From Squalus acanthias (lineage: Eukaryota): a stretch of 64,000 nt of DNA. Made by a program: the position numbers and the translations under genes. The notes beneath the pieces are model-generated. The model had not been told where the DNA came from. It saw only the letters and a list, made by a program, of their open reading frames with translations, and ran no database searches. The stretch covers positions 53,942,001 to 54,006,000 of the forward strand of contig CM059432.1 in the NCBI GenBank assembly GCA_030390025.1. Direction: 5' to 3'. This document shows, in pieces, positions 1-64,000 of the stretch; position 1 is the stretch's first letter; each line of letters opens with the position of its first letter.

Positions 1-359
1 AGGCCAGCAATTTGTGCTCCAACAGGAATGCTGAGGCGCCACCCAGGGGAGTGGCAGTGGGTCAGTGGAGCAGGAACCTGCTGTCCTCTCTCAGGATGAC
101 AGCATTCCTACCCCCACTAATGCCACTCTGCATGGGAATTGGGAGATCGGGCGTCAAGTGATCGTTGCACACTCACTGACGTCATGACCTCCGTGATTGC
201 GATGTCCCCAGCGAGCGAGTTTTGTGGCAACGCTACCGGCAACACTGATATGGCGTGCGCCGCTGGAACCGCCATCAGCTGACGGTAGAGCATGGACCAC
301 CATTTTAGCTCCATCTCATGGCGCTAACGTGTGGCGCTAAACACACAAACTTTTCCCCC
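1..359. mobile_element. Right end of a Harbinger-type non-autonomous element running off the window start
   Basis: Ends in TIR-like aacttttcccc(c). Positions 78-108 (ctgctgtcctctctcaggatgacagcattcc) match the Myb-gene last exon of the Harbinger near 29798-29826. Confidence 0.55.
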
Positions 360-371
360 TTACATTCTTAC

Positions 372-464
372 TGGGTAAAGCAACAATGGGAAGTTTCCTT
401 CTGTTCACTAGGTGGAGCAAAATCATAAACATAAAGCAAATATCCTCCAATATCATCAATGCAC
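372..464 (-). CDS. Candidate internal host-gene exon (93 bp), unidentified
   Basis: Minus strand aaatgctcag|G TGC ATT GAT...ACC CA|gtaag. Length is a multiple of 3; open frame CIDDIGGYLLYVYDFAPPSEQKETSHCCFT (a second frame is also open). Lies in unique AT-rich DNA; pyrimidine tract is weak. Confidence 0.35.
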
Positions 465-1275
465 CTGAGCATTTATTTCATGTGTGAAAAATTAGATTAT
501 CTTTGACTCATCTTATGTATTTATTTATCTTTGACAATGTAAAACTACTGGAAGAATAATACTCCATGCTGTGCTCAGTGCTTTATTGTAAGGTCTAAAG
601 AGAATGTAGAACCCACAAGGTTTGAACACACATCTGAGCTAAATCTTTCCTTCTGCAATTAATGCTCTTAATTATTTATTAGGTGGGAATAATAGATTGC
701 AAGGACAGGAAAAAATAAATTGTAAGCAGCACAACGCCCAGTCATTATAACTCATCAAGCAGTTGATGAAGAATATTTACTACCATATAATTGCTTAGTT
801 TCTATTCCTAATAATACACTATTTTTTTAAAAACTGCATGTTCAACCAATACAAATGTGCCTTAGAATACATTAAATAAACAAATTCAATATCAGGAGAG
901 GGCCTTCTCTAATTTGTAGCTGAAGAAATCAGATCTATAGTTGGAGATCATACTATCCAAAATTACTTCAATCCTCAAGAATTAAATTAGAGACTGTGGT
1001 GATTATTTTAATATTTGATTAGGGAAGGGATTCCCTCATATCCTTAATGGTAAACTGATAATGTCATTGGCAACTGTATGCAAAAAGAAGGTATATTGGG
1101 AACATATTTTTTGCATGTGTTTATAAACGCTGCATCTTCAATTGATTTCAATTGTAGCTGATTAATTTTGCTGCTACATTTTAGCTGAGAACTATTACCA
1201 TGGAAATAATACAGGTATGGCCATCATTCAAAGCTCAAGAGCCAGAAGAAGAATTGTACACCAATGAAGCACCAC

Positions 1276-2030
1276 GGGGGAAAAATTTGGTTGCTTTGCG
1301 CCTCCTGTTAGCACCCTAAGAGGGGTCTAACGGGGCGCAAAGCAACTGGAGCCCGGGCGTGGCGCCGCCGACACCTCCCGCGAAATTCAGCGGGAGGTTA
1401 GCAGCGGCGGTAACCATGAGCGCCGCGCAGCGCTGTGCTGCCGGCGATGACCTCATCGCCGTGTGCAGTGCCCTGCTCGTGCCCCGGCCATGATCTTCGG
1501 TATCGCCCCCTGACTTACCGCCGGACGCTATGTCCGACGGGGTCAGGGGGGCCTACCTGCGGCCGGGGCGGCGCTAATTAAAGGCGAGGTGCCAGGTGGC
1601 CATTTTTGTTGATGGCCGCCTGCCAGCACCTGCCCCCGTTGCTGACCCCGGCCTCCTCAGCAGCACCCCCCGCGGAGTGCCGGCTGCGCTCTGTGAGCCC
1701 GGCACTCTTCTTGAGTGCCGGGCTCTTTTGCCGGCACTCTGATCCATGGTGGCCCAGCTGGGCCCCAGGTCACGCTGCGCAAAACCCCTCCCATTTAAGA
1801 AGGGGAGGAAGGCCTGCAGTACCGCTGTGCGTGGCGCTGCAGCACATAGCGCCGCGATATTCCCTTGCAGCGCCCCAAGAGGGTGGCGGGCGCTTCCAGT
1901 AGTGCCCCGCTTCCCTCTTGGGGCACTACTGATGAATTTTGGCCGCAGGGTGCTAATTTTTTCGGGGCGCTAAAAGTAGCGCCCTGGTGAAGTTAGCGCC
2001 CCAAAGGGGGCGTGACTCAATTTTTCCCCC
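1276..2030. mobile_element. Harbinger-derived MITE (755 bp)
   Basis: TIR gggggaaaaatt/aatttttccccc, 3-bp TSD CAC; both subterminal regions resemble the ends of the element at 27821-32097. Confidence 0.9.
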
Positions 2031-3337
2031 CACATGTTTTAAACACTCAACAATATTCTCAATGCAACTTAAACTAGTACAAATACACCAAACAAGAAAT
2101 TTTGAAACCTATCTCTTAAATATGACTTTAAACATATTCTCTTGTTAGGAAGCTGTAACTAACAGTAATCCAAGCAGTTTTTTCTATAATACTTTATTAT
2201 AAACAAAAGAAAATTTGAAGTCAACCAGATAATGCTGTGGACAGATGAAGCATCCTTTAAATGTATCCTGGGCAGACACTCATTCAAATCAAGTTTGTCA
2301 TTGACACAGGGCTAGCTTTTCTGCCATTGACTGAATGGTCAGGAAATCTAGCCCAATCATTGATGACATTTCCTAATTGGAGAGCAGGGTAATAATGCAA
2401 TAACAAAAGAAGTCAATGGGGATATAGCATCCTACTTTGAAATGCTAATTTAAATTATTTTTGCAAGAGAAAAGAAAACTATTTATAAAATGTTTGTACT
2501 GGTTGAACTCAAGTCTTGCCACACCTGAATTGTCTCTGAAAACTAGCACCATGACGCCACAGCTGAATACTGTGAAAGGGTACAAAGCAACAGCTTTAGT
2601 TTGTGCAACTGTATAATTAGATAGTGTGAACAGTTGAAATATACAGTATGCTAGATCAAAAGAGCTCGGAATAGTCTTTAGAATGTATGTACATTCATTA
2701 CGAAACATAAAACAGCAGTTGTTCACTTTGTTCAACATTTTCACAGAGGACATTGTTACTGAGGCAACAGGAAGTAAAGAGCCTGAACATAGTGAGCATG
2801 AAGATGTAAGAGTAGATCCAGTACAAGACCAGGAATAGATAAATGATGTTGCCAATCTCAAATCATTCTCGGTTATGCCTTCGATGACTCATGAGCTGCA
2901 TTTTTGAGGAAAGAAGTAAGAGCTTCCAAAGATTCTATCTGTAGTATGTAGAAAATACAAAATTTTGAAATAATGCTGAAGAAAATGGATACTAATAATG
3001 AGGAAATGGAAGTAACAGATGAGTTTCTATGCCTCAAAAGTCATGTGCCCAGTTAAGGAAGCTTAAGGAAAAGGTGATGAAATGCAATGCTTCAGCTGGA
3101 ATGCTTTTGATATACTGTGGAAATCATCCTGAAGGGGAAGAGATGATCATGAAATGTTAAATGTACACTGTTAGAAATCAGTCAATACTTTTGTGCTGAG
3201 AGCTGAACAAAGGAAAAAGCACTAAAGCAGAGATCAGATGCTTTGGCGATGTGCTGGGTAAGGAGAATGTTAGTTAAGAGCTGGGTGGGAAAAGTGAGCA
3301 ACTGAAGTGATGAGAAGAAATGGCCTGTAGACAGTAA

Positions 3338-4377
3338 GGGCTGGATTTTCAATGACCCGTGGAGTCGGGTTTGGAGGCGTGTGGGGGGTTAAAATAGCGA
3401 AAAGTGGCGGGCAGACCTGATCCCGACTCCATTCCGCCTCCACACAATTTTGACAAAATCGGTCGCGGTGTTCCCGACTCCGTCCCACCTCCAAGAGGCG
3501 GGAGAGGCCATTAAAGCCCTTAACAAGCCCTAAATTGGCTCTGTAATACCATTTTGAAATGTTTTAGCTAGTTTAACCCTTTTCCGACGTGAAGCACACC
3601 TGATGTGAAACACGCCAGTGAAACCTGGCGGGAGCACAAGTGGATAGCTGACTATCAGCTGCAGGTCCACTATTACAACGGAGATGTGATGAAGGTAATA
3701 GTAGTATTAGGTCTGAAAGTCGCCTCTGATGCTGCTGCATTGAATGTCTTCTGAGACTGCCTGGCCTTGCTGTGAGAGGACCTGGATGCAAAAAAAATTC
3801 TCTCTCTCTCTCTGATGCTGCTCATTTTGCATCCAGGTCCTCTCACAGCAAAGGCCAGGCCCTTAGTGTTAGGGGGGGATTAAATATGTGGGGTTATGGG
3901 GATAGGATAGGATATGTTAGGGGGAATTAATTACGTGGGGTTACGGGGGTAGGGTGGGATATGTGTACTGTGGGGATTAAAGCAGGGACAGGGTACTGGA
4001 CTTGGATGATCAGCCATGATCGTATTGAATGGTGGAGCAGGCTCGACGGGCCGAATGGCCTACTCCTGCTCCTAGATTCTATGTTTCTATGTTTCTATGT
4101 TTCTATGTTTCTATGTTTCTATGTTTCTATGTTTCTATGTTTCTATGTCTCTGAGACCAGGCAGTCTCTGACCTGCAATGCAGCAGCAATGATGACATCA
4201 TCAGAGGCGACTTTCAGACTGAAACCACTAATTGGTTCATGGGTTCCCACATGCTGGAACTCAATTGCCCAATTAGGTGAAAATTGCATCAATCTCCCAC
4301 ATCCAATTCCAGTCGGGTGGATAACACGAAATGCGGATGACACAACCCCAACCCGCCCCAGTATCAAAATCCTGCCC
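3338..4377. mobile_element. Harbinger-type MITE with an internal retroelement-tail insertion
   Basis: Imperfect TIR gggctggatttt/aaaatcctgccc, TSD TAA on both sides. Confidence 0.8.
3985..4148 (+). mobile_element. CR1 LINE 3' tail ending in (ATGTTTCT)8.5
   Basis: gatcagccatgatc...ggcctactcctgctcct is shared with the CR1 3' UTRs near 37380 and 50186; octamer repeat at 4081-4148. Confidence 0.85.
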
Positions 4378-6384
4378 TAACAGGGTGTTTGCTTTATGGG
4401 GTTTCTCAGAGTGAAAAAGCTGAGAATTATGGAAAGAGCTGAGGTGGCTTATTTTGGGCATGGAGTTAAATGTTCAAAAAATAGCAAGATAACAGATCTG
4501 TGATACAATAACAGAATATTCTTTCTGAATTTAATGTCTGGAGAGCATAGCCTGCATTATATGACTGCAAGGTGGCAAGCTGACTCCATGCTAGTCCACC
4601 ACAGCCTTGGGTCCTAACTTAGGACTGTTTCATATTGCCTCCTTAATGTTCTCAGAAAAATCAGCCTTGATCCCTTTGTCCTCATTAGCTCTCACTCCAT
4701 CTCCAATCTTTGTTTCCTCTCCAAGGTTGTTGACTGTGTTTATCATCTCACAGAGCCATGACCATTTGTTTTCCTGTAGGATGCCCTCAGTAAGAACCTG
4801 CACCACTAAGGGCACATCTTGGGTGCTTACCTTGTGCAGGATACCAAAGTGCCCACTCTAGTTACTTAAAAATAAAATCTAAATCCTCCTTTTTGGGTTC
4901 CAGGCCATGGCCCAAACCTAGGTGGACTCCACTACACATCTTTCTTCTCAGAGTACTTGTGATCTGTCAGCTTCTGAAAGGCCAGGGAAACAGAAATGCT
5001 GATGTTCAGAGTTCCTGCCCATTAGCCCCACTTTCTTGTGTATTGATGGCCTTGTTAGGTAGGTGGAGGCTCTACACCTTGCAAGGCCATCAGGAATGCT
5101 GGGGCAATGCCAGTACCTGCCAGAAGTATGTCAGAAGATTAGAGTATTTTGAGCTGGCAAAGTTGTAGATATACAGGCTGAATATCATGCTGAATATCAA
5201 TGTTCTCCATGTCCTGGCTCTGACATCAGATGAGAGGACAAACATTGTAATGCTATTATTGTAGTTTTTTTCAAGAAATAACTGCAGTTAGTTATGGAGA
5301 AAGTCATTATATTTTGAAGAATAGACTTACTGAATCAGCTCAGAGGTTGTTTTCAGTCACTTTTATAAATCAACAGAAGTATTATCATCTATTTAAGTGA
5401 AATCTCCTCAAGGCAAGCTATAATCATAATCTTGAACGTGTGCGAGTTAGAGATGCTTCTATGTAGCTTAGTTATGATGTTCAATAAATATATAGACATA
5501 TTCTGATTTACAAATTGATTTTGAAGGCAAACAATTTAATGTGCTCAATTTGTAAAATGAAACAAATAACAACGATGGGAGTGGGTGGGAAGCACAGTAG
5601 TTACAAGCTTTACGCTGAAAGCAAATTTTAAAACAAATATTAGATTATAGGGAAATGGCATACTGCACCCTCTTTTGTTGAAACCAATAATACGAACCTG
5701 GTGCCCACCCAGTATTTACAGGTGATTTTAATTGGAAGCTGATTCACGCTGCATTTCTGTCAACATTAACCTGTGGCTTATTTCAATTTGAACTCTTATT
5801 TGAATTAGTCACTGTACCATGAGCAAACAATATGTGAACATCAGGTGACTTTGGGCATTTTCAAAGGCGATTCAAATTTATTGAACAATTTGATTTCTCC
5901 ATGATAAAATGCAAAATGAACTTAAATTATATCAGGGATTTTACCACATCAACACGTGGACTGACACTCGCCTTTAGTGCAAAAAAAATGACTGTTCCAT
6001 CGATATATGCCTACCTTTCCGTTCGTTATTGCACGCGTTGCTTGTGTTCATCATTCTAGAAAAATCTAAGAATATAGAAAATCTGTTTCTTGCTTAGAAA
6101 CTATGGGGATTATTTTGGGGTAAGGGTGAAAGCAGGCTCGAAGTGGGATCTGTGCTAATAAGACACGCCTGTTTAAAAGTCTGGTTTAAGTCCGCAATTT
6201 TGGAGTTAATTGCTGATTACCTTGATTTAAACATGTCTCGAGGTGCTAAACTGGAGACCTGCACATTTAGCACTCAAGCGCTGATTAGGAGCAATTTTCC
6301 TGGAGCGGTATATGTAGCCTCCATGCACGCACTTCCACTGAAGGTGTGCAGTGCGCTGGCTGACAGACAATGGCCCCTATCAGG

Positions 6385-7950
6385 ATGGCTCAAGGACTGA
6401 GGGAGAGAGCTCACAGGTTCTCAGAGGCGGCACTGGAGGTCCTGGTGGAGGAGGTACAGCGGAGGAGGGATGTCCTGTACCCACGGGGGGGAAGGAGGCC
6501 ACAGAGCCAACTAATACAGCGGATGTAAGAGGAGATCGTCAAGGAGATCACAGCCAGGAGCACTGTCCCCACGACATGGCTCCAGTGCCACAACATTTTT
6601 TATGATTTGACACGAGTGGTCAAGGTAAGATCCCATCTCACAAACATACTTCTCAATAACCGCACCACCACCAGCATCACAACCTCAACACACTGCATCC
6701 ACCATCTAACTGTGCAGTGACATTCACACAACCCACACTATTGCATCTTTCACAGGCAATACTCACACCTCAGACACATCTCATAGCTCTTCACCATGTG
6801 AGGCATCACACACACACAAAAACACTCATTCACAATCACCATCTTTCTCTTCCAGGACAAGATAGCACATAACAGGCACCAGCAGGACCGTACCGGGAGG
6901 GGGAAGCACGACTCCATGAGATCACTCCCCTTGAGGAGGTAGTGCTGGCAGTGATCGGGAGGGGAGCGGCAGACGCCGTGGTCTCGGGCAGAGCAGGGGA
7001 CACCACCTAGAGGTATGTGGTCACTCCAGCTTCCTTACATATCCACAATTATTCCTGCTTCCTAATCCCCCAAACCTGTCCTCACTCACAAGCTCAATAT
7101 GGTCTCATCACACACATCCTCCTATAGTAGCCACACAAGCTGCACCCTAACCCTTCTAGCTTTATCATTGCAGGCTCCCAGGAGCAAGATCCACCTCGCC
7201 TCCCGGAGGAACTGGAAGAGGAGGAAGAGCCGCCTCACCCTCCCCAGTGGAAGAGGTGGAGGAGGAGGAGGAGAGTGAGGAAGAAGGCACTGCGTCAATC
7301 ACTACCACTTTCGCAGGCACCAGCTCAGAGACTGGCACCATGCGTGGAGAGGCTGGCCAAATCCATCCAGCGACCTGTGGAGCCCAACATCATGCAGCAA
7401 CTGATGACTCAGGTCGCAGCTTCCACTGCAGTCACAGCAGCTTCCATGGAACATGAGAGTGCTGCAATGGATGCCCAAACAGCTTCCATTGCACTTCTAG
7501 CATCTTCCCTGGAACGAAAAAAGGCAGCTGCCATGGTGGCTCTGGACTCCTCGGTTGAAAGAGGCTTGCAGAGTGTCTCAGCTGCCCAGAGATCTGTCCT
7601 CCAGCAGATCACTGGGCTGGCTGAACAGACACCCCAAGGTAGTAGCGTGGGAATTATGGAGCAGGAACCTACTGGCCTCTCTCCGGATGGCAGCATTCCA
7701 TCCCCCGCCACTCCACCATTGTCCTTTCAGTTGCCTGTCGGCCAGGCGGCCCAGACTGCTCAAGCCTATGCTGCGATGGTGCAGTCTGAGGTGGGGCAAT
7801 CATGGCCCACAGCCTCTCGAAGGCATTACAGGAGGACATCTGACTGCCTTCTTCAGATTCTCAGCAGCCATCCACCACGCGTGCTACTGCCACTCGGGTT
7901 GCACTTCGTAGAAGCTCCAGAGTAGGCAAGAGCACTTATAGATAGCCACT
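6385..7950 (+). pseudogene. Harbinger Myb/SANT-like DNA-binding protein gene, 3 exons, disrupted
   Basis: Exon 1 MAQGLRERAHRFSEAALEVLVEEVQRRRDVLYP...QCHNIFYDLTRVVK|gtaag (~6624) with an internal stop; exon 2 from ~6856 (DKIAHNRHQQDRTG); exon 3 from ~7173. Homologous to 28182-30103. Confidence 0.8.
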
Positions 7951-8129
7951 AAGGGTAAGCACCAGGGTGAATATTTGTAAGCGCTGTTGGTTGTTGTTAT
8001 GTTTTCATTGTTTTTGCTGTAGATAAAGAGTGATTATGGTAAGTTGGTAGAATTGGTGGTCTTTTTTATTGTGATCTTCATGGGGACGGGGTTGAAAGGA
8101 TTGAGTGCAGATGGTGGACTTCTTGTTTG

Positions 8130-8520
8130 AACCTCAGTCGTGGAAGGCATGTGACAACAGTGCTCCGAAGTCTAATGGTGGAGGACGTCTCTCAAAATCA
8201 ATTAGATGGCGACGAGCATTCCTCCCAGGTGCAGGCCGTCTACCTGGAATAATAATAATCATCATCCTCCTTCCTCTTCCTCTTCCTCTTCCTCCCTCCC
8301 TCCTCCTCCCTCTGGTACAATTGGCAGATTGTGGAGCATGCAGCAAATCAGCACAAATCTGGAGCCCTCTCTCCCTCGTTCCTCCAGCAGCTGGTGCTGC
8401 TCTGCCTGGCCTCATTTACTCCTTCCATTCCTCCTCCAGACCAAGGGGGACCGAGCAAGATACTCTTGACCAACCACTCCCTTTCTCCTGGTGACTCCTA
8501 TAAGGTAAAGTAGCACAGCA
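8130..8520 (-). pseudogene. Harbinger transposase remnant, N- and C-termini joined and DDE core deleted
   Basis: Minus strand retains ICCMLHNL followed by an acidic run (compare VCCMLHNL...EEEEE at 30413-30790); no core motifs are visible. Confidence 0.6.
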
Positions 8521-9354
8521 TTCACTCTCTTTAGGTCCTCAGAGAATTACCGGAAAAATTGTTGATAAGAGTGTTAATGAAGTATTGACAAAGTGTCCCA
8601 GAAAGTCTCCCGAAGTCTCCCATCAAAAGTCCTCTTCAAACGTAGTGTAGCCAGTCGATCTCAATCAGCAAGTGAACAGGGAAAGTTGAGCATGGTTTTA
8701 AGTAATGGTTACAATTCTCACCAGCGACTTCTTTATTCCTGTTCAGCTGGTCGTTGTTAGGAGAGGTCAGTAATTGCAGTGCTAGCCAGCAAAATGGCAT
8801 GCAGCCTCTTTAATGAGCATTAGGAGCCAATTTAATTGGTGATCAGAGGCTTAATCATACTCGGGACGGGTGTTCCTAGCGTGCGCTTCAACTCCTTTAC
8901 CAAGATGGCGTCTTGCACTAAAGGCAGGCTAACCAGGCGTTGTAGCTCAAGACCCCATCTTGGCCACCTCAGAGTGTCTAAACAATTGGCACTACAGCGG
9001 AGAGAATAGCCTCCTCTGAGCTTTCAAACAATCCCCATATTTTTCAAGCCTACATTTCCATCAAATATCAGACATATGTGTGCCATCACTGTCTAAATGA
9101 AATCATCAATAACATTTTTTATTGCCAAGAAAATCTATATAGAAGCACATACAGTCTCCACATCAGTCAAAAAGACTAAAAATGATAGATGTACAGAAAG
9201 AAGACAAACAAAGTGTGAGTAGTTATCCAGCAGTGGGAGCAAACAAAGCAAATGTCAGCTGTCTTCATTTTGTAATAACTTCATTTCTGCAAGTAGTTGT
9301 GAATGCTCAGCACTACAACTGTAATGTAACACCTCAAACAGAAGGTGCTCCCTA

Positions 9355-9685
9355 TCGCTGTAACTTCCTCCAGCCCTACAACCCTCCGAGAATTCGGCAT
9401 TCCTCCAATTCTGGCCTCTTGTGCATCCCCGATTTCCTCCACTCACCATTGGTGGCCCTGCCTTCAGGCCCTACACTATGGAATTCCCTCTCTAAAACTC
9501 TCCGCCTCTCTCTCTTCCTTTATGACGCTCCTTAAAACCTACCTCTTTGACCAAGCTTTTGGCCACCTGTCCTAATATCTCCTTATATGGCTCGGTGTCA
9601 AATTCAGTCTGATAATGCTCCTGGGAAGCACCTCAGGGTGTTTTACTGTGTTAAAGGTGCTATATAAATGCAAGTTGTTGTTGCT
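9355..9685 (+). mobile_element. L2-type LINE 3' end
   Basis: Resembles the end of the L2 ORF near 61495-61615 and terminates in gctatataaatgcaagttgttgttg. Confidence 0.7.
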
Positions 9686-10474
9686 GAGCATAAGAGTAGG
9701 ACTGATCGAAAAAACAGGAGCTCAGCAAGCATGCAATGATCCTGTCATTCTTGTGACCAATTTTTTTCCGATTATTCTTGGTGGTGGCCCAGACCAAATT
9801 TCTAAATTTAAAATGGATCCCCCATCTTACCTTGGTGCTTTTTTGCAGTTGTGCTGCATCACTGCTATAATCCTTATATTAACTGATTCCAAGTTGGGTT
9901 AAGCACAGTGTGATTTACACCAAGGCTCCAGACTCTTAGGGCTCCAATCGCTAAACTCAATTCTATTTTTATTTCTGAGAAAATATTGTTATTCCCAGAA
10001 GGTTCGCCTGGAGTTTTACTTTCACATAGATCTTCTACAAGTCAGATCCATACCTCCTAAATCTCCCTAGTAATCAGCTGTCAGTACACGCACTGTTCCA
10101 GAAGCAAAGCCATCGATAAAGGAATTGTTGCACTGATATGTAAATTAATTTAAAAAGTACATAGATTGAAACGATTACACATATTTAAAACAGGGTCAAT
10201 GCCCTTTCATGTTTGGACAAAAGTTGCAGGTTTTTTAGAAGCTTAAGGAAAAAGAGTAATACAATATCAAGTAAACTGAGACACCAATGATATCACTCCA
10301 GGGTGCTGCATGTTGACCTGTTAGCCTAATAATGATCGGTGCACTACTCTTGTCATTTTTCAAACAAAATTGTCTCATCCATTTCTTTTGACAGAAAAGC
10401 TACTGCACAATCTTTGAGGCAGTGTTACCTGTTGCAACAGCTAGTGCCAGATAAAGCAAATGTTCCTCAAAGGT

Positions 10475-10903
10475 TGAAGCCTGCAGAAAGAAGCAAAGGT
10501 AAGGAATCTTTTCCCAACACTTTACACTCACCTCCCATACTTACCTGTCCACACTTGCACCCATCACTCACCTCTACAGCTGACATTTCGACCCCTCTCA
10601 CCCCCACAGACCCACTGCTCGCCTCGCTGACCCTGGCGAGGTTCGCAGCCATCGGGAAGCCCGCACTTGCAGGCGTAAAATAGGGAAAAGCATCAAAAAC
10701 TGCCTGTTAACAGGCAGTTAATTGGCTCTAATCCCCTTCTTGCCTCGAGGAGACGGGTCCCTGCGCGACTCGGCGACCCGCCTCCCGGGAAGATGGCATG
10801 GAGACGGGTTGGGAGCGGGGTCAGTTCCCGCTCCCAGTTTCTGCCATTTTCCCGGCAGTCCCGCCTCCATACCCGCCTCCCCAGGGTTGGGAAAATTCCC
10901 CCC
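10475..10903. mobile_element. Partial copy of the MITE family of 44666-45498 (reverse orientation, hairpin core absent)
   Basis: Alignable with 20960-21387; ends gaaaattcccccc. Confidence 0.75.
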
Positions 10904-11404
10904 GATCTTTCATTTCTCTTCTAATTACAGGTGTACAACAGTTACAACATTCTCCCCCATGTTATTATTCATAAATTCAGGTATTGGACCCAATGTCATG
11001 ATTACTTGTACTTTTGCTGCTTTGTTGATATTTACCAGATGTTTTCACACCTGTTGTTGGAGCCTTTCTTAGAGCACAGGAAAAGAAGATGTTAGCACAA
11101 GGCAATGCCAGGTGTGTGGCTGACTCATGACTAAATGGTCCACACATCGTGGGTGAATTTCCATGGATGTTCTCCAGTTTGTCCACCGTAACTTCAACGG
11201 AAGAGCTGCAGAAACTGGAAAGATGGCATCAACATCGTTGACGCCATCTTTCCGGGGTCCCCGCTGCTCTTCCACTGAGGTCTGCAAAAATTCATCCCCA
11301 TAGTTTTTGACCAATGTTGATAGCCCATCATTCAGACAGAGAATTATGAATGGTGTATGGTAGGTATGGGGAGGGAATCTGCAGGAGATAGACTAATAAA
11401 GGGG

Positions 11405-11645
11405 TGTGGCGGATCGCCACCTAAACGGGCATTATCCACTTTTCTGTCCGTGGACAAACATCGAGCACCTTCCCTTTAAGGCACCTTACCTTTAAGGCAG
11501 GAGTGGGCGGGGCCTCAGGATTTTTCCAGAGAATTCTGGGAGCAGTCTGTTCAGCCATTTTTGTACCATGCAGTTGTATTAAAAAAGTCTCTTGTTTTCC
11601 ACACATGGATTCAGCCTTAATTCGTGTTTCGCGGCAGCCTCAACA
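11405..11645 (+). repeat. 5' LTR
   Basis: tgtggcgg...cctcaaca; direct repeat of 15509-15749 with 5 substitutions counted by eye. Confidence 0.95.
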
Positions 11646-11646
11646 T

Positions 11647-11660
11647 TGGTGACCCCGACG
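11647..11660 (+). promoter_or_regulatory. Primer-binding site (tRNA-Trp)
   Basis: TGGTGACCCCGACG one base after the LTR; identical to the start of the tRNA-Trp PBS of avian sarcoma-leukosis viruses. Confidence 0.85.
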
Positions 11661-11685
11661 CTCAGAACGTATTCCGAGCACTGCA

Positions 11686-14600
11686 ATGGCGGACACGAAT
11701 GCAGTTTCCGTGAAACTGCCGGAGTTTTGGGAAAACCAGCCCGAAGCCTGGTTTCTCCAAGCTGAATCTTGCTTCCGGCTGTGAAACATCACCACAGATG
11801 GGACGAAGTACGACTATCTCGTCACATCACTCGGTAGCGCCACAGTTTTGAAGGTTTATACAGCGCTGCAGAACCCACCAGAGGAAGGCAAGTACGCACA
11901 TCTCAAGACAGCGCTCCTTAAAAAATTTACAGCCTCGGCATATCAGCGAAACTGCCACCTCCTCGACCTTCCAGGCCTCGGTGATGCCTCACCGTCAGAC
12001 CTCCTCTCCCACATGCTCTCCCTCACCGACGAGAGCCCACCCGGATCCCTCTTCCGCACACTGTTCATCCGCCAGCTCCCTCTCAGCATCCGCCCAGCGA
12101 TCGTGGCGTCCGGCCCCACGAACCTGGAAGCCCTGGCCGATGAGGCTGACAAGCTGCTGTCCGCTCACTCCAGCCGCGACGTCACTACGGACCTGGCAGC
12201 CAATGCCTGGGCGCGCCCATCACCAGCCACCACGCGGCCACAAGGGCCTGCCACCAGGCCCATGGGGCCTTCGAGCCCCACTAACCCGGGCCACTGTTAC
12301 TACCATGCACGGTTCGGCGCCAGGGCACAACGGTGCACACCTCCCTGCTCTTTCAAGTCCGCCCCTGTACCAACCCCCGCGATGGCCGTGGGCCACGCGG
12401 GCTCCCTGCTGTTCGTCATGGATGACAAAACCGGCCGCCGGTTCCTGTGCGACACTGGGGCTCAGCACAGCATCATCCAGGCCTCCTCCCTCGACATCCA
12501 AAAGGGCGAACGAGGGCCGGCGCTGGCTGCTGCTAACGGCTCGGAAATCCGGACGTATGGCACCTGGACAGTCACCCTCGACCTCGCTTGTCGCCGCTAC
12601 CGATGGGAGTTCATCACTGCCAAGGTGCTCTCCCCTCTCATTGGCGCAGATTTCCTGTGCGCCCACGGCCTACTGGTAGACATCCCCCGTCACCGCCTTG
12701 TGGACATGAACACCATGTCCCCCATCCTGGGTGCCATGGCCCCCCGTCAACCCGCCGACATGGCGTCACAGTGCCACGCCCGGGCCACGGATGACTACTC
12801 GGCACTCCTGGCCGAATTCCCGGCCCTTACCAATCCGACCTTCTCCGCGGAGGCCGCCAAACACGGGGTGGAACACTTCATCCCCACCACAGGCCCCCCA
12901 GTGTACGCCCACGCCCACAGGCTGGACCCGACCAAACTGGAGATCGCGCGGACCGAGTTTGCCACCATGGAACAGCTCGGCCGCTCCAACAGTCCCTGGG
13001 CCTCCCCACTCCACATCGCCTCCAAACCAGGCGGAGGTTGGCGGAGGTTGGCGCCCCTGCGGGGATTACCGCCGCCTCAACGACGCCACCACCCCTGATC
13101 GGTACCCCGTGCCGCACATTCAGGACTTCTCGGCTAGACTGGCCGGCCGCTCAGTCTTTTCCAAGGTCGACCTGGTGCGCGGCTACCACCAAGTCCCCAT
13201 CCACCCCGCGGACGTCCCCAAGACGGCCGTAATCACCCCCTTCGGCCTGTTCGAGTTCCTGCGGATGCCCTTCGGCCTCAAAAATGCGGCCCAGGCATTC
13301 CAACGGCTCATGGACTCGGTCCTTCGGGACCTGAAGTTCCTGTTCGTCTACCTGGACGACATCCTGGTAGCCAGTTCCTCCAAGCAGGAGCACCTCGAAC
13401 ACCTTCGCATCCTGTTTGGGCGCCTCAGCGACCACGGGCTCATCCTCAGCCCAGCCAAATGCAAGTTCGGCCTGGACAAGATCGACTTCTTCGGCCACCA
13501 CATCACCCATGCTGGGGCCATTCCCCTGCCCACCAAGGTGCAGGCCGTCCAACAATTTCCCTGCCCCAACACCGTCAAAGGCCTCCAGGAGTTCCTCGGG
13601 ATGGTGAATTTCTATAACCGCTTCATCCCCAAAGTGGCGTCCCTCATGTGGCCCCTGTATGAAGCCCTCCGGGGCAGGAGCGGCAAGATGGCGGTCGAAT
13701 GGACGGCAGACGCGTCCGCCGCCTTCGACTCCACCAAGACTGCGCTCGCCAACGCCACCCTGCTCGCGCACCCACGGCCCAATGCCAGGGTAGCGCTCAC
13801 CACGGACAGCGGTCAGCGCTGTGTATGAGCAGTGGGTCGACGGCGCCTGGCAACCACTTGCCTTCTTCAGCTGCCAACTACGCCCCCCGGAGGTCAAGTA
13901 CAGCACCTTCGACCGCGAGCTCCTCGCGCTGTTCCTGGCGGTCCGCCATTTCCGGTTTTTGCTTGAGGGCCACCCCTTCACTGCGTTTGTCGACCACAAG
14001 CCCCTGACATTCGCAATGGCAAAGACAACCGACCCCTGGTCCGCCAGGCAGCAGCGCCAGCTCGCGGCAGTGTCCGAGTTCACCACGGACATCCAACACA
14101 TCTCCGGCCGAGACAATGTGGTAGCCGACTGCCTCTCCCGCCCTGCCATCCACGCCGCACACCTGGCAGTCGACTATGCTCAACTCGCAGCAGACCAGAT
14201 CACCGACCCTGATCTGCTCTCCGCACCCACCAACCTACCAGGGCTACGCCTGGCCGACGTCGCCTGTGGCCCGACCGCAGTCACGGTCAAGTGCGACATA
14301 TCCCTATGTTAACCTCGGCCCGTCGTCCCAGCGTCCTGGCGCCGCCGGGTATTCGACATTCTCCACAACCTCTCCCACCCCGGCGCCCGCGCATCCATCA
14401 AATTGGTAGCCAACCGTTTCGTCTGGCACGGCCTTCGCAAGGATGTGCGTACTTGGGCCAACTCCTGCCTAGCCTGCCAATGGGCCAAGGTACAGCAACA
14501 CACGAAAGCACCCCTCGAGGAGTTTACCGTCCCCTCGCGGAGATTCGACCACATCCACGTGGACATCGTCGGGCCCCTGCCGCCGTCGCAAGGCCACACG

Positions 14601-15488
14601 CACTTGCTGACCATCATTGACCGCACCACACGCTGGCCCGAGGGAATTCCACTGACCTCTACCACCACCGCCGACATCGCCAGAGCCTTCGTCAGCACCT
14701 GGGTCGCACGGTTCGGCGTCCCCTCCGACATGACTTTGGACAGAGGTCCGCAATTTACCTCTGAACTCTGGACCGCCGTCGCACGCAATCTCGGGGTCAC
14801 CATTCACCGCACCACAGCATACCACCCCCAAGCCAACGGACTGTGTGAGCGGTTCCACAGATCCTTGAAGGCATCTCTTCGAGCCAGCCTCCAGGACGGC
14901 GCCTGGACCGACCGACTTCCAGGGGTCCTCCTCGGCCTGCGCACCGCGGTTAAAGAAGACCTCCATGCATCAGCAGCAGAGCTCGTGTACGGTCAGCCGT
15001 TGCGCGTACCCGGCGAGTTCCTGCCCACCGCCATGACACCCTAGTCAGCCGACCAGCAACGCCACGACTTCGCCTCACCAGTGCTGCAGTTCGCCCCGGT
15101 GCCCATTGCCCGACACGGCGAATCCACCTCACACGTCCCACTAAGCGTGCACCAGGCACGGTTTGTTTTTGTCCGGCACGACGCCCACCGCGGACCCCTT
15201 CAACCCCCGTACGACGGGCCCTACAAGGTGCTACAGGCTGGGGACAAATTTTTCACCCTGCAAGTGGGCGACAGGACCGAAAAAGTGTCGGTTGACCGAC
15301 TCAAGCCAGCACACTCGGAGCCCGGTGAGCAGGTCCCTGTAGCTCGTCCACCTCCACGCGGCCGACCTGCCCTCAAGCCGGTTCACCCGGCTGCTCCACA
15401 CCCAGCCGTTCCACGTCCACCGGCGTCCTACAAGAGCCGCTCCGGCCGGCCCATCAGACCGCCGCACCGTCTCGTCCACACCTCCTAA
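11686..15488 (+). pseudogene. gag-pol polyprotein, disrupted by a few stops and frameshifts
   Basis: ATG at 11686; VKLPEFWENQPEAWF gag start; CHCC motif CYYHARFGARAQRCTPPC; protease FLCDTGA; RT YLDD; RNase H YSTFDRELLA; integrase HPG...CLAC, HVDIVGPLP, YHPQANGLCER and GPY. Stops near 11782 and at 15042; frameshifts near 13040, 13810 and 14305. Confidence 0.92.
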
Positions 15489-15497
15489 GCAGATTCT

Positions 15498-15506
15498 GGG
15501 GGGAGC
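15498..15506 (+). promoter_or_regulatory. Polypurine tract
   Basis: ggggggagc just upstream of the 3' LTR. Confidence 0.75.
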
Positions 15507-15508
15507 TG

Positions 15509-15749
15509 TGTGGCGGATCGCCACCTAAACGGGCACAATCCACTTTTCCGTCCGTGGACAAACATCAAGCACCTTCCCTTTAAGGCACCTTACCTTTAAG
15601 GCAGGAGTGGGCGGGGCCGCAGGATTTTTCCAGAGAATTCTGGGAGCAGTCTGTTCAGCCATTTTTGTACCATGCAGTTGTATTAAAAAAGTCTCTTGTT
15701 TTCCACACATGGATTCAGCCTTAATTCGTGTTTCGCGGCAGCCTCAACA
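15509..15749 (+). repeat. 3' LTR
   Basis: Direct repeat of 11405-11645, followed by TSD GGGG. Confidence 0.95.
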
Positions 15750-15914
15750 GGGGAATACTAAACCCCATCTATGGTGTCCTTTTTATCAGAGTTGAAAAGA
15801 ATAGGAGGGAAACTGCATTTATCCAGATAAATCGAGTGATTAGGTGACATCAAGCTTAGGCTTGGAGAACCTGTAGATTGTAGGTGTTTATCTATAGACT
15901 GCTCCAAAGATGTA

Positions 15915-17050
15915 GGCCTTGGTTCAGTGATAGCATTCTCGCCTCTGAGTCAGACGGTTGTTGGTTCAAGTCCCACTCAAAAGAATAGAGCACTAAATCT
16001 AAACTAACATTCCAGTGCAGTACTAAGGGAGTGCAGCACTGTCTGAGGTGCCGTCTTTCGGATGAGACATTAAACTGAGGCCCCTTCTGTCCCCTCAGAT
16101 ATCATGACAATATTTTAAGAAGAGCAAGGGAATTCTCCCTGATGTCCTAGCCAATGTTTATCCCTCAACCAAGATCACTAAAACAGAGGCCTAGAAATTG
16201 GCCTCTGGGGGCGATAACGGTGCGCTAAGCACTTCCCGCCTGGGCGTGGCAAGAAGATCGACTCCCGCTATATTCGGCGGGAGGGTGGCGGTATGGCGCT
16301 GCGTCCCGATCTCCTTTACCCGGAGATCATGACATCATCACCGTGCGCATTGCCCCGGTAGCACCCCGGATCCGAACTTCGGTTCTGCACCCTGCAGCAT
16401 TACCCACAAAACCACCGGCAGCTGCAGGAGGCGTTCATCAGGAGGCCGGGCGCTTCGGGGGCGATACTTAAAGGCGAGGTGGCCGAGGTAAGTGAAAAAA
16501 ATTCTGAAATGCTCTTTCTCTTTTTTTATCCTTTTTCTTCGCCAGCGATCGATCAGCCCGGCACCCTGCTGCAGTGCATCGGGCTGATCGGGCTGGATCA
16601 CGGCTGCCATCAGGGACCAGATAAGTTTTCCCCATCTGCAGCGATGGCCCTACCCTTTAAGGGAGGGAAGGAGCCTTCCAACGCGGCAGCGCTGCACACC
16701 GACCACCTCGCCTGCTGCCTGTTACGCTCCAGGAAGGAAGTGGAGCGCTTGATATAGCACTCCACTTCATTCCTGAAGCACACACCACAAATTTTTTTAA
16801 AGTTGAAAAACATAAGCGCCAGGCGCTAATTTTTTTAACTTTTAAAAGTTAGTGCCCCAAACGGGGCTATACTGAAATTCTCCCCCAGACTATCCGGTCA
16901 TTACCTCATTACTGTTTGTGGGACCTTGCTGTGTGCAAAATGGCTGCTGAGTTTCCTACATTACAACAGTGACTACACTTCAAAAGTATTTCATTGGCTG
17001 TAAAGCACTTTGGGACATCCTGAGCTCATGAAAGGTGTAAGTTCTTTCTT
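15915..17050 (+). mobile_element. tRNA-derived SINE (LF-SINE/DeuSINE-like core, L2-like tail) split by a MITE
   Basis: Head with tggttcagtga (A-box-like) and ggttcaagtcc (B box); core ttcggatgagac...taaac also at 43620-43925. Confidence 0.75.
16188..16886. mobile_element. Harbinger-type MITE
   Basis: Ends ggcctagaaatt / gaaattctccccc, TSD AGA; interior related to 1276-2030. Confidence 0.85.
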
Positions 17051-18352
17051 CTTTCTCTAAAGTATCATTTGATTAAAAAAACCCTTGGTTTAAAGTGAAA
17101 GGGCAGGAAACAGCTGGGGTGAAATCACCATGTGTGACTTTAATAACACGGTCATATACAATTCTTTTGTCCGCTATTTTAACAAAGATGCTAATGGTAA
17201 ACATAGCAGGAAACAACATGGGTTGCCAGGCTTTGATTGAAAGTGCTTTCATTGAGGGCTGCCTTTAAGTTTCATTATACTTTTTTCTAAAGAACTATTT
17301 TGCAATAGTGCTGTTCATGTGGAAACCATTCATTTCAAAAGTAAATAATGATTGCAAAGTTTAAGGTAATGGAATGTGGGCCCAATTCTCCACAGGCCTA
17401 CTAGCGCACTCTGTTATCAGTTGGGCAGAAGTATGATGGAAGGACTGGGAAATAGACCTTCACTGCCAATTTCTGCAGGGACTTGTTTGTGGTGGAACCA
17501 TCACCTGCTTCAAACAGGGTCACCCGTGTGAGAGGGAGCATGGCCAGGATGAGGGGACTACCAGGCCGGGAGTTTCCTTGGCCCCAGCCTGAGATCCACT
17601 TGTAAGCCTGTATGTAAAATGAGTGGGGGTCCAAGCCTTGGTTTGGCCTGGACCCCAGAAGTTTTTCCAAAGGGGGCCAATCTTCTGTACCAGTGGCACT
17701 AGCATTCTCCATCAAACCCCACCACCAACCGCCCCCTCTCCCTCTACCCCACCACCAGAGTGGCTTTCCAGCATTGCTTTTTTAAGCCCCTCCACAATGA
17801 TGGGTGCCCAAGATGGCCATATTAGGGTGGGCACCCGCTAGAAAAATGCAGATTAGGGAACATCCTTTGACCATGGGTCACTGGCAGAGGTTGACAGTGG
17901 ACACATGCTGGGGCTTACGCCACGTTCGCAGACCTGTGGATGTTCAGGTCCTGTGTCTTTATTGAAAATTATAGCAAAACCGTAATATGTGCTTAACCAT
18001 ATGTACTGTTCAGCCTATCCTATTTTTGCTCGGCTGCATCTATTTGACATGCTGCTGGAAGGAGTAGGTGTAAAGGCATCCTCGGAGGCCTGCTGTGGAT
18101 CTGCTTGTTCAGGTGGCCGCTTACCTTGAGGTGCGTCAGATCCACATGGTACTGTCTGTGTGTCAGGAATAGTCTGTTCCTTCCAGCTTTTGGGGGCTTG
18201 CTTTTGAAAGTTTCTTTCTTTCACATGTCCAGAGGCAACTGCAGACAAGATGCTGGCAGTGATTGAGGGACACCCACCGGTTCCTATGATTCTAATCAGA
18301 TTTCCCTGCTGGACACCAAGTGAGTGTCACTGCCCTGTTCAATAAAGCTAGT

Positions 18353-19068
18353 GGGGGGAATTTTTACTTCCTGATGCGCTGGGAGTGGGGGGGGGGGGGG
18401 CGGGGGTCCAGTAGTATGCAGGATCTGGGCTTCCCCTCATGCTGTGGAGATTTCATTCCACAGTGTGCATCTGGCTTGGCTTCCAGTCGGGCGGGGAACG
18501 CTCCGGAGGAGACCGCAGGACCATATAGGTCCAATCCCTGACCTCGGGGAGGGCGGGGATCCGATCCGAAGTGGGGGGGATCCGATCCCGGGGAGAGAGT
18601 CCGATCCCTGACCCCGACGGAGGTTCGATCACGGTGGCGGGGGGGTTGGTCTGACCCCTGACCTGGGGAAGGGGTGGTCCGATCCTGGGGGGCAGGGGGT
18701 GGGCTGATGGTGGGGAAGCTTGGGTGGCTGGGAGGAAGCACTCCTGCTCCTCCTGGCCCCCAAGGAGTGCTCCCCGAGGCTGACCTCGCCTCGTTGCAGC
18801 TGCTGGGATTCTCGAGGCCCGGGAAACGTGGCCAGCCACAGGTAAACCTGCGAAGCAGTTTAAATCCAAGGCTTCCAGCTTCATTAACTTATTTGAAATG
18901 CCAACCTGTCTCCTGGGAGTGGGTTGGCTGCCCGCCTCTTGTCCCACTTCAGTGAACCCCAGAAGTCGGTGGGTTGGAGCCGGTTTCCCGACACGCTTCG
19001 ATTTTTTGCCTGTTTAACCCACCACCCGCACCCAATCCCACCCACTCCCCTATATTAAAATTCCCCCC
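18353..19068. mobile_element. Harbinger-type MITE
   Basis: TIR ggggggaatttt/aaaattcccccc; TSD not clean; internal cactcctgctcctcctggccc shared with ~54931. Confidence 0.75.
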
Positions 19069-19684
19069 AGAATGTCTGTCCAAGGGCTTAAATTGGTGAT
19101 GCTGCTGGGTGCTGCGATGAGGCTTCTTGCTGAGGGCCCACCTTGCTACTCTCGGTGTTGTGGCACATGTGCAACACGAAGAAAAGGGCACATTTAGCCC
19201 ACAGGGTGCTCTCCTAGTGCATTGTGGGTTGAGTGCCCCAAAAGTGCCATCTGCCGGAAGGTTGAACTTTGCACCCCAGTTCCCTCTCAGGGATAATTTG
19301 CACAGTGAGGGTGCATGCTAGGTGGCCAGGTGTCTCGCTATGGAGTGCATGCCCACAAGGGGTAGGAATCCTGGGGAAAAAAGGGATCTTAAAGGAAGCA
19401 GTTATGTTAAAGGTGCAGGTCCATTGGGAGCTCCATGGCAGAAGTGAGTGCAGCAATAATTTGGAGCAAATTATATTGGAACTTGTTTGTATTAGGATTT
19501 GTAATTAGCTATGGCTACCAGTTTAAAACTGTTTAATTCCAGTGCTGGTGGCATGAAGCTTGACTATTTGCTGTGCACGTCTTTGCTGTTCTTTTCTTCC
19601 TGTTTACATGCATTCACCTGTGACTGTGCTCCTGCTAGGTTGTACAAGGCTGATATGGCACAAAATGGAAGATTCGATACCCAG

Positions 19685-19830
19685 CTTCACTAAGGACAGC
19701 TTCACCCTACAGGCAGTGTAGGAGAGGAGAGCAGTGCTGTTTTCTGCTAGGGGAAGGAAGCTTACTAAAGGAGTGGGCTCGACAGCATGGCAGGAGGTAG
19801 TCAAATATGTGAATTCAAACAGCACTGTAT
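19685..19830 (+). pseudogene. Degenerate Harbinger Myb/SANT exon remnant
   Basis: Reads ...QAV*ERRAVLFSARGRKL...AWQEVVKYVNS, resembling exon 1 at 28191. Confidence 0.5.
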
Positions 19831-20335
19831 GCTAATGGGAAAGGTGGGCCGCCGGCTGGGTTTGCTTTCCACCCAGGAGCAGATGCAGCATCTCTGAAAT
19901 ATTATGCATTCCTTCCTTCATAATCTCTCTTTTAAATATTCTTCAGGTGTAAATATTCTTCAGGCTTCACACTTCACTACCTTCGTTGCAAACCACATCT
20001 TCTGCCAGCATAAGCTTGCCTGCTGGTACAGGTTGCCAAACTGCAAGGCACCACATCCACATGATCCACATCTCTCCCTTCAAAATCCTCCTTCACACAT
20101 GGGCTTGCTATCTAACACTAAACACTCTCTCATCGGCTTGATCACTGCTTCATATCCTACAGGAGAAAGCAGTGCATAATAGAAGGGAGTTGGTTGCAAC
20201 AAGAGGTGGGGAAGTAACAATCAGGGACCTCGTCCCCCTTGGAGGAGTGGGCCCGCGGTATTTGAGGGCCACAACAGTCAGTAGCTGGACAAAAATGGGG
20301 AAGCAGGAGGGTGAGTCGTTTCCCAAGAATATAGC

Positions 20336-20468
20336 GGAGCGAGCTGGTGATGGAGCGAGCTGGTGATGGAGCGAGCTGGTGATGGAGCGAGCTGGTGATG
20401 GAGCGAGCTGGTGATGGAGCGAGCTGGTGATGGAGCGAGCTGGTGATGGAGCGAGCTGGTGATGGAGC
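20336..20468. repeat. Perfect 16-bp minisatellite (GGAGCGAGCTGGTGAT)x8.3
   Basis: Direct reading; identical units, no spacers. Confidence 0.97.
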
Positions 20469-20629
20469 AAACTGGGGAGAAAGTGAGGACTTCTAAAACG
20501 GGAATTGGGTGAAAATGGGAACTCAGTGCTGAGTTGGAGAGAAACTGTGGGTACGTAGTGCAGAAATTGTGTTTTTTATCAAACTGAAATGTAAGCTTAG
20601 GGGATGATTTTGCCAATGGGGAACTTCCA

Positions 20630-21387
20630 TCAACTTCTGGCCAACCCACGCTATTTTCCCTTGATTGACCTTGTTAAGCCCGCCCAGTGGGCTTAGCAGG
20701 CCAATCAAGGGAAAGCCGGTTACAGAGAACGTCAACGTATGACGTTTCATCTGTCAAAAATTTTTGACAGATGAATTGTCATCGTTTGACAGCTCTGTGA
20801 AGCTGTCAAACAGTGACATTCTCTGTAGTTGGATGAGGTCTTTCAAGACCTCATCAAACCTTTCTTTTGCAGAAAGGAGATGGTTGTTGCATTGGAGAAT
20901 GCAACGGCTATCTGTCATCTCTACAGCAGAGGTGTGAGACTCTCCGCATACCCACCAACTGAAGCCTGCAGGAAGAAACAAAGGTAAGTAAACTTTTTCT
21001 AGCACTTTGCACTTACCTCAGATACTCACCTCTCCACAGTTGCACCCATCACTTACCTTCACAGCACACTTTTGGACCCCTCCGACCCCCGCAGACCCTC
21101 TACTCGCTTCGGTGACCCTGGCGGGTTTTGGAGCCTTTGGGAAGCCCGCACTTATGTGGACAAAAAGGGGATAATGCTATTTTCTGCCTGTTAACTACCT
21201 GTTAACAGGCAGTTAAGTGGCTTTAATCCCTTCCCGCCTCCAAGGAGACGGGACCCGGTGCGGGACAGCTACTCGCCTCCTGGCAAGATGGCATGGAGGC
21301 GGGTTGGGCACCCGCCCCCAAATTCTGCCATTTTCCCAGCAGTCCCGCCTCCAAACCCGCCTCCCCAGGGCTGGCAAAATCGCCCCC
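20630..21387. mobile_element. MITE of the 44666-45498 family, reverse orientation, one end missing
   Basis: Ends caaaatcgccccc; near-identical in reverse complement to 44666-45420. Confidence 0.9.
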
Positions 21388-22244
21388 ACAGTTTTTAACT
21401 TAAAAAATTTCAAGTCAGTTGGCAGTTAACTGTCAGTCACTGTAAGTAGGTCACTGGCCAGGTGTTCATTAGGTACTGTGTGGTTGGGAACAGACTGACC
21501 AGTTGAAACTGGTTTGTGTCTGAAAGGTATATAAAGGGTGATACTTGCTTGAGCCATGAGAGTGAGCTGGTAATGTAGTGAGCTGGGAACAGAGCGAGGT
21601 CTTCTAAAATAGAAATTTGGTGAGAGTGGGAATTGGGTGCAAAGAGGTAAGGAAGTGCTAAGTGGGTGTGAAGGGCCTAATCGTACCTTTGGGATATTTC
21701 AGGCAAGCAGTCAGTTCCTCTGTAACCTTACGGGGGTGGGCCTAATAAATGCCTCCGCTCCTGTCCCCTGAAGTGCAGCTTTTTAAAGTATGTTCAGTGA
21801 GGCAGAAACCTGGCACAGTTCTACCCCAACTTGCTGTTCCCATCTGTAATTACATCCCATTTCCTTCCCCTGGATTGTAGAATTTTTACTCAGGTTTTAG
21901 ACAAAGTAAAACATTCAAATAATTACATGTTTCCGAATAACATGATTACATTTTTCCATTAAAAAATAAATGCATAGGTAAAGATAGATATAAAATAAAG
22001 GCCACTCATTTACAGTTTTCATTGAATTCTACAACTCTGTCATTATTCTATCTCCAAAGCAGCAGTAAAAATCCCAGAATATCAGTTAATAAAAATAAAA
22101 TTCAATTTGTTCAGTCAGTATAAATCAGTGGCCTTAAGGTTCTCTCCTACATGGCATGTAAAACAGCAGACAGTCCATGAGCAATACCACAGGAGATCTG
22201 CTAGTCCTAGAAAATTATTCCGGTATTTCAGCCATACAGCTTAC

Positions 22245-22322
22245 CTAAAACACCTGGTTTGAATGAGCCAAGGTACCACTGGGCGATAATTCTGCTCAAA
22301 GACCAGGATATTCGGTAGGCAC
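22245..22322 (-). CDS. Candidate internal host-gene exon (78 bp), unidentified
   Basis: aaatgctttag|G TGC CTA...TTT AG|gtaag; open frame CLPNILVFEQNYRPVVPWLIQTRCF; length a multiple of 3 and phase-compatible with 372-464. Confidence 0.4.
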
Positions 22323-22632
22323 CTAAAGCATTTCATTTTCACGCAGGGACCATGCTAAATTAATATTCCACTCAGAATGGGGACCAGGTAAGAGTGATGG
22401 CTACTCAGCTCGCATGCCCAAATAGTACTGATAGAAAATGTACCCTTTATTTTATTTAGCCAGTGGTTGGATAAACTGTAACCCTTTAGGATGCTGAAAG
22501 CACTATTTCCTTTACTGAAAAACAAGAGAACTGATTCTGTGAAGCAATAATCATAACATATTGGCATGAAGGAGAATTGGAGAGAAGAAAACTATTGATG
22601 CCAAAAGTTAAACGAATATGTACACAGTCTGT

Positions 22633-22818
22633 GGGGGTGGACTTGGAGATGGGCAGGATGCAAAACGGGTGCTATCACATCAGTCACCTGTTATGTGCTC
22701 CGCCCGATATTCAGTTCCATTGACTTCAATAGAACTGAATATCGGGTGTATCGTATAACAGTCGGCAAATGCAATTCCGCTTGTTTTACATCCCCGTCCA
22801 TGTCCAATTTCACCCCCC
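22633..22818. mobile_element. Short palindromic MITE (186 bp)
   Basis: ~40-bp imperfect TIR gggggtggacttggagatggg.../...gtccatgtccaatttcaccccc, TGT on both flanks, central palindrome cccgatattcagttc...gaactgaatatcggg. Confidence 0.8.
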
Positions 22819-22856
22819 TGTAACTGAAGTACATTTAACTGAAAGCACAAATTTCT

Positions 22857-23055
22857 TTCCTCCCCTCCCTCCTTTCCCTGCCCCTGCTTAAAATCTGTGA
22901 TATCTCTAACTTTTTCCAGTTCTGACGAAAGGTCATCGACCTGAAACATTAACTCTGTTTCTCTCTCCACAGATGCTGCCTGACCTGCTGAGTATTTCCA
23001 GCATTTTCTGTTTTTATTTCAGATTTCCAGCATCCACAGTATTTTGCTTTTGTAT
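22857..23055 (+). mobile_element. Penelope-like retroelement terminal fragment
   Basis: Contains a hammerhead motif at 22918-22954; family inferred from the known PLE-hammerhead association. Confidence 0.55.
22918..22954 (+). ncRNA. Minimal type I hammerhead ribozyme motif, probably mutated
   Basis: AGTT-CTGACGA-A-AGGTC(atc)GACCT-GAAA-CATT-AACT. Stems I and II pair; the stem III palindrome reads AACATT rather than AACGTT. Confidence 0.65.
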
Positions 23056-23479
23056 TATAGCACAAATTTAATGTTGGGTTACCTTTTATGGTGCAAGTTG
23101 AAATTGTAGTCTCTTTTTCCTAAGCTAAACCGTTTCAAGTCAGTTTTAAGCATTCAAAGTCAACCAATCAGTGGTGTACATGGTTTGATAATGTAAAGGT
23201 CCATCAACAAAATATGACAGTAAAATGTTATAACTTTTGCAAAAGCAACAATCATAATGAGATAATTACAGAAACTCAAACCCGACTAATCTAATTTTAT
23301 TAGCTATGTCATTATCATCGATTTTAAGTGTAATTCACCATTGCATTATCATTCACACATAATAAAATATATTGAATAGCATCATTCCATTTTTTAAAAA
23401 GGCCAAAGAGAGGCAACATCACTCAGCTTCCAAATTCTAACCACCTAAAACAGCAGAACTCGAAAATGAGAAGATTTAA

Positions 23480-24310
23480 TCAATGTTTTAAAATCATGAA
23501 GGATTTGGTAGGGTGAATAAGAAATTACTGTTTTCTCTGATTTAGAAGCCAGTGAAGAGAGGTCGTCAATTTAAACTTATCACTAAAAGAGCCAGGAGAG
23601 AGGTCAGGAGACATTTCTTTATGCAGAAGGTTGTTGGAGCATGGAATGGTTTGCCAAGAGAGTGGTTAAGCCAGCGACAATGAAATACTTTGAGGGAAGA
23701 GCAGATAATTTTTTTTTATTTATTCATGGTATGTGGGCGTCGCTGGCAAGGCCAGCATTTATTACCCATCCCTAATTGACCTTGAGAAGGTGGTGAGCCG
23801 CCTTCTTGAACCACTGCAGTCCTTGTGGTGAAGATCTTATTATAGTTTCTTGTAGCGGTTTGATAGCGGTTGAGTGGCTTGCTAGATCATTTCAGAGGGC
23901 AGTTGAGAGTCAACCACATTGCTGTGGGTCTGGAGTCACATATAGGCCAGACCAGGTAAGGATGGCAGATTACCTTCCCTAAAGGACGTTAGTGAACCAG
24001 ATGGGTTTTTACGACAATCCTGTAGTTTCATGGTCACCATTACTGATACTAGCTTTTTATTCCAGATTTAAATTCCCCAGCTGCCGTGTGGTATTTGAAC
24101 TCATGTCTCCGGATCATTAGTCCAGGCCTCTGGATTACTCATCCAGTAACATAACCACTATGCTATTATACCCATAAAAAATTGAAACATAGGAATATGC
24201 AGGGCTATGGGGAGAGATCAGGGCTATGGGATTAGTTTTGAATTACTCTAGCAAAAAGCCAGCACAGACACAATGGGCCAAATGGCCTCCTGTGTTGTAA
24301 ACTTTTATGC
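23480..24310 (+). mobile_element. Old CR1 3' fragment interrupted by a SINE
   Basis: Degenerate ORF2 C-terminus at 23480-23705 resumes at ~24180 with the 3' UTR. Confidence 0.6.
23710..24173 (-). mobile_element. tRNA-derived SINE
   Basis: Minus-strand head tagcatagtgg...gagttcaaat and A-rich end; tail shared with 25465-25800 and 40235-40370. Confidence 0.7.
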
Positions 24311-24589
24311 TTCCATCGTAGCCAGGGCTAAGATTCCTCTGAGAGCTCAGATTATATCTCCGGATTAACATAGCAAGATACAAGAAGAATAGTGAGACAT
24401 GGCCATAAATGCTCACTCTATCCATTTGACGATCCAACTTCATGCACTATCCTCCCCGATTGCTAAAAAAATGACAAACAAACAGAAAAACATGACCAAC
24501 TTCAGTAGAAATTCCTCTACACTTCTCAAGTTAATCAAAAATGAGAAGTCGCACAACACCAGGTTATAGTCCAACAGATTTATTTAATT

Positions 24590-24628
24590 TTACAAGCTTT
24601 CGGAGCAGTTCGCTCCTTCGTCAGGTAA
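24590..24628 (-). ncRNA. Minimal type I hammerhead ribozyme motif (Penelope-type), structurally intact
   Basis: Minus strand TTAC-CTGACGA-A-GGAGC(gaact)GCTCC-GAAA-GCTT-GTAA, with AATAAA a few bases downstream. Confidence 0.75.
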
Positions 24629-25464
24629 GTTTAGCAGTGAGAGAATCTCCCAGAATTCACAATTTAAACACAGACAAAATATATTCAAATCTTTCCTAGT
24701 TAATCAAGTAAGCTCCAGGGGACCATGGTTATCCATATTGCATCAGTATGTGCACTTAACTAATCCCCCGACAGTAATCGCAATTCCATTAGAAACACAG
24801 GAATACATAAATATGACTGGCCTGGATAAGAAAGACAATCAAATGCCTGTACTCGTAGGGATCAATTTTCCACGCTTGCGCTCCTGACCTAGAGTTTCGC
24901 TTGCCAGGAGTCCCCAATGGGAAATCGCTCGCTTGCAGTCATAATTCTCTATCATTATAAGGTTTACAATATTTCAGTACATCTCTCCAGTCATTCAGAG
25001 GAGAAATAATCTCCCCAAATAATAATTCATGAGAAATAGTCTGGGAAAGGATAAAGCTCACAGTATAAAAATGAGGAAATCATCCATTTCAACTTTGCAA
25101 AATTAATGTATTCTCCTGTTACAAGTATTGGCTCTTACTGTACCTCTACACCTCCACTGACATTATCTTAAAGCATTACCTGGTATAGGCAATCCTAAAA
25201 TTCGGATTCAGATGGGTTTCTCAGTGAAGTTCATGACCAATATTAAATTTGAAAACCTTAAGGAAGGGAGCCATTCTTTAACTTGCAAATCTTGGAATAT
25301 TCTGAGAACAAATGTCCATAAAACTTTCTTTGATTTAGTTGAAAATATTTTGCCCACCTTACGGCCACAGAATTTAGCCAAATTATCTCAACCAGTTGCT
25401 TTGTAGTTTTGTTTTTACCTGCTCAAACCAAGAAGATCTAATCTAGGACATAGGGACTAGGCTC

Positions 25465-25800
25465 TTTTTTTAAATTTGTTCTTGAGATGTGAGCGATGCT
25501 GGCAAGGCCACATTTATTGCTCATCCCTTATTGTTCTAAGAAGGTAGTTGTGGTGGGCCTTCTCCTTGAACCGCTGATGTCATTGTGCTGATGATAGCCC
25601 CACAATGGTGTCAGGTAGGGAATTCCAGGATTTTGCCCCAGCGACAATGAAGGAATGGAAATATATGTCCAAGTCAGGATGGTGGGTTATTTGTGAAGGA
25701 AATTGGAGGTGATGGTGTTTACACAATATTGCTGCTTTTGTCTTTCTCTGTGGTAGATGTCACAGGGGAATGAGGTGCTGTTGAAGTAACCTTGGCTCAT
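25465..25800 (-). mobile_element. 3' fragment of a non-LTR element sharing its tail with the 23710 SINE
   Basis: gctggcaaggcc.catttattgctcatccc...cttgaaccgctg shared with 23740-23820, then diverges. Confidence 0.55.
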
Positions 25801-28181
25801 CCACATATATAGTTGGAAACCTTGATTTGTCTACTTGGAAGATTTGCAACCAGTACATTATTAGTCTCAAATCAGTGAGGACCAAGAAAAAAAATGAACC
25901 ATCACTCGAGAGCAGCATCCTGATATCGAACTCTAAAAACTGTCTCAGAAAAATATTTTGTGTGATTTCTAAATTGAACTTCTGCTTTGAACATAATAGC
26001 ATGGTTATGTTTTGCAGCCCTGTGTGGTAAAATAAATAGGTCTTTTGCTTTGAAAACCTTAGGGAAAGATCCAAACCTGATTGCGGCCCACCAAGTACCT
26101 TAAACTGATTAGCAACTCTTGGATCCAGCCCAATCTGGCAGGGGTATGGACACCAGGATGTAGCATTAGAAAGGAGGAACAAAGTGCACAAAGGATTAGG
26201 AGAGACAGATAGCACTAGAGTACGAAATAGTAAGGTATTCGGTGGGGTCAGACTAAGAGAGAATGCAAGAAGGCCTAAGATAGGTTTACAGTGCATGTGT
26301 GTAAACGCACTTAGTGTGGTAAATAAGATTGGTGAGCTGCAGGCGTAAATAGCCACATGGGAATATGATGTCGTGGCGATAACGGAGACCTGGCTCAAAA
26401 AAGGACAGGATTGGATACTAAATATTCCTGGATATAGGGTGTTCAGGAAAGATAGGGAAGGAAGGAAAGAAAGGAGGTAGGGTGGCTGTATTGGTTAAGG
26501 AGAATGTTACAGTGCTGGAGAGAGAGGATGTCCCGGAGGGGTCAGGACAGAATCTATCTGGTTAGAGTTAAGAAATAATAGAGGTGCCATTACACAACTA
26601 GGTGTATTCTATAGGCTACCAACTAGTGGGAAAGATATAGAGGAGTAAATTTGCAGGGAAATTACAGAGAGCTGCAAGAACTATAGAGTAGTGATAATAG
26701 GGGACTTTAATAATCCTAATATAGACTGGGATAGTAATAGTGTAAAGGGTAGAGAGGGGGAAGAATTTCTGAAGTGTGTTCAGGAGAACTTTCTTGATTA
26801 GTGCGTTTCCAACCCATCGAGGAAGGAGGCATTGCTGGATCTGGTTCTGGGGAATGAGGTGGGTCAAGTGAAGCAAGTGTCAGTAAGGGAACATTTAAAA
26901 AATAGTGATCATAGTATCATAAGGTTTAGATTATCTATGGAAAAGGACAGGGAGTAATCTAGAGTAAAAATACTTAATTGGAAGAAGGCAAATTTCAGTG
27001 GGTTGAGAATGGATCTGACCTGGGTAAATTGGAATCAAAGATTGGCAGGCAAAACTTTATTCGAACAATGGGCTGCCTTTAAAGAGGAGATGGTTCGGGT
27101 AAAGTCGAGGTACATTCCCACGAGGGGGAAAGGTAGGGCAACCAAAACCAGAGCTCCCTGGATGACGAAAGAGATAGAGACTAAGATGAAGCAGAAAAAG
27201 GGGGCGTATGACAAATGTCAGGTTGAGAATACAAGTGAGAATCAGGCTGAATATAGAAAGTTCAGAGGGGAAGTGAAAAAGAAGATAAGAGGGGCAAAGA
27301 GAGAGTATCAGAATAGATTGGCAGCTAACATAAAAGGGAATTCAAAAGTCTTCTACAGGTAAATAAATAGTAAACAGGTAGTAAGAGGAGGGGTGGGGCC
27401 AATTAGGGACCAAAAAGGAGACCTACGCATGGAGGCAGAGGGCATGGCTGAGGTACTAAATGAGTACTTTGCATCTGTCTTCACCAAGGAAGAAGATGCT
27501 GCCAAACTCATAGTAAAAGAGGAGGTAATGGAGATACTGGATGAGATAAAAATTGATAAAGAGGAGGTACTAGAAAGGCTGTCTGTACTTAAAGTTGCTA
27601 AGTCACCAGGACCGGCTGGGATGCATCCTAGGATGCTGAGGGAAGTTAAGGAGGAAATTGCTGAGGTACTGGCCATAATCTTCCAATCCTCCTTGGATAC
27701 GGGGGTGGTGCCAGAGGACTGGAGCATTGCAAATGTTACACCTGTAAGATTTGGATCACAGGCCACACACACATTACCCAAAGGGTCTTAGGATTTGTAA
27801 GGCTTTTTATTAAAGAGCTAGGGGGAAAAATTAAGTATTGACCCGTTTGGGGCGCCATTATCGGGCGTGCGCAAAGTTTAGCGCCTGGCGCTGATTATCG
27901 CCTCCGACTGCAAACTTGACTTTTATCGCCCCTGGAGGTGATTGGAGCACTAAATCAGGTGCTACACACCTGTCTTAAGGCGCAAAGGCTGAGGAGCGAT
28001 GCGCTAACTCAGAGCGTGGGCGCAGCGCAGGTGCTGTCAGTTAGCAATGGAACACAGACACACTGGCGCCGGACAGTTCTTAAAGGGGAGGGTCGATCTT
28101 GCTCTCCAGCCACACCCTGCTCATTGGAGCCTTGAATCTCGGCCTGGAGAGACCTGTGCCTAAATCTTCCAGCCAAGGACT

Positions 28182-30103
28182 ATAGAGAGGGTGAGAGAAC
28201 GAGCTCAGCGCTTCAGCAAGCGGGCCTTGGATGCTCTGGTTGGCGCGGTGGAGCGCAGAAGATCTATACTCTTCCCTGAGAGTGGCAGGAGGCCTTTGCC
28301 GCGCGAGTACAGAAGAGTGTGGAGGGAGGTGGCTCAGAGCGTCTCCTCCAGGAGCATGGTGCCCAGGACCCATACTCAATGTCGAAAAAAGTTCAACGAC
28401 CTCACTCGGGTCGTCAGGGTGAGTGGCTTTTTTTCAAACCTCTCCATCCCTCCATCTCAACCTCACTCTGTGGCCAGAGGGTCTTAAAACCCCAATGCCC
28501 AACACTCATTCAACACCTATGGCCCTCTCATGAAACACACACGCACATTCCACACTTTGCATACAGTAAGGGCTATTCACCGATGGGAGACACATCAGGC
28601 AAGACCATGGCTGCGTACAGTAAGGGCTATTCACCTATGGGAGGCACATCAGGCAAGACCATGGCTGCATACAGTAAGGGCTATTCACCTATGGGAGGCA
28701 CATCAGGCAAGACAATGGCTGCATACAGTAAGGGCTATTCACCCATGGGAGGCACGTCAGGCAAGACCATGGCTGTATATTTACTCAGACGCCATCCTTT
28801 TTCTTGCAGGCCAAGCTATCTCATAATAGGAGACAGCAGCAACGGACAGGCGGAGGGCGGCCTCAGATGCAACCCCTCAGCGATCTTGAGGCGCACGTCC
28901 ACAGGATTGTGGCAAGCCAGGTGATCAGTCCTGTCACCCCTGGAGAGGCCGACCCCGTTCGGGACAGCAATGGTAAGGTGATCACCTTTTTCTCCTCTCT
29001 CCTTCCACTTGTCCCTCACAACACCAGCCTTTGACACTTTCAATCCAACTTACTAAATCGCTGCACTCATTCCTCCTTTACTGCTCCCCTGTCCTCATGC
29101 TAAAGCCACTCTTGTACCTCCCTGCATTCAGATGGTGATTCACCAGCTGAGGAGACGGGCCCTCAAGCTGCCAGTGGGAGTGAAGCTGCAGGCTAGGAGG
29201 AAGATGAAGCCAGAGCATCAGTGCCACCCTCTCCCGAGGAAGCCCATGCCCACACTGGGAACACATCTTCCCTGGAGGGGAGCAGGGGGGAAGGGTCTGA
29301 TGAGGGTGAAGTTCCAGGACCTAGCGGGCTGCAGCAACGCGATGGGGGTAGGGAAGCTCGGGAGCCTTCTCCCCGGAGGGAGAGTAGGCCAGCGAGTCCT
29401 GCTGCACTGGACGCAGAGGAGGAGCGGCTCATCGCTGAAATGAACACCCAGGCGGTGGACATGCAAACTGAGCTCATGGGTGCAGTGGGAAGAGTACCCG
29501 AATGCATTGAATCACTGGCAAGGAGTGTGGAGCACTTCGCTGTAGCACAGGCGGATGCCACGCTAAAGCTTTCTGCTGCAATTCCGTCACTGGCTGCCAT
29601 GACCCCATCTCAGACTGCTTTCATGCAGACTCAGATTGAGGTCACGCAAGCACTGGCTGCTGCCATTCTCGCTGGTTCGGACACATTTCCCCGGGGCTCT
29701 CACAGCAGCAGGCCAGCAATCTGTGCTCCAGCAGATTGCTTCGGATGCTGAAGTGCTGCCCCGTGGGAGTGCCAGTGTGTCGGTCGAGCAGGGAGTTGCT
29801 GTCCTCTCTCAAGATGACAGCATTCCTGCTGCCACCACTGTCACTTCTCCATTGCACTTGCCACCGCCTGTAGGCCAGACTGCTGCCGCCCATGCAGAGT
29901 TGGTGCAGTCTGCAGCCAGGCTCTCCAGGCCCAGAGCTGGTCGAGGCCGTCCTTCAAGGGCAGCTGCAGTCTCAGGTTCTGACAATCAGCAGCCTTCCAC
30001 CAGCCTTGCTGCAGCCACTGGGGCCCCATTACGGAGGAGAAGTAGGGTGGGAAGGGGGGAAGTGCGCAAGGGAAGAAGATCACCCTCGAAGGGCAAAAAG
30101 TAG
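28182..30103 (+). pseudogene. Harbinger Myb/SANT DNA-binding gene; exons 28182-28418, 28810-28972, 29132-30103
   Basis: RERAQRFSKRALDALV...WREVAQSVSS...RTHTQCRKKFNDL; canonical GT-AG introns in phases 0 and 1. Probable ATG>ATA start, TAG at 29194, frameshift near 29695. Confidence 0.85.
28558..28777. repeat. 54-bp tandem repeat, 4 copies, inside Myb intron 1
   Basis: Unit tgcatacagtaagggctattcacc(g/t/c)atgggagrcacrtcaggcaagaccatggc. Confidence 0.95.
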
Positions 30104-30412
30104 GAGGTGTGACAAAATGTTTGTCAATTTTTTATTAAAGGCCGAGGTTCGTGGTCAAACATTTGTTTAGTGTTTTGGACATTATCTCCAGGTTGTGAGA
30201 ACCAGTTATGTTAATGACTTTTTTTGTGTTTCTTTCTATTAGTTTGTCATGAAGAAATGACACACACACAGTTTCTAAAATAAATAATTTTTTGTATTCA
30301 AAATGTACATGTTTGGTCTTTGGAGTCATTGTTGCCTTGGCCGGCTTAGGGGTTGTGGGTTGGTTTCATTCATGTTGTTCTCAATGGCAGAAGCCATTTC
30401 CTCAGTAGGGGC

Positions 30413-31573
30413 CTAGAAGCGGCTTGCTATCAGCCGTTGATGGACGGCCCTTCCAGTTTCAAGATTGTGGGCCTCCCTCCCGCCTTGGTGCTGCTGCTGA
30501 TCATCCTCCTCCTCTTCCTCCTCCTCTTCCTCCTCCTCCTCCGGTGGTGCTCCAAGGCCTGGTGGCATTGACTGGGTCCTGAGATTTACCAGGTTATGCA
30601 GCATGCAGCACACAACTGTGAAGAGGGAGACTCGCTCAGGCGAGTACTGCAGGGCTCCTCCTGGGTGGTCCAGGCAGCGGAACCGTTGCTTGAGCACGCC
30701 GATTGTGTGCTCAACGATGTTCCTGTTGGCGAGATGACTCTCGTTGTACCGCAGCTCAGCAGGGGTGTTGGGGGTACGGAGCAGTGTCATCAGCCAGGTG
30801 CAGAGTGGATAACCCTTGTCCCTGAGAAGCCAACCACTTGGGTGATGCGGTGCCTGGAAAAGTCTGCCACAGTAGTCTAGCGCAGGATGAATGCATCGTG
30901 GCTGCTGCCAGGATAGCGGGCATTGACAGCGAGTATCAGCTGTCTGTGGTCACAGACCAACTGGACGTTTAGGGAGTGGAATCCCTTTTGGTTGCGGAAA
31001 TCCTCTGCATTCTCACGCGGTGCACGCAATGCCACATGCGTGCAGTCAATGGCACCCTGCACCATGGGGAAGCCCGCTATCCTCGCAAAGCCCAATGCGC
31101 GTTCATGCTGTTTGGCCCGGGTCATCGGGAAAGAGATGTACTGTCGTCTCCTTTTATAGACGGCATTTGTGACCTGACGGATGCAGCGATGGACAGCGAA
31201 CTGGGAGATATTGGCGATGTCCCCAGTAGGTGCTTGAAAGGAGCCGGTGGCATAAAAGTTCAGAGCCACTGTGACCTTCACTGCCACCGACAGAGACGTC
31301 CTGGTCCTCAGTTGAGGCTGCAGATCTGGCTGCAGCAGGTGGCAGAGCTCAGTGACCACCTCCTTGCTGAAGCGCAGCCTTCACAAACACTGCTCCTCAG
31401 ACATATTAATGTAGGAGAATTGTTCCTGCAATACCCTGGGAGGGTAAGGTCTCCTGTACAGAGGCCTGTTGGCCCTCCTCCATCTGGCCATGATTGCCAC
31501 TCTCTCTCTGCATCTCTGTGGCCTCCGAATCTGCCGGCACAGGACGACACCCCCAATCAGTGCAGCCCCCAAA
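30413..31573 (-). pseudogene. Harbinger (HARBI1-like) DDE transposase with stops and frameshifts
   Basis: [45 protein letters not shown]...[24 protein letters not shown]. Confidence 0.93.
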
Positions 31574-33443
31574 GTCTCTTGGCAATCAAAGTAATGAAGG
31601 TCAAAAACAAAAGTACCTGCAAAGTGATGCTCAGTAGCCAAAACTACTTCACACAGCGTTGACTCTATATAGAAGTCTCTCCTTCTCTCTCTCAGAATCT
31701 CTCTCTCTGTCAGAACGAGTGGTGCAAAAATGTCTACCACAGAAAAAGTCAGGAAGAGGCCGCATTTAAATAGCGCCCCCCCACCCTCACCCCCGCCAGC
31801 CCCACAGCGACTGGGAAATGTTCCAGTCTACCTGTCGTTGCTTGCGCCAGGTGGACAGGAGGGGGGCGCCACTCAATATCCGCTCCGGGGCGCCACAAGG
31901 GCGTTGCACGCTTGAATGACGTCAAGATCTGCGTGCGCAGGAGATTGGGGCGGTATTGTTTAGCGCCGCCGCAAAATGTCTGGTCAATTTCGCGAGCGGC
32001 ACAGATATCGCCGCGCCCAGGCGCTAGTTGCTTTGTCCCCAATTAGCTCCGTCTTAAGGTGCTAACGGGAGGTGCAAACCAACTGAATTTTTCCCCCCTA
32101 CAGTTTAAAGTATAATCAGATATTACATGTGGTTAAGATAAGTATAATAGACATACAACCCGTGTCATTAGAGAGTGATCTACGACCCCCGAAGCGGAAT
32201 GCCATGAGCGGAAAAGGGTTTAAGGATAAACCCAGCAACTACAGGCCAGTCAGTTTAACCTCAGTAATGGGGAAGCTTTTAGAAATGATAATCAGGGACA
32301 AAGTTAACAGTACTTGGACGAGTGTGGACTAATTAAGGAAAGCCAGCACGGATTTGTTAAAGGCAAATTGTGTTTAACTAACTTGATCGAGTTTTTTGAT
32401 GAGGTTACAGAGAGGGTTGATGAGGGCAATGCGGTTGATGTGGTGCACATGGACATCCAAAAGGCGTTTGATAAAATGCCACATAATCAGCTTGTCAGCA
32501 AAGTTGAAGCCCATGGAATAAAATTGGCTAGGTGACAGGAAATAGAGAGTAGTGGTGAACGGTTGTTTTTCGGACTGGAGGAAGTTATACAGTGGTGTTC
32601 CCCAGGGGTCGGTACTAGGACCACTACTTTTCTTGATATATATTAATGACTTGGACTTGGGTGTACAGGGCACAATTTCAAAATTTGCAGATGACACAAA
32701 ACTTGGAAGTATAGTGAACAGTGAGGAGGATAGTGATAGACTTCAAGAGGACATAGACAGGCTGGTGAAATGGGCAGACACGTGGCAGATGAAATTTAAT
32801 GCAGAAAAGTGCCAAGTGATACATTTTGGCAGGAAGAACGAGGGGAGGCATTATAAACTAAAGGGTACAATCCTAAAGGGGGTGCATGAACAGGGAAACC
32901 TGGGGGTATATGTGCACAAATCATTGAAGGTGGCTGGGCAGCTTGAGAAAGCAGTTAATAAAGCATACAGGATCCTGGGCTTCATAAATAGAGGCATAGA
33001 ATACAAAAGCAAGGAAGTTATGATGAACCTTTATAAAACACTGGTTCAGCCTCAGCTGGAGTATTGTGTCCAACTTTAGGAAGGATGTGAAACTGAGCGG
33101 CGGACCTGCGAGAGGCACAGAGTCAGCAAGAGGAGGATAAAAAGAGTGTGGAGAGGAGGCCTGGGACCGGAGCTGAGCAGCGGACCTGCGAGAGGCACAG
33201 AGTCAGCGAGAGGAGAGAGAGAAGTAAAAAGTAATCGAAGTGTGACGTCACCAGAAAGCAGGTAAGTGATTGGTAGGTGAGTATTTTTCTCTTTCTCGCT
33301 TTTTTCAAAACTTAATTTTTGTGGTTTATAGTTTCTAGGGTCTCTGTTGTGTACTGGGGAGTGCTGAGTATATCATTTAATTGTAGTGTAATTAGAGGTA
33401 TTGATTTGATTTAATTTAATTTGAATTAATTAAAGGGTATGTC

Positions 33444-34393
33444 ATGGCAGCACAGCTCGGCCCCATAGCATGCTCCTCCTGCACTATGTGGGGAATCAGG
33501 GACACGTCCTGTGTCCCTGACGACCATGTGTGCGGGAAGTGTATCCAGCTGCAGCTACTGACAGACCGCATTGTGGCGCTGGAGCTGCGAATGGATACAT
33601 ACTGGAGCATTCGCGATGCTGAGCACATCGTGGATAACACGTTTAAGGAGTTGGTCACACCGCAGGTAAAGGCTGCACAGGCAGGATGGGAATGGGTGAC
33701 CACCAGGCAGAGTAGTAGGCGCAGGCAGGTAGTGCAGGGGTCCCCTGTGGCCATCCCCCTTTCAAACAGATATACCACTTTGGATATTGTTGAGGGGATG
33801 GCTTATCGGGGGAAGGCAGCAGCAGCCAACTTCCTGGCACCATGGGTGGTCCTGCTGCACAGGACAGGAGGTAAAAAAGCGGGAGAGCTATAGTGATAGG
33901 GGCTTCTATTGTAAGGGGAATAGATAGGCGTTTCTGCGGCCGCAAACGAGACTCCAGGATGGTATGTTGCCTCCCTGGTGCAAGGGCCAAGGATGTCTCG
34001 GAGCGACTGCAGGGCATTCTGGAGGGGGAGAGTGAACAGCCAGTTGTCATGGTGCATATAGGTACCAACGATATAGGTAAAAAACGGGATGAGGTCCTAA
34101 AAGCTGAATATAGGGAGTTAGGAGATAAATTAAAAAATAGGACCTCAAAGGTAGTAATCTCAGGATTGCTACCAGTGCCATGTGCTAGTCAGAGTAGAAA
34201 TAGAAGGATATTTCAGATGAATACGTGGCTAGAGGAATGGTGCAAGGGGGAGGGATTCAAATTCCTGGGACATTGGAACCAGTTCTGGGGGAGGTGGGAC
34301 CAGTACAAACTGGACGGTTTGCAACTGGGCAGGACCGGAACCGATGTCCTAGGGGGAGTGTTTGCTAGTGCTGTTGGGGAGGGTTTAAACTAA
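33444..34393 (+). pseudogene. CR1 ORF1p (Zn finger/leucine zipper + SGNH esterase), one frameshift near 33795
   Basis: CSSC...CGKC, coiled coil, IG(D>A)SIVRGID, CCLPGA, VHIGTND, DGL(H>Q)L. Confidence 0.88.
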
Positions 34394-34395
34394 AA

Positions 34396-37370
34396 TGGCA
34401 GGGGGTTGGGAACCTGTGCAGGGAGACAGAGGAAAGGGAAGCAAGGATAGAAACCAAAGACAGGAAGGAGAAAAGCAAACGTGGAAGGCAGAGAAATCAA
34501 GGGTGTAAATCAAACAGGGCCACAGTAAATAATAATTCTAAAAGGACTAAGAGTGTTAAAAAATCAAGCCTGAAGGCTTTGTGTCTTAATGCGAGGAGCA
34601 TTCGTAATAAGGTGGATGAATTAGCTGCGCAAATAGATGTAAACGGATATGATATAATTGGGATTATGGAGACATGGCTCCAGGATGACCAAGTCAGAAA
34701 ATTCAACATCCAGCGGTATTCAATATTCAGGAAGGACAGGAAAAAAGGAAAAGGAGGTGGGGTAGCATTGCTGGTTAAAGAGGAGATTAACACAATAGTA
34801 AGGAAGGATATTAGCTCTGATGATGTGGAATCTGTATGGGCAGAGCTGAGTAATACCAAGGGGCAGAAAACATTAGTGGGAGTTGTATACAGACCACCAA
34901 ACAGTAATGCTAAGGTTGGGGATGGCATTAAACTTGAAATTAGAGATGCATGCAATAAGGGCACAGCAGTTATCATGGGTGACTATAATCTACATATAGA
35001 TTGGGCTAACCAAATTAGTAACAATACTGTGGAGGAGGAATTCCTAGAGTGTATACGGAATGGTTTCCTGGACCAATATGTCGAGGAACCAACTAGAGAT
35101 CAGGCCATCTTAGAATGGGTATTATGCAATGAGAGAGGATTAATTAGCAATCTTGTTGTGCGAGGCCCCTTGGGGAGGAGCAATCATAAATGATAGAATT
35201 CTTCATTAAAATGGAGAGTGAAGTAGTTGACTCAGAGACATGGGTCCTGAATTTAAATAAAGGAAACTACGATGGTACGAGGCATGAGTTGGCTAGGATG
35301 GATTGGAGAACGTTACTTAAAGGGTTGATGGTGAATAGGCAATGGCAAACATTTAAAGATCGCATGGATGAACTACAGAATTTGTTCATCCTTGTTTGGC
35401 ATAAAAATAAAACAAAAAAGGTGACTCAACCATGGCTAACAAGGGAAATTAGAGATCGTATAAAATCCAAGGAGAGGACATATAATTTGGCCAGAAAAAG
35501 CAGCAAACCTGAGGATTGGGAGCAGTTTAGGATACAGCAAAGGAGGACAAAGGGATTAATTAAGAGGGGGAAAATAGATTATGAGAGTAAGCTTGCATGG
35601 AACATAAAAACTAACTGTAAAAGCTTCTATAGATATGTGAAGAGAAAAAGATTGGTGAAGTCAAGCATAGGTCCCTTGCAGTCAGAATCAGGGGAATTTA
35701 TAATGGGGAACAAAGAAATGGCAGACCAATTAAATACATACTTTGGTTCTGTCTTCACAAGGGAGGACACAAATAACCTCCCAGAGATGTCGGGGAACAT
35801 AGGGTCTAATGAGATGGAGGAATTGAATGAAATCAGTATTTGTAGGGAAATGGTGTTAGGGAAATTGACGGGATTGAAGGCCGATAAATCCCCAAGGCCT
35901 GATAATCTACATCCTCGGGTACTTAAGGAAGTGGCCCTAGAAATAATAGATGCATTGCTGGTCATCTTCCAAAATTCTATCAACTCTGGAACAGTTCCCA
36001 TGGATTAGAGGATAGCGAATGTAACCCCACTATTTAAAAAAAGGTGGTAGAGAGAAAATGGGGAATTATAGACCGGTAAGTCTGACATTGGTCGTGGGGA
36101 AAATGCTGGAGTCCATTATAAAAGAGCAGAGCACTTGGAAAACAGTGACAGGATCGGACAAAGTCAACATGGATTTACAAAAGGTAAATCATGCTTGATT
36201 AATCTACTGAAATTTTTTGAGGATGTAACTGGTAGAATAGATAAGGGAGAACCAGTGGATGTGGTGTATTTGGACTTTCAGAAGGCTTTTGATAAGGTCC
36301 CGCATAAGAGATTAGCGTGCAAAGTTAAAGCACATGGGATTGGGGGTAAGGTACTGTCTTGGATAGAGAACTGGTTGGCAGACAGGAAGGAAAGTGTTGG
36401 AATAAACGGGACTTTTTCCGAGTGACAGGCAGTGACTAGTGGGGTACTGCAGGGATCGGTGCTAGGACCCCAGCTATTCACAATATACATAAATGATCTA
36501 GACGAGGGAACTAGATGTAATATCTCCAAGTTTGAAGATGACACAAAGCTGGGTAGGTGTGTGTGCTGTGAGGAGGATGCAGAGAAACTTCAGTATGATT
36601 TGGACAGGTTGGGCGATTGGGCAGATGCATGGCAAATGCAGTATAATGTGGATAAATGCGAGGTTATCCACTTCGGTGTTAAAAACAGGAAGACAGATTA
36701 TTATCTGAACGGCAATAGATTGGGAAAAGGGGAAGTGCAACGAGACCTGGGTGTCCTTGTGCACCAGTCGCTGAAGGTAAGCATGCAGGTGCAGCAGGCG
36801 GTTAAGAAGGCAAATGGTATGTTGGCCTTCATAGTGAGAGGATTCGAGTACAGGAGCAAGGATGTCTTGCTGCAGTTGTACAGGGCCTTGGTGAGACCAC
36901 ACCTTGAGTATTGTGTGCAGTTTTGGCCACCTTATCTGAGGAAGGATGTTCTTGCCATGGAGAGAGTGCAGCGAAGATTCACCAGACTGATACCTGGGGT
37001 GGCAGGAATGATGTATGAGGAGAGATTGGGTTGATTAGGCTTATATTCGCTAGAGTTTAGAAGAATGAGAGGGGATCTCATTGAAACTTATAAAATTCTA
37101 ACAGGACTAGACAGACTAGATGCAGGAAGGATGTTCCCGATGGTGGGGGAGTCCAGAACCAGGGGTCACAGTCTAAGGATAAGGAGTAAGCCTTTTAGGA
37201 CTGAGATGAGGAGGAATTTCTTCACCCAGAGAGTGGTGAACCTGTGGAATTCTCTACCACACAAGGCAGTTGAGGCCAATTCATTAAATATATTCAAGAA
37301 GGAGTTAGATATATTTCTTAAGGCTAAAGGGATCAAGGGATATGGGGAGAAAGCAGGGACAGGATACTGA
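34396..37370 (+). pseudogene. CR1 ORF2p (AP endonuclease + RT), disrupted
   Basis: NARSIRNK, ETW, YRPP, GDYN, QGSVLGP, FEDD (from FADD); split over 5 ORFs. Confidence 0.92.
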
Positions 37371-38039
37371 ATTTGGATGATCAGCCATGATCTCATTAAA
37401 TGGCTCGAGGGGCCAAATGGCCTACTCCTGCTCCTATCTTCTATGTTTCTATGAAGGCCTTAGAGAGGATGAAGAAAAGATTGATGAGAATGATTCCAGG
37501 GATGAGGGACTTCAGTGCCGTGGATAGACTAGAGAAGCTGGGGTTGTTGTCCTTAGAGCAGAGAAGGTTGAGAAGAGATAGAGCTGTTCAAAATCATGAG
37601 GGGTCTCGACAGAGTAGATAGAGAGAAACTGTTCCCATTGGCGGAAGGGTCGAGAACCAGAGGACACAGATTTAAGGTGATTGGCAAAAAAAACAAAGGC
37701 GACATGAGGAAAAACTTTTTTACACAGCGAGTGGTTAAGATCTGGAATGCACTGCCTGAAAGAGTGGTGGAGGCAGACTCAATCGTAGCTTAGGAAAGGA
37801 AATTGGATAAGTACCTGAAGGAAAAAATTTGCAGGGCTACGGGGAAAGGGTGGGGGAGTGGGACTAGCTGAAGTGCTCTTGCAGAGAGCCGGCATGGGCT
37901 TGAAGGGCCGAATGACCTCCTTCTGTGCTCTAACCATTCTATTATTCTATGATTCTAATTACAATGTGGTAACCAAGAAAAGACATTTGGGAACAAACTG
38001 CCCAGGAATAAACCTTTTCTGTTTTTCAGACGAATCAAT

Positions 38040-39475
38040 TAGGAAATCAAAATATGATTAGGCAGAGTCAACACGGTTTTATGAAAGGGAAACTGTGTTT
38101 GACAAATCTATTAGAATTTTTTTGAGGGTGTAGCTAGCAGGGTAGATAAAATAGAATATAGCATATTTGGATTTGATAAGGTGCTACACAGGAGGTTGTT
38201 ACACAAGATTAGGGCTCATGGGATTGGGGATAATATATTAGCATGGATTGAGGATTGGTTAACGGACAGAAAAGAAAGAGTAGGAATAAATGGTAGGAAG
38301 AATGAAAAAGAAGAATATTTTTTAGAAGGTGAGAGACTGGTAAATGTGCTATTCAGAGGAATTTGAGGGTCCTTGTACAAGAATCACAGAAAGTTAACAT
38401 GCAGGTACAGCAAGCAATTAGGAAGGCCAATGGTATGTTACCTTTGTTGCAAAGGGGTTGGAGTATAAGAGTAAGGAAGTCATGCTATAATTATATAGGA
38501 CTTTGGTGAGATCACACCTGGAGTACTCTACAGTTTTTGGGAGCGAAATTCGGCTCCTTCGCGCCTGCCATTAGCACCTCCGGGGGGCGCTAATGGGGCG
38601 CAAAGTGGTTATCGCCCAGGGCAGATACGAAAAAAGCACCTCCCGCGAAATTCAGCGGGGCATTGCTGAGGCGCTACCTAATAGCACCGTGCCCCCACAG
38701 GTAGCGCCACGCCTCATGCGATGACGTCATCGCCGTGCGCGCAACCCCTTAGTGCCCCGCCACCTCCCCTTATCACCCCACGGCATAAATTCGGCTGCAC
38801 CCTGCGAGGCTGCCGTGGACGGTGTCAGCGCCAGCCTCGCGGGTCGTGAGCCAGGCTGACCTCCGCTCATGGGGCGGTAGTTAAAGGAGAGGTGCGGCCT
38901 CGACCTGCGCTGCCATTTTTTTTTGGCTGACCTCCAGGTCGGCCCTCCGTGGTGTGCCATGGCATGGTCCTGGCTGCCATCGCACAGCCCGTCAGCGTGT
39001 CTCGGCGCCGAGCTGCTGCCATGGCACCATGTCGCCCTGATGGCCTAGTTGGGGCCATCGGAGGCCCTGCAAAGTGCGCAGTGGTCCTCCCCTTTAACTG
39101 AAGGGGAAGGGCTTTGAAACGTGGCAGCAGGGTGCAGGATGTCCCGCCTCACCAGCGTTACCGCCTCGAAATGGGGTGCTACCGAATTTCGCGCCCATAG
39201 TCTCCTTACCATGGAAGGCTATACTTGCCTTAGAGGAGGCGCAATGAAGGTTCACTAGATTGATTCCTGGGATGAGAGGACTGTCCTATGAGGAGGGATT
39301 GAGTAGAATGGTCCTATATTCTCTGGAATTTAGAAGAATGAGAGTTGATCTCATTGAAATGTAGAACATTAGATGGCTTGACAGGTAGATGCTGAGAGGC
39401 TGTTTCCCCTGGAAAGAGAGTCTAGAACTTGGGGTCACAGTCTCAGAATAAGGGGTCGGCTATTTAGGACTGAGA
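38040..39475 (+). mobile_element. Degenerate, internally deleted CR1 ORF2 fragment split by a MITE
   Basis: RT and C-terminal motifs at 38040-38538, resuming at 39200. Confidence 0.75.
38539..39196. mobile_element. Harbinger-type MITE
   Basis: TIR gggagcgaaattcgg/ccgaatttcgcgccc; interior related to 1276-2030; TSD not clean. Confidence 0.8.
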
Positions 39476-39477
39476 CG

Positions 39478-39902
39478 TGGTGCTGGGCTGCGCGATGGCG
39501 GCCACGGACCACGCCAAGGGCGGAATTGGAGGTCGGCCCAAAAAATAAAATGGCGGCACGGGTTGCGGCTGCACATCCCTTTAATTAGCGCCCCGCGAGC
39601 AGAGGTCGGCCCTGCTCGCGACCCGTGAGGCTGGCGCTGACACCGCCCATGGCAGCCTCGCGGGGCACAGCCGAATTTCTGCTGTGGGGCGGTAAGGGGT
39701 CATGGTGCATGACGATGACATCATTGCTGGCGGTGCAGCTACCTGGGGCGCTACCAGCGGGGGCGCGCCACTATCGGCTAGCGCCTCAGTAGCGCCCCGC
39801 CGAATTTCTAGGGAGGCCCACCTGGGCGATAAGCCCTTTGCGCCCCTTTCTCGCCCCCCGGAGACACTAACAGCAGGCGCAAAGGAGCCGAATTTCGCGG
39901 CC
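39478..39902. mobile_element. Half MITE of the same group, inverted relative to 38539-39196
   Basis: Ends gcgcaaaggagccgaatttcgcggcc, the reverse complement of the 38539 left end. Confidence 0.75.
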
Positions 39903-40914
39903 ATTGTCTTTTCGTTAATCTCTAAATGCCATTTTCTATAATAATCTTGAAACTTGGTTAGAAAAAAGCCTCTGCAAAATAACTGGTCAATAGGACTGTA
40001 GCTTTGAAATGTCTGCATTAAACAAGTATACCATTTAAATCGGCTTTATAAAGTGAAATTGTAACAGCACGTATCCAGTTTTCATTGTAAAAGAAAGAAA
40101 GTCCTGCATTCATATAGCGCCTTTCATGATCACCGGACGTCCCAAAGCGCTTTACAGCCAATGAAGTACTTTTGAAGTGTAATCTCTGTTGTAATGTAGG
40201 AAAGTTATACAAAGATGCCAGAATGAACTGACTTTTTTCGTATTCATTCTCAGGATGTGGGTGTTGCTGGCAAGACTGGCATTTATTGCCCAACCCTAAT
40301 TGTCCTAAGATGGTGGTGATACAACTGTATGGCTTGCTCGGCCAGTTCAGAGGGCAGTTAAGGATCAAACACTGTCTGATGTCTATTATATACCCTAGAA
40401 TAATTTGCATTTGGGTGCTCAATTCTGTTTATTTTTGTAACCTAATGGTGACAACTATTGAAATTAATTATATTTGGAATTTACTATCTTACGACAGAAA
40501 TTATTGGGAAAAATACATTACCATGCAAATTATGATTCAGCTGCCTGGAGCATCATTTTCAAACTGGCCAGCTGTTTTCTCTAGAATAAATCAGTGAATC
40601 AGCACCTTATGAAGATGGAAGGGTGCAGCCTTATTTACAAATGTTGCTTCATTAATATTTGAGCACTGGAGGAGCACTGGCTGTCAGTCTTGGCATAGTA
40701 TTTATTAGCTCCAGTTTGTGAGATGACTGATTTAATTTGTCTATGTTAATTGAATTGATAAATATTAAAACATCAAAGCTCTTTGAGAAACTCTCTTGTT
40801 CATGGAGATCTTAATATTTGTACGTATGCTAAAATGATTTTTTTAAATAAATTGAAAGGTTTTATGATTTTTACTTTGAGCATAAGTGTCAGTTAGGGAT
40901 TTTTTATGAAGAAG

Positions 40915-41715
40915 TTCATAGAATCACAGAATCATAGAATGGTTACAGCACAGAAGGAGGCCATTTGGCCTTTCAAGCCTGTGCTGGCTCTCTGCAAGAG
41001 CACTTCAGCTAGTCCCACTCCCCCGCCCTTTCCCCATAGCCCTGCAATTTTTTTTCCTTCAGGTACTTATCCAACTCCATTTTGAAAGCCACGATTGAGT
41101 CTGTCTCCCCCACCCTTTCAGGCAGTGCATTCCAGATCCTAACCACTCGCTGCGTAAAAAAGTTTTTCCTGATGTCGCCTTTGGTTCTTTTGCCAATCAC
41201 CTTAAATCTATGTCCTCTGGTTCTCGACCCTTCTGCCAATGGGAACAGTTTCTCTCTATCTATTCTGTCTAGACCCCTCATGCTTGTGAACACCTCTATC
41301 AAATCTCCTCTCAACCTTCTCTGCTCTAAGGAGAACAACCCCAGCTTCTCCAGTTTACCAACATAACTGAAGTCCCTCATCCCTGGAACCATTCTTGTAA
41401 ATCTTTTATTCACCCTCTCTAAGACCTACACATCCTTACTAAAGTGTGGTGACTAGAATTGGACACAATACTCCAGTTGAGGCTGAACCAGTGTTCTTTA
41501 AAAGTTCATTATAACTTCCTTGCTTTTGTATGCCTCTATTTATGAAGCCCAGGATCCCGTATGCTTTTTTTTTACTGCTTTCTCAATCTGCCCTGCCACC
41601 TTGTATCATTTAGTTTATATTGCCTCTCCTCATTTTTCCTACCAAAATGTATCACTTCGCACTTTTCTGCGTTAAATTTCATCTGCCACGTGTCCGCCCA
41701 TTTCACCAGCTATGT
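40915..41715 (-). mobile_element. CR1 3' fragment
   Basis: ORF 41009-41413 RFTRMVPG...RVVRIWNALP; (atagaatc)n tail at 40918-40940. Confidence 0.9.
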
Positions 41716-43149
41716 TTTCTTGAAGTCTATCACTATCCTGTTATGTCACCTTACAAATTGCTGGCAAGTCTTCTGATGGAACAAAATGCAATTTGTTCTT
41801 GCAATTGGTTATGAGAGGTCATTTTTAAATATGCTTCAGTCGATTTATTATTCATTCATTTATTCACTTTCAGTTCAGTACATGCCAGAAAAGAAAAGGA
41901 AATATTGCACAGTATGAACCCAGTCATGAACTGGCACTACATTAAAGGGACACCTGAGGAAAACATTGATAAAATGGCTGCTTCGGAACACATAGAACAA
42001 TGAATACAGTAAACAGGTACTAATAAATAATTTAATTAACGAGGATATTCAAAACCTTTTAAGTCTATATGATTCAATTTCTATGATTTATGTAACTGAT
42101 TAAGAATGGGAAGAGACAGGGAGCAAAGTGGCGAGGAGAACAGATAGTGTTGCAATGTCGAAAAGTAGCAGATCTGAATCTTGAAAATGTATCTGAATCA
42201 GAAACAGCTGCATAAGAAATTCATTAGTTTTGGGGGGATTTAAGAATTAAAATGTGATTAAATTGAGTCTATGAAATGGGATAGAGAGGTCCTACTTGTA
42301 GAACTAATAGAGCAGCAATCCATTTATTAGTTTCACACCAATATCATTTTTAGAATGGTACAAGCAGGCGACACTGAGTCATAGTGACCCACTCACACTG
42401 TTCTATAATAAGGGAAAGCTCAGCTCTGTGCATGTGAACTTCATGTGCAAAAATCTGATCACTGGCCTCCAACTGCTGGTGAGCTTTCCAGTGTTAGTTT
42501 ACAGCCAGAAGGACAGATGGTTCTTTTCCACCACTAAAAGCTTAAAATGAGTCCAGCACACTGCCTGGGTTATTTTATAGTTGGTTTTGGATGGGATGCA
42601 GTTATATACAGGGACATCAGCTCAGCAGCAGCATGGCACTCAAAGTATTGGCACTGTGACTGGGTGCTCAGTCATATCATGCAGGCACTATGATAGCACA
42701 TGTTCCTTTTCTCTTTGTGTAGGACCCTCCCAATATGACGACCCTGCTACCAGACATGAGCAGGAAACTAGACCATCTCATGAGAAGATGTCATATGCCC
42801 ATGAACATGCAGGTACCAGCTCAGAAACATCAACCTTGAGGGAACCAGATAGAGAGAGTCAGGAGGGAGCACCCTAGTGAATTGCATAGCAACACAAGTG
42901 AGGAGGAGCAAGTGAAAGTAGTTGCAGAGAAGTTGAATAGAGAGTGATGCCCAGATGTATATTGGCAGCCAACTGCTCCTCAGTATGAACATTATGACTT
43001 GACTATGGCACTACACTTCTTTCTATTGGGTCATGAGATAGTTCTACAACTACTGTCAGTATTTTCTCCCCTATGTTGGCTGGCTACTCCTGTCTGTTAC
43101 CTACCACTTCTTTAGTCTTCTGAAGGGCTGACTATGTACTTGTGCTATC

Positions 43150-44430
43150 CAGAGGAGGAGGAGAATCAGCAAAAAACTCATTTAGATGCAAGAGCAGTAA
43201 GGCAGCACTAAAGGAGGAGAGCACCAACTCAGAGATACCCAGCTGAGCAGATTTGTAGATTCTCATGGACATTCCTGGACCTTAGTGAGGCTCTGGGAGG
43301 TCATCAGAGCATTATGTCACCAGCTGAGATAGAACCTGAAACCATGTCTCAAGCCTCCATCACACTGTCTGTGCCAGTAAAGATCATCACAGCATTCAAT
43401 TTCTACACCACTGGAGGGCTGTAGGGGCCACTAGGGACATTGCATGGATATGGCAATTGACAGTGCATAGATGTATCCACCAGGTTACAGATGCCTTGTA
43501 TGCTAGGACAAATCAATACATCATGCTCTCCATAGATGCCAGGGAGAAGTAAGCTTGTGCCCTTGGCTTTTACCAACTTATTGGTTTGATCAGGATACAA
43601 GATGTAATTGTTGGGACTTTTATCGGATGAGACGTTAAACCAAGGCCCAGTCTGCTCTCTCAGGTGGACGTAAAAGATCCCATGGCACTATTTCGAAAAA
43701 GAGCAGGGGAGTCCTGGCCAATATTTATCCCTCAATCAAATTCTCTAAAACAGATGATCTGGTCATTATCACATTGCTGTTTGTGGGAGCTTGCTGTGTG
43801 CAGATTGGCTGCCATGTTTCCTACATTACAACAGTGACTACACTTCAAAAACTACTTAATTAGCTGTAAAGCGCTTTGGGACGTCCGGTGGTCATGGAAG
43901 GCACTATATAAATGCAAGTATTTCTTTTTTTATATGTGGGGCCACAGAGAGGAGTGCCCCTTACATGAATTGAAAGGGATATTACTCCATTAATGTCCTA
44001 CTAGTGTGTGATCATTAGCACAATATCCATGGTCTGTTCCAACTTTCTACTTCTCCCAGCTTCTCTGCCACTTTGCTCGTTGCTTTGAGGGTTGTCAGAC
44101 CCCATGGCACAATTTATAGGGCACATGGCAGTGGCTATTATGCTCCTTGTTACCTCTTCTTGGAGACTATCCATAAAGGCTGCCACATTATTGCCAGGGG
44201 CCTGTATTGCAACAGTCTGTGTATTCATGAGGAAATACTGGTAACAAGACCTCAGCTGTGAGAGACTGCACAGCAGAAGGCCCTGGAGCTGCCACTCACT
44301 CCAACGATGCCTGCGTGCTTTCAATACTGTGCATCAACACCTCACACGTGCGTGATATGGTCTCCTGCTCCACACATATTGCCATGGTACAGAAGCTGCT
44401 AAGTGCATCACCCAATGATTCCAACAGTCT
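43150..44430 (+). pseudogene. Highly degenerate Harbinger transposase interrupted by a SINE
   Basis: LSVPVKIITAFNFYTTG (~43365-43415) and KGYYSINVLLVCDH (~43974-44015). Confidence 0.65.
43620..43930 (+). mobile_element. 5'-truncated SINE (same family as 15915-17050)
   Basis: cggatgagacgttaaacc...ctatataaatgcaag. Confidence 0.8.
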
Positions 44431-44665
44431 ATTACGCACTAGAAGCATTCTCAGGTGCAGCTGCTAGTGAAAGCTCCCTTCTTCCTTCACCTTCCCTTCC
44501 CGTTGCAGTGCTCCTACTATACCCTCTAGTTATAACCTCCTGAGTGAATGGAACTGGGCTGCAGCATGCCAAGTCTTGGAATTGTGACAGGGTTCCTGAT
44601 GAGGTGCTTCATGCAGGTTCTGAAGGGCCTGACCTCTGGTTTCTCTTCTATTCCTCTGAATCATA

Positions 44666-45498
44666 GGGGGCGATTTTGCCAGCCCTGGGGAGGCGGGTAT
44701 GGAGGCGGGACTGGCAGGAAAATGGCAGAATTTGGGGGCGGGTGCCCAACCCGCCTCCATGCCATCTTCCTAGGAGGCCGGTAGCCGTCCCGCGCCGGGT
44801 CCCGTCTCCTTGGAGGCGGGAAGGGATTAAAGCCTATTAACTGCCTGTTAACAGGTAGTTAACAGGCAGAAAATAGGATTATCCCCTTTTTGCCCTCACA
44901 AGTGCGGGCTTCCCGAAGGCTCCAAAACCCGCCAGCTCAGCGAGGCGAGTACTGGGTCTGCGGGGGTCGGGGGGTGCAAAAGTGTGGTGTGAAGGTAAGT
45001 GATGGCTGCAAGAGTGGAGAGGTGAGTATCTGAGGTAAGTGCAAAGTGTTAGTAAAAGTGTACTTACCTTTGTTTCTTCCTGCAGACTTCAGTCAGTTTG
45101 TATGCGGAGAGTCTCGGACCTCCGTGTTGCAGATGAGAGATGGCTGTTGCATTCTCAGATGCAACAACCATCTCATTTCTGTAAAAGAAAGAAGGTTGAT
45201 GAAGTCTTGAATTCAAGACCTCATCAAACTACAGAGAATGTCACTGTTTGACAGCTTCACAGAGCTGTCAAACGATGACAATTCATCTGTCAAAAATTTT
45301 TGGACAGATGAAACGTCATACGTTGACGTTCTCTGCAACCGGCTTTCCCTTAATTGGCCTGCTAAGCCCGCTGGGCGGCTTAACAAGGTCAATCAAGGTA
45401 AAATAGCATGGGTTGGCCACAAATCGATGGAGGCGGGACTAAAACCCGACAAGCAGCAGTCCCACCTCCAACACGCCCCCGTTAACAAAATCGCCCCC
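44666..45498. mobile_element. Complete Harbinger-type MITE (833 bp) with hairpin-rich core
   Basis: Perfect 13-bp TIR gggggcgattttg/caaaatcgccccc, TSD ATA. Confidence 0.93.
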
Positions 45499-45501
45499 AT
45501 A

Positions 45502-46312
45502 GAATGATACAGAAGGAAGCCATCATTCCGCTTTGGTACAGCTATCTAATTAATACTACTCGCCTTCTCTTTCCCCATTGCCCTGTAGATTTTTCCCTTC
45601 AAGTATTAACCAATTCTCTTTTGAATGTCACTATTGAATCTAATTCCACCACCCTATCAGGTAGTTCATTCCAGATCACGACAACTCGCTGTGTAATAAA
45701 ATGTTTCCTCATGTCGCCTCTGGTTCTTTTGCCAATCACCTTAAATCTGTGTCCTCTGGTTACTGACCCATCTGCCACTGGAAACAATTTCTCCTTATTT
45801 ACTCTATCAAAACCATTCATGATTTTGAACACTCTATCAAATCTCCTCTTAACCTACTCTGCTGTAAAGAGAACAACCCCAGCTTCTCCAGTCTCTCCAC
45901 ATAACTGAAGTCCCTCATCCCTGGTACCATTCTAGTAAATTTCTTCTGCACCCTCTCCAAGGCCTTGACATCCTTCCAAAAATATGGTGCCCGGAATTGA
46001 GCACACTACTCCAGCTGGGGCCCAACCACTGTTTTATAAAGGTTTAGCATAACTTCCTTGCTTTTCTGCTCTATTCGTCTATTAATAAAGCCATGAATCC
46101 CATATGCTTTTTTAACAGCCTTCTCAACTTGTTCTGCTACCTTCAAAGATTTGTGTACATACACCCCCAGGTCTCTCTGTTCCTACACCCCCTTTAAAAT
46201 TGTACCATTTAGTTTATATTGTCTCTCCTCATTCTTCCTACCAAAATGTATCACTTCACACTTCTCTGTGTTAAATTTTATCTGCCATGTGTCTGCACAT
46301 TTTACCAGTCTG
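45502..46312 (-). mobile_element. CR1 3' fragment
   Basis: ORF 45599-45832 FKIMNGFDRV...RVVVIWNELP. Confidence 0.85.
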
Positions 46313-47572
46313 AACATAATGAGGGCCATTAGGGCAAATTAATAGTTAAGTGAATGTGTACTCATGAGCATACATCATCAATGTGATCTGCACAGAAAGT
46401 TGACATTTTCAGACACACTTGACCAGGACTAAGAGGGAGAGAAGGAATTAGAACAATGAACAAGCTTTCTCAAGTTGCATTTCTGGAGCTTTATTGTCCT
46501 TTCCTCAAATGGAGTTACTTTCCTAACCATAGCCGCTCCTCCTCCTATAGCTTTGGCCTGCCTTCTCCTGCAGAGATATATCAGACTTACTGCAGCATCA
46601 TGACTCCCTCCAATATTAGCAGTGCACTTTCCCTTTGCATTCAGAAGTAGTTGCAATTATTGTGCTGCTTTACTGATCTTTCATATATTAGCTTTTTGCA
46701 GATACTTTTGTGGAGTGAGTGTGACTTGTGACTAGCGAGTCAATCCTTATTGTTCACGAGACTGGACCATCCTTGCATGTTCTTAATTTAACCAGCTTAT
46801 TATATTGAGTGGTAGGAAACACTAGGTAGTTGCCACAAGGCTCACAAACATTTTTTAAGGCTGTATATAAGTTCCCATTTAGTTTCTCCCTCCTGCTGCG
46901 TATCCCTTCTGCATTGCTCCCATCTTCTTGCCATGATTCTGTTGACATGCACCGTGTGCCATGACTTTCCTTCTATGGTGGGGAAATATGGCATCCCTCG
47001 TCTGCTCTACTTCCTACATTAGCCATTCAATGACCTTGTCATCAAAAAAGGTGCCCTTATATGACCACCCCTCTAGCATATTAATGGATGCAATTTTTTT
47101 TTAACTACCACCATGAAATCTTGCTGATTTTTACAAACTTTAATAATTATCTCCAGGCAAAAATCACTTCTCAGAAGCACTCCAGGATATTTGTCTGCAA
47201 GTTATAGGGGTTTTCACAATGCTCTACCAGGCATAGGATTCCCTGTTCTCTCCACAGGCTCTCCCAAGGCCCCAAGGTGCCCCAGCCTTTTTAAGCAGCC
47301 ACAGGCTATAATGGCCCAGAAATTTGACTCGGAGGCTTGCCGCGGGGGTAAGGATCGCGCGCGATATCACACTCCGCGCCGGCCGTTGTGTTTTGGGCCC
47401 ACAGGAACTTCGGGTCCTGGGCCTCTCCCTAGTGCCGGCGCGCAGTGTGTGCGTGTCCCAGGGGCGCAGTTAGTGCGATGCGACCTCTGGGATCACGTGG
47501 GCCATGGAGAGCCAATGGCAGCAAACTATCTTTCATTCATAGATTTGACAGGAGACATGTCAAATCTGTGAA

Positions 47573-50278
47573 TTGAAAGAGACCCTAAAATGCAATTGAA
47601 AGGAAGGATATTAACTCAGTTAATACAGAATCTATATGGGTGGAGCTAAGAAATAGCGAGGGGCGAAAAACATTAATAGGAGTGGTATATAGGCCTCCAA
47701 ATAGTAAAATAGAGGTTGGGGAGGGCATCACGAGGGAAATTAGAGAAGCGTGCAATAAGAGCACAGCTGTCATCATAGGTGACTTTAACTTACATATAGA
47801 TTGGAATAGCCTAATCAGTAAAAATAATGAGGAGGAGGAATTCCTTGAGTGTTTAAGGGATGGTTATCTGGATCAATATGTCGAGGAACCAACTCGGGAA
47901 CAGGCTATATTGGACTGGGTACTGTGCAATGAGAAGGGACTAATTAGTAATCTTGTTGTACGGGGACCCTTGGGTCAGAGCGATCATAACATGATCGATT
48001 TCTCACTCGAAATGGAGAGCGAAGAAATTGACTCAGATACTAAGGTCCTGAATTTAAACAAGTGGAATTATGATGCCATTAGACGGGAACTGAGTAGGTA
48101 TGATTGGACAACGTTCCTGGGAGGACTGGAGGTAGATAAACAATGGCAAGCATTTAAAGATAGAATGACAAAATTGCAAAAATTGTTTATACCAATCTGG
48201 CATAAAAGGAAATCTAAAAAGGTGACTCAACCGTGGATAACAGGGGAAATTAGAGACAGCATAAAATCCAAAGATAGGGCGTATAAAATAGCCAAAAAAA
48301 GCGCCAGAGCGGAAGATTGGGAACAGTTTAAGATAGAGCAAAGGAGGACAAAGGGCTTAATCAAGAGGGGCAAAATAGCTTACGAAAGCAAGCTGGCGGA
48401 AAATATAAAAACTAACTCCAAAAGCTTTTATAAGTATATCAAGAGGAAAAGACTGGTGAAAACCAAAGTTGGCCCATTGCAGTCAGATACGGGGGAATAT
48501 ATAACGGGAAATAAAGAAATGGCAGACCAACTAAATGCATACTTTGGGTCAGTCTTTACGAAGGAAGACACAAAAAACCTCCCTGGGATATCGGGAAAAA
48601 TAGGGACATTTGCAAAGGAGGAACTGACGCAAGTCAATATCTCTAAGGATATGGTGTTAAGGAAGCTAAAGGGATTGAAGGCAGACAAATCCCCAGGGCC
48701 TGATAACATGCATCCTAGGGTGCTGAAGGAGGTGGCCCTAGAGATAGCGGATGCACTAAGTATGATTTTTCAGAATTCATTAGACTCGGGAACAGTGCCC
48801 ATGGATTGGAGGGTAGCTAACGTTACCCCACTATTCAAAAAGGGGGGTAGGGAAAAAGCAGGTAATTACAGACCTGTAAGCCTTACATCAGTTGTGGGCA
48901 AAATGCTGGAGTCCATCATTAAGGATGAAATAGTGGAGCACTTAGCAAATGGGGACAGGATAGGACAGAGTCAACATGGATTTACAAAGGGTAAATCGTG
49001 CTTGACTAATCTATTGGAATTTTTTGAGGGAGTAACTGGTAAAATAGATGGGGGAGAGCCAGTAGATGTGGTGTACCTGGACTTCCAAAAGGCCTTCGAT
49101 AAGGTCCCACATAAAAGATTAGCAGGGAAAATTGAAGCTCATGGGATAAAGGGGAAAGTATTGACGTGGATAGAGAACTGGCTGTCAGATAGAAAACAGA
49201 GAGTTGGAATAAACGGCTCATTTTCTGAATGGCAGGCAGTAACAAGTGGGGTACCACAGGGATCTGTCCTGGGTCCCCAGCTGTTCACAATTTACATTAA
49301 TGACCTGGATCAGGGAGTCGGATGCAGCATTTCCAAATTTGCAGACGACACTAAACTAGGAGGGGGGGTGGGCTCAGAGGAGGAGACCAGGAAGCTCCAA
49401 AGCGATTTGGACAGACTGGGTGATTGGGCGGATAAATGGCAGATGCACTATAATGTGGACAAGTGCGAAGTTATCCACCTTGGGTGCAGGAACGGGAGGG
49501 CAAATTATTATTTAAATGGCAATAAATTGGGAGAGGGGGAAGTACAGAGAGACCTGGGTGTTCTTGTACACCAGTCACTGAAGGCGAGCATGCAGGTGCA
49601 ACAGGCGATCAAGAAGGCAAACGGTATGCTGGCCTTCATAGCAAAAGGGTTGGAATACAGGAACAGGGATACCTTGCTGCAGCTGTACAGGGCACTGGTG
49701 AGACCACACCTCGAGTACTGTGTACAGTTTTGGTCGCCTCATCTGAGGAAAGATGTTCTTGCCATGGAGGGGGTGCAGCGGCGATTCACCAGGCTGATAC
49801 CAGGAATGGCGGGATTGACCTATGAGGAGAGACTATGTAGTTTAGGGATGTACACACTGGAGTTTAGAAGATTGAGAGGGGACCTCATAGAAGTGTATAA
49901 AATTCTGACAGGTCTAGACAGACTAGATGCAGAAGGAATGTTTCCCTTGGCGGGTGAGAACAGAACTAGAGGACATAATTTAAGGATAAGGGCTAAACCA
50001 TTTAGGACAGAAATGAGGGGGAATTTCTTCACTCAGAGGGTGGTGAACCTGTGGAACTCATTGCCACAGAGGGCAGTGTACGCCAGCTCATTAAATATAT
50101 TTAAGAGGGAATTAGATATATTTCTACAGGCAAAAGGGGTTAAGGGTTACGGAGAGAAGGCGGGGACGGGATACTGAATTGGAGGATCAGCCATGATCTC
50201 ATTAAATGGCGGAGCAGGCTCGAAGGGCCGGATGGCCTACTCCTGCTCCTATCTTCTATGTATCTATGTATCTATGTA
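47573..50278 (+). mobile_element. Young 5'-truncated CR1 LINE
   Basis: Begins inside the EN domain; 3' UTR and (tatctatg)n tail present. Confidence 0.95.
47640..50177 (+). CDS. CR1 ORF2 (partial EN + RT), 845 uninterrupted codons, no native start
   Basis: YRPP, GDFN, SDH, NYRPVSLTS, GVPQGSVLGP, FADD. Confidence 0.9.
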   Translation: MELRNSEGRKTLIGVVYRPPNSKIEVGEGITREIREACNKSTAVIIGDFNLHIDWNSLISKNNEEEEFLECLRDGYLDQYVEEPTREQAILDWVLCNEKGLISNLVVRGPLGQSDHNMIDFSLEMESEEIDSDTKVLNLNKWNYDAIRRELSRYDWTTFLGGLEVDKQWQAFKDRMTKLQKLFIPIWHKRKSKKVTQPWITGEIRDSIKSKDRAYKIAKKSARAEDWEQFKIEQRRTKGLIKRGKIAYESKLAENIKTNSKSFYKYIKRKRLVKTKVGPLQSDTGEYITGNKEMADQLNAYFGSVFTKEDTKNLPGISGKIGTFAKEELTQVNISKDMVLRKLKGLKADKSPGPDNMHPRVLKEVALEIADALSMIFQNSLDSGTVPMDWRVANVTPLFKKGGREKAGNYRPVSLTSVVGKMLESIIKDEIVEHLANGDRIGQSQHGFTKGKSCLTNLLEFFEGVTGKIDGGEPVDVVYLDFQKAFDKVPHKRLAGKIEAHGIKGKVLTWIENWLSDRKQRVGINGSFSEWQAVTSGVPQGSVLGPQLFTIYINDLDQGVGCSISKFADDTKLGGGVGSEEETRKLQSDLDRLGDWADKWQMHYNVDKCEVIHLGCRNGRANYYLNGNKLGEGEVQRDLGVLVHQSLKASMQVQQAIKKANGMLAFIAKGLEYRNRDTLLQLYRALVRPHLEYCVQFWSPHLRKDVLAMEGVQRRFTRLIPGMAGLTYEERLCSLGMYTLEFRRLRGDLIEVYKILTGLDRLDAEGMFPLAGENRTRGHNLRIRAKPFRTEMRGNFFTQRVVNLWNSLPQRAVYASSLNIFKRELDIFLQAKGVKGYGEKAGTGY

Positions 50279-50959
50279 ACAGCTAAACCTCAAATAAATT
50301 TTTTTTTAAAACATTACATTAATAAAATAACTATAGTTAAATAAATTAACCACTTTAAACAAAAATTTAAATTTTTTTAAAAATTAAAAAAAAAATTAAA
50401 AGTTATAAAAATAAACTTACCTTTCTTTAAAGTCTCTAAAAAAGATAAACCTGTTGAAAAAAATTAAAAATTATACTTAATTAACTACTTACCTTGTTCA
50501 AAAGGGGTCTTACGCCTCCTTTTTACATGTGTATAATCTTCCATACTTACCCTCGCGTTGAAACCTGAAAAAAAACCTAAGTGAGCTGCGTGCGCACAGC
50601 CTGTAGTGCGCACGCGGTTCACCTAGGAACCGCCCCCTTCGCCATACCGGAAGTGCCGGTTTCCCGCGCATGCGCAGTGCATGCAGGAAACCAGCACTTC
50701 GGGATCTAATATGGGTGAGTACACAGTGCGTACTCTCCCGTATTAGGCCGAATTTTTGGGCCGTTGTCATGCAGCAGTGTTTCAATATCCTATCCCTAAT
50801 AGGATACCTTAGTGCTTGCCCACATAAAACCTATGACATGCAAGTTAGTCCCAAGAGGAATTCGAATGTAAAGAAGTGACATCAGGCATGGAGCTATTCT
50901 AATATGCTGACCAGGCATAGCACTTATTTCCATATACCCGGGATTCAGCCCTGCATTGT

Positions 50960-52150
50960 TGGGTGAACTGTTAGAATATCCTTGAGCTAAATGGTGGTCC
51001 ACTGTCTGAAATAACCTCATTTGGAATGCCATGGTGTGCAAAATGAGATTTTATTCTAGCTATGACTCCCTAGAGGGCTGTCCTATGATGAGAGATTGTG
51101 TAGAATGGGCCTATACTCTCTGGAGTTTAGAAGAATGAGAGGTGATCTCATTGAAACATACAAGATTCTGAGGGGATTGACAGGGTAGACGCTGAGAGGT
51201 TGTTTCCCCAGGCTGGAGTGTCTCAAACTAGGGGGCATAGTCTCAGGATAAGGGGTAGGCCATTTAAGACTGAGATGTGGAGGAATTTCTTCACTCAGAG
51301 GGTTGTGAATCTTTGGAATTCTCTGCCCCAGAGGGCTGTACATGCTGAGTCTTTGAATATATTCAAGGCTGAGATAGATAGATTTTTGGACTCTAGGGGA
51401 ATCAAGGGATATGGAGATCGGACGGGAAAGTGGAGTTGAGGTCGATGATCAGCCATGATCTTATTGAATGGTGGAGCAGGCTCGAGGGGCCGTATGGCCT
51501 ACTCCTGCTCTTATGTTCTTATGTTCCCTTTTTTCTCAGACAGCCTGCCTATTTCAAAGAGATCAGAGCAATGGAAGATAAGATAGTTTCTTCCATCCAC
51601 TTCAAATGGATTACACCCTATCTTCTCCCAGAACATTGCTAGTTGCCATTTTTGGGACCATTTTTCCACAGATAGGTTTTGGAAAAAGAGTTACTTTAAA
51701 TGTTGTGTTATAAAGCATTGTATATTCGTACAAGAGATGATAGATTGTTAGGAGGCGAATGAGCTAGCTTTGATGTTATTTCCTCACATTACCTCATGAA
51801 CCATGAATAATAATCAATTTATTAGCATGTCTCAGTAATCGCTAAACACCTGTGTTGGGGAGTCACTGGCCCGGAGTGCTCGGCAGGAGTTCTGACAGAC
51901 CTTCCCTTTCTGGCTGTGAACAGCGAAAGGTAAAACATACATACACAGGTAATCAGACTGAGGTCTTTAAACAAAATGTTGAAAGGTGATCAGACATCAA
52001 AAGGCTGTGAGTAGGCTGGAGTACAGGAGAGAACAGTCAGAAGTTATCTTTTTTAAGTTCAGTAAGATGACCCACTGATTTGGTGGCTAATAAGCAGTTC
52101 TTTTTGCTGTTTGGCTTGAAACTGCTGACATACACTGCACTGTGATATGG
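50960..52150 (-). pseudogene. Ancient Gypsy integrase remnants
   Basis: Minus strand, in colinear order: CSVCQQFQAKQQKELLISH (~52140), FWEKIGCNPFEVDGRNYL (~51630), HGIPNEVISDSGPPFSS (~51030). Confidence 0.7.
51075..51525 (+). mobile_element. CR1 3' fragment inserted into the integrase remnant
   Basis: RGHSLRIRGRPFKTE...; tail (atgttctt)n. Confidence 0.9.
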
Positions 52151-53294
52151 CCCCAAAATTCCACAGTGGTTTTACCAGTTTACTGCCATAACTTTGGTGG
52201 GAGACAGGTGGAATTCCCAAAGATAAAGTGAGATCTGGATAAATTCTGGATAAAGCATGATGATAGAAGGTTTTAACAGGGAATCTCAATAAAAGAAAGG
52301 TGAGAAAAACTTAAATTAGAAATGTACAGATGTGAAAAATTACCAGGAGGTGGCAGAAGATTACTGGTGGACAAGAAGGTAGTTTACCCATCGAAGAGTT
52401 TTTTGCCTTCCATCTGTTCTCCCCTACTGGTTAGTCTTCATGTAAGTTGACAAGCAACCTGCATGGAGTCGACTGATGTTAACTGACTCTAGCTGCAATT
52501 AGGAAGTTTACTTCTGAAGAACTATTTTTATAATACTGCTTGCTGTGCATGTGCATATTGCTTTGTGTGAGGCCAACAGTCGTTCTGCAAGACTATGTGA
52601 GCTTGTGTATATAATTTCAGAGAGAAGGCTAGACTAGACAACTCACAGAGTTTTTAGTTTTTCACAAATTATTCTAATTGTGGAAAATAGGTAAATATTA
52701 CATTAATCATCAAAGTCTTGGAAACATGAATTATATAAGTATTTTTTACAATTGTGTGTATTTTCTCAGAGAGATCTTGATATTACCTTAGTTTGGCATT
52801 TTACTGCATTTTTCACTTTTATTTATTTACAGCATATAACTTTACTATTAACTTAAACATGTATTTCATGCCTTCTTGGTAAATAAGTTCAGTGCAGGAG
52901 GGAGATGAAAAAGCCTGACCAAAACTAATAGTTGGATCTAAACTGTAGGCCGAGCTAGATGGGCCAAGTAGTAATTTCTCTTTATTCATTCTTACCTTCT
53001 TATGTTCTTAATTCAGTATCATAATTCCATCTCAAACCCAGAACACTAGTAATATTCCTCGACCGCCAATATCCTGCCTTTTCTAGACACTTGAGAGCAA
53101 AAGCTAACCAGAAATTCATCTACAAAAAAATAAAGAACTTGCATTTATATAACACCTTTCAGAATATCCCAAAGCACTCTACAGACAATTAATTATTTTT
53201 TGAAATGTAGTCACTGTAGTTTTTCAGGTAAATGCCACAGCCAATTTGGACACAGCAAGGTACCAAAAGAGCAAGCAGATGAATAACCAGATAA

Positions 53295-54061
53295 TCTGTC
53301 TGCAGCAGGTGGCAGATTTCAGTGAGCACCTCCTTAGTAAAACGGAGACGTTGCATGCACTGTTCCTCGCTGAGGTTGAGGTAGGAGAATTGCTCCCTGA
53401 AGACCCTGGGTGGACATGGCCTCCTGCTGAGAGCCCTTCTACCCCTCCTCCTCCTGCCTCTTCTAGCAGCTTGTCCTGCTCTGTGTCACCTCTGCTCATT
53501 CTCCCTGTCAATCTGCAGGCCAAGTTACTGCACCCATGCTGCGAGCAACTGGTCTGAGCAGACCCCTTGCAAGTCAATACCTTGAGCACGAGCCACACCA
53601 CTCCTTGTAGACTTTAGGCAACTTTAAAGAAGTTTAGAAAGCACCAGACACTGCTACAAACTCAGCAACAGCCAGTAGAAATCAATCAGCAACTAACCTG
53701 TTAGTAGGTGATGATCCCTTTAAATAGCACTGTTGGGGGTGGGGGCGGGGGTGGGGGGTCCTTCCTGCTGCTAAACGCATGTTCAGCTGTGTGAGGTTAA
53801 GAGAGGGCATTAGCTCCAGCGTTAAGGTCCGAAATGGCAGAGCTGGCGCCAAATCAGTATTTTACGCTGATTGACTCACGATCTGCGTACTCTGTATACG
53901 TCCGGTGCATGCTCCCAGCGGCGATGCTAACGCTCTCACCAAAATAATATCCAGCGGGCCCGCACCAGAAATGTGTGTGCGCTGCTTGGACACCATTTTC
54001 GAGCCAATTTGGCACCCACAGCGTCCAAACAATGGGCGCTAGGCAACCGAATTTTTAGCCC
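53295..54061 (-). mobile_element. Harbinger terminal fragment with transposase N-terminus
   Basis: Minus strand PPRVFREQFSYLNLSEEQCMQRLRFTKEVLTEICHLLQ (compare 31330-31445); end aatttttagccc. Confidence 0.75.
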
Positions 54062-54659
54062 GATAATTTCTGACTATTCTCACCTGTACTCTAGCTTTCT
54101 TCAAAAAAGTGCCATGGGATCTTTTATGTTCACTTGTACAGGCAGATGGAGGTTCAGTTTAGTGCCATATCCAAAGAAAAACATTACCAAGACATGAGCT
54201 GGACAAAATGTGCATACGTTATTTACCTCAGAACAGAATCTGGAATTTCTTTGGACAAAGCCACGCTGCTGATGCAGAAAGGCAAATTAGATTTTTCTCC
54301 TGCGTCTAAAACTCAAACTAGTGTGTGCTCTGCTCCTGGTGCCAACGAGCTTGGTGTGAAAAATGGTTGAAAACAGGGAAACACCAGCAGTGTCAGCTCA
54401 TGGTTTATAGCAGTATTCTGAATTTTACACCCTGTGAGTAAAATGAAACCACTAGGGTTGTCACTATTTTGATGCCAGCTACTTAATAATACCAATTAAG
54501 GTTTAGTTAATGGGTCTTAATGCTGATTTCTGTTCCATATGAGGCAAAAAAAACTATTTTTGTCACAGCCTTTGTTCAAAACACCATTTTTATTAGAAAT
54601 CTTTGGACAATTATATCTGTGTTAATGCGTCTGTGGCTTTTGATGAAAATGATCTCCCA

Positions 54660-55230
54660 AAGTGGTTTCTGCGTGGCTGGCTAGTGGAACACACTGATCA
54701 GCCGCCCGCAGTCCTGCTCGGAGGCCTGATCCATTTTGAGGACTTGGCCTCATTTGCATCAGGCCAGAGGGCTGCAGCTGGAAAACCGAGCGTTCCGGGG
54801 CAGCCCACCGGCTCTGGACCGTCGCAATATCAGGAGACCTGGCCGGCCGGGGTCTGGGCTGGTGAAGGTAGGGTCCTGTTGGGGGTGGTGGGGGGATTGG
54901 TGGGGTGCTATGTTCCTATCTGATGAGAGGCACTCCTGCTTCTCCTGGCCCCACAAAAATAAAGAGGAACTCATCTTTCGGATCCACTTTGGCCAGGCCG
55001 CGAGCTCATACTGGCTGGAGCATGCACGGTGCAATATCAGGCTAGTTCAGTCCAAAAATGGCAATTGACGGCATAGGACCCCAATTTCCATTTCAAATGG
55101 GCCGACCAGCTGACTCTGGAGTCTGCTCCGGCCACCCAGTGACAGGCCCCAGTGAACATTGCCGCAGCCACAGCCATGGCGGCAATGAAGCAGTAGGTCA
55201 TTACCCATTATTTTCAGGTGCAATTGCCCC
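54660..55230. mobile_element. Degenerate MITE related to 18353-19068
   Basis: Shared cactcctgc(t/c)tctcctggcccc; ends caattgcccc. Confidence 0.45.
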
Positions 55231-55309
55231 ATTTCCACCAGGTGGAAGCCCAGGTGTGGAATACCTTAAGCTATCACAGTAAAGTATGTGTATGCAAATC
55301 ATTATTATA

Positions 55310-55545
55310 TTAGTGACTGTCCCCATGCCATGGTACTTTTTCTTAGCAGCTTTGCACGACTTTTTGGCTTCTGAGCTAACATTGATGTACTCAGCAATCA
55401 ATGTCCAGGCATTCTGGACTGGAGCTTCATTAGTTGAATAACCTCTGCTCCCAAAAAAGTAATACACATTTTCCTGGATCCTATTGAGAAAGACAGTGAG
55501 ATCGTAATCAACAAACTGGGATTTGTGAACTGTAGGAACAGCCAT
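55310..55545 (-). pseudogene. Myb/SANT-like domain exon (Harbinger-type)
   Basis: FVDYDLTVFLNRIQENVYYFFG...NAWTLIAEYIN...AAKKKYHGM follows the F-x3-L...LF...W-x2-IA-x2-N...KKK(W/Y) pattern. Confidence 0.6.
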
Positions 55546-56005
55546 TACCTGTGCATTCTGATCTCCTCACTGTACATCTCATTCTGGAGTACTGGTTAAT
55601 TGTTTGAATAGTGTAAAAATGACTGCCAATGCAGGTACTGATTTCTGCCTGGTGAAGTTTTCAAATTCATAAGCCACAGAGGAAACCCAGATGCACCTGT
55701 CAGTTTAATTGACAGAAGATATTCATGAACAGAAATGGATGAACTTTAATCGTTAGTTCAAAAAGAGTAAAATATACCTACAAACACCTGCTCAATAAGG
55801 GTTCTGGTTTGCCTATGTGCCTCGCTGTATCTGCTGGGGTGTGATAGTTATGTAAAGGCACCATTATCTATGCTCGTATTATGTAGCCCATACCTCCAAG
55901 GACTCAACCATCCATCGTTCCTATCCTTCAAAAAAGTTCTAAAACTTTTGATTACCTCAAAATAAAATCATCATGCATCCCCCAAAAAGCTGGCATTGTG
56001 GTAGA

Positions 56006-56440
56006 TTATTTTCTGGTGGGGGTCATAGGCCATTTGCACAGTAATGGAATAACAAACCTTTCTTTTAGGGATGCGAAAGATTGCTGTTTAGGCAGTTGAA
56101 TAGCTACATAGGTACTGTCAACAATACCGTGAAACTTGGAGAGGCCACCAATTTGGAAAACTTTAGCAGTCTCCGCTGCTGCTGCTGAAGTAGGTAGATG
56201 GCAAACCCAGGGCTTCCTCCTTACTGTAGTGATGCACGAAGAAGCAACTGTTTGCTGTGATGTCCTCTGTAGGCAGTTAGAGACGGTGGTGATCTGGACT
56301 GCCATTAGTACTGCAGTGCAGATGGTTGAGTGTCCTTCATGAAACAGGTGACACATCTTGGTCACAGCTTCCCTGCTGAACCTGTGCCCGAATCTCTTCA
56401 TGTGTTGTTCCTCTGTCATACAAGGTAGCTGGCTATTTCA
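56006..56440 (-). pseudogene. Degenerate Harbinger transposase fragment
   Basis: MTEEQH...FSREAVTKMCHL, AVQIT, GIVDSTYVAI. Confidence 0.65.
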
Positions 56441-58921
56441 GTAGATCCACTTCCTGAAATCCTGCAAGTCATGCACCTCCTATTCCCTCTGTGCTTCTGG
56501 ACTTTCCTCTCTATCCTGCTGCTGCTACACAATGACATATCCAACAATGACTGCTGCATTCATGGTATGCACTAGAAAACTCCTCAGTACCGTTCACTTC
56601 TGTCAGTGCTGTTGTGATACTTCAAAACAATGCCCTTCATTCAGTCCAGACCTGGAGTTCAGAACTCATGATTCATTTATACCCTGTTCTCCTGCAATAT
56701 TGGTAGAAAGCACCATTTTTAATGCAGGCCAATCCTGAGGCTTGTATTAAAGATATTGCTTTCTACCAGTATTGCATCCCTGTTTATGCTCTCATTCTTC
56801 CTAGAAATAATCAAACAGAAAAATATAGCCCTGCCATAACTTTAGTCACTTTGCCATGGAGTTGAGGTTTTGCAGTGATGGCTGCAGTGCATGCACACAC
56901 TTGAACTGCGAGTGTAGGTGACATCAACTAAATGCAGGGATTTATCTATCACTCTGTGCAAGCTTCTTCTTCCCAGTGATATCATATGAACATTCAGCAG
57001 GTTCAAGCAAACGGTTTAATGTTACAGACGTACAATGCTCCCTGATGGATCTTCCTCTCTGCACTCGGCACTCTGCCAAGGCGATATTTTAAGTCCAGAC
57101 GGTGCAGACGAAAATCAACCCCCTTAACTTTAAAGTGTTATAATGCTGAAGAAAATGATTGCGCTTTTGAATGTCTTTTGATCCATCTCTTGAGTTCTGA
57201 AATAAAATCCCAAGTTATCTTAATGCAACATTTACTTACTAATTTCAAAGTAAGTGCCTGATTTTAACCATGTGCTCCAGTGTACTGCTGTTTATCTTGG
57301 GATATCTCAGGATTCTTATGAAAGCACAGACTAGATTTAAGTGATGGAAATTTAATGCACTATAATGTTTATCTTGTGACAACTATGTTACTAATGAGAC
57401 TAGACTGAGTAATGCCCCAGGCAGCTTATGTAGTAATCATGAGTATCATTACTGACAGTCTCTGCCTTATGTACTTTGCACATACCACCAACGGTATATG
57501 TCATGTATAGCACCAAAGAGACAACTGCACTGTTCATTTCTTAATTGAGACTAAACTAATGAGATTGGTTCCAGCATTTTGTTCCTCTGATAGAGTTCTT
57601 TGTAAATTTCATAAAACAACTGGTATTTATGCCAGTATGTGAACATGCTATTCCATAACCTGGCTTTTGCTTTCTGTCCATTCGTCTTGGGATTTCTTTT
57701 TCTAAAAGTGCTCTGCTGCTGATCTCTGCCTCTCTCCCTCCCAACTAGCTTCGTTCATATACCAAGTGCTGCAGATTTTGGAAATTATGTGCCTATATTT
57801 AAAACTAACTAGTGAGTCTTCTTATTATGACTTATACTAATTAGGATAGGATTTTTCAAGAAGAGAGGAGAAAGAAAAGCACAGAATGGGATCAACAGAA
57901 AGAGAGCACAGAAAATAACTGAGGGGAATCCAGCTTTAAGAAATTAAAGAGAGCCCAGAAAAATAGAAGAGAATGGGACAACTAAAAAACACACAGAGAA
58001 TTTGGGGGGGAAAGGGAAAAAGCAGAGGGAGACTATTTAAATTAAAAGGCTGGAAAATGAGAGGAAAATGGGGTAAATAAAAATTATAGAGAGAGCTGGA
58101 AAAAAAGCCCCAAAAAAGGGGACTATTAAAAAAGAGAGCACATGTGAGAAAGAGAGAGAGAGACGAGAATGAGACCATTAAAAATATAGAAAGGGTGATA
58201 TTTGACAAAGCGTATGAGAAAAAGAAAGGACTATTAAAGCTTAAAAAGATGAAGGTAGAGTTTCCACTTTGGGAGCAATTGGCAATCCGGGCGCAAATTG
58301 CACTTAAAATTATGCTAATTTTCTAAATTCAATTTTTTCTCAAGTTTCCCGCTGAAACTCATTTGCAAACCACCGAACGCAAAGGCCGGAATTCTTCCCA
58401 TTGTCGAGCGTGCGGGTTTGGAGTTGGGTCGGCAGAAAAAATCCCGGAAATCGGGAACCCGCCGTCATCCCGCCGCCTCGCACAGTTAACTCGGGCAGAT
58501 TTGAAGGCGCGACATGTACCCGATCGTCAGAGGTGGGCGACCTTATTCAAGTCATTAACTGCCTATTGAGAGATCCTTAAGAGGGTTTTTAATGTCAGCT
58601 TTCGACTTTTACTGCAGGAACACGGGATGCACGCAGCTTGGGTACCTCACCTGTGAAGGGGAGGTGGAAGCTCAGTGGCCATTGGCGAATCCATTCATTG
58701 ATGAGCTGGGAAAAGCACATAAATACACCAACATTAAACCTCATTCCTGCCTTATGGAAAGGCTCTTGCTCACTCCATTTTGTCTACAGATTTAGGTGTC
58801 AGCAGTTTGCAGGTCTTTTCTGAAACCTCGGAAGCCACTCTCACCACATTGCTACTCAGTATCAGAACATTGAGGGATTGGCCCTCTGATCTCCAATTTA
58901 CCTGCCATTTACTACATCAGC

Positions 58922-59680
58922 ATGGGAGCTGTATATAAGGTCTCACCTTGGTCCTCAGAATCAGACCAAGATGAGCCCCACCAGCAGCAGCAGCAACCAC
59001 AACAACAGCTTTTTCCTCAATGACCTGATGCTTCACAGGAGAGAGGGGGGCACCACAGGGCTACAGTGCGCTGGAGGGGATACCCCCAACACAGGGTATA
59101 CAGGCAGAGGATGAGCTTCCTCAACATGACTGAACAGCAGTGCTTCAGGAGGCTCAGGTTATCGCGCCAGGTCATCGCAGACATTTGTAGCTTGCTGGAA
59201 CAAGACCTGCTACCTAGAGTACCTGATGGACATGCCTTACCAGTGGCTGTCAAAGTTACCAGCACCCTCAACTTCTTCACCTCAGGCTCCTTCCAGGGAT
59301 CTTCAGCAGACATTTGTGGGATCTCGCAGTCGGCCGCCCACAGATGCATCACCCAGGTGACTGATGCCATGTTTCACAAGGCAGCCAATTATGTCAACTT
59401 TGCCACTGTTGAGGGCAGTGTTAATGAGCGGGCACTCGGCTTTGCGGCCCTCGCTGACTTTCCACGGTGCAGGGCGTCATCGACTGCACACATGTGGCCA
59501 TGAAGGCACCCCCACCTCACCCAGGAGTGTTTGTGAACTGCAAGGGCTTCCACTCCCTCAATGTGCAGCTCGTTTGCAACCATAAGAAGATGATAATGCA
59601 TGTGTGCACTAGATTCCCTGGCAGCTATCATGACTCTTCCGTGCTGCGCCAGTCCATCCTCCCTCAGCTCTTCACAACTC
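58922..59680 (+). pseudogene. Harbinger transposase, 3'-truncated; element probably starts ~58255
   Basis: [57 protein letters not shown]. Confidence 0.88.
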
Positions 59681-59789
59681 AGTTCCTAAGACCTTGAGGG
59701 AGAAGGATAGGACTGGGGCTGGGAGAAAATAGTGTACATTTTCCTTTTTTTTAGGTAATCAGCATTCCCAGGCAAAGGGAAGAGGAAGT

Positions 59790-61615
59790 CCAAGGGTTGC
59801 AGACTCGAACAGATATGGCGGACAACTGGTTTAGCCATTCACCGCCAGATCTGTCTGGACCACATAAAGCACTATCGGGCCCTGCTCTCGTCAGCCAAAA
59901 TTGCTCACTATTCCAGAATCATTCTGGAATGCAAAGATAAACCCCGGCTCCTATCTCTACTGCTAACCATCTACTTAAACCCTCTCCCCTGTGTCCTCCA
60001 CCCTCACCTCCGATAACAAATGTGAGGAGCTCATGGACTTCTTTGTCTCTAAGATTGAGACCATCCATTTAGCTGCCTCTGCCACTTCCCTTCCTTCCCC
60101 TAGCCAACTGGGCTAAACTTCCTCTAAGGTTCCCCCCTGCCCTAGCCCTGAACTCACATCTTTCTCTCTGATCTCCCTTCATGACCTCGCTGCGCTCATC
60201 TTGTCCATGAGACCCACCTCCTGCTCCATCAACCCTATTCCCACCAAACTGATGACCACCCAACTTCCTTTTCTGGCTCCCATGTTAGCTGATATTGGTA
60301 ATGGTTCTCTCTCAGGTACTGTCCCCCTCTCCCTCAAATCTGCCGTCATCACCCCTCTCCTCAAAAAACCAAACCTTGATCCCTCCGTCCTTGCAAACTA
60401 CCGCCCCATCTCCAACCTCCCTTTCCTCTCCAAGGTCCTTGAATGTGTTGTTGATCCCAAATCCGTGCCCATCTTTCCCGCAATTCCATGTTTGAATCCC
60501 TCCAATCAGGTTTCCGCGCTTGCCACAGTACCGAAACGGCTCTCATCAAAGTCACAAATTACATCCTTTGTGACTGTGACAAAGGTAAACTATCCCTCCT
60601 TGTCCTTCTTGACTTGTCTGCAGCCTATGGCACGGTTGACCACTTCATCCTTCTCCAATGCCTCTCCACCGTTGTCCAGCTGGGTGGGACAGCACTCGCC
60701 TGGTTCCATTCTTATCTATCTAATCGTAACGAGAGAATCACCTGCAATGGCTTCTCTTCCCACTCCCGCATCGTTACCTCTGGTGTCCCCCAAGGATCGA
60801 TCCTTGGCCCCCTCCTATTTCTCATCTACATGCAGCTCCTTGGCGACATCATGCAAAAACACAGTGTCAGTTTCCACATGTACGCTGACGACACCCAGCT
60901 CTACCTCAGCACTACTTCTTCTCTCGACCCCTCCACGGTGTCTAAATTATCAGACTGCTTGTCCGACATACAGTTCTGGATGAGCAAAAATTTTCTCCAA
61001 TTAAATATTGGGAAAACCGAAGCCATTGTTTTCGGTCCCCGCCACAAACTCTGTTCCCTAGCCACTGACTCCATCCCTCGCCCTAACATCTGTCTGAGGC
61101 TAAACCACACTGTTCGCAACCTTGGTGTCATATTTGACCCTGAAATGAGCTTCCGACCACATATCCGCAGCATAACAAAGACCACCTACTTCCACCTCTG
61201 TAACATCGCCCGTCTCCGCCCTTGCCTCAGCTCATCTGCTACTGAAACCCTCATCCATGCTTTTGTTACCTCTAGACTTGACTATTCCAACGCACTCCTG
61301 GCTGGCCTCCCACATTCCACCCTATGTAAACTTGATGTCATCCAAAACTCGGCAGCCCGTGTCCTAACTCGCACCAAGTCCCGTTCGCCCATCACCCCTG
61401 TGCTCGCTGACCTACATTGGCTCCCGATTAAGCAGTGCCTCGATTTCAAAATGATCATCCTTGTTTTCAAATCCCTCCATGGCCTGGCCCCTCCCTATCT
61501 CTGTAATCTCCTTCATTCCCACAACCCCCGAGCTATCTGTGCTCCTCTAATTCTGCCCTCTTGAGGATCCCTGATTATAATTGCTCAACCATTGGTGGCC
61601 GTGCCTTCTGTTGCC
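59790..61615 (+). mobile_element. L2-clade LINE ORF2 (RT) fragment
   Basis: NYRPISNLPFLSKVLE, QSGFRACHSTETAL, LLDLSAA, GVPQGSILGP, YADD, SRLDYSN, LHWLPI; C-rich sense strand. Confidence 0.92.
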
Positions 61616-62255
61616 TGGAAACACTCTCTCTGTGTCTACTGTACCAAAACCTTCCATAATTTGAAAGAGCTCTATTAGGTCACCCCTCAGCCTTCTCTTT
61701 TCAAGAGAAAAGAGAACCAGCCTGTTCATCCTTTCCTGATAGTTATAACCTCGCATTTCTGGTATCATTCTTGTAAATCTTCTTTGCACCCTCTCCAGTG
61801 CCTCTATATCCTTTCTCTCATATAACGACCAGAACTGCACACAGTACTCCAGGTGTGGTCTAACCAAGGTTCCATACAAGTTTAAAACAACTTCTCTAGT
61901 TTTCAATTCTATCCCTCTAGAAATAAACCCTAGTGTTTGGTTTGCTTTTTTTTTATGGCCTTATTAACCTGCGTCACTACTTTTAGCGATTTGTGTATTT
62001 GTACTCTCAAATCCCTTTGCTCCTCTTCCCCATTTAGATTCTTATTTTCCAAGTAATATGCGACCTCCTTATTTTTCCTACCAAAATGTAATACCTCACA
62101 CTTATCTGGTGAAATTCATTTGCCAATTATATGCCCATTCTGCAAGTTTATTAATGGCTTCTTGTAATTTGTTGCAGTCCTCTGCAGTATTGACTATCCT
62201 GCCCCAATTTGCTGTCATCCGCAAATTTAGAAATAGTGTTTTTGATTCCACAGTG
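61616..62255 (-). mobile_element. CR1 ORF2 fragment
   Basis: ISKFADDSKLG; LVRPHLEYCVQFW; RRLRGDLIE. Confidence 0.88.
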
Positions 62256-63776
62256 AATGACAAGTCTGAGGATATAGTGAGGCTGGTGAATGAGGGGGAG
62301 CCAAGCAGCTAGGAGGAGGTTGTGAGGTTGAAGCCTAACCAACATACCCAAACTGGCAGGAAAGAGAAGAGTGGGCAGCCAGGAGCAGGCGGGTGAAGCT
62401 GAAACCAAAAGTGTTTTTTTTAACTTAACGCCTTAAGGCTAAACATGGGGCTTGAACAAAATTCACAAGTCAAGCAGGGGAGGAATAAAAATTGGAGTTC
62501 AAGGAGGGTCCGAGGGAGCCATAAACCAGAAGGACAGGCTACTGCTGAGTACAGGCTCAGCAGCTGGGTATTGGGAGCAGGAGATGCACTACAACACTAC
62601 CTAATAGCAGAAGTCCTGCAACAGCAGCGTGACTGGCAATTTTTTGCATACAGGATTCCCATTATAACTGATGACTTAGGCAGTTTCAATGTTAAATGTT
62701 GGCATAAAGCAATACCAAAAATAATTCATTAGATTTTAATATATAGATAGAGTTTTGTTACTGTATCTATGCATATTATGTACATTATTAAAAGATCTTA
62801 TATAGGGCATGCATCAACATTACTTTCTGCTGTCAAATTTTGTTTTCTAACACTCCTGTGAAGCGCCTTGGGAAGTTTTACTACGTTAAAGGCGCTATAT
62901 AAATACAAGTTGTTGTTGTCAGGATTTTTGGAGATGCTTTTATTTCAACTTTGAAACTGTCTATGTAAGCATTTATAATGGGAATTTCCAATGAAGAGTT
63001 GCCTGTCACAGTTTGTTGATGAACCAATTGAATCACTTAAAATATTTTTTCAAAATATTTTGGCCCACCGTGTTTTTTTCAGTCACTGAAATTTATAATA
63101 TCCAAAATAAAAAATGCAAGAAAAATTACATACTTCTCAATATACGGAATTGTCTTTTGTGTCTTTTAATGTCTTCCTGAAAGTTTTTACTTTAGTACTT
63201 CAACCTCTCTCAAAAGCCGAGGCTCCAGCTGCAAACCTTTACGCAGAGAAGTACACTTCCTACCATCTCTATATAGTCTATGTATGGCTTTCCTACCATT
63301 CATTAATAGCATCTGAGTCACAGCAGAAGGTTTGTTCCTCATTTCATGAGCATTTCTGAGTTTTTTGTGCTTCTTCCAAAAGACTTTAAAACAAACTGGA
63401 GATTGAATTCTCAAAGATTTCTTTCAGACAACTGTCATTTAAATAATTTCTATTATGGAATGTTCAGTAACACAAAATGAACACACCAGCAATTAGCAGT
63501 AGCTTTAATTTTTTTCTTTCTAACTGGCTACAAAGACTTTTTTTATGGAGCATGGATTTATTTTTCCTTAATCAAAGTGCTGAAAATTCAATTAAGAAAT
63601 CAATTTGGGGGGTATAGGGAAGCTTTTTATTATTAAAAACTGGGAAACAATGAACTTCTAAACATTTTATGAGCTGAATTTTGTTTCTTTGTGCACATTT
63701 ATATTTTTTGAAGACGTATAAGTTGGCAAACTCACCAATAGTGCACCAACTGCTTTAAGGCAGAATATAAAGACAG

Positions 63777-64000
63777 GGGCCGTGAATTTCGGCACCTTAG
63801 GGCTGGCTGTTGAGGGCGGTTTCAACAAAAAAATGGCAGCTGCCTTACTTCCACCCACTTCCGGCGCGGGTTGCAGTGGCTGTCATTTTGGGCAGGTCGG
63901 TAGCGCAACCATTGCCTGCGTTCGGCAGAAGATTGCTAATTAAGCAGATCATGACATCAATCAGCGTGCAATGCTGATTTGACACACGACCTGCTATTTT
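63777..64000. mobile_element. Probable left end of another Harbinger-type element
   Basis: ggccgtgaatttcgg TIR-like start and abrupt rise in GC; runs off the window. Confidence 0.4.

Follow-up and report, generated by a model that had tools for sequence, protein, structure and literature searches.

A row of covarying hairpins at the centre of a Harbinger-type MITE of Squalus acanthias, derived from two joined transposon ends

An 833-bp PIF/Harbinger MITE in the genome of Squalus acanthias holds at its centre a row of hairpins whose arms have changed together between subfamilies. The element occupies 44666–45498 of the window, by which we mean the whole 64,000-nucleotide stretch that was analyzed, and it has 12-bp TIRs and ATA duplicated on both sides. 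Its sequence indicates that it is a gene-less MITE formed by joining two ends of a longer Harbinger-type transposon. The hairpins are likely to be DNA-level palindromes, which would have been perfected by arm-to-arm copying and kept as favouring mobilisation of the copies that carry them. The features of this copy, and of two relatives in the window, are listed here by window position.

44663–44665: left target duplication, ATA; the element is inserted inside another repeat
44666–44677, plus strand: left TIR, GGGGGCGATTTT
44678–44990, plus strand: left (transposase-side) subterminal region, homologous to the transposase-side end of family E2; small hairpins; putative promoter role
44689, 44701, 44750 (inverted) and 44812: GGAGGCGGG motifs in the left subterminal region
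44995, 45022 and 45035 (span 44995–45040), plus strand: three candidate splice-donor-like sites
45063–45085: dual-use site; on the plus strand resembling a branch point, pyrimidine tract and acceptor, on the minus strand a donor with its exon edge at 45068, used in one contig
45105–45124: H0, a small variable hairpin absent from the list in the initial annotation
45137–45174 (outer stem to 45129–45182): H1, derived from the part of the transposase-side 5′ leader that immediately precedes the transposase start region
45183–45194: purine-rich hinge, where an internal deletion brought the two ends together
45195–45229, minus strand: H2, derived from approximately the first 15 codons of the Myb/SANT gene
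45232–45238 and 45329–45335: putative closing-stem arms of a cloverleaf
45246–45273 (extended stem 45239–45280), minus strand: H3, inherited; in families E and E2 it immediately precedes the Myb/SANT start
45282–45312, minus strand: H4, a loopless A/T-centred palindrome; E and E2 have a longer spacer with a TATA-like motif instead
45313–45329: H5, inverted TGACG half-sites that we take to be CRE-like; inherited
45348–45398: H6, inherited, 89–100% conserved; inverted boxes around a core, presumably CCAAT-like boxes around a GC-box-like core
45487–45498, minus strand: right TIR
45499–45501: right target duplication, ATA
20600–21387, minus strand: second full copy, with a subfamily B core, 91% identical to the copy at 44666–45498
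10475–10903, minus strand: left half of a subfamily C copy, ending before the hairpin core, 77% identical

The TIRs, the 3-bp duplication and the copy number bear out the initial annotation's view that the element is a MITE. PHIS MITEs have short TIRs beginning with G or A, a 3-bp duplication, no coding capacity, uniform size and many copies, all of which were found here, and the element type agrees with that superfamily as defined in the available text of PMC4482050 and PMC9179366. The longest ATG frame is 89 aa, which leaves the element without coding capacity. There are thousands of copies in at least six subfamilies. Four queries of the 3.7-Gb genome yielded 2125, 452, 1779 and 1895 first-look candidates, and 40 were scored for each query. 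Three copies were found among loci totalling 476 kb that had been picked by unrelated queries, which suggests, very roughly, some tens of thousands of copies genome-wide. After eight of 109 profile matches had been left out for missing anchors, the remaining 101 cores fell into subfamilies A (30), B (27), C (9) and D (31), with four single copies forming F and G; between-group identity is 63–95%. Complete copies are mostly about 780–870 bp long. The TIRs occur as four 12-bp variants, all beginning with GGG, and both were detected in 80 of the 101 copies. The left and right TIRs of subfamilies B and C are often of different variants, which suggests recombination between subfamilies.

The two halves of the MITE have separate relatives. 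Families E and E2, each about 1.75 kb long and bounded by TIRs of its own, have the same cassette immediately in front of a Myb/SANT frame at one of their ends. Positions 532–842 of the MITE profile match this Myb-side end of E2 in 30 of 30 loci (E down to 1e-48), and the stretch from the left TIR (position 4) to about 524 matches the opposite, transposase-side end of E2 in most loci (E down to 2e-34). Since the halves match opposite ends of E2, the MITE consists of two such ends brought together; the hinge that separates H1 from H2 is the junction, and only a 4-nt GGAG is common to its two sides. Read along the minus strand, the order H6, H5, inner arm of H4, H3, H2 follows that of the promoter region, leader and first codons on the Myb side. 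The H2 stretch behind H3 aligned with the start of the Myb frame better than any of 2000 shuffles in each of three comparisons. For the region from the acceptor to H1, the match to the transposase side of family E was equalled in 0 of 500 shuffles for subfamily C and was weaker for B and F (10–33 of 500); no alignment of this region to the transposase-side leader was found for subfamilies A, D and G. A motif resembling the donor-like sites at 44995–45040 is found in the 5′ leader of two autonomous Harbingers (L097 and L109). In family E, a motif that we take to be TATA-like precedes a presumably initiator-like site by approximately 31 bases, just ahead of H3; by homology, minus-strand transcription of the MITE would start near 45288. 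The initial annotation had regarded the core as cargo and, as one reading, as a carried structured ncRNA. Homology to the two ends of longer Harbinger-type elements extends over the entire core; the sequence traces to transposon ends, and neither description is supported.

The long relatives that are homologous to the MITE carry a Myb/SANT remnant. In one of two copies scanned, the frame of an E-type relative matched PF13873 (Myb_DNA-bind_5) with E 3e-10. E and E2 are non-autonomous, with no transposase domain match. Both are abundant (7346 and 3034 first-look candidates); the Myb/SANT frame is largely open, its start codon is mostly missing, and the transposase is present as a decayed 5′ end only. 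The genome is also rich in intact two-gene Harbingers of 4.2–4.7 kb, in which the transposase and Myb/SANT frames converge and the TIRs are similar and start with GGG. Among 20 autonomous loci from the 150 best transposase matches, no intact parent with the ends of the MITE was found. The Harbinger load of the genome is very large, with 63,885 first-look candidates for PF13359 and many open frames of 385–391 aa. Broken Harbinger transposase and Myb/SANT remnants of other families lie in the window itself (28083–31643, 59075–59673, 55829–56419, 43326–43627 and 6313–6627). No Harbinger was found in elephant shark according to the available text of PMC9179366, which calls for other species to be examined.

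All stem arms quoted in the initial annotation were found where it placed them, and the core folds far beyond chance. As RNA, the 273-base core reaches −128.9 kcal/mol on the plus strand (z −13.4) and −136.8 kcal/mol on the minus strand (z −12.9); as DNA it reaches −72.8 kcal/mol (z −11.8). None of 200 shuffles was as stable in any of the three cases. The minimum-energy fold is a three-way junction on the plus strand and a cloverleaf on the minus strand, because short TGACA/TGACG words pair in two registers. The three-hairpin cloverleaf first proposed is one of two equally good folds, the best on one strand, but its closing stem is absent from the consensus folds of both strands across subfamilies and from subfamily D. 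The same annotation described the second copy as having a shorter but fully paired H2; this H2 is indeed shorter, but a private 4-nt tip deletion and one mismatch interrupt the pairing.

Covariation was assessed on 11 of the 101 cores, namely the window copy, the six nearest their own consensus and the four single copies. Changes on both sides were seen in 17 of the 87 named pairs compared with 6.9 in shuffles, a count reached in none of 500, although the structure was drawn from the tested sequences, which favours covariation, and kin sequences can beat a shuffle control without structure. Slid controls gave 4–8 pairs. H1 is the hairpin with the most compensatory changes (9 of its 21 pairs, and 9 of the 17); H2 was out of register for C and D in the alignment and is thus undercounted. 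The signal emerges only once subfamilies C, D, F and G are included. The stems are kept with compatible changes between subfamilies, as had been claimed from the two full window copies, but those two alone show almost no compensation. For a repeat, covariation alone is not proof of an RNA gene.

Between subfamily consensuses, stems diverge about half as fast as unpaired sites or less (B–C, 14 of 182 stem versus 24 of 91 unpaired sites; B–D, 41 of 185 versus 36 of 92; B–G2, 24 of 185 versus 25 of 92). When B is compared with the distant subfamilies C, D and G, identity is 88–95% in H3 and H6 and 67–93% in H4; H1 and H2 have 45–84% identity yet still pair. Across subfamilies H3 is 88–100% conserved, and H4 is weak in subfamily G. 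Inserted copies behave differently from the consensuses. In 88 copies of A, B and D, which are the best matches to the query and so are biased to low divergence and young age, private non-CpG changes amount to 0.83% of stem and 1.10% of unpaired sites (P 0.027). Stem changes in these copies are compensated in 3 of 139 cases, and most break pairs. Subfamily C copies picked by the left arm show deletion or truncation of the core in 7 of 11 and of the left arm in 5 of 11. The subfamily representatives, in contrast, have a core of 339–342 nt in eight of eight cases. Near-neutral decay of inserted copies, together with full-length cores in the representatives, implies that any constraint acts on the transposing lineage and not on resting copies. 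Against a strict need, seven related copies have in common the loss of 13 nt from the inner stem of H6, a change that at least one amplified line has therefore survived. For a coreless copy, no second full-length match was found among 40 scored.

Strand-neutral hairpin scores were compared between E2 and subfamily C, with 150 substitution-only simulations of random drift. H3 (30.5 in E2 versus 36.5 in C), H5 (12 versus 10) and H6 (27.5 versus 33) already score well in the relative and, by sequence homology, are shown as inherited. H1 (15 versus 34), H2 (10 versus 17.5) and H4 (10.5 versus 24.5) pair, on the same comparison, far better than the leader, codons and spacer to which they are homologous; the scores in C were reached in 0, 3 and 0 of the 150 simulations, respectively. 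The H2 score rises to 27–34.5 in A, B, D and G2 (34.5 in A), and in the subfamily A consensus H2 is a loopless perfect palindrome. Because H2 is coding sequence in the relatives, the change appears to have run from the relatives to the MITE.

The pairing itself favors the level of DNA. Across four consensuses, 386 of 439 stem columns are Watson–Crick, with 19 wobble pairs when read on the minus and 18 when read on the plus strand, and single-sequence energies show no consistent strand preference. The absence of wobble strand bias, the loopless H2 and H4, and the strand-neutral energies together indicate DNA symmetry. The cruciform array named among the readings in the initial annotation is upheld as a candidate. 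We put at about even the case that template switching from arm to arm created the palindromes and that they were retained since copies with a symmetric, promoter-active centre transposed better. Template switching, probably in gap repair or replication, would be the source of the paired changes. H3, H4 and H6 would act as symmetric protein-binding or promoter sites, because their sequence is kept, and H1 and H2 would act by shape, because only their pairing is kept. The surviving Myb-side promoter may open chromatin or supercoil the DNA such that the A/T-centred palindromes extrude, and extrusion may make the ends more available to the transposase–Myb complex supplied by autonomous Harbingers.

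The new hairpins could instead be a by-product of mutation. In that account, which we consider a serious but rather doubtful contender, the origin is the same, repeated template switching perfects quasi-palindromes and carries changes between arms, and selection acts only on the promoter or binding sequence of H3, H5 and H6. The loopless perfect palindromes of H2 and H4 and the lack of wobble bias are as expected from such copying; H4 resembles an inverted copy in place of the spacer, and subfamily D has, upstream of H1, a second occurrence of 11 nt from the H2 3′ arm. H1 and H2 also drift as fast as the unpaired parts (45–63% identity for B versus D, and for B versus C in the case of H2). Hairpins extend beyond the core, with the first 300 bases of the element folding at z about −6, and the ends of autonomous Harbingers are hairpin-rich as well. 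Correction alone, however, should erase loops and mismatches, whereas A, B, C and F retain the basal loop of H1 and most subfamilies retain mismatches in H6. A full-length core is also found in all sampled subfamilies despite frequent hairpin loss in copies. The window has two other long hairpins, at 11217–11253 (17-bp arms) and 22703–22746 (21-bp arms). The first, which has a TIR-like sequence close by at about 11290, probably belongs to another MITE. Direct repeats of 242 bp at 11404–11645 and 15508–15749, 98% identical and 4.1 kb apart around GC-rich open frames, probably belong to a retroelement.

The family is transcribed. Two raw RNA runs, matched to the species by label only, gave 3144 and 9680 reads that are mostly 90–95% alike and so describe the family as a whole. 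In run X18, first mates at 45047–45052 number about 2059 on the plus and 111 on the minus strand (approximately 18:1), and the bias fades over H2–H4 and reverses over H6. Divergent transcription from the core would be expected to leave such a pattern in a library of the usual kind (strand sense uncalibrated on a known gene). A contig from run X1, presumed to be RNA, leaves the element exactly at the minus-strand donor at 45068 and enters repeat sequence, and its continuation follows a pyrimidine tract and AG in nine of nine genomic copies found. A second contig, from run X2 and also presumed to be RNA, ends at the same base. The old Myb-side promoter is probably still active; if so, the family distributes large numbers of portable first exons across the genome.

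The structure could instead work as RNA. The Myb-side promoter, possibly opposed by a transposase-side one, would make a hairpin-rich leader that yields small RNAs, stops transcription or binds the proteins of the element, and so tunes silencing or activity of the family. The splice at 45068 and the strand bias of X18 are in keeping with such a role, as is the RNAalifold consensus across subfamilies, which is stronger on the minus strand (−92.9 versus −77.1 kcal/mol) and in which H1 keeps G–U pairs. The minus-preferring consensus fold and the 18:1 run fit an RNA role as well, and they count against a reading at the level of DNA only. On the other hand, run X17 is biased by only 1.7:1, most reads run across the donor, there are no sharp RNA ends at the core, and the samples are tied to the species only by label. 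A G–U strand bias was considered as an RNA signature; it was seen in H1 by RNAalifold and was gone in the strand-neutral count. We know of no route by which a cut-and-paste element could gain in cis from its own RNA. A role at the level of RNA seems to us unlikely. The initial annotation had held that absent covariation, stems decaying at the neutral rate and absent transcripts would point to template-switch palindromes. Covariation is present, inserted copies nonetheless decay close to neutrally, and family transcripts exist but have no discrete ends; the outcome is mixed, and template switching remains part of the story.

Capture of a host structured RNA, either an H/ACA scaRNA (H1–hinge–H2–ACA, plus strand) or a tRNA-like cloverleaf, is already largely refuted and, despite the ANANNA hinge and the ACA downstream of H2 that A, B and F possess and a best Rfam match to SCARNA15 (RF00426; 45127–45236, 24.4 bits against a gathering score of 65 bits, E 0.049), is highly improbable: none of the 23 Rfam matches is above threshold or a tRNA family, ARAGORN found no tRNA gene, D and one G copy lack both the hinge (H) box and the ACA, C lacks the box, the H2 of A is without a pocket, the genome's own SCARNA15 candidate is no closer to H1–H2 than shuffles (110–148 of 300), and the core sequence traces to transposon genes. 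That candidate (L138:1501–1635, 50 bits, below the Rfam cut-off) is a probable host SCARNA15 gene. The miRNA matches in Rfam all lie far below threshold. A conserved small peptide from H1 was rejected, its ATG being missing in D and one G copy. A scan for bacterial-type promoters and terminators, not relevant here, was at chance level.

Across 80 copies, the target preference is a 19-bp palindrome of approximately GA-N-W-C-(WWW)-G-W-N-TC. The strict PIF/Harbinger target TWA, as given in the available text of PMC4482050, does not hold for this family: TTA or TAA occurs in 6 of 41 identical duplications, the rest being mostly other A/T-rich triplets. With respect to the NuwaII target C|TNA|G, C precedes in 57 of 80 and G follows in 47 of 80 copies, and the triplet is mostly not TNA. 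Identical 3-bp duplications were found in 5 of 23 copies of A, 9 of 20 of B, 2 of 7 of C and 20 of 28 of the young D, in copies 1–4% from their consensus. Empty paralogous sites hold one triplet. Such a site was available for 33 of 79 copies tested, and 21 of the 33 have unlike triplets; approximately 14 of these have an empty site that matches one side with contiguous flanks, and seven are ambiguous, some from TIR boundary calls. The mismatched duplications fit an element that carries 3-nt overhangs from its donor site, which on our reading is implied by the cleavage model in the available text of PMC4561436. End conversion between copies is an alternative. Nature may here have left evidence of the way in which Harbinger transposases cut DNA.

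No general explanation is known to us for the tens of thousands of copies that some MITEs attain, and we know of no rule for how the interior of mPing matters. Here, a graded series from the long relatives through the weakly paired G to the fully paired A–D presents coding and leader DNA that became hairpins, so that the hypothesis of selection on shape is testable. The boldest form of the preferred reading would have the promoter, 5′ leaders and first codons of the parent remodelled by the MITE lineage as a cruciform array under selection for shape, which the still-active internal promoter extrudes and which serves as a cis enhancer of transposition. This would be the first MITE interior selected for structure over sequence with its stepwise origin from coding DNA on record, and we advance it as a tentative possibility.

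Our searches of the open-access literature yielded no account of an array of covarying hairpins that goes back to gene starts; subscription journals and Repbase/Dfam lay outside the scope of the search. The closest known systems each share part of the picture, and we compare them from the available text of the papers cited. Rice mPing and Tourist-like MITEs (PMC9921582, PMC4561436) likewise have short G-starting TIRs, a 3-bp duplication, no coding capacity and high copy number, with related elements that carry a DDE transposase and a Myb/SANT gene. Internal sequences change the transposition rate of mPing, itself a Harbinger MITE (PMC9921582), so that internal sequence can affect mobility there too. 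The target differs, being a 19-bp palindrome with a loose WWW centre here and TWA there, and the available text of PMC9921582 gives no role for secondary structure in an interior that here is a row of covarying hairpins. The NuwaI and NuwaII groups of PHIS (PMC4482050, available text) share TIRs that begin with GG(G), C before and G after the 3-bp duplication, and two-gene autonomous elements, which are approximately 4.2–4.7 kb in the S. acanthias genome; the present family differs in its triplet, which fits neither CWG nor TNA in most copies. In Xenopus tropicalis, Harbinger-N12A_XT (PMC12676858), likened here by description, is a vertebrate Harbinger MITE with approximately 3,500 copies, palindromic repeats in its interior and a centre that lies in open chromatin, but it is 342 bp long, and the available text gives no covariation analysis or derivation from gene starts. 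The Gnome, Elf and Goblin MITEs derived from Ozma (PMC3814204) also arose by internal deletion of a longer element and keep parental interior; they are Tc1/mariner elements, with no hairpin array described in the available text and with 6–8 bp of microhomology at the junction, compared with the 4-nt GGAG here. Finally, the coral CMITEs (PMC2872659) have an interior that is more conserved between families than the TIRs and is proposed, in the available text, to aid transposition. They are piggyBac-related, and the origin of their interior is unknown, whereas that of the S. acanthias element can be traced.
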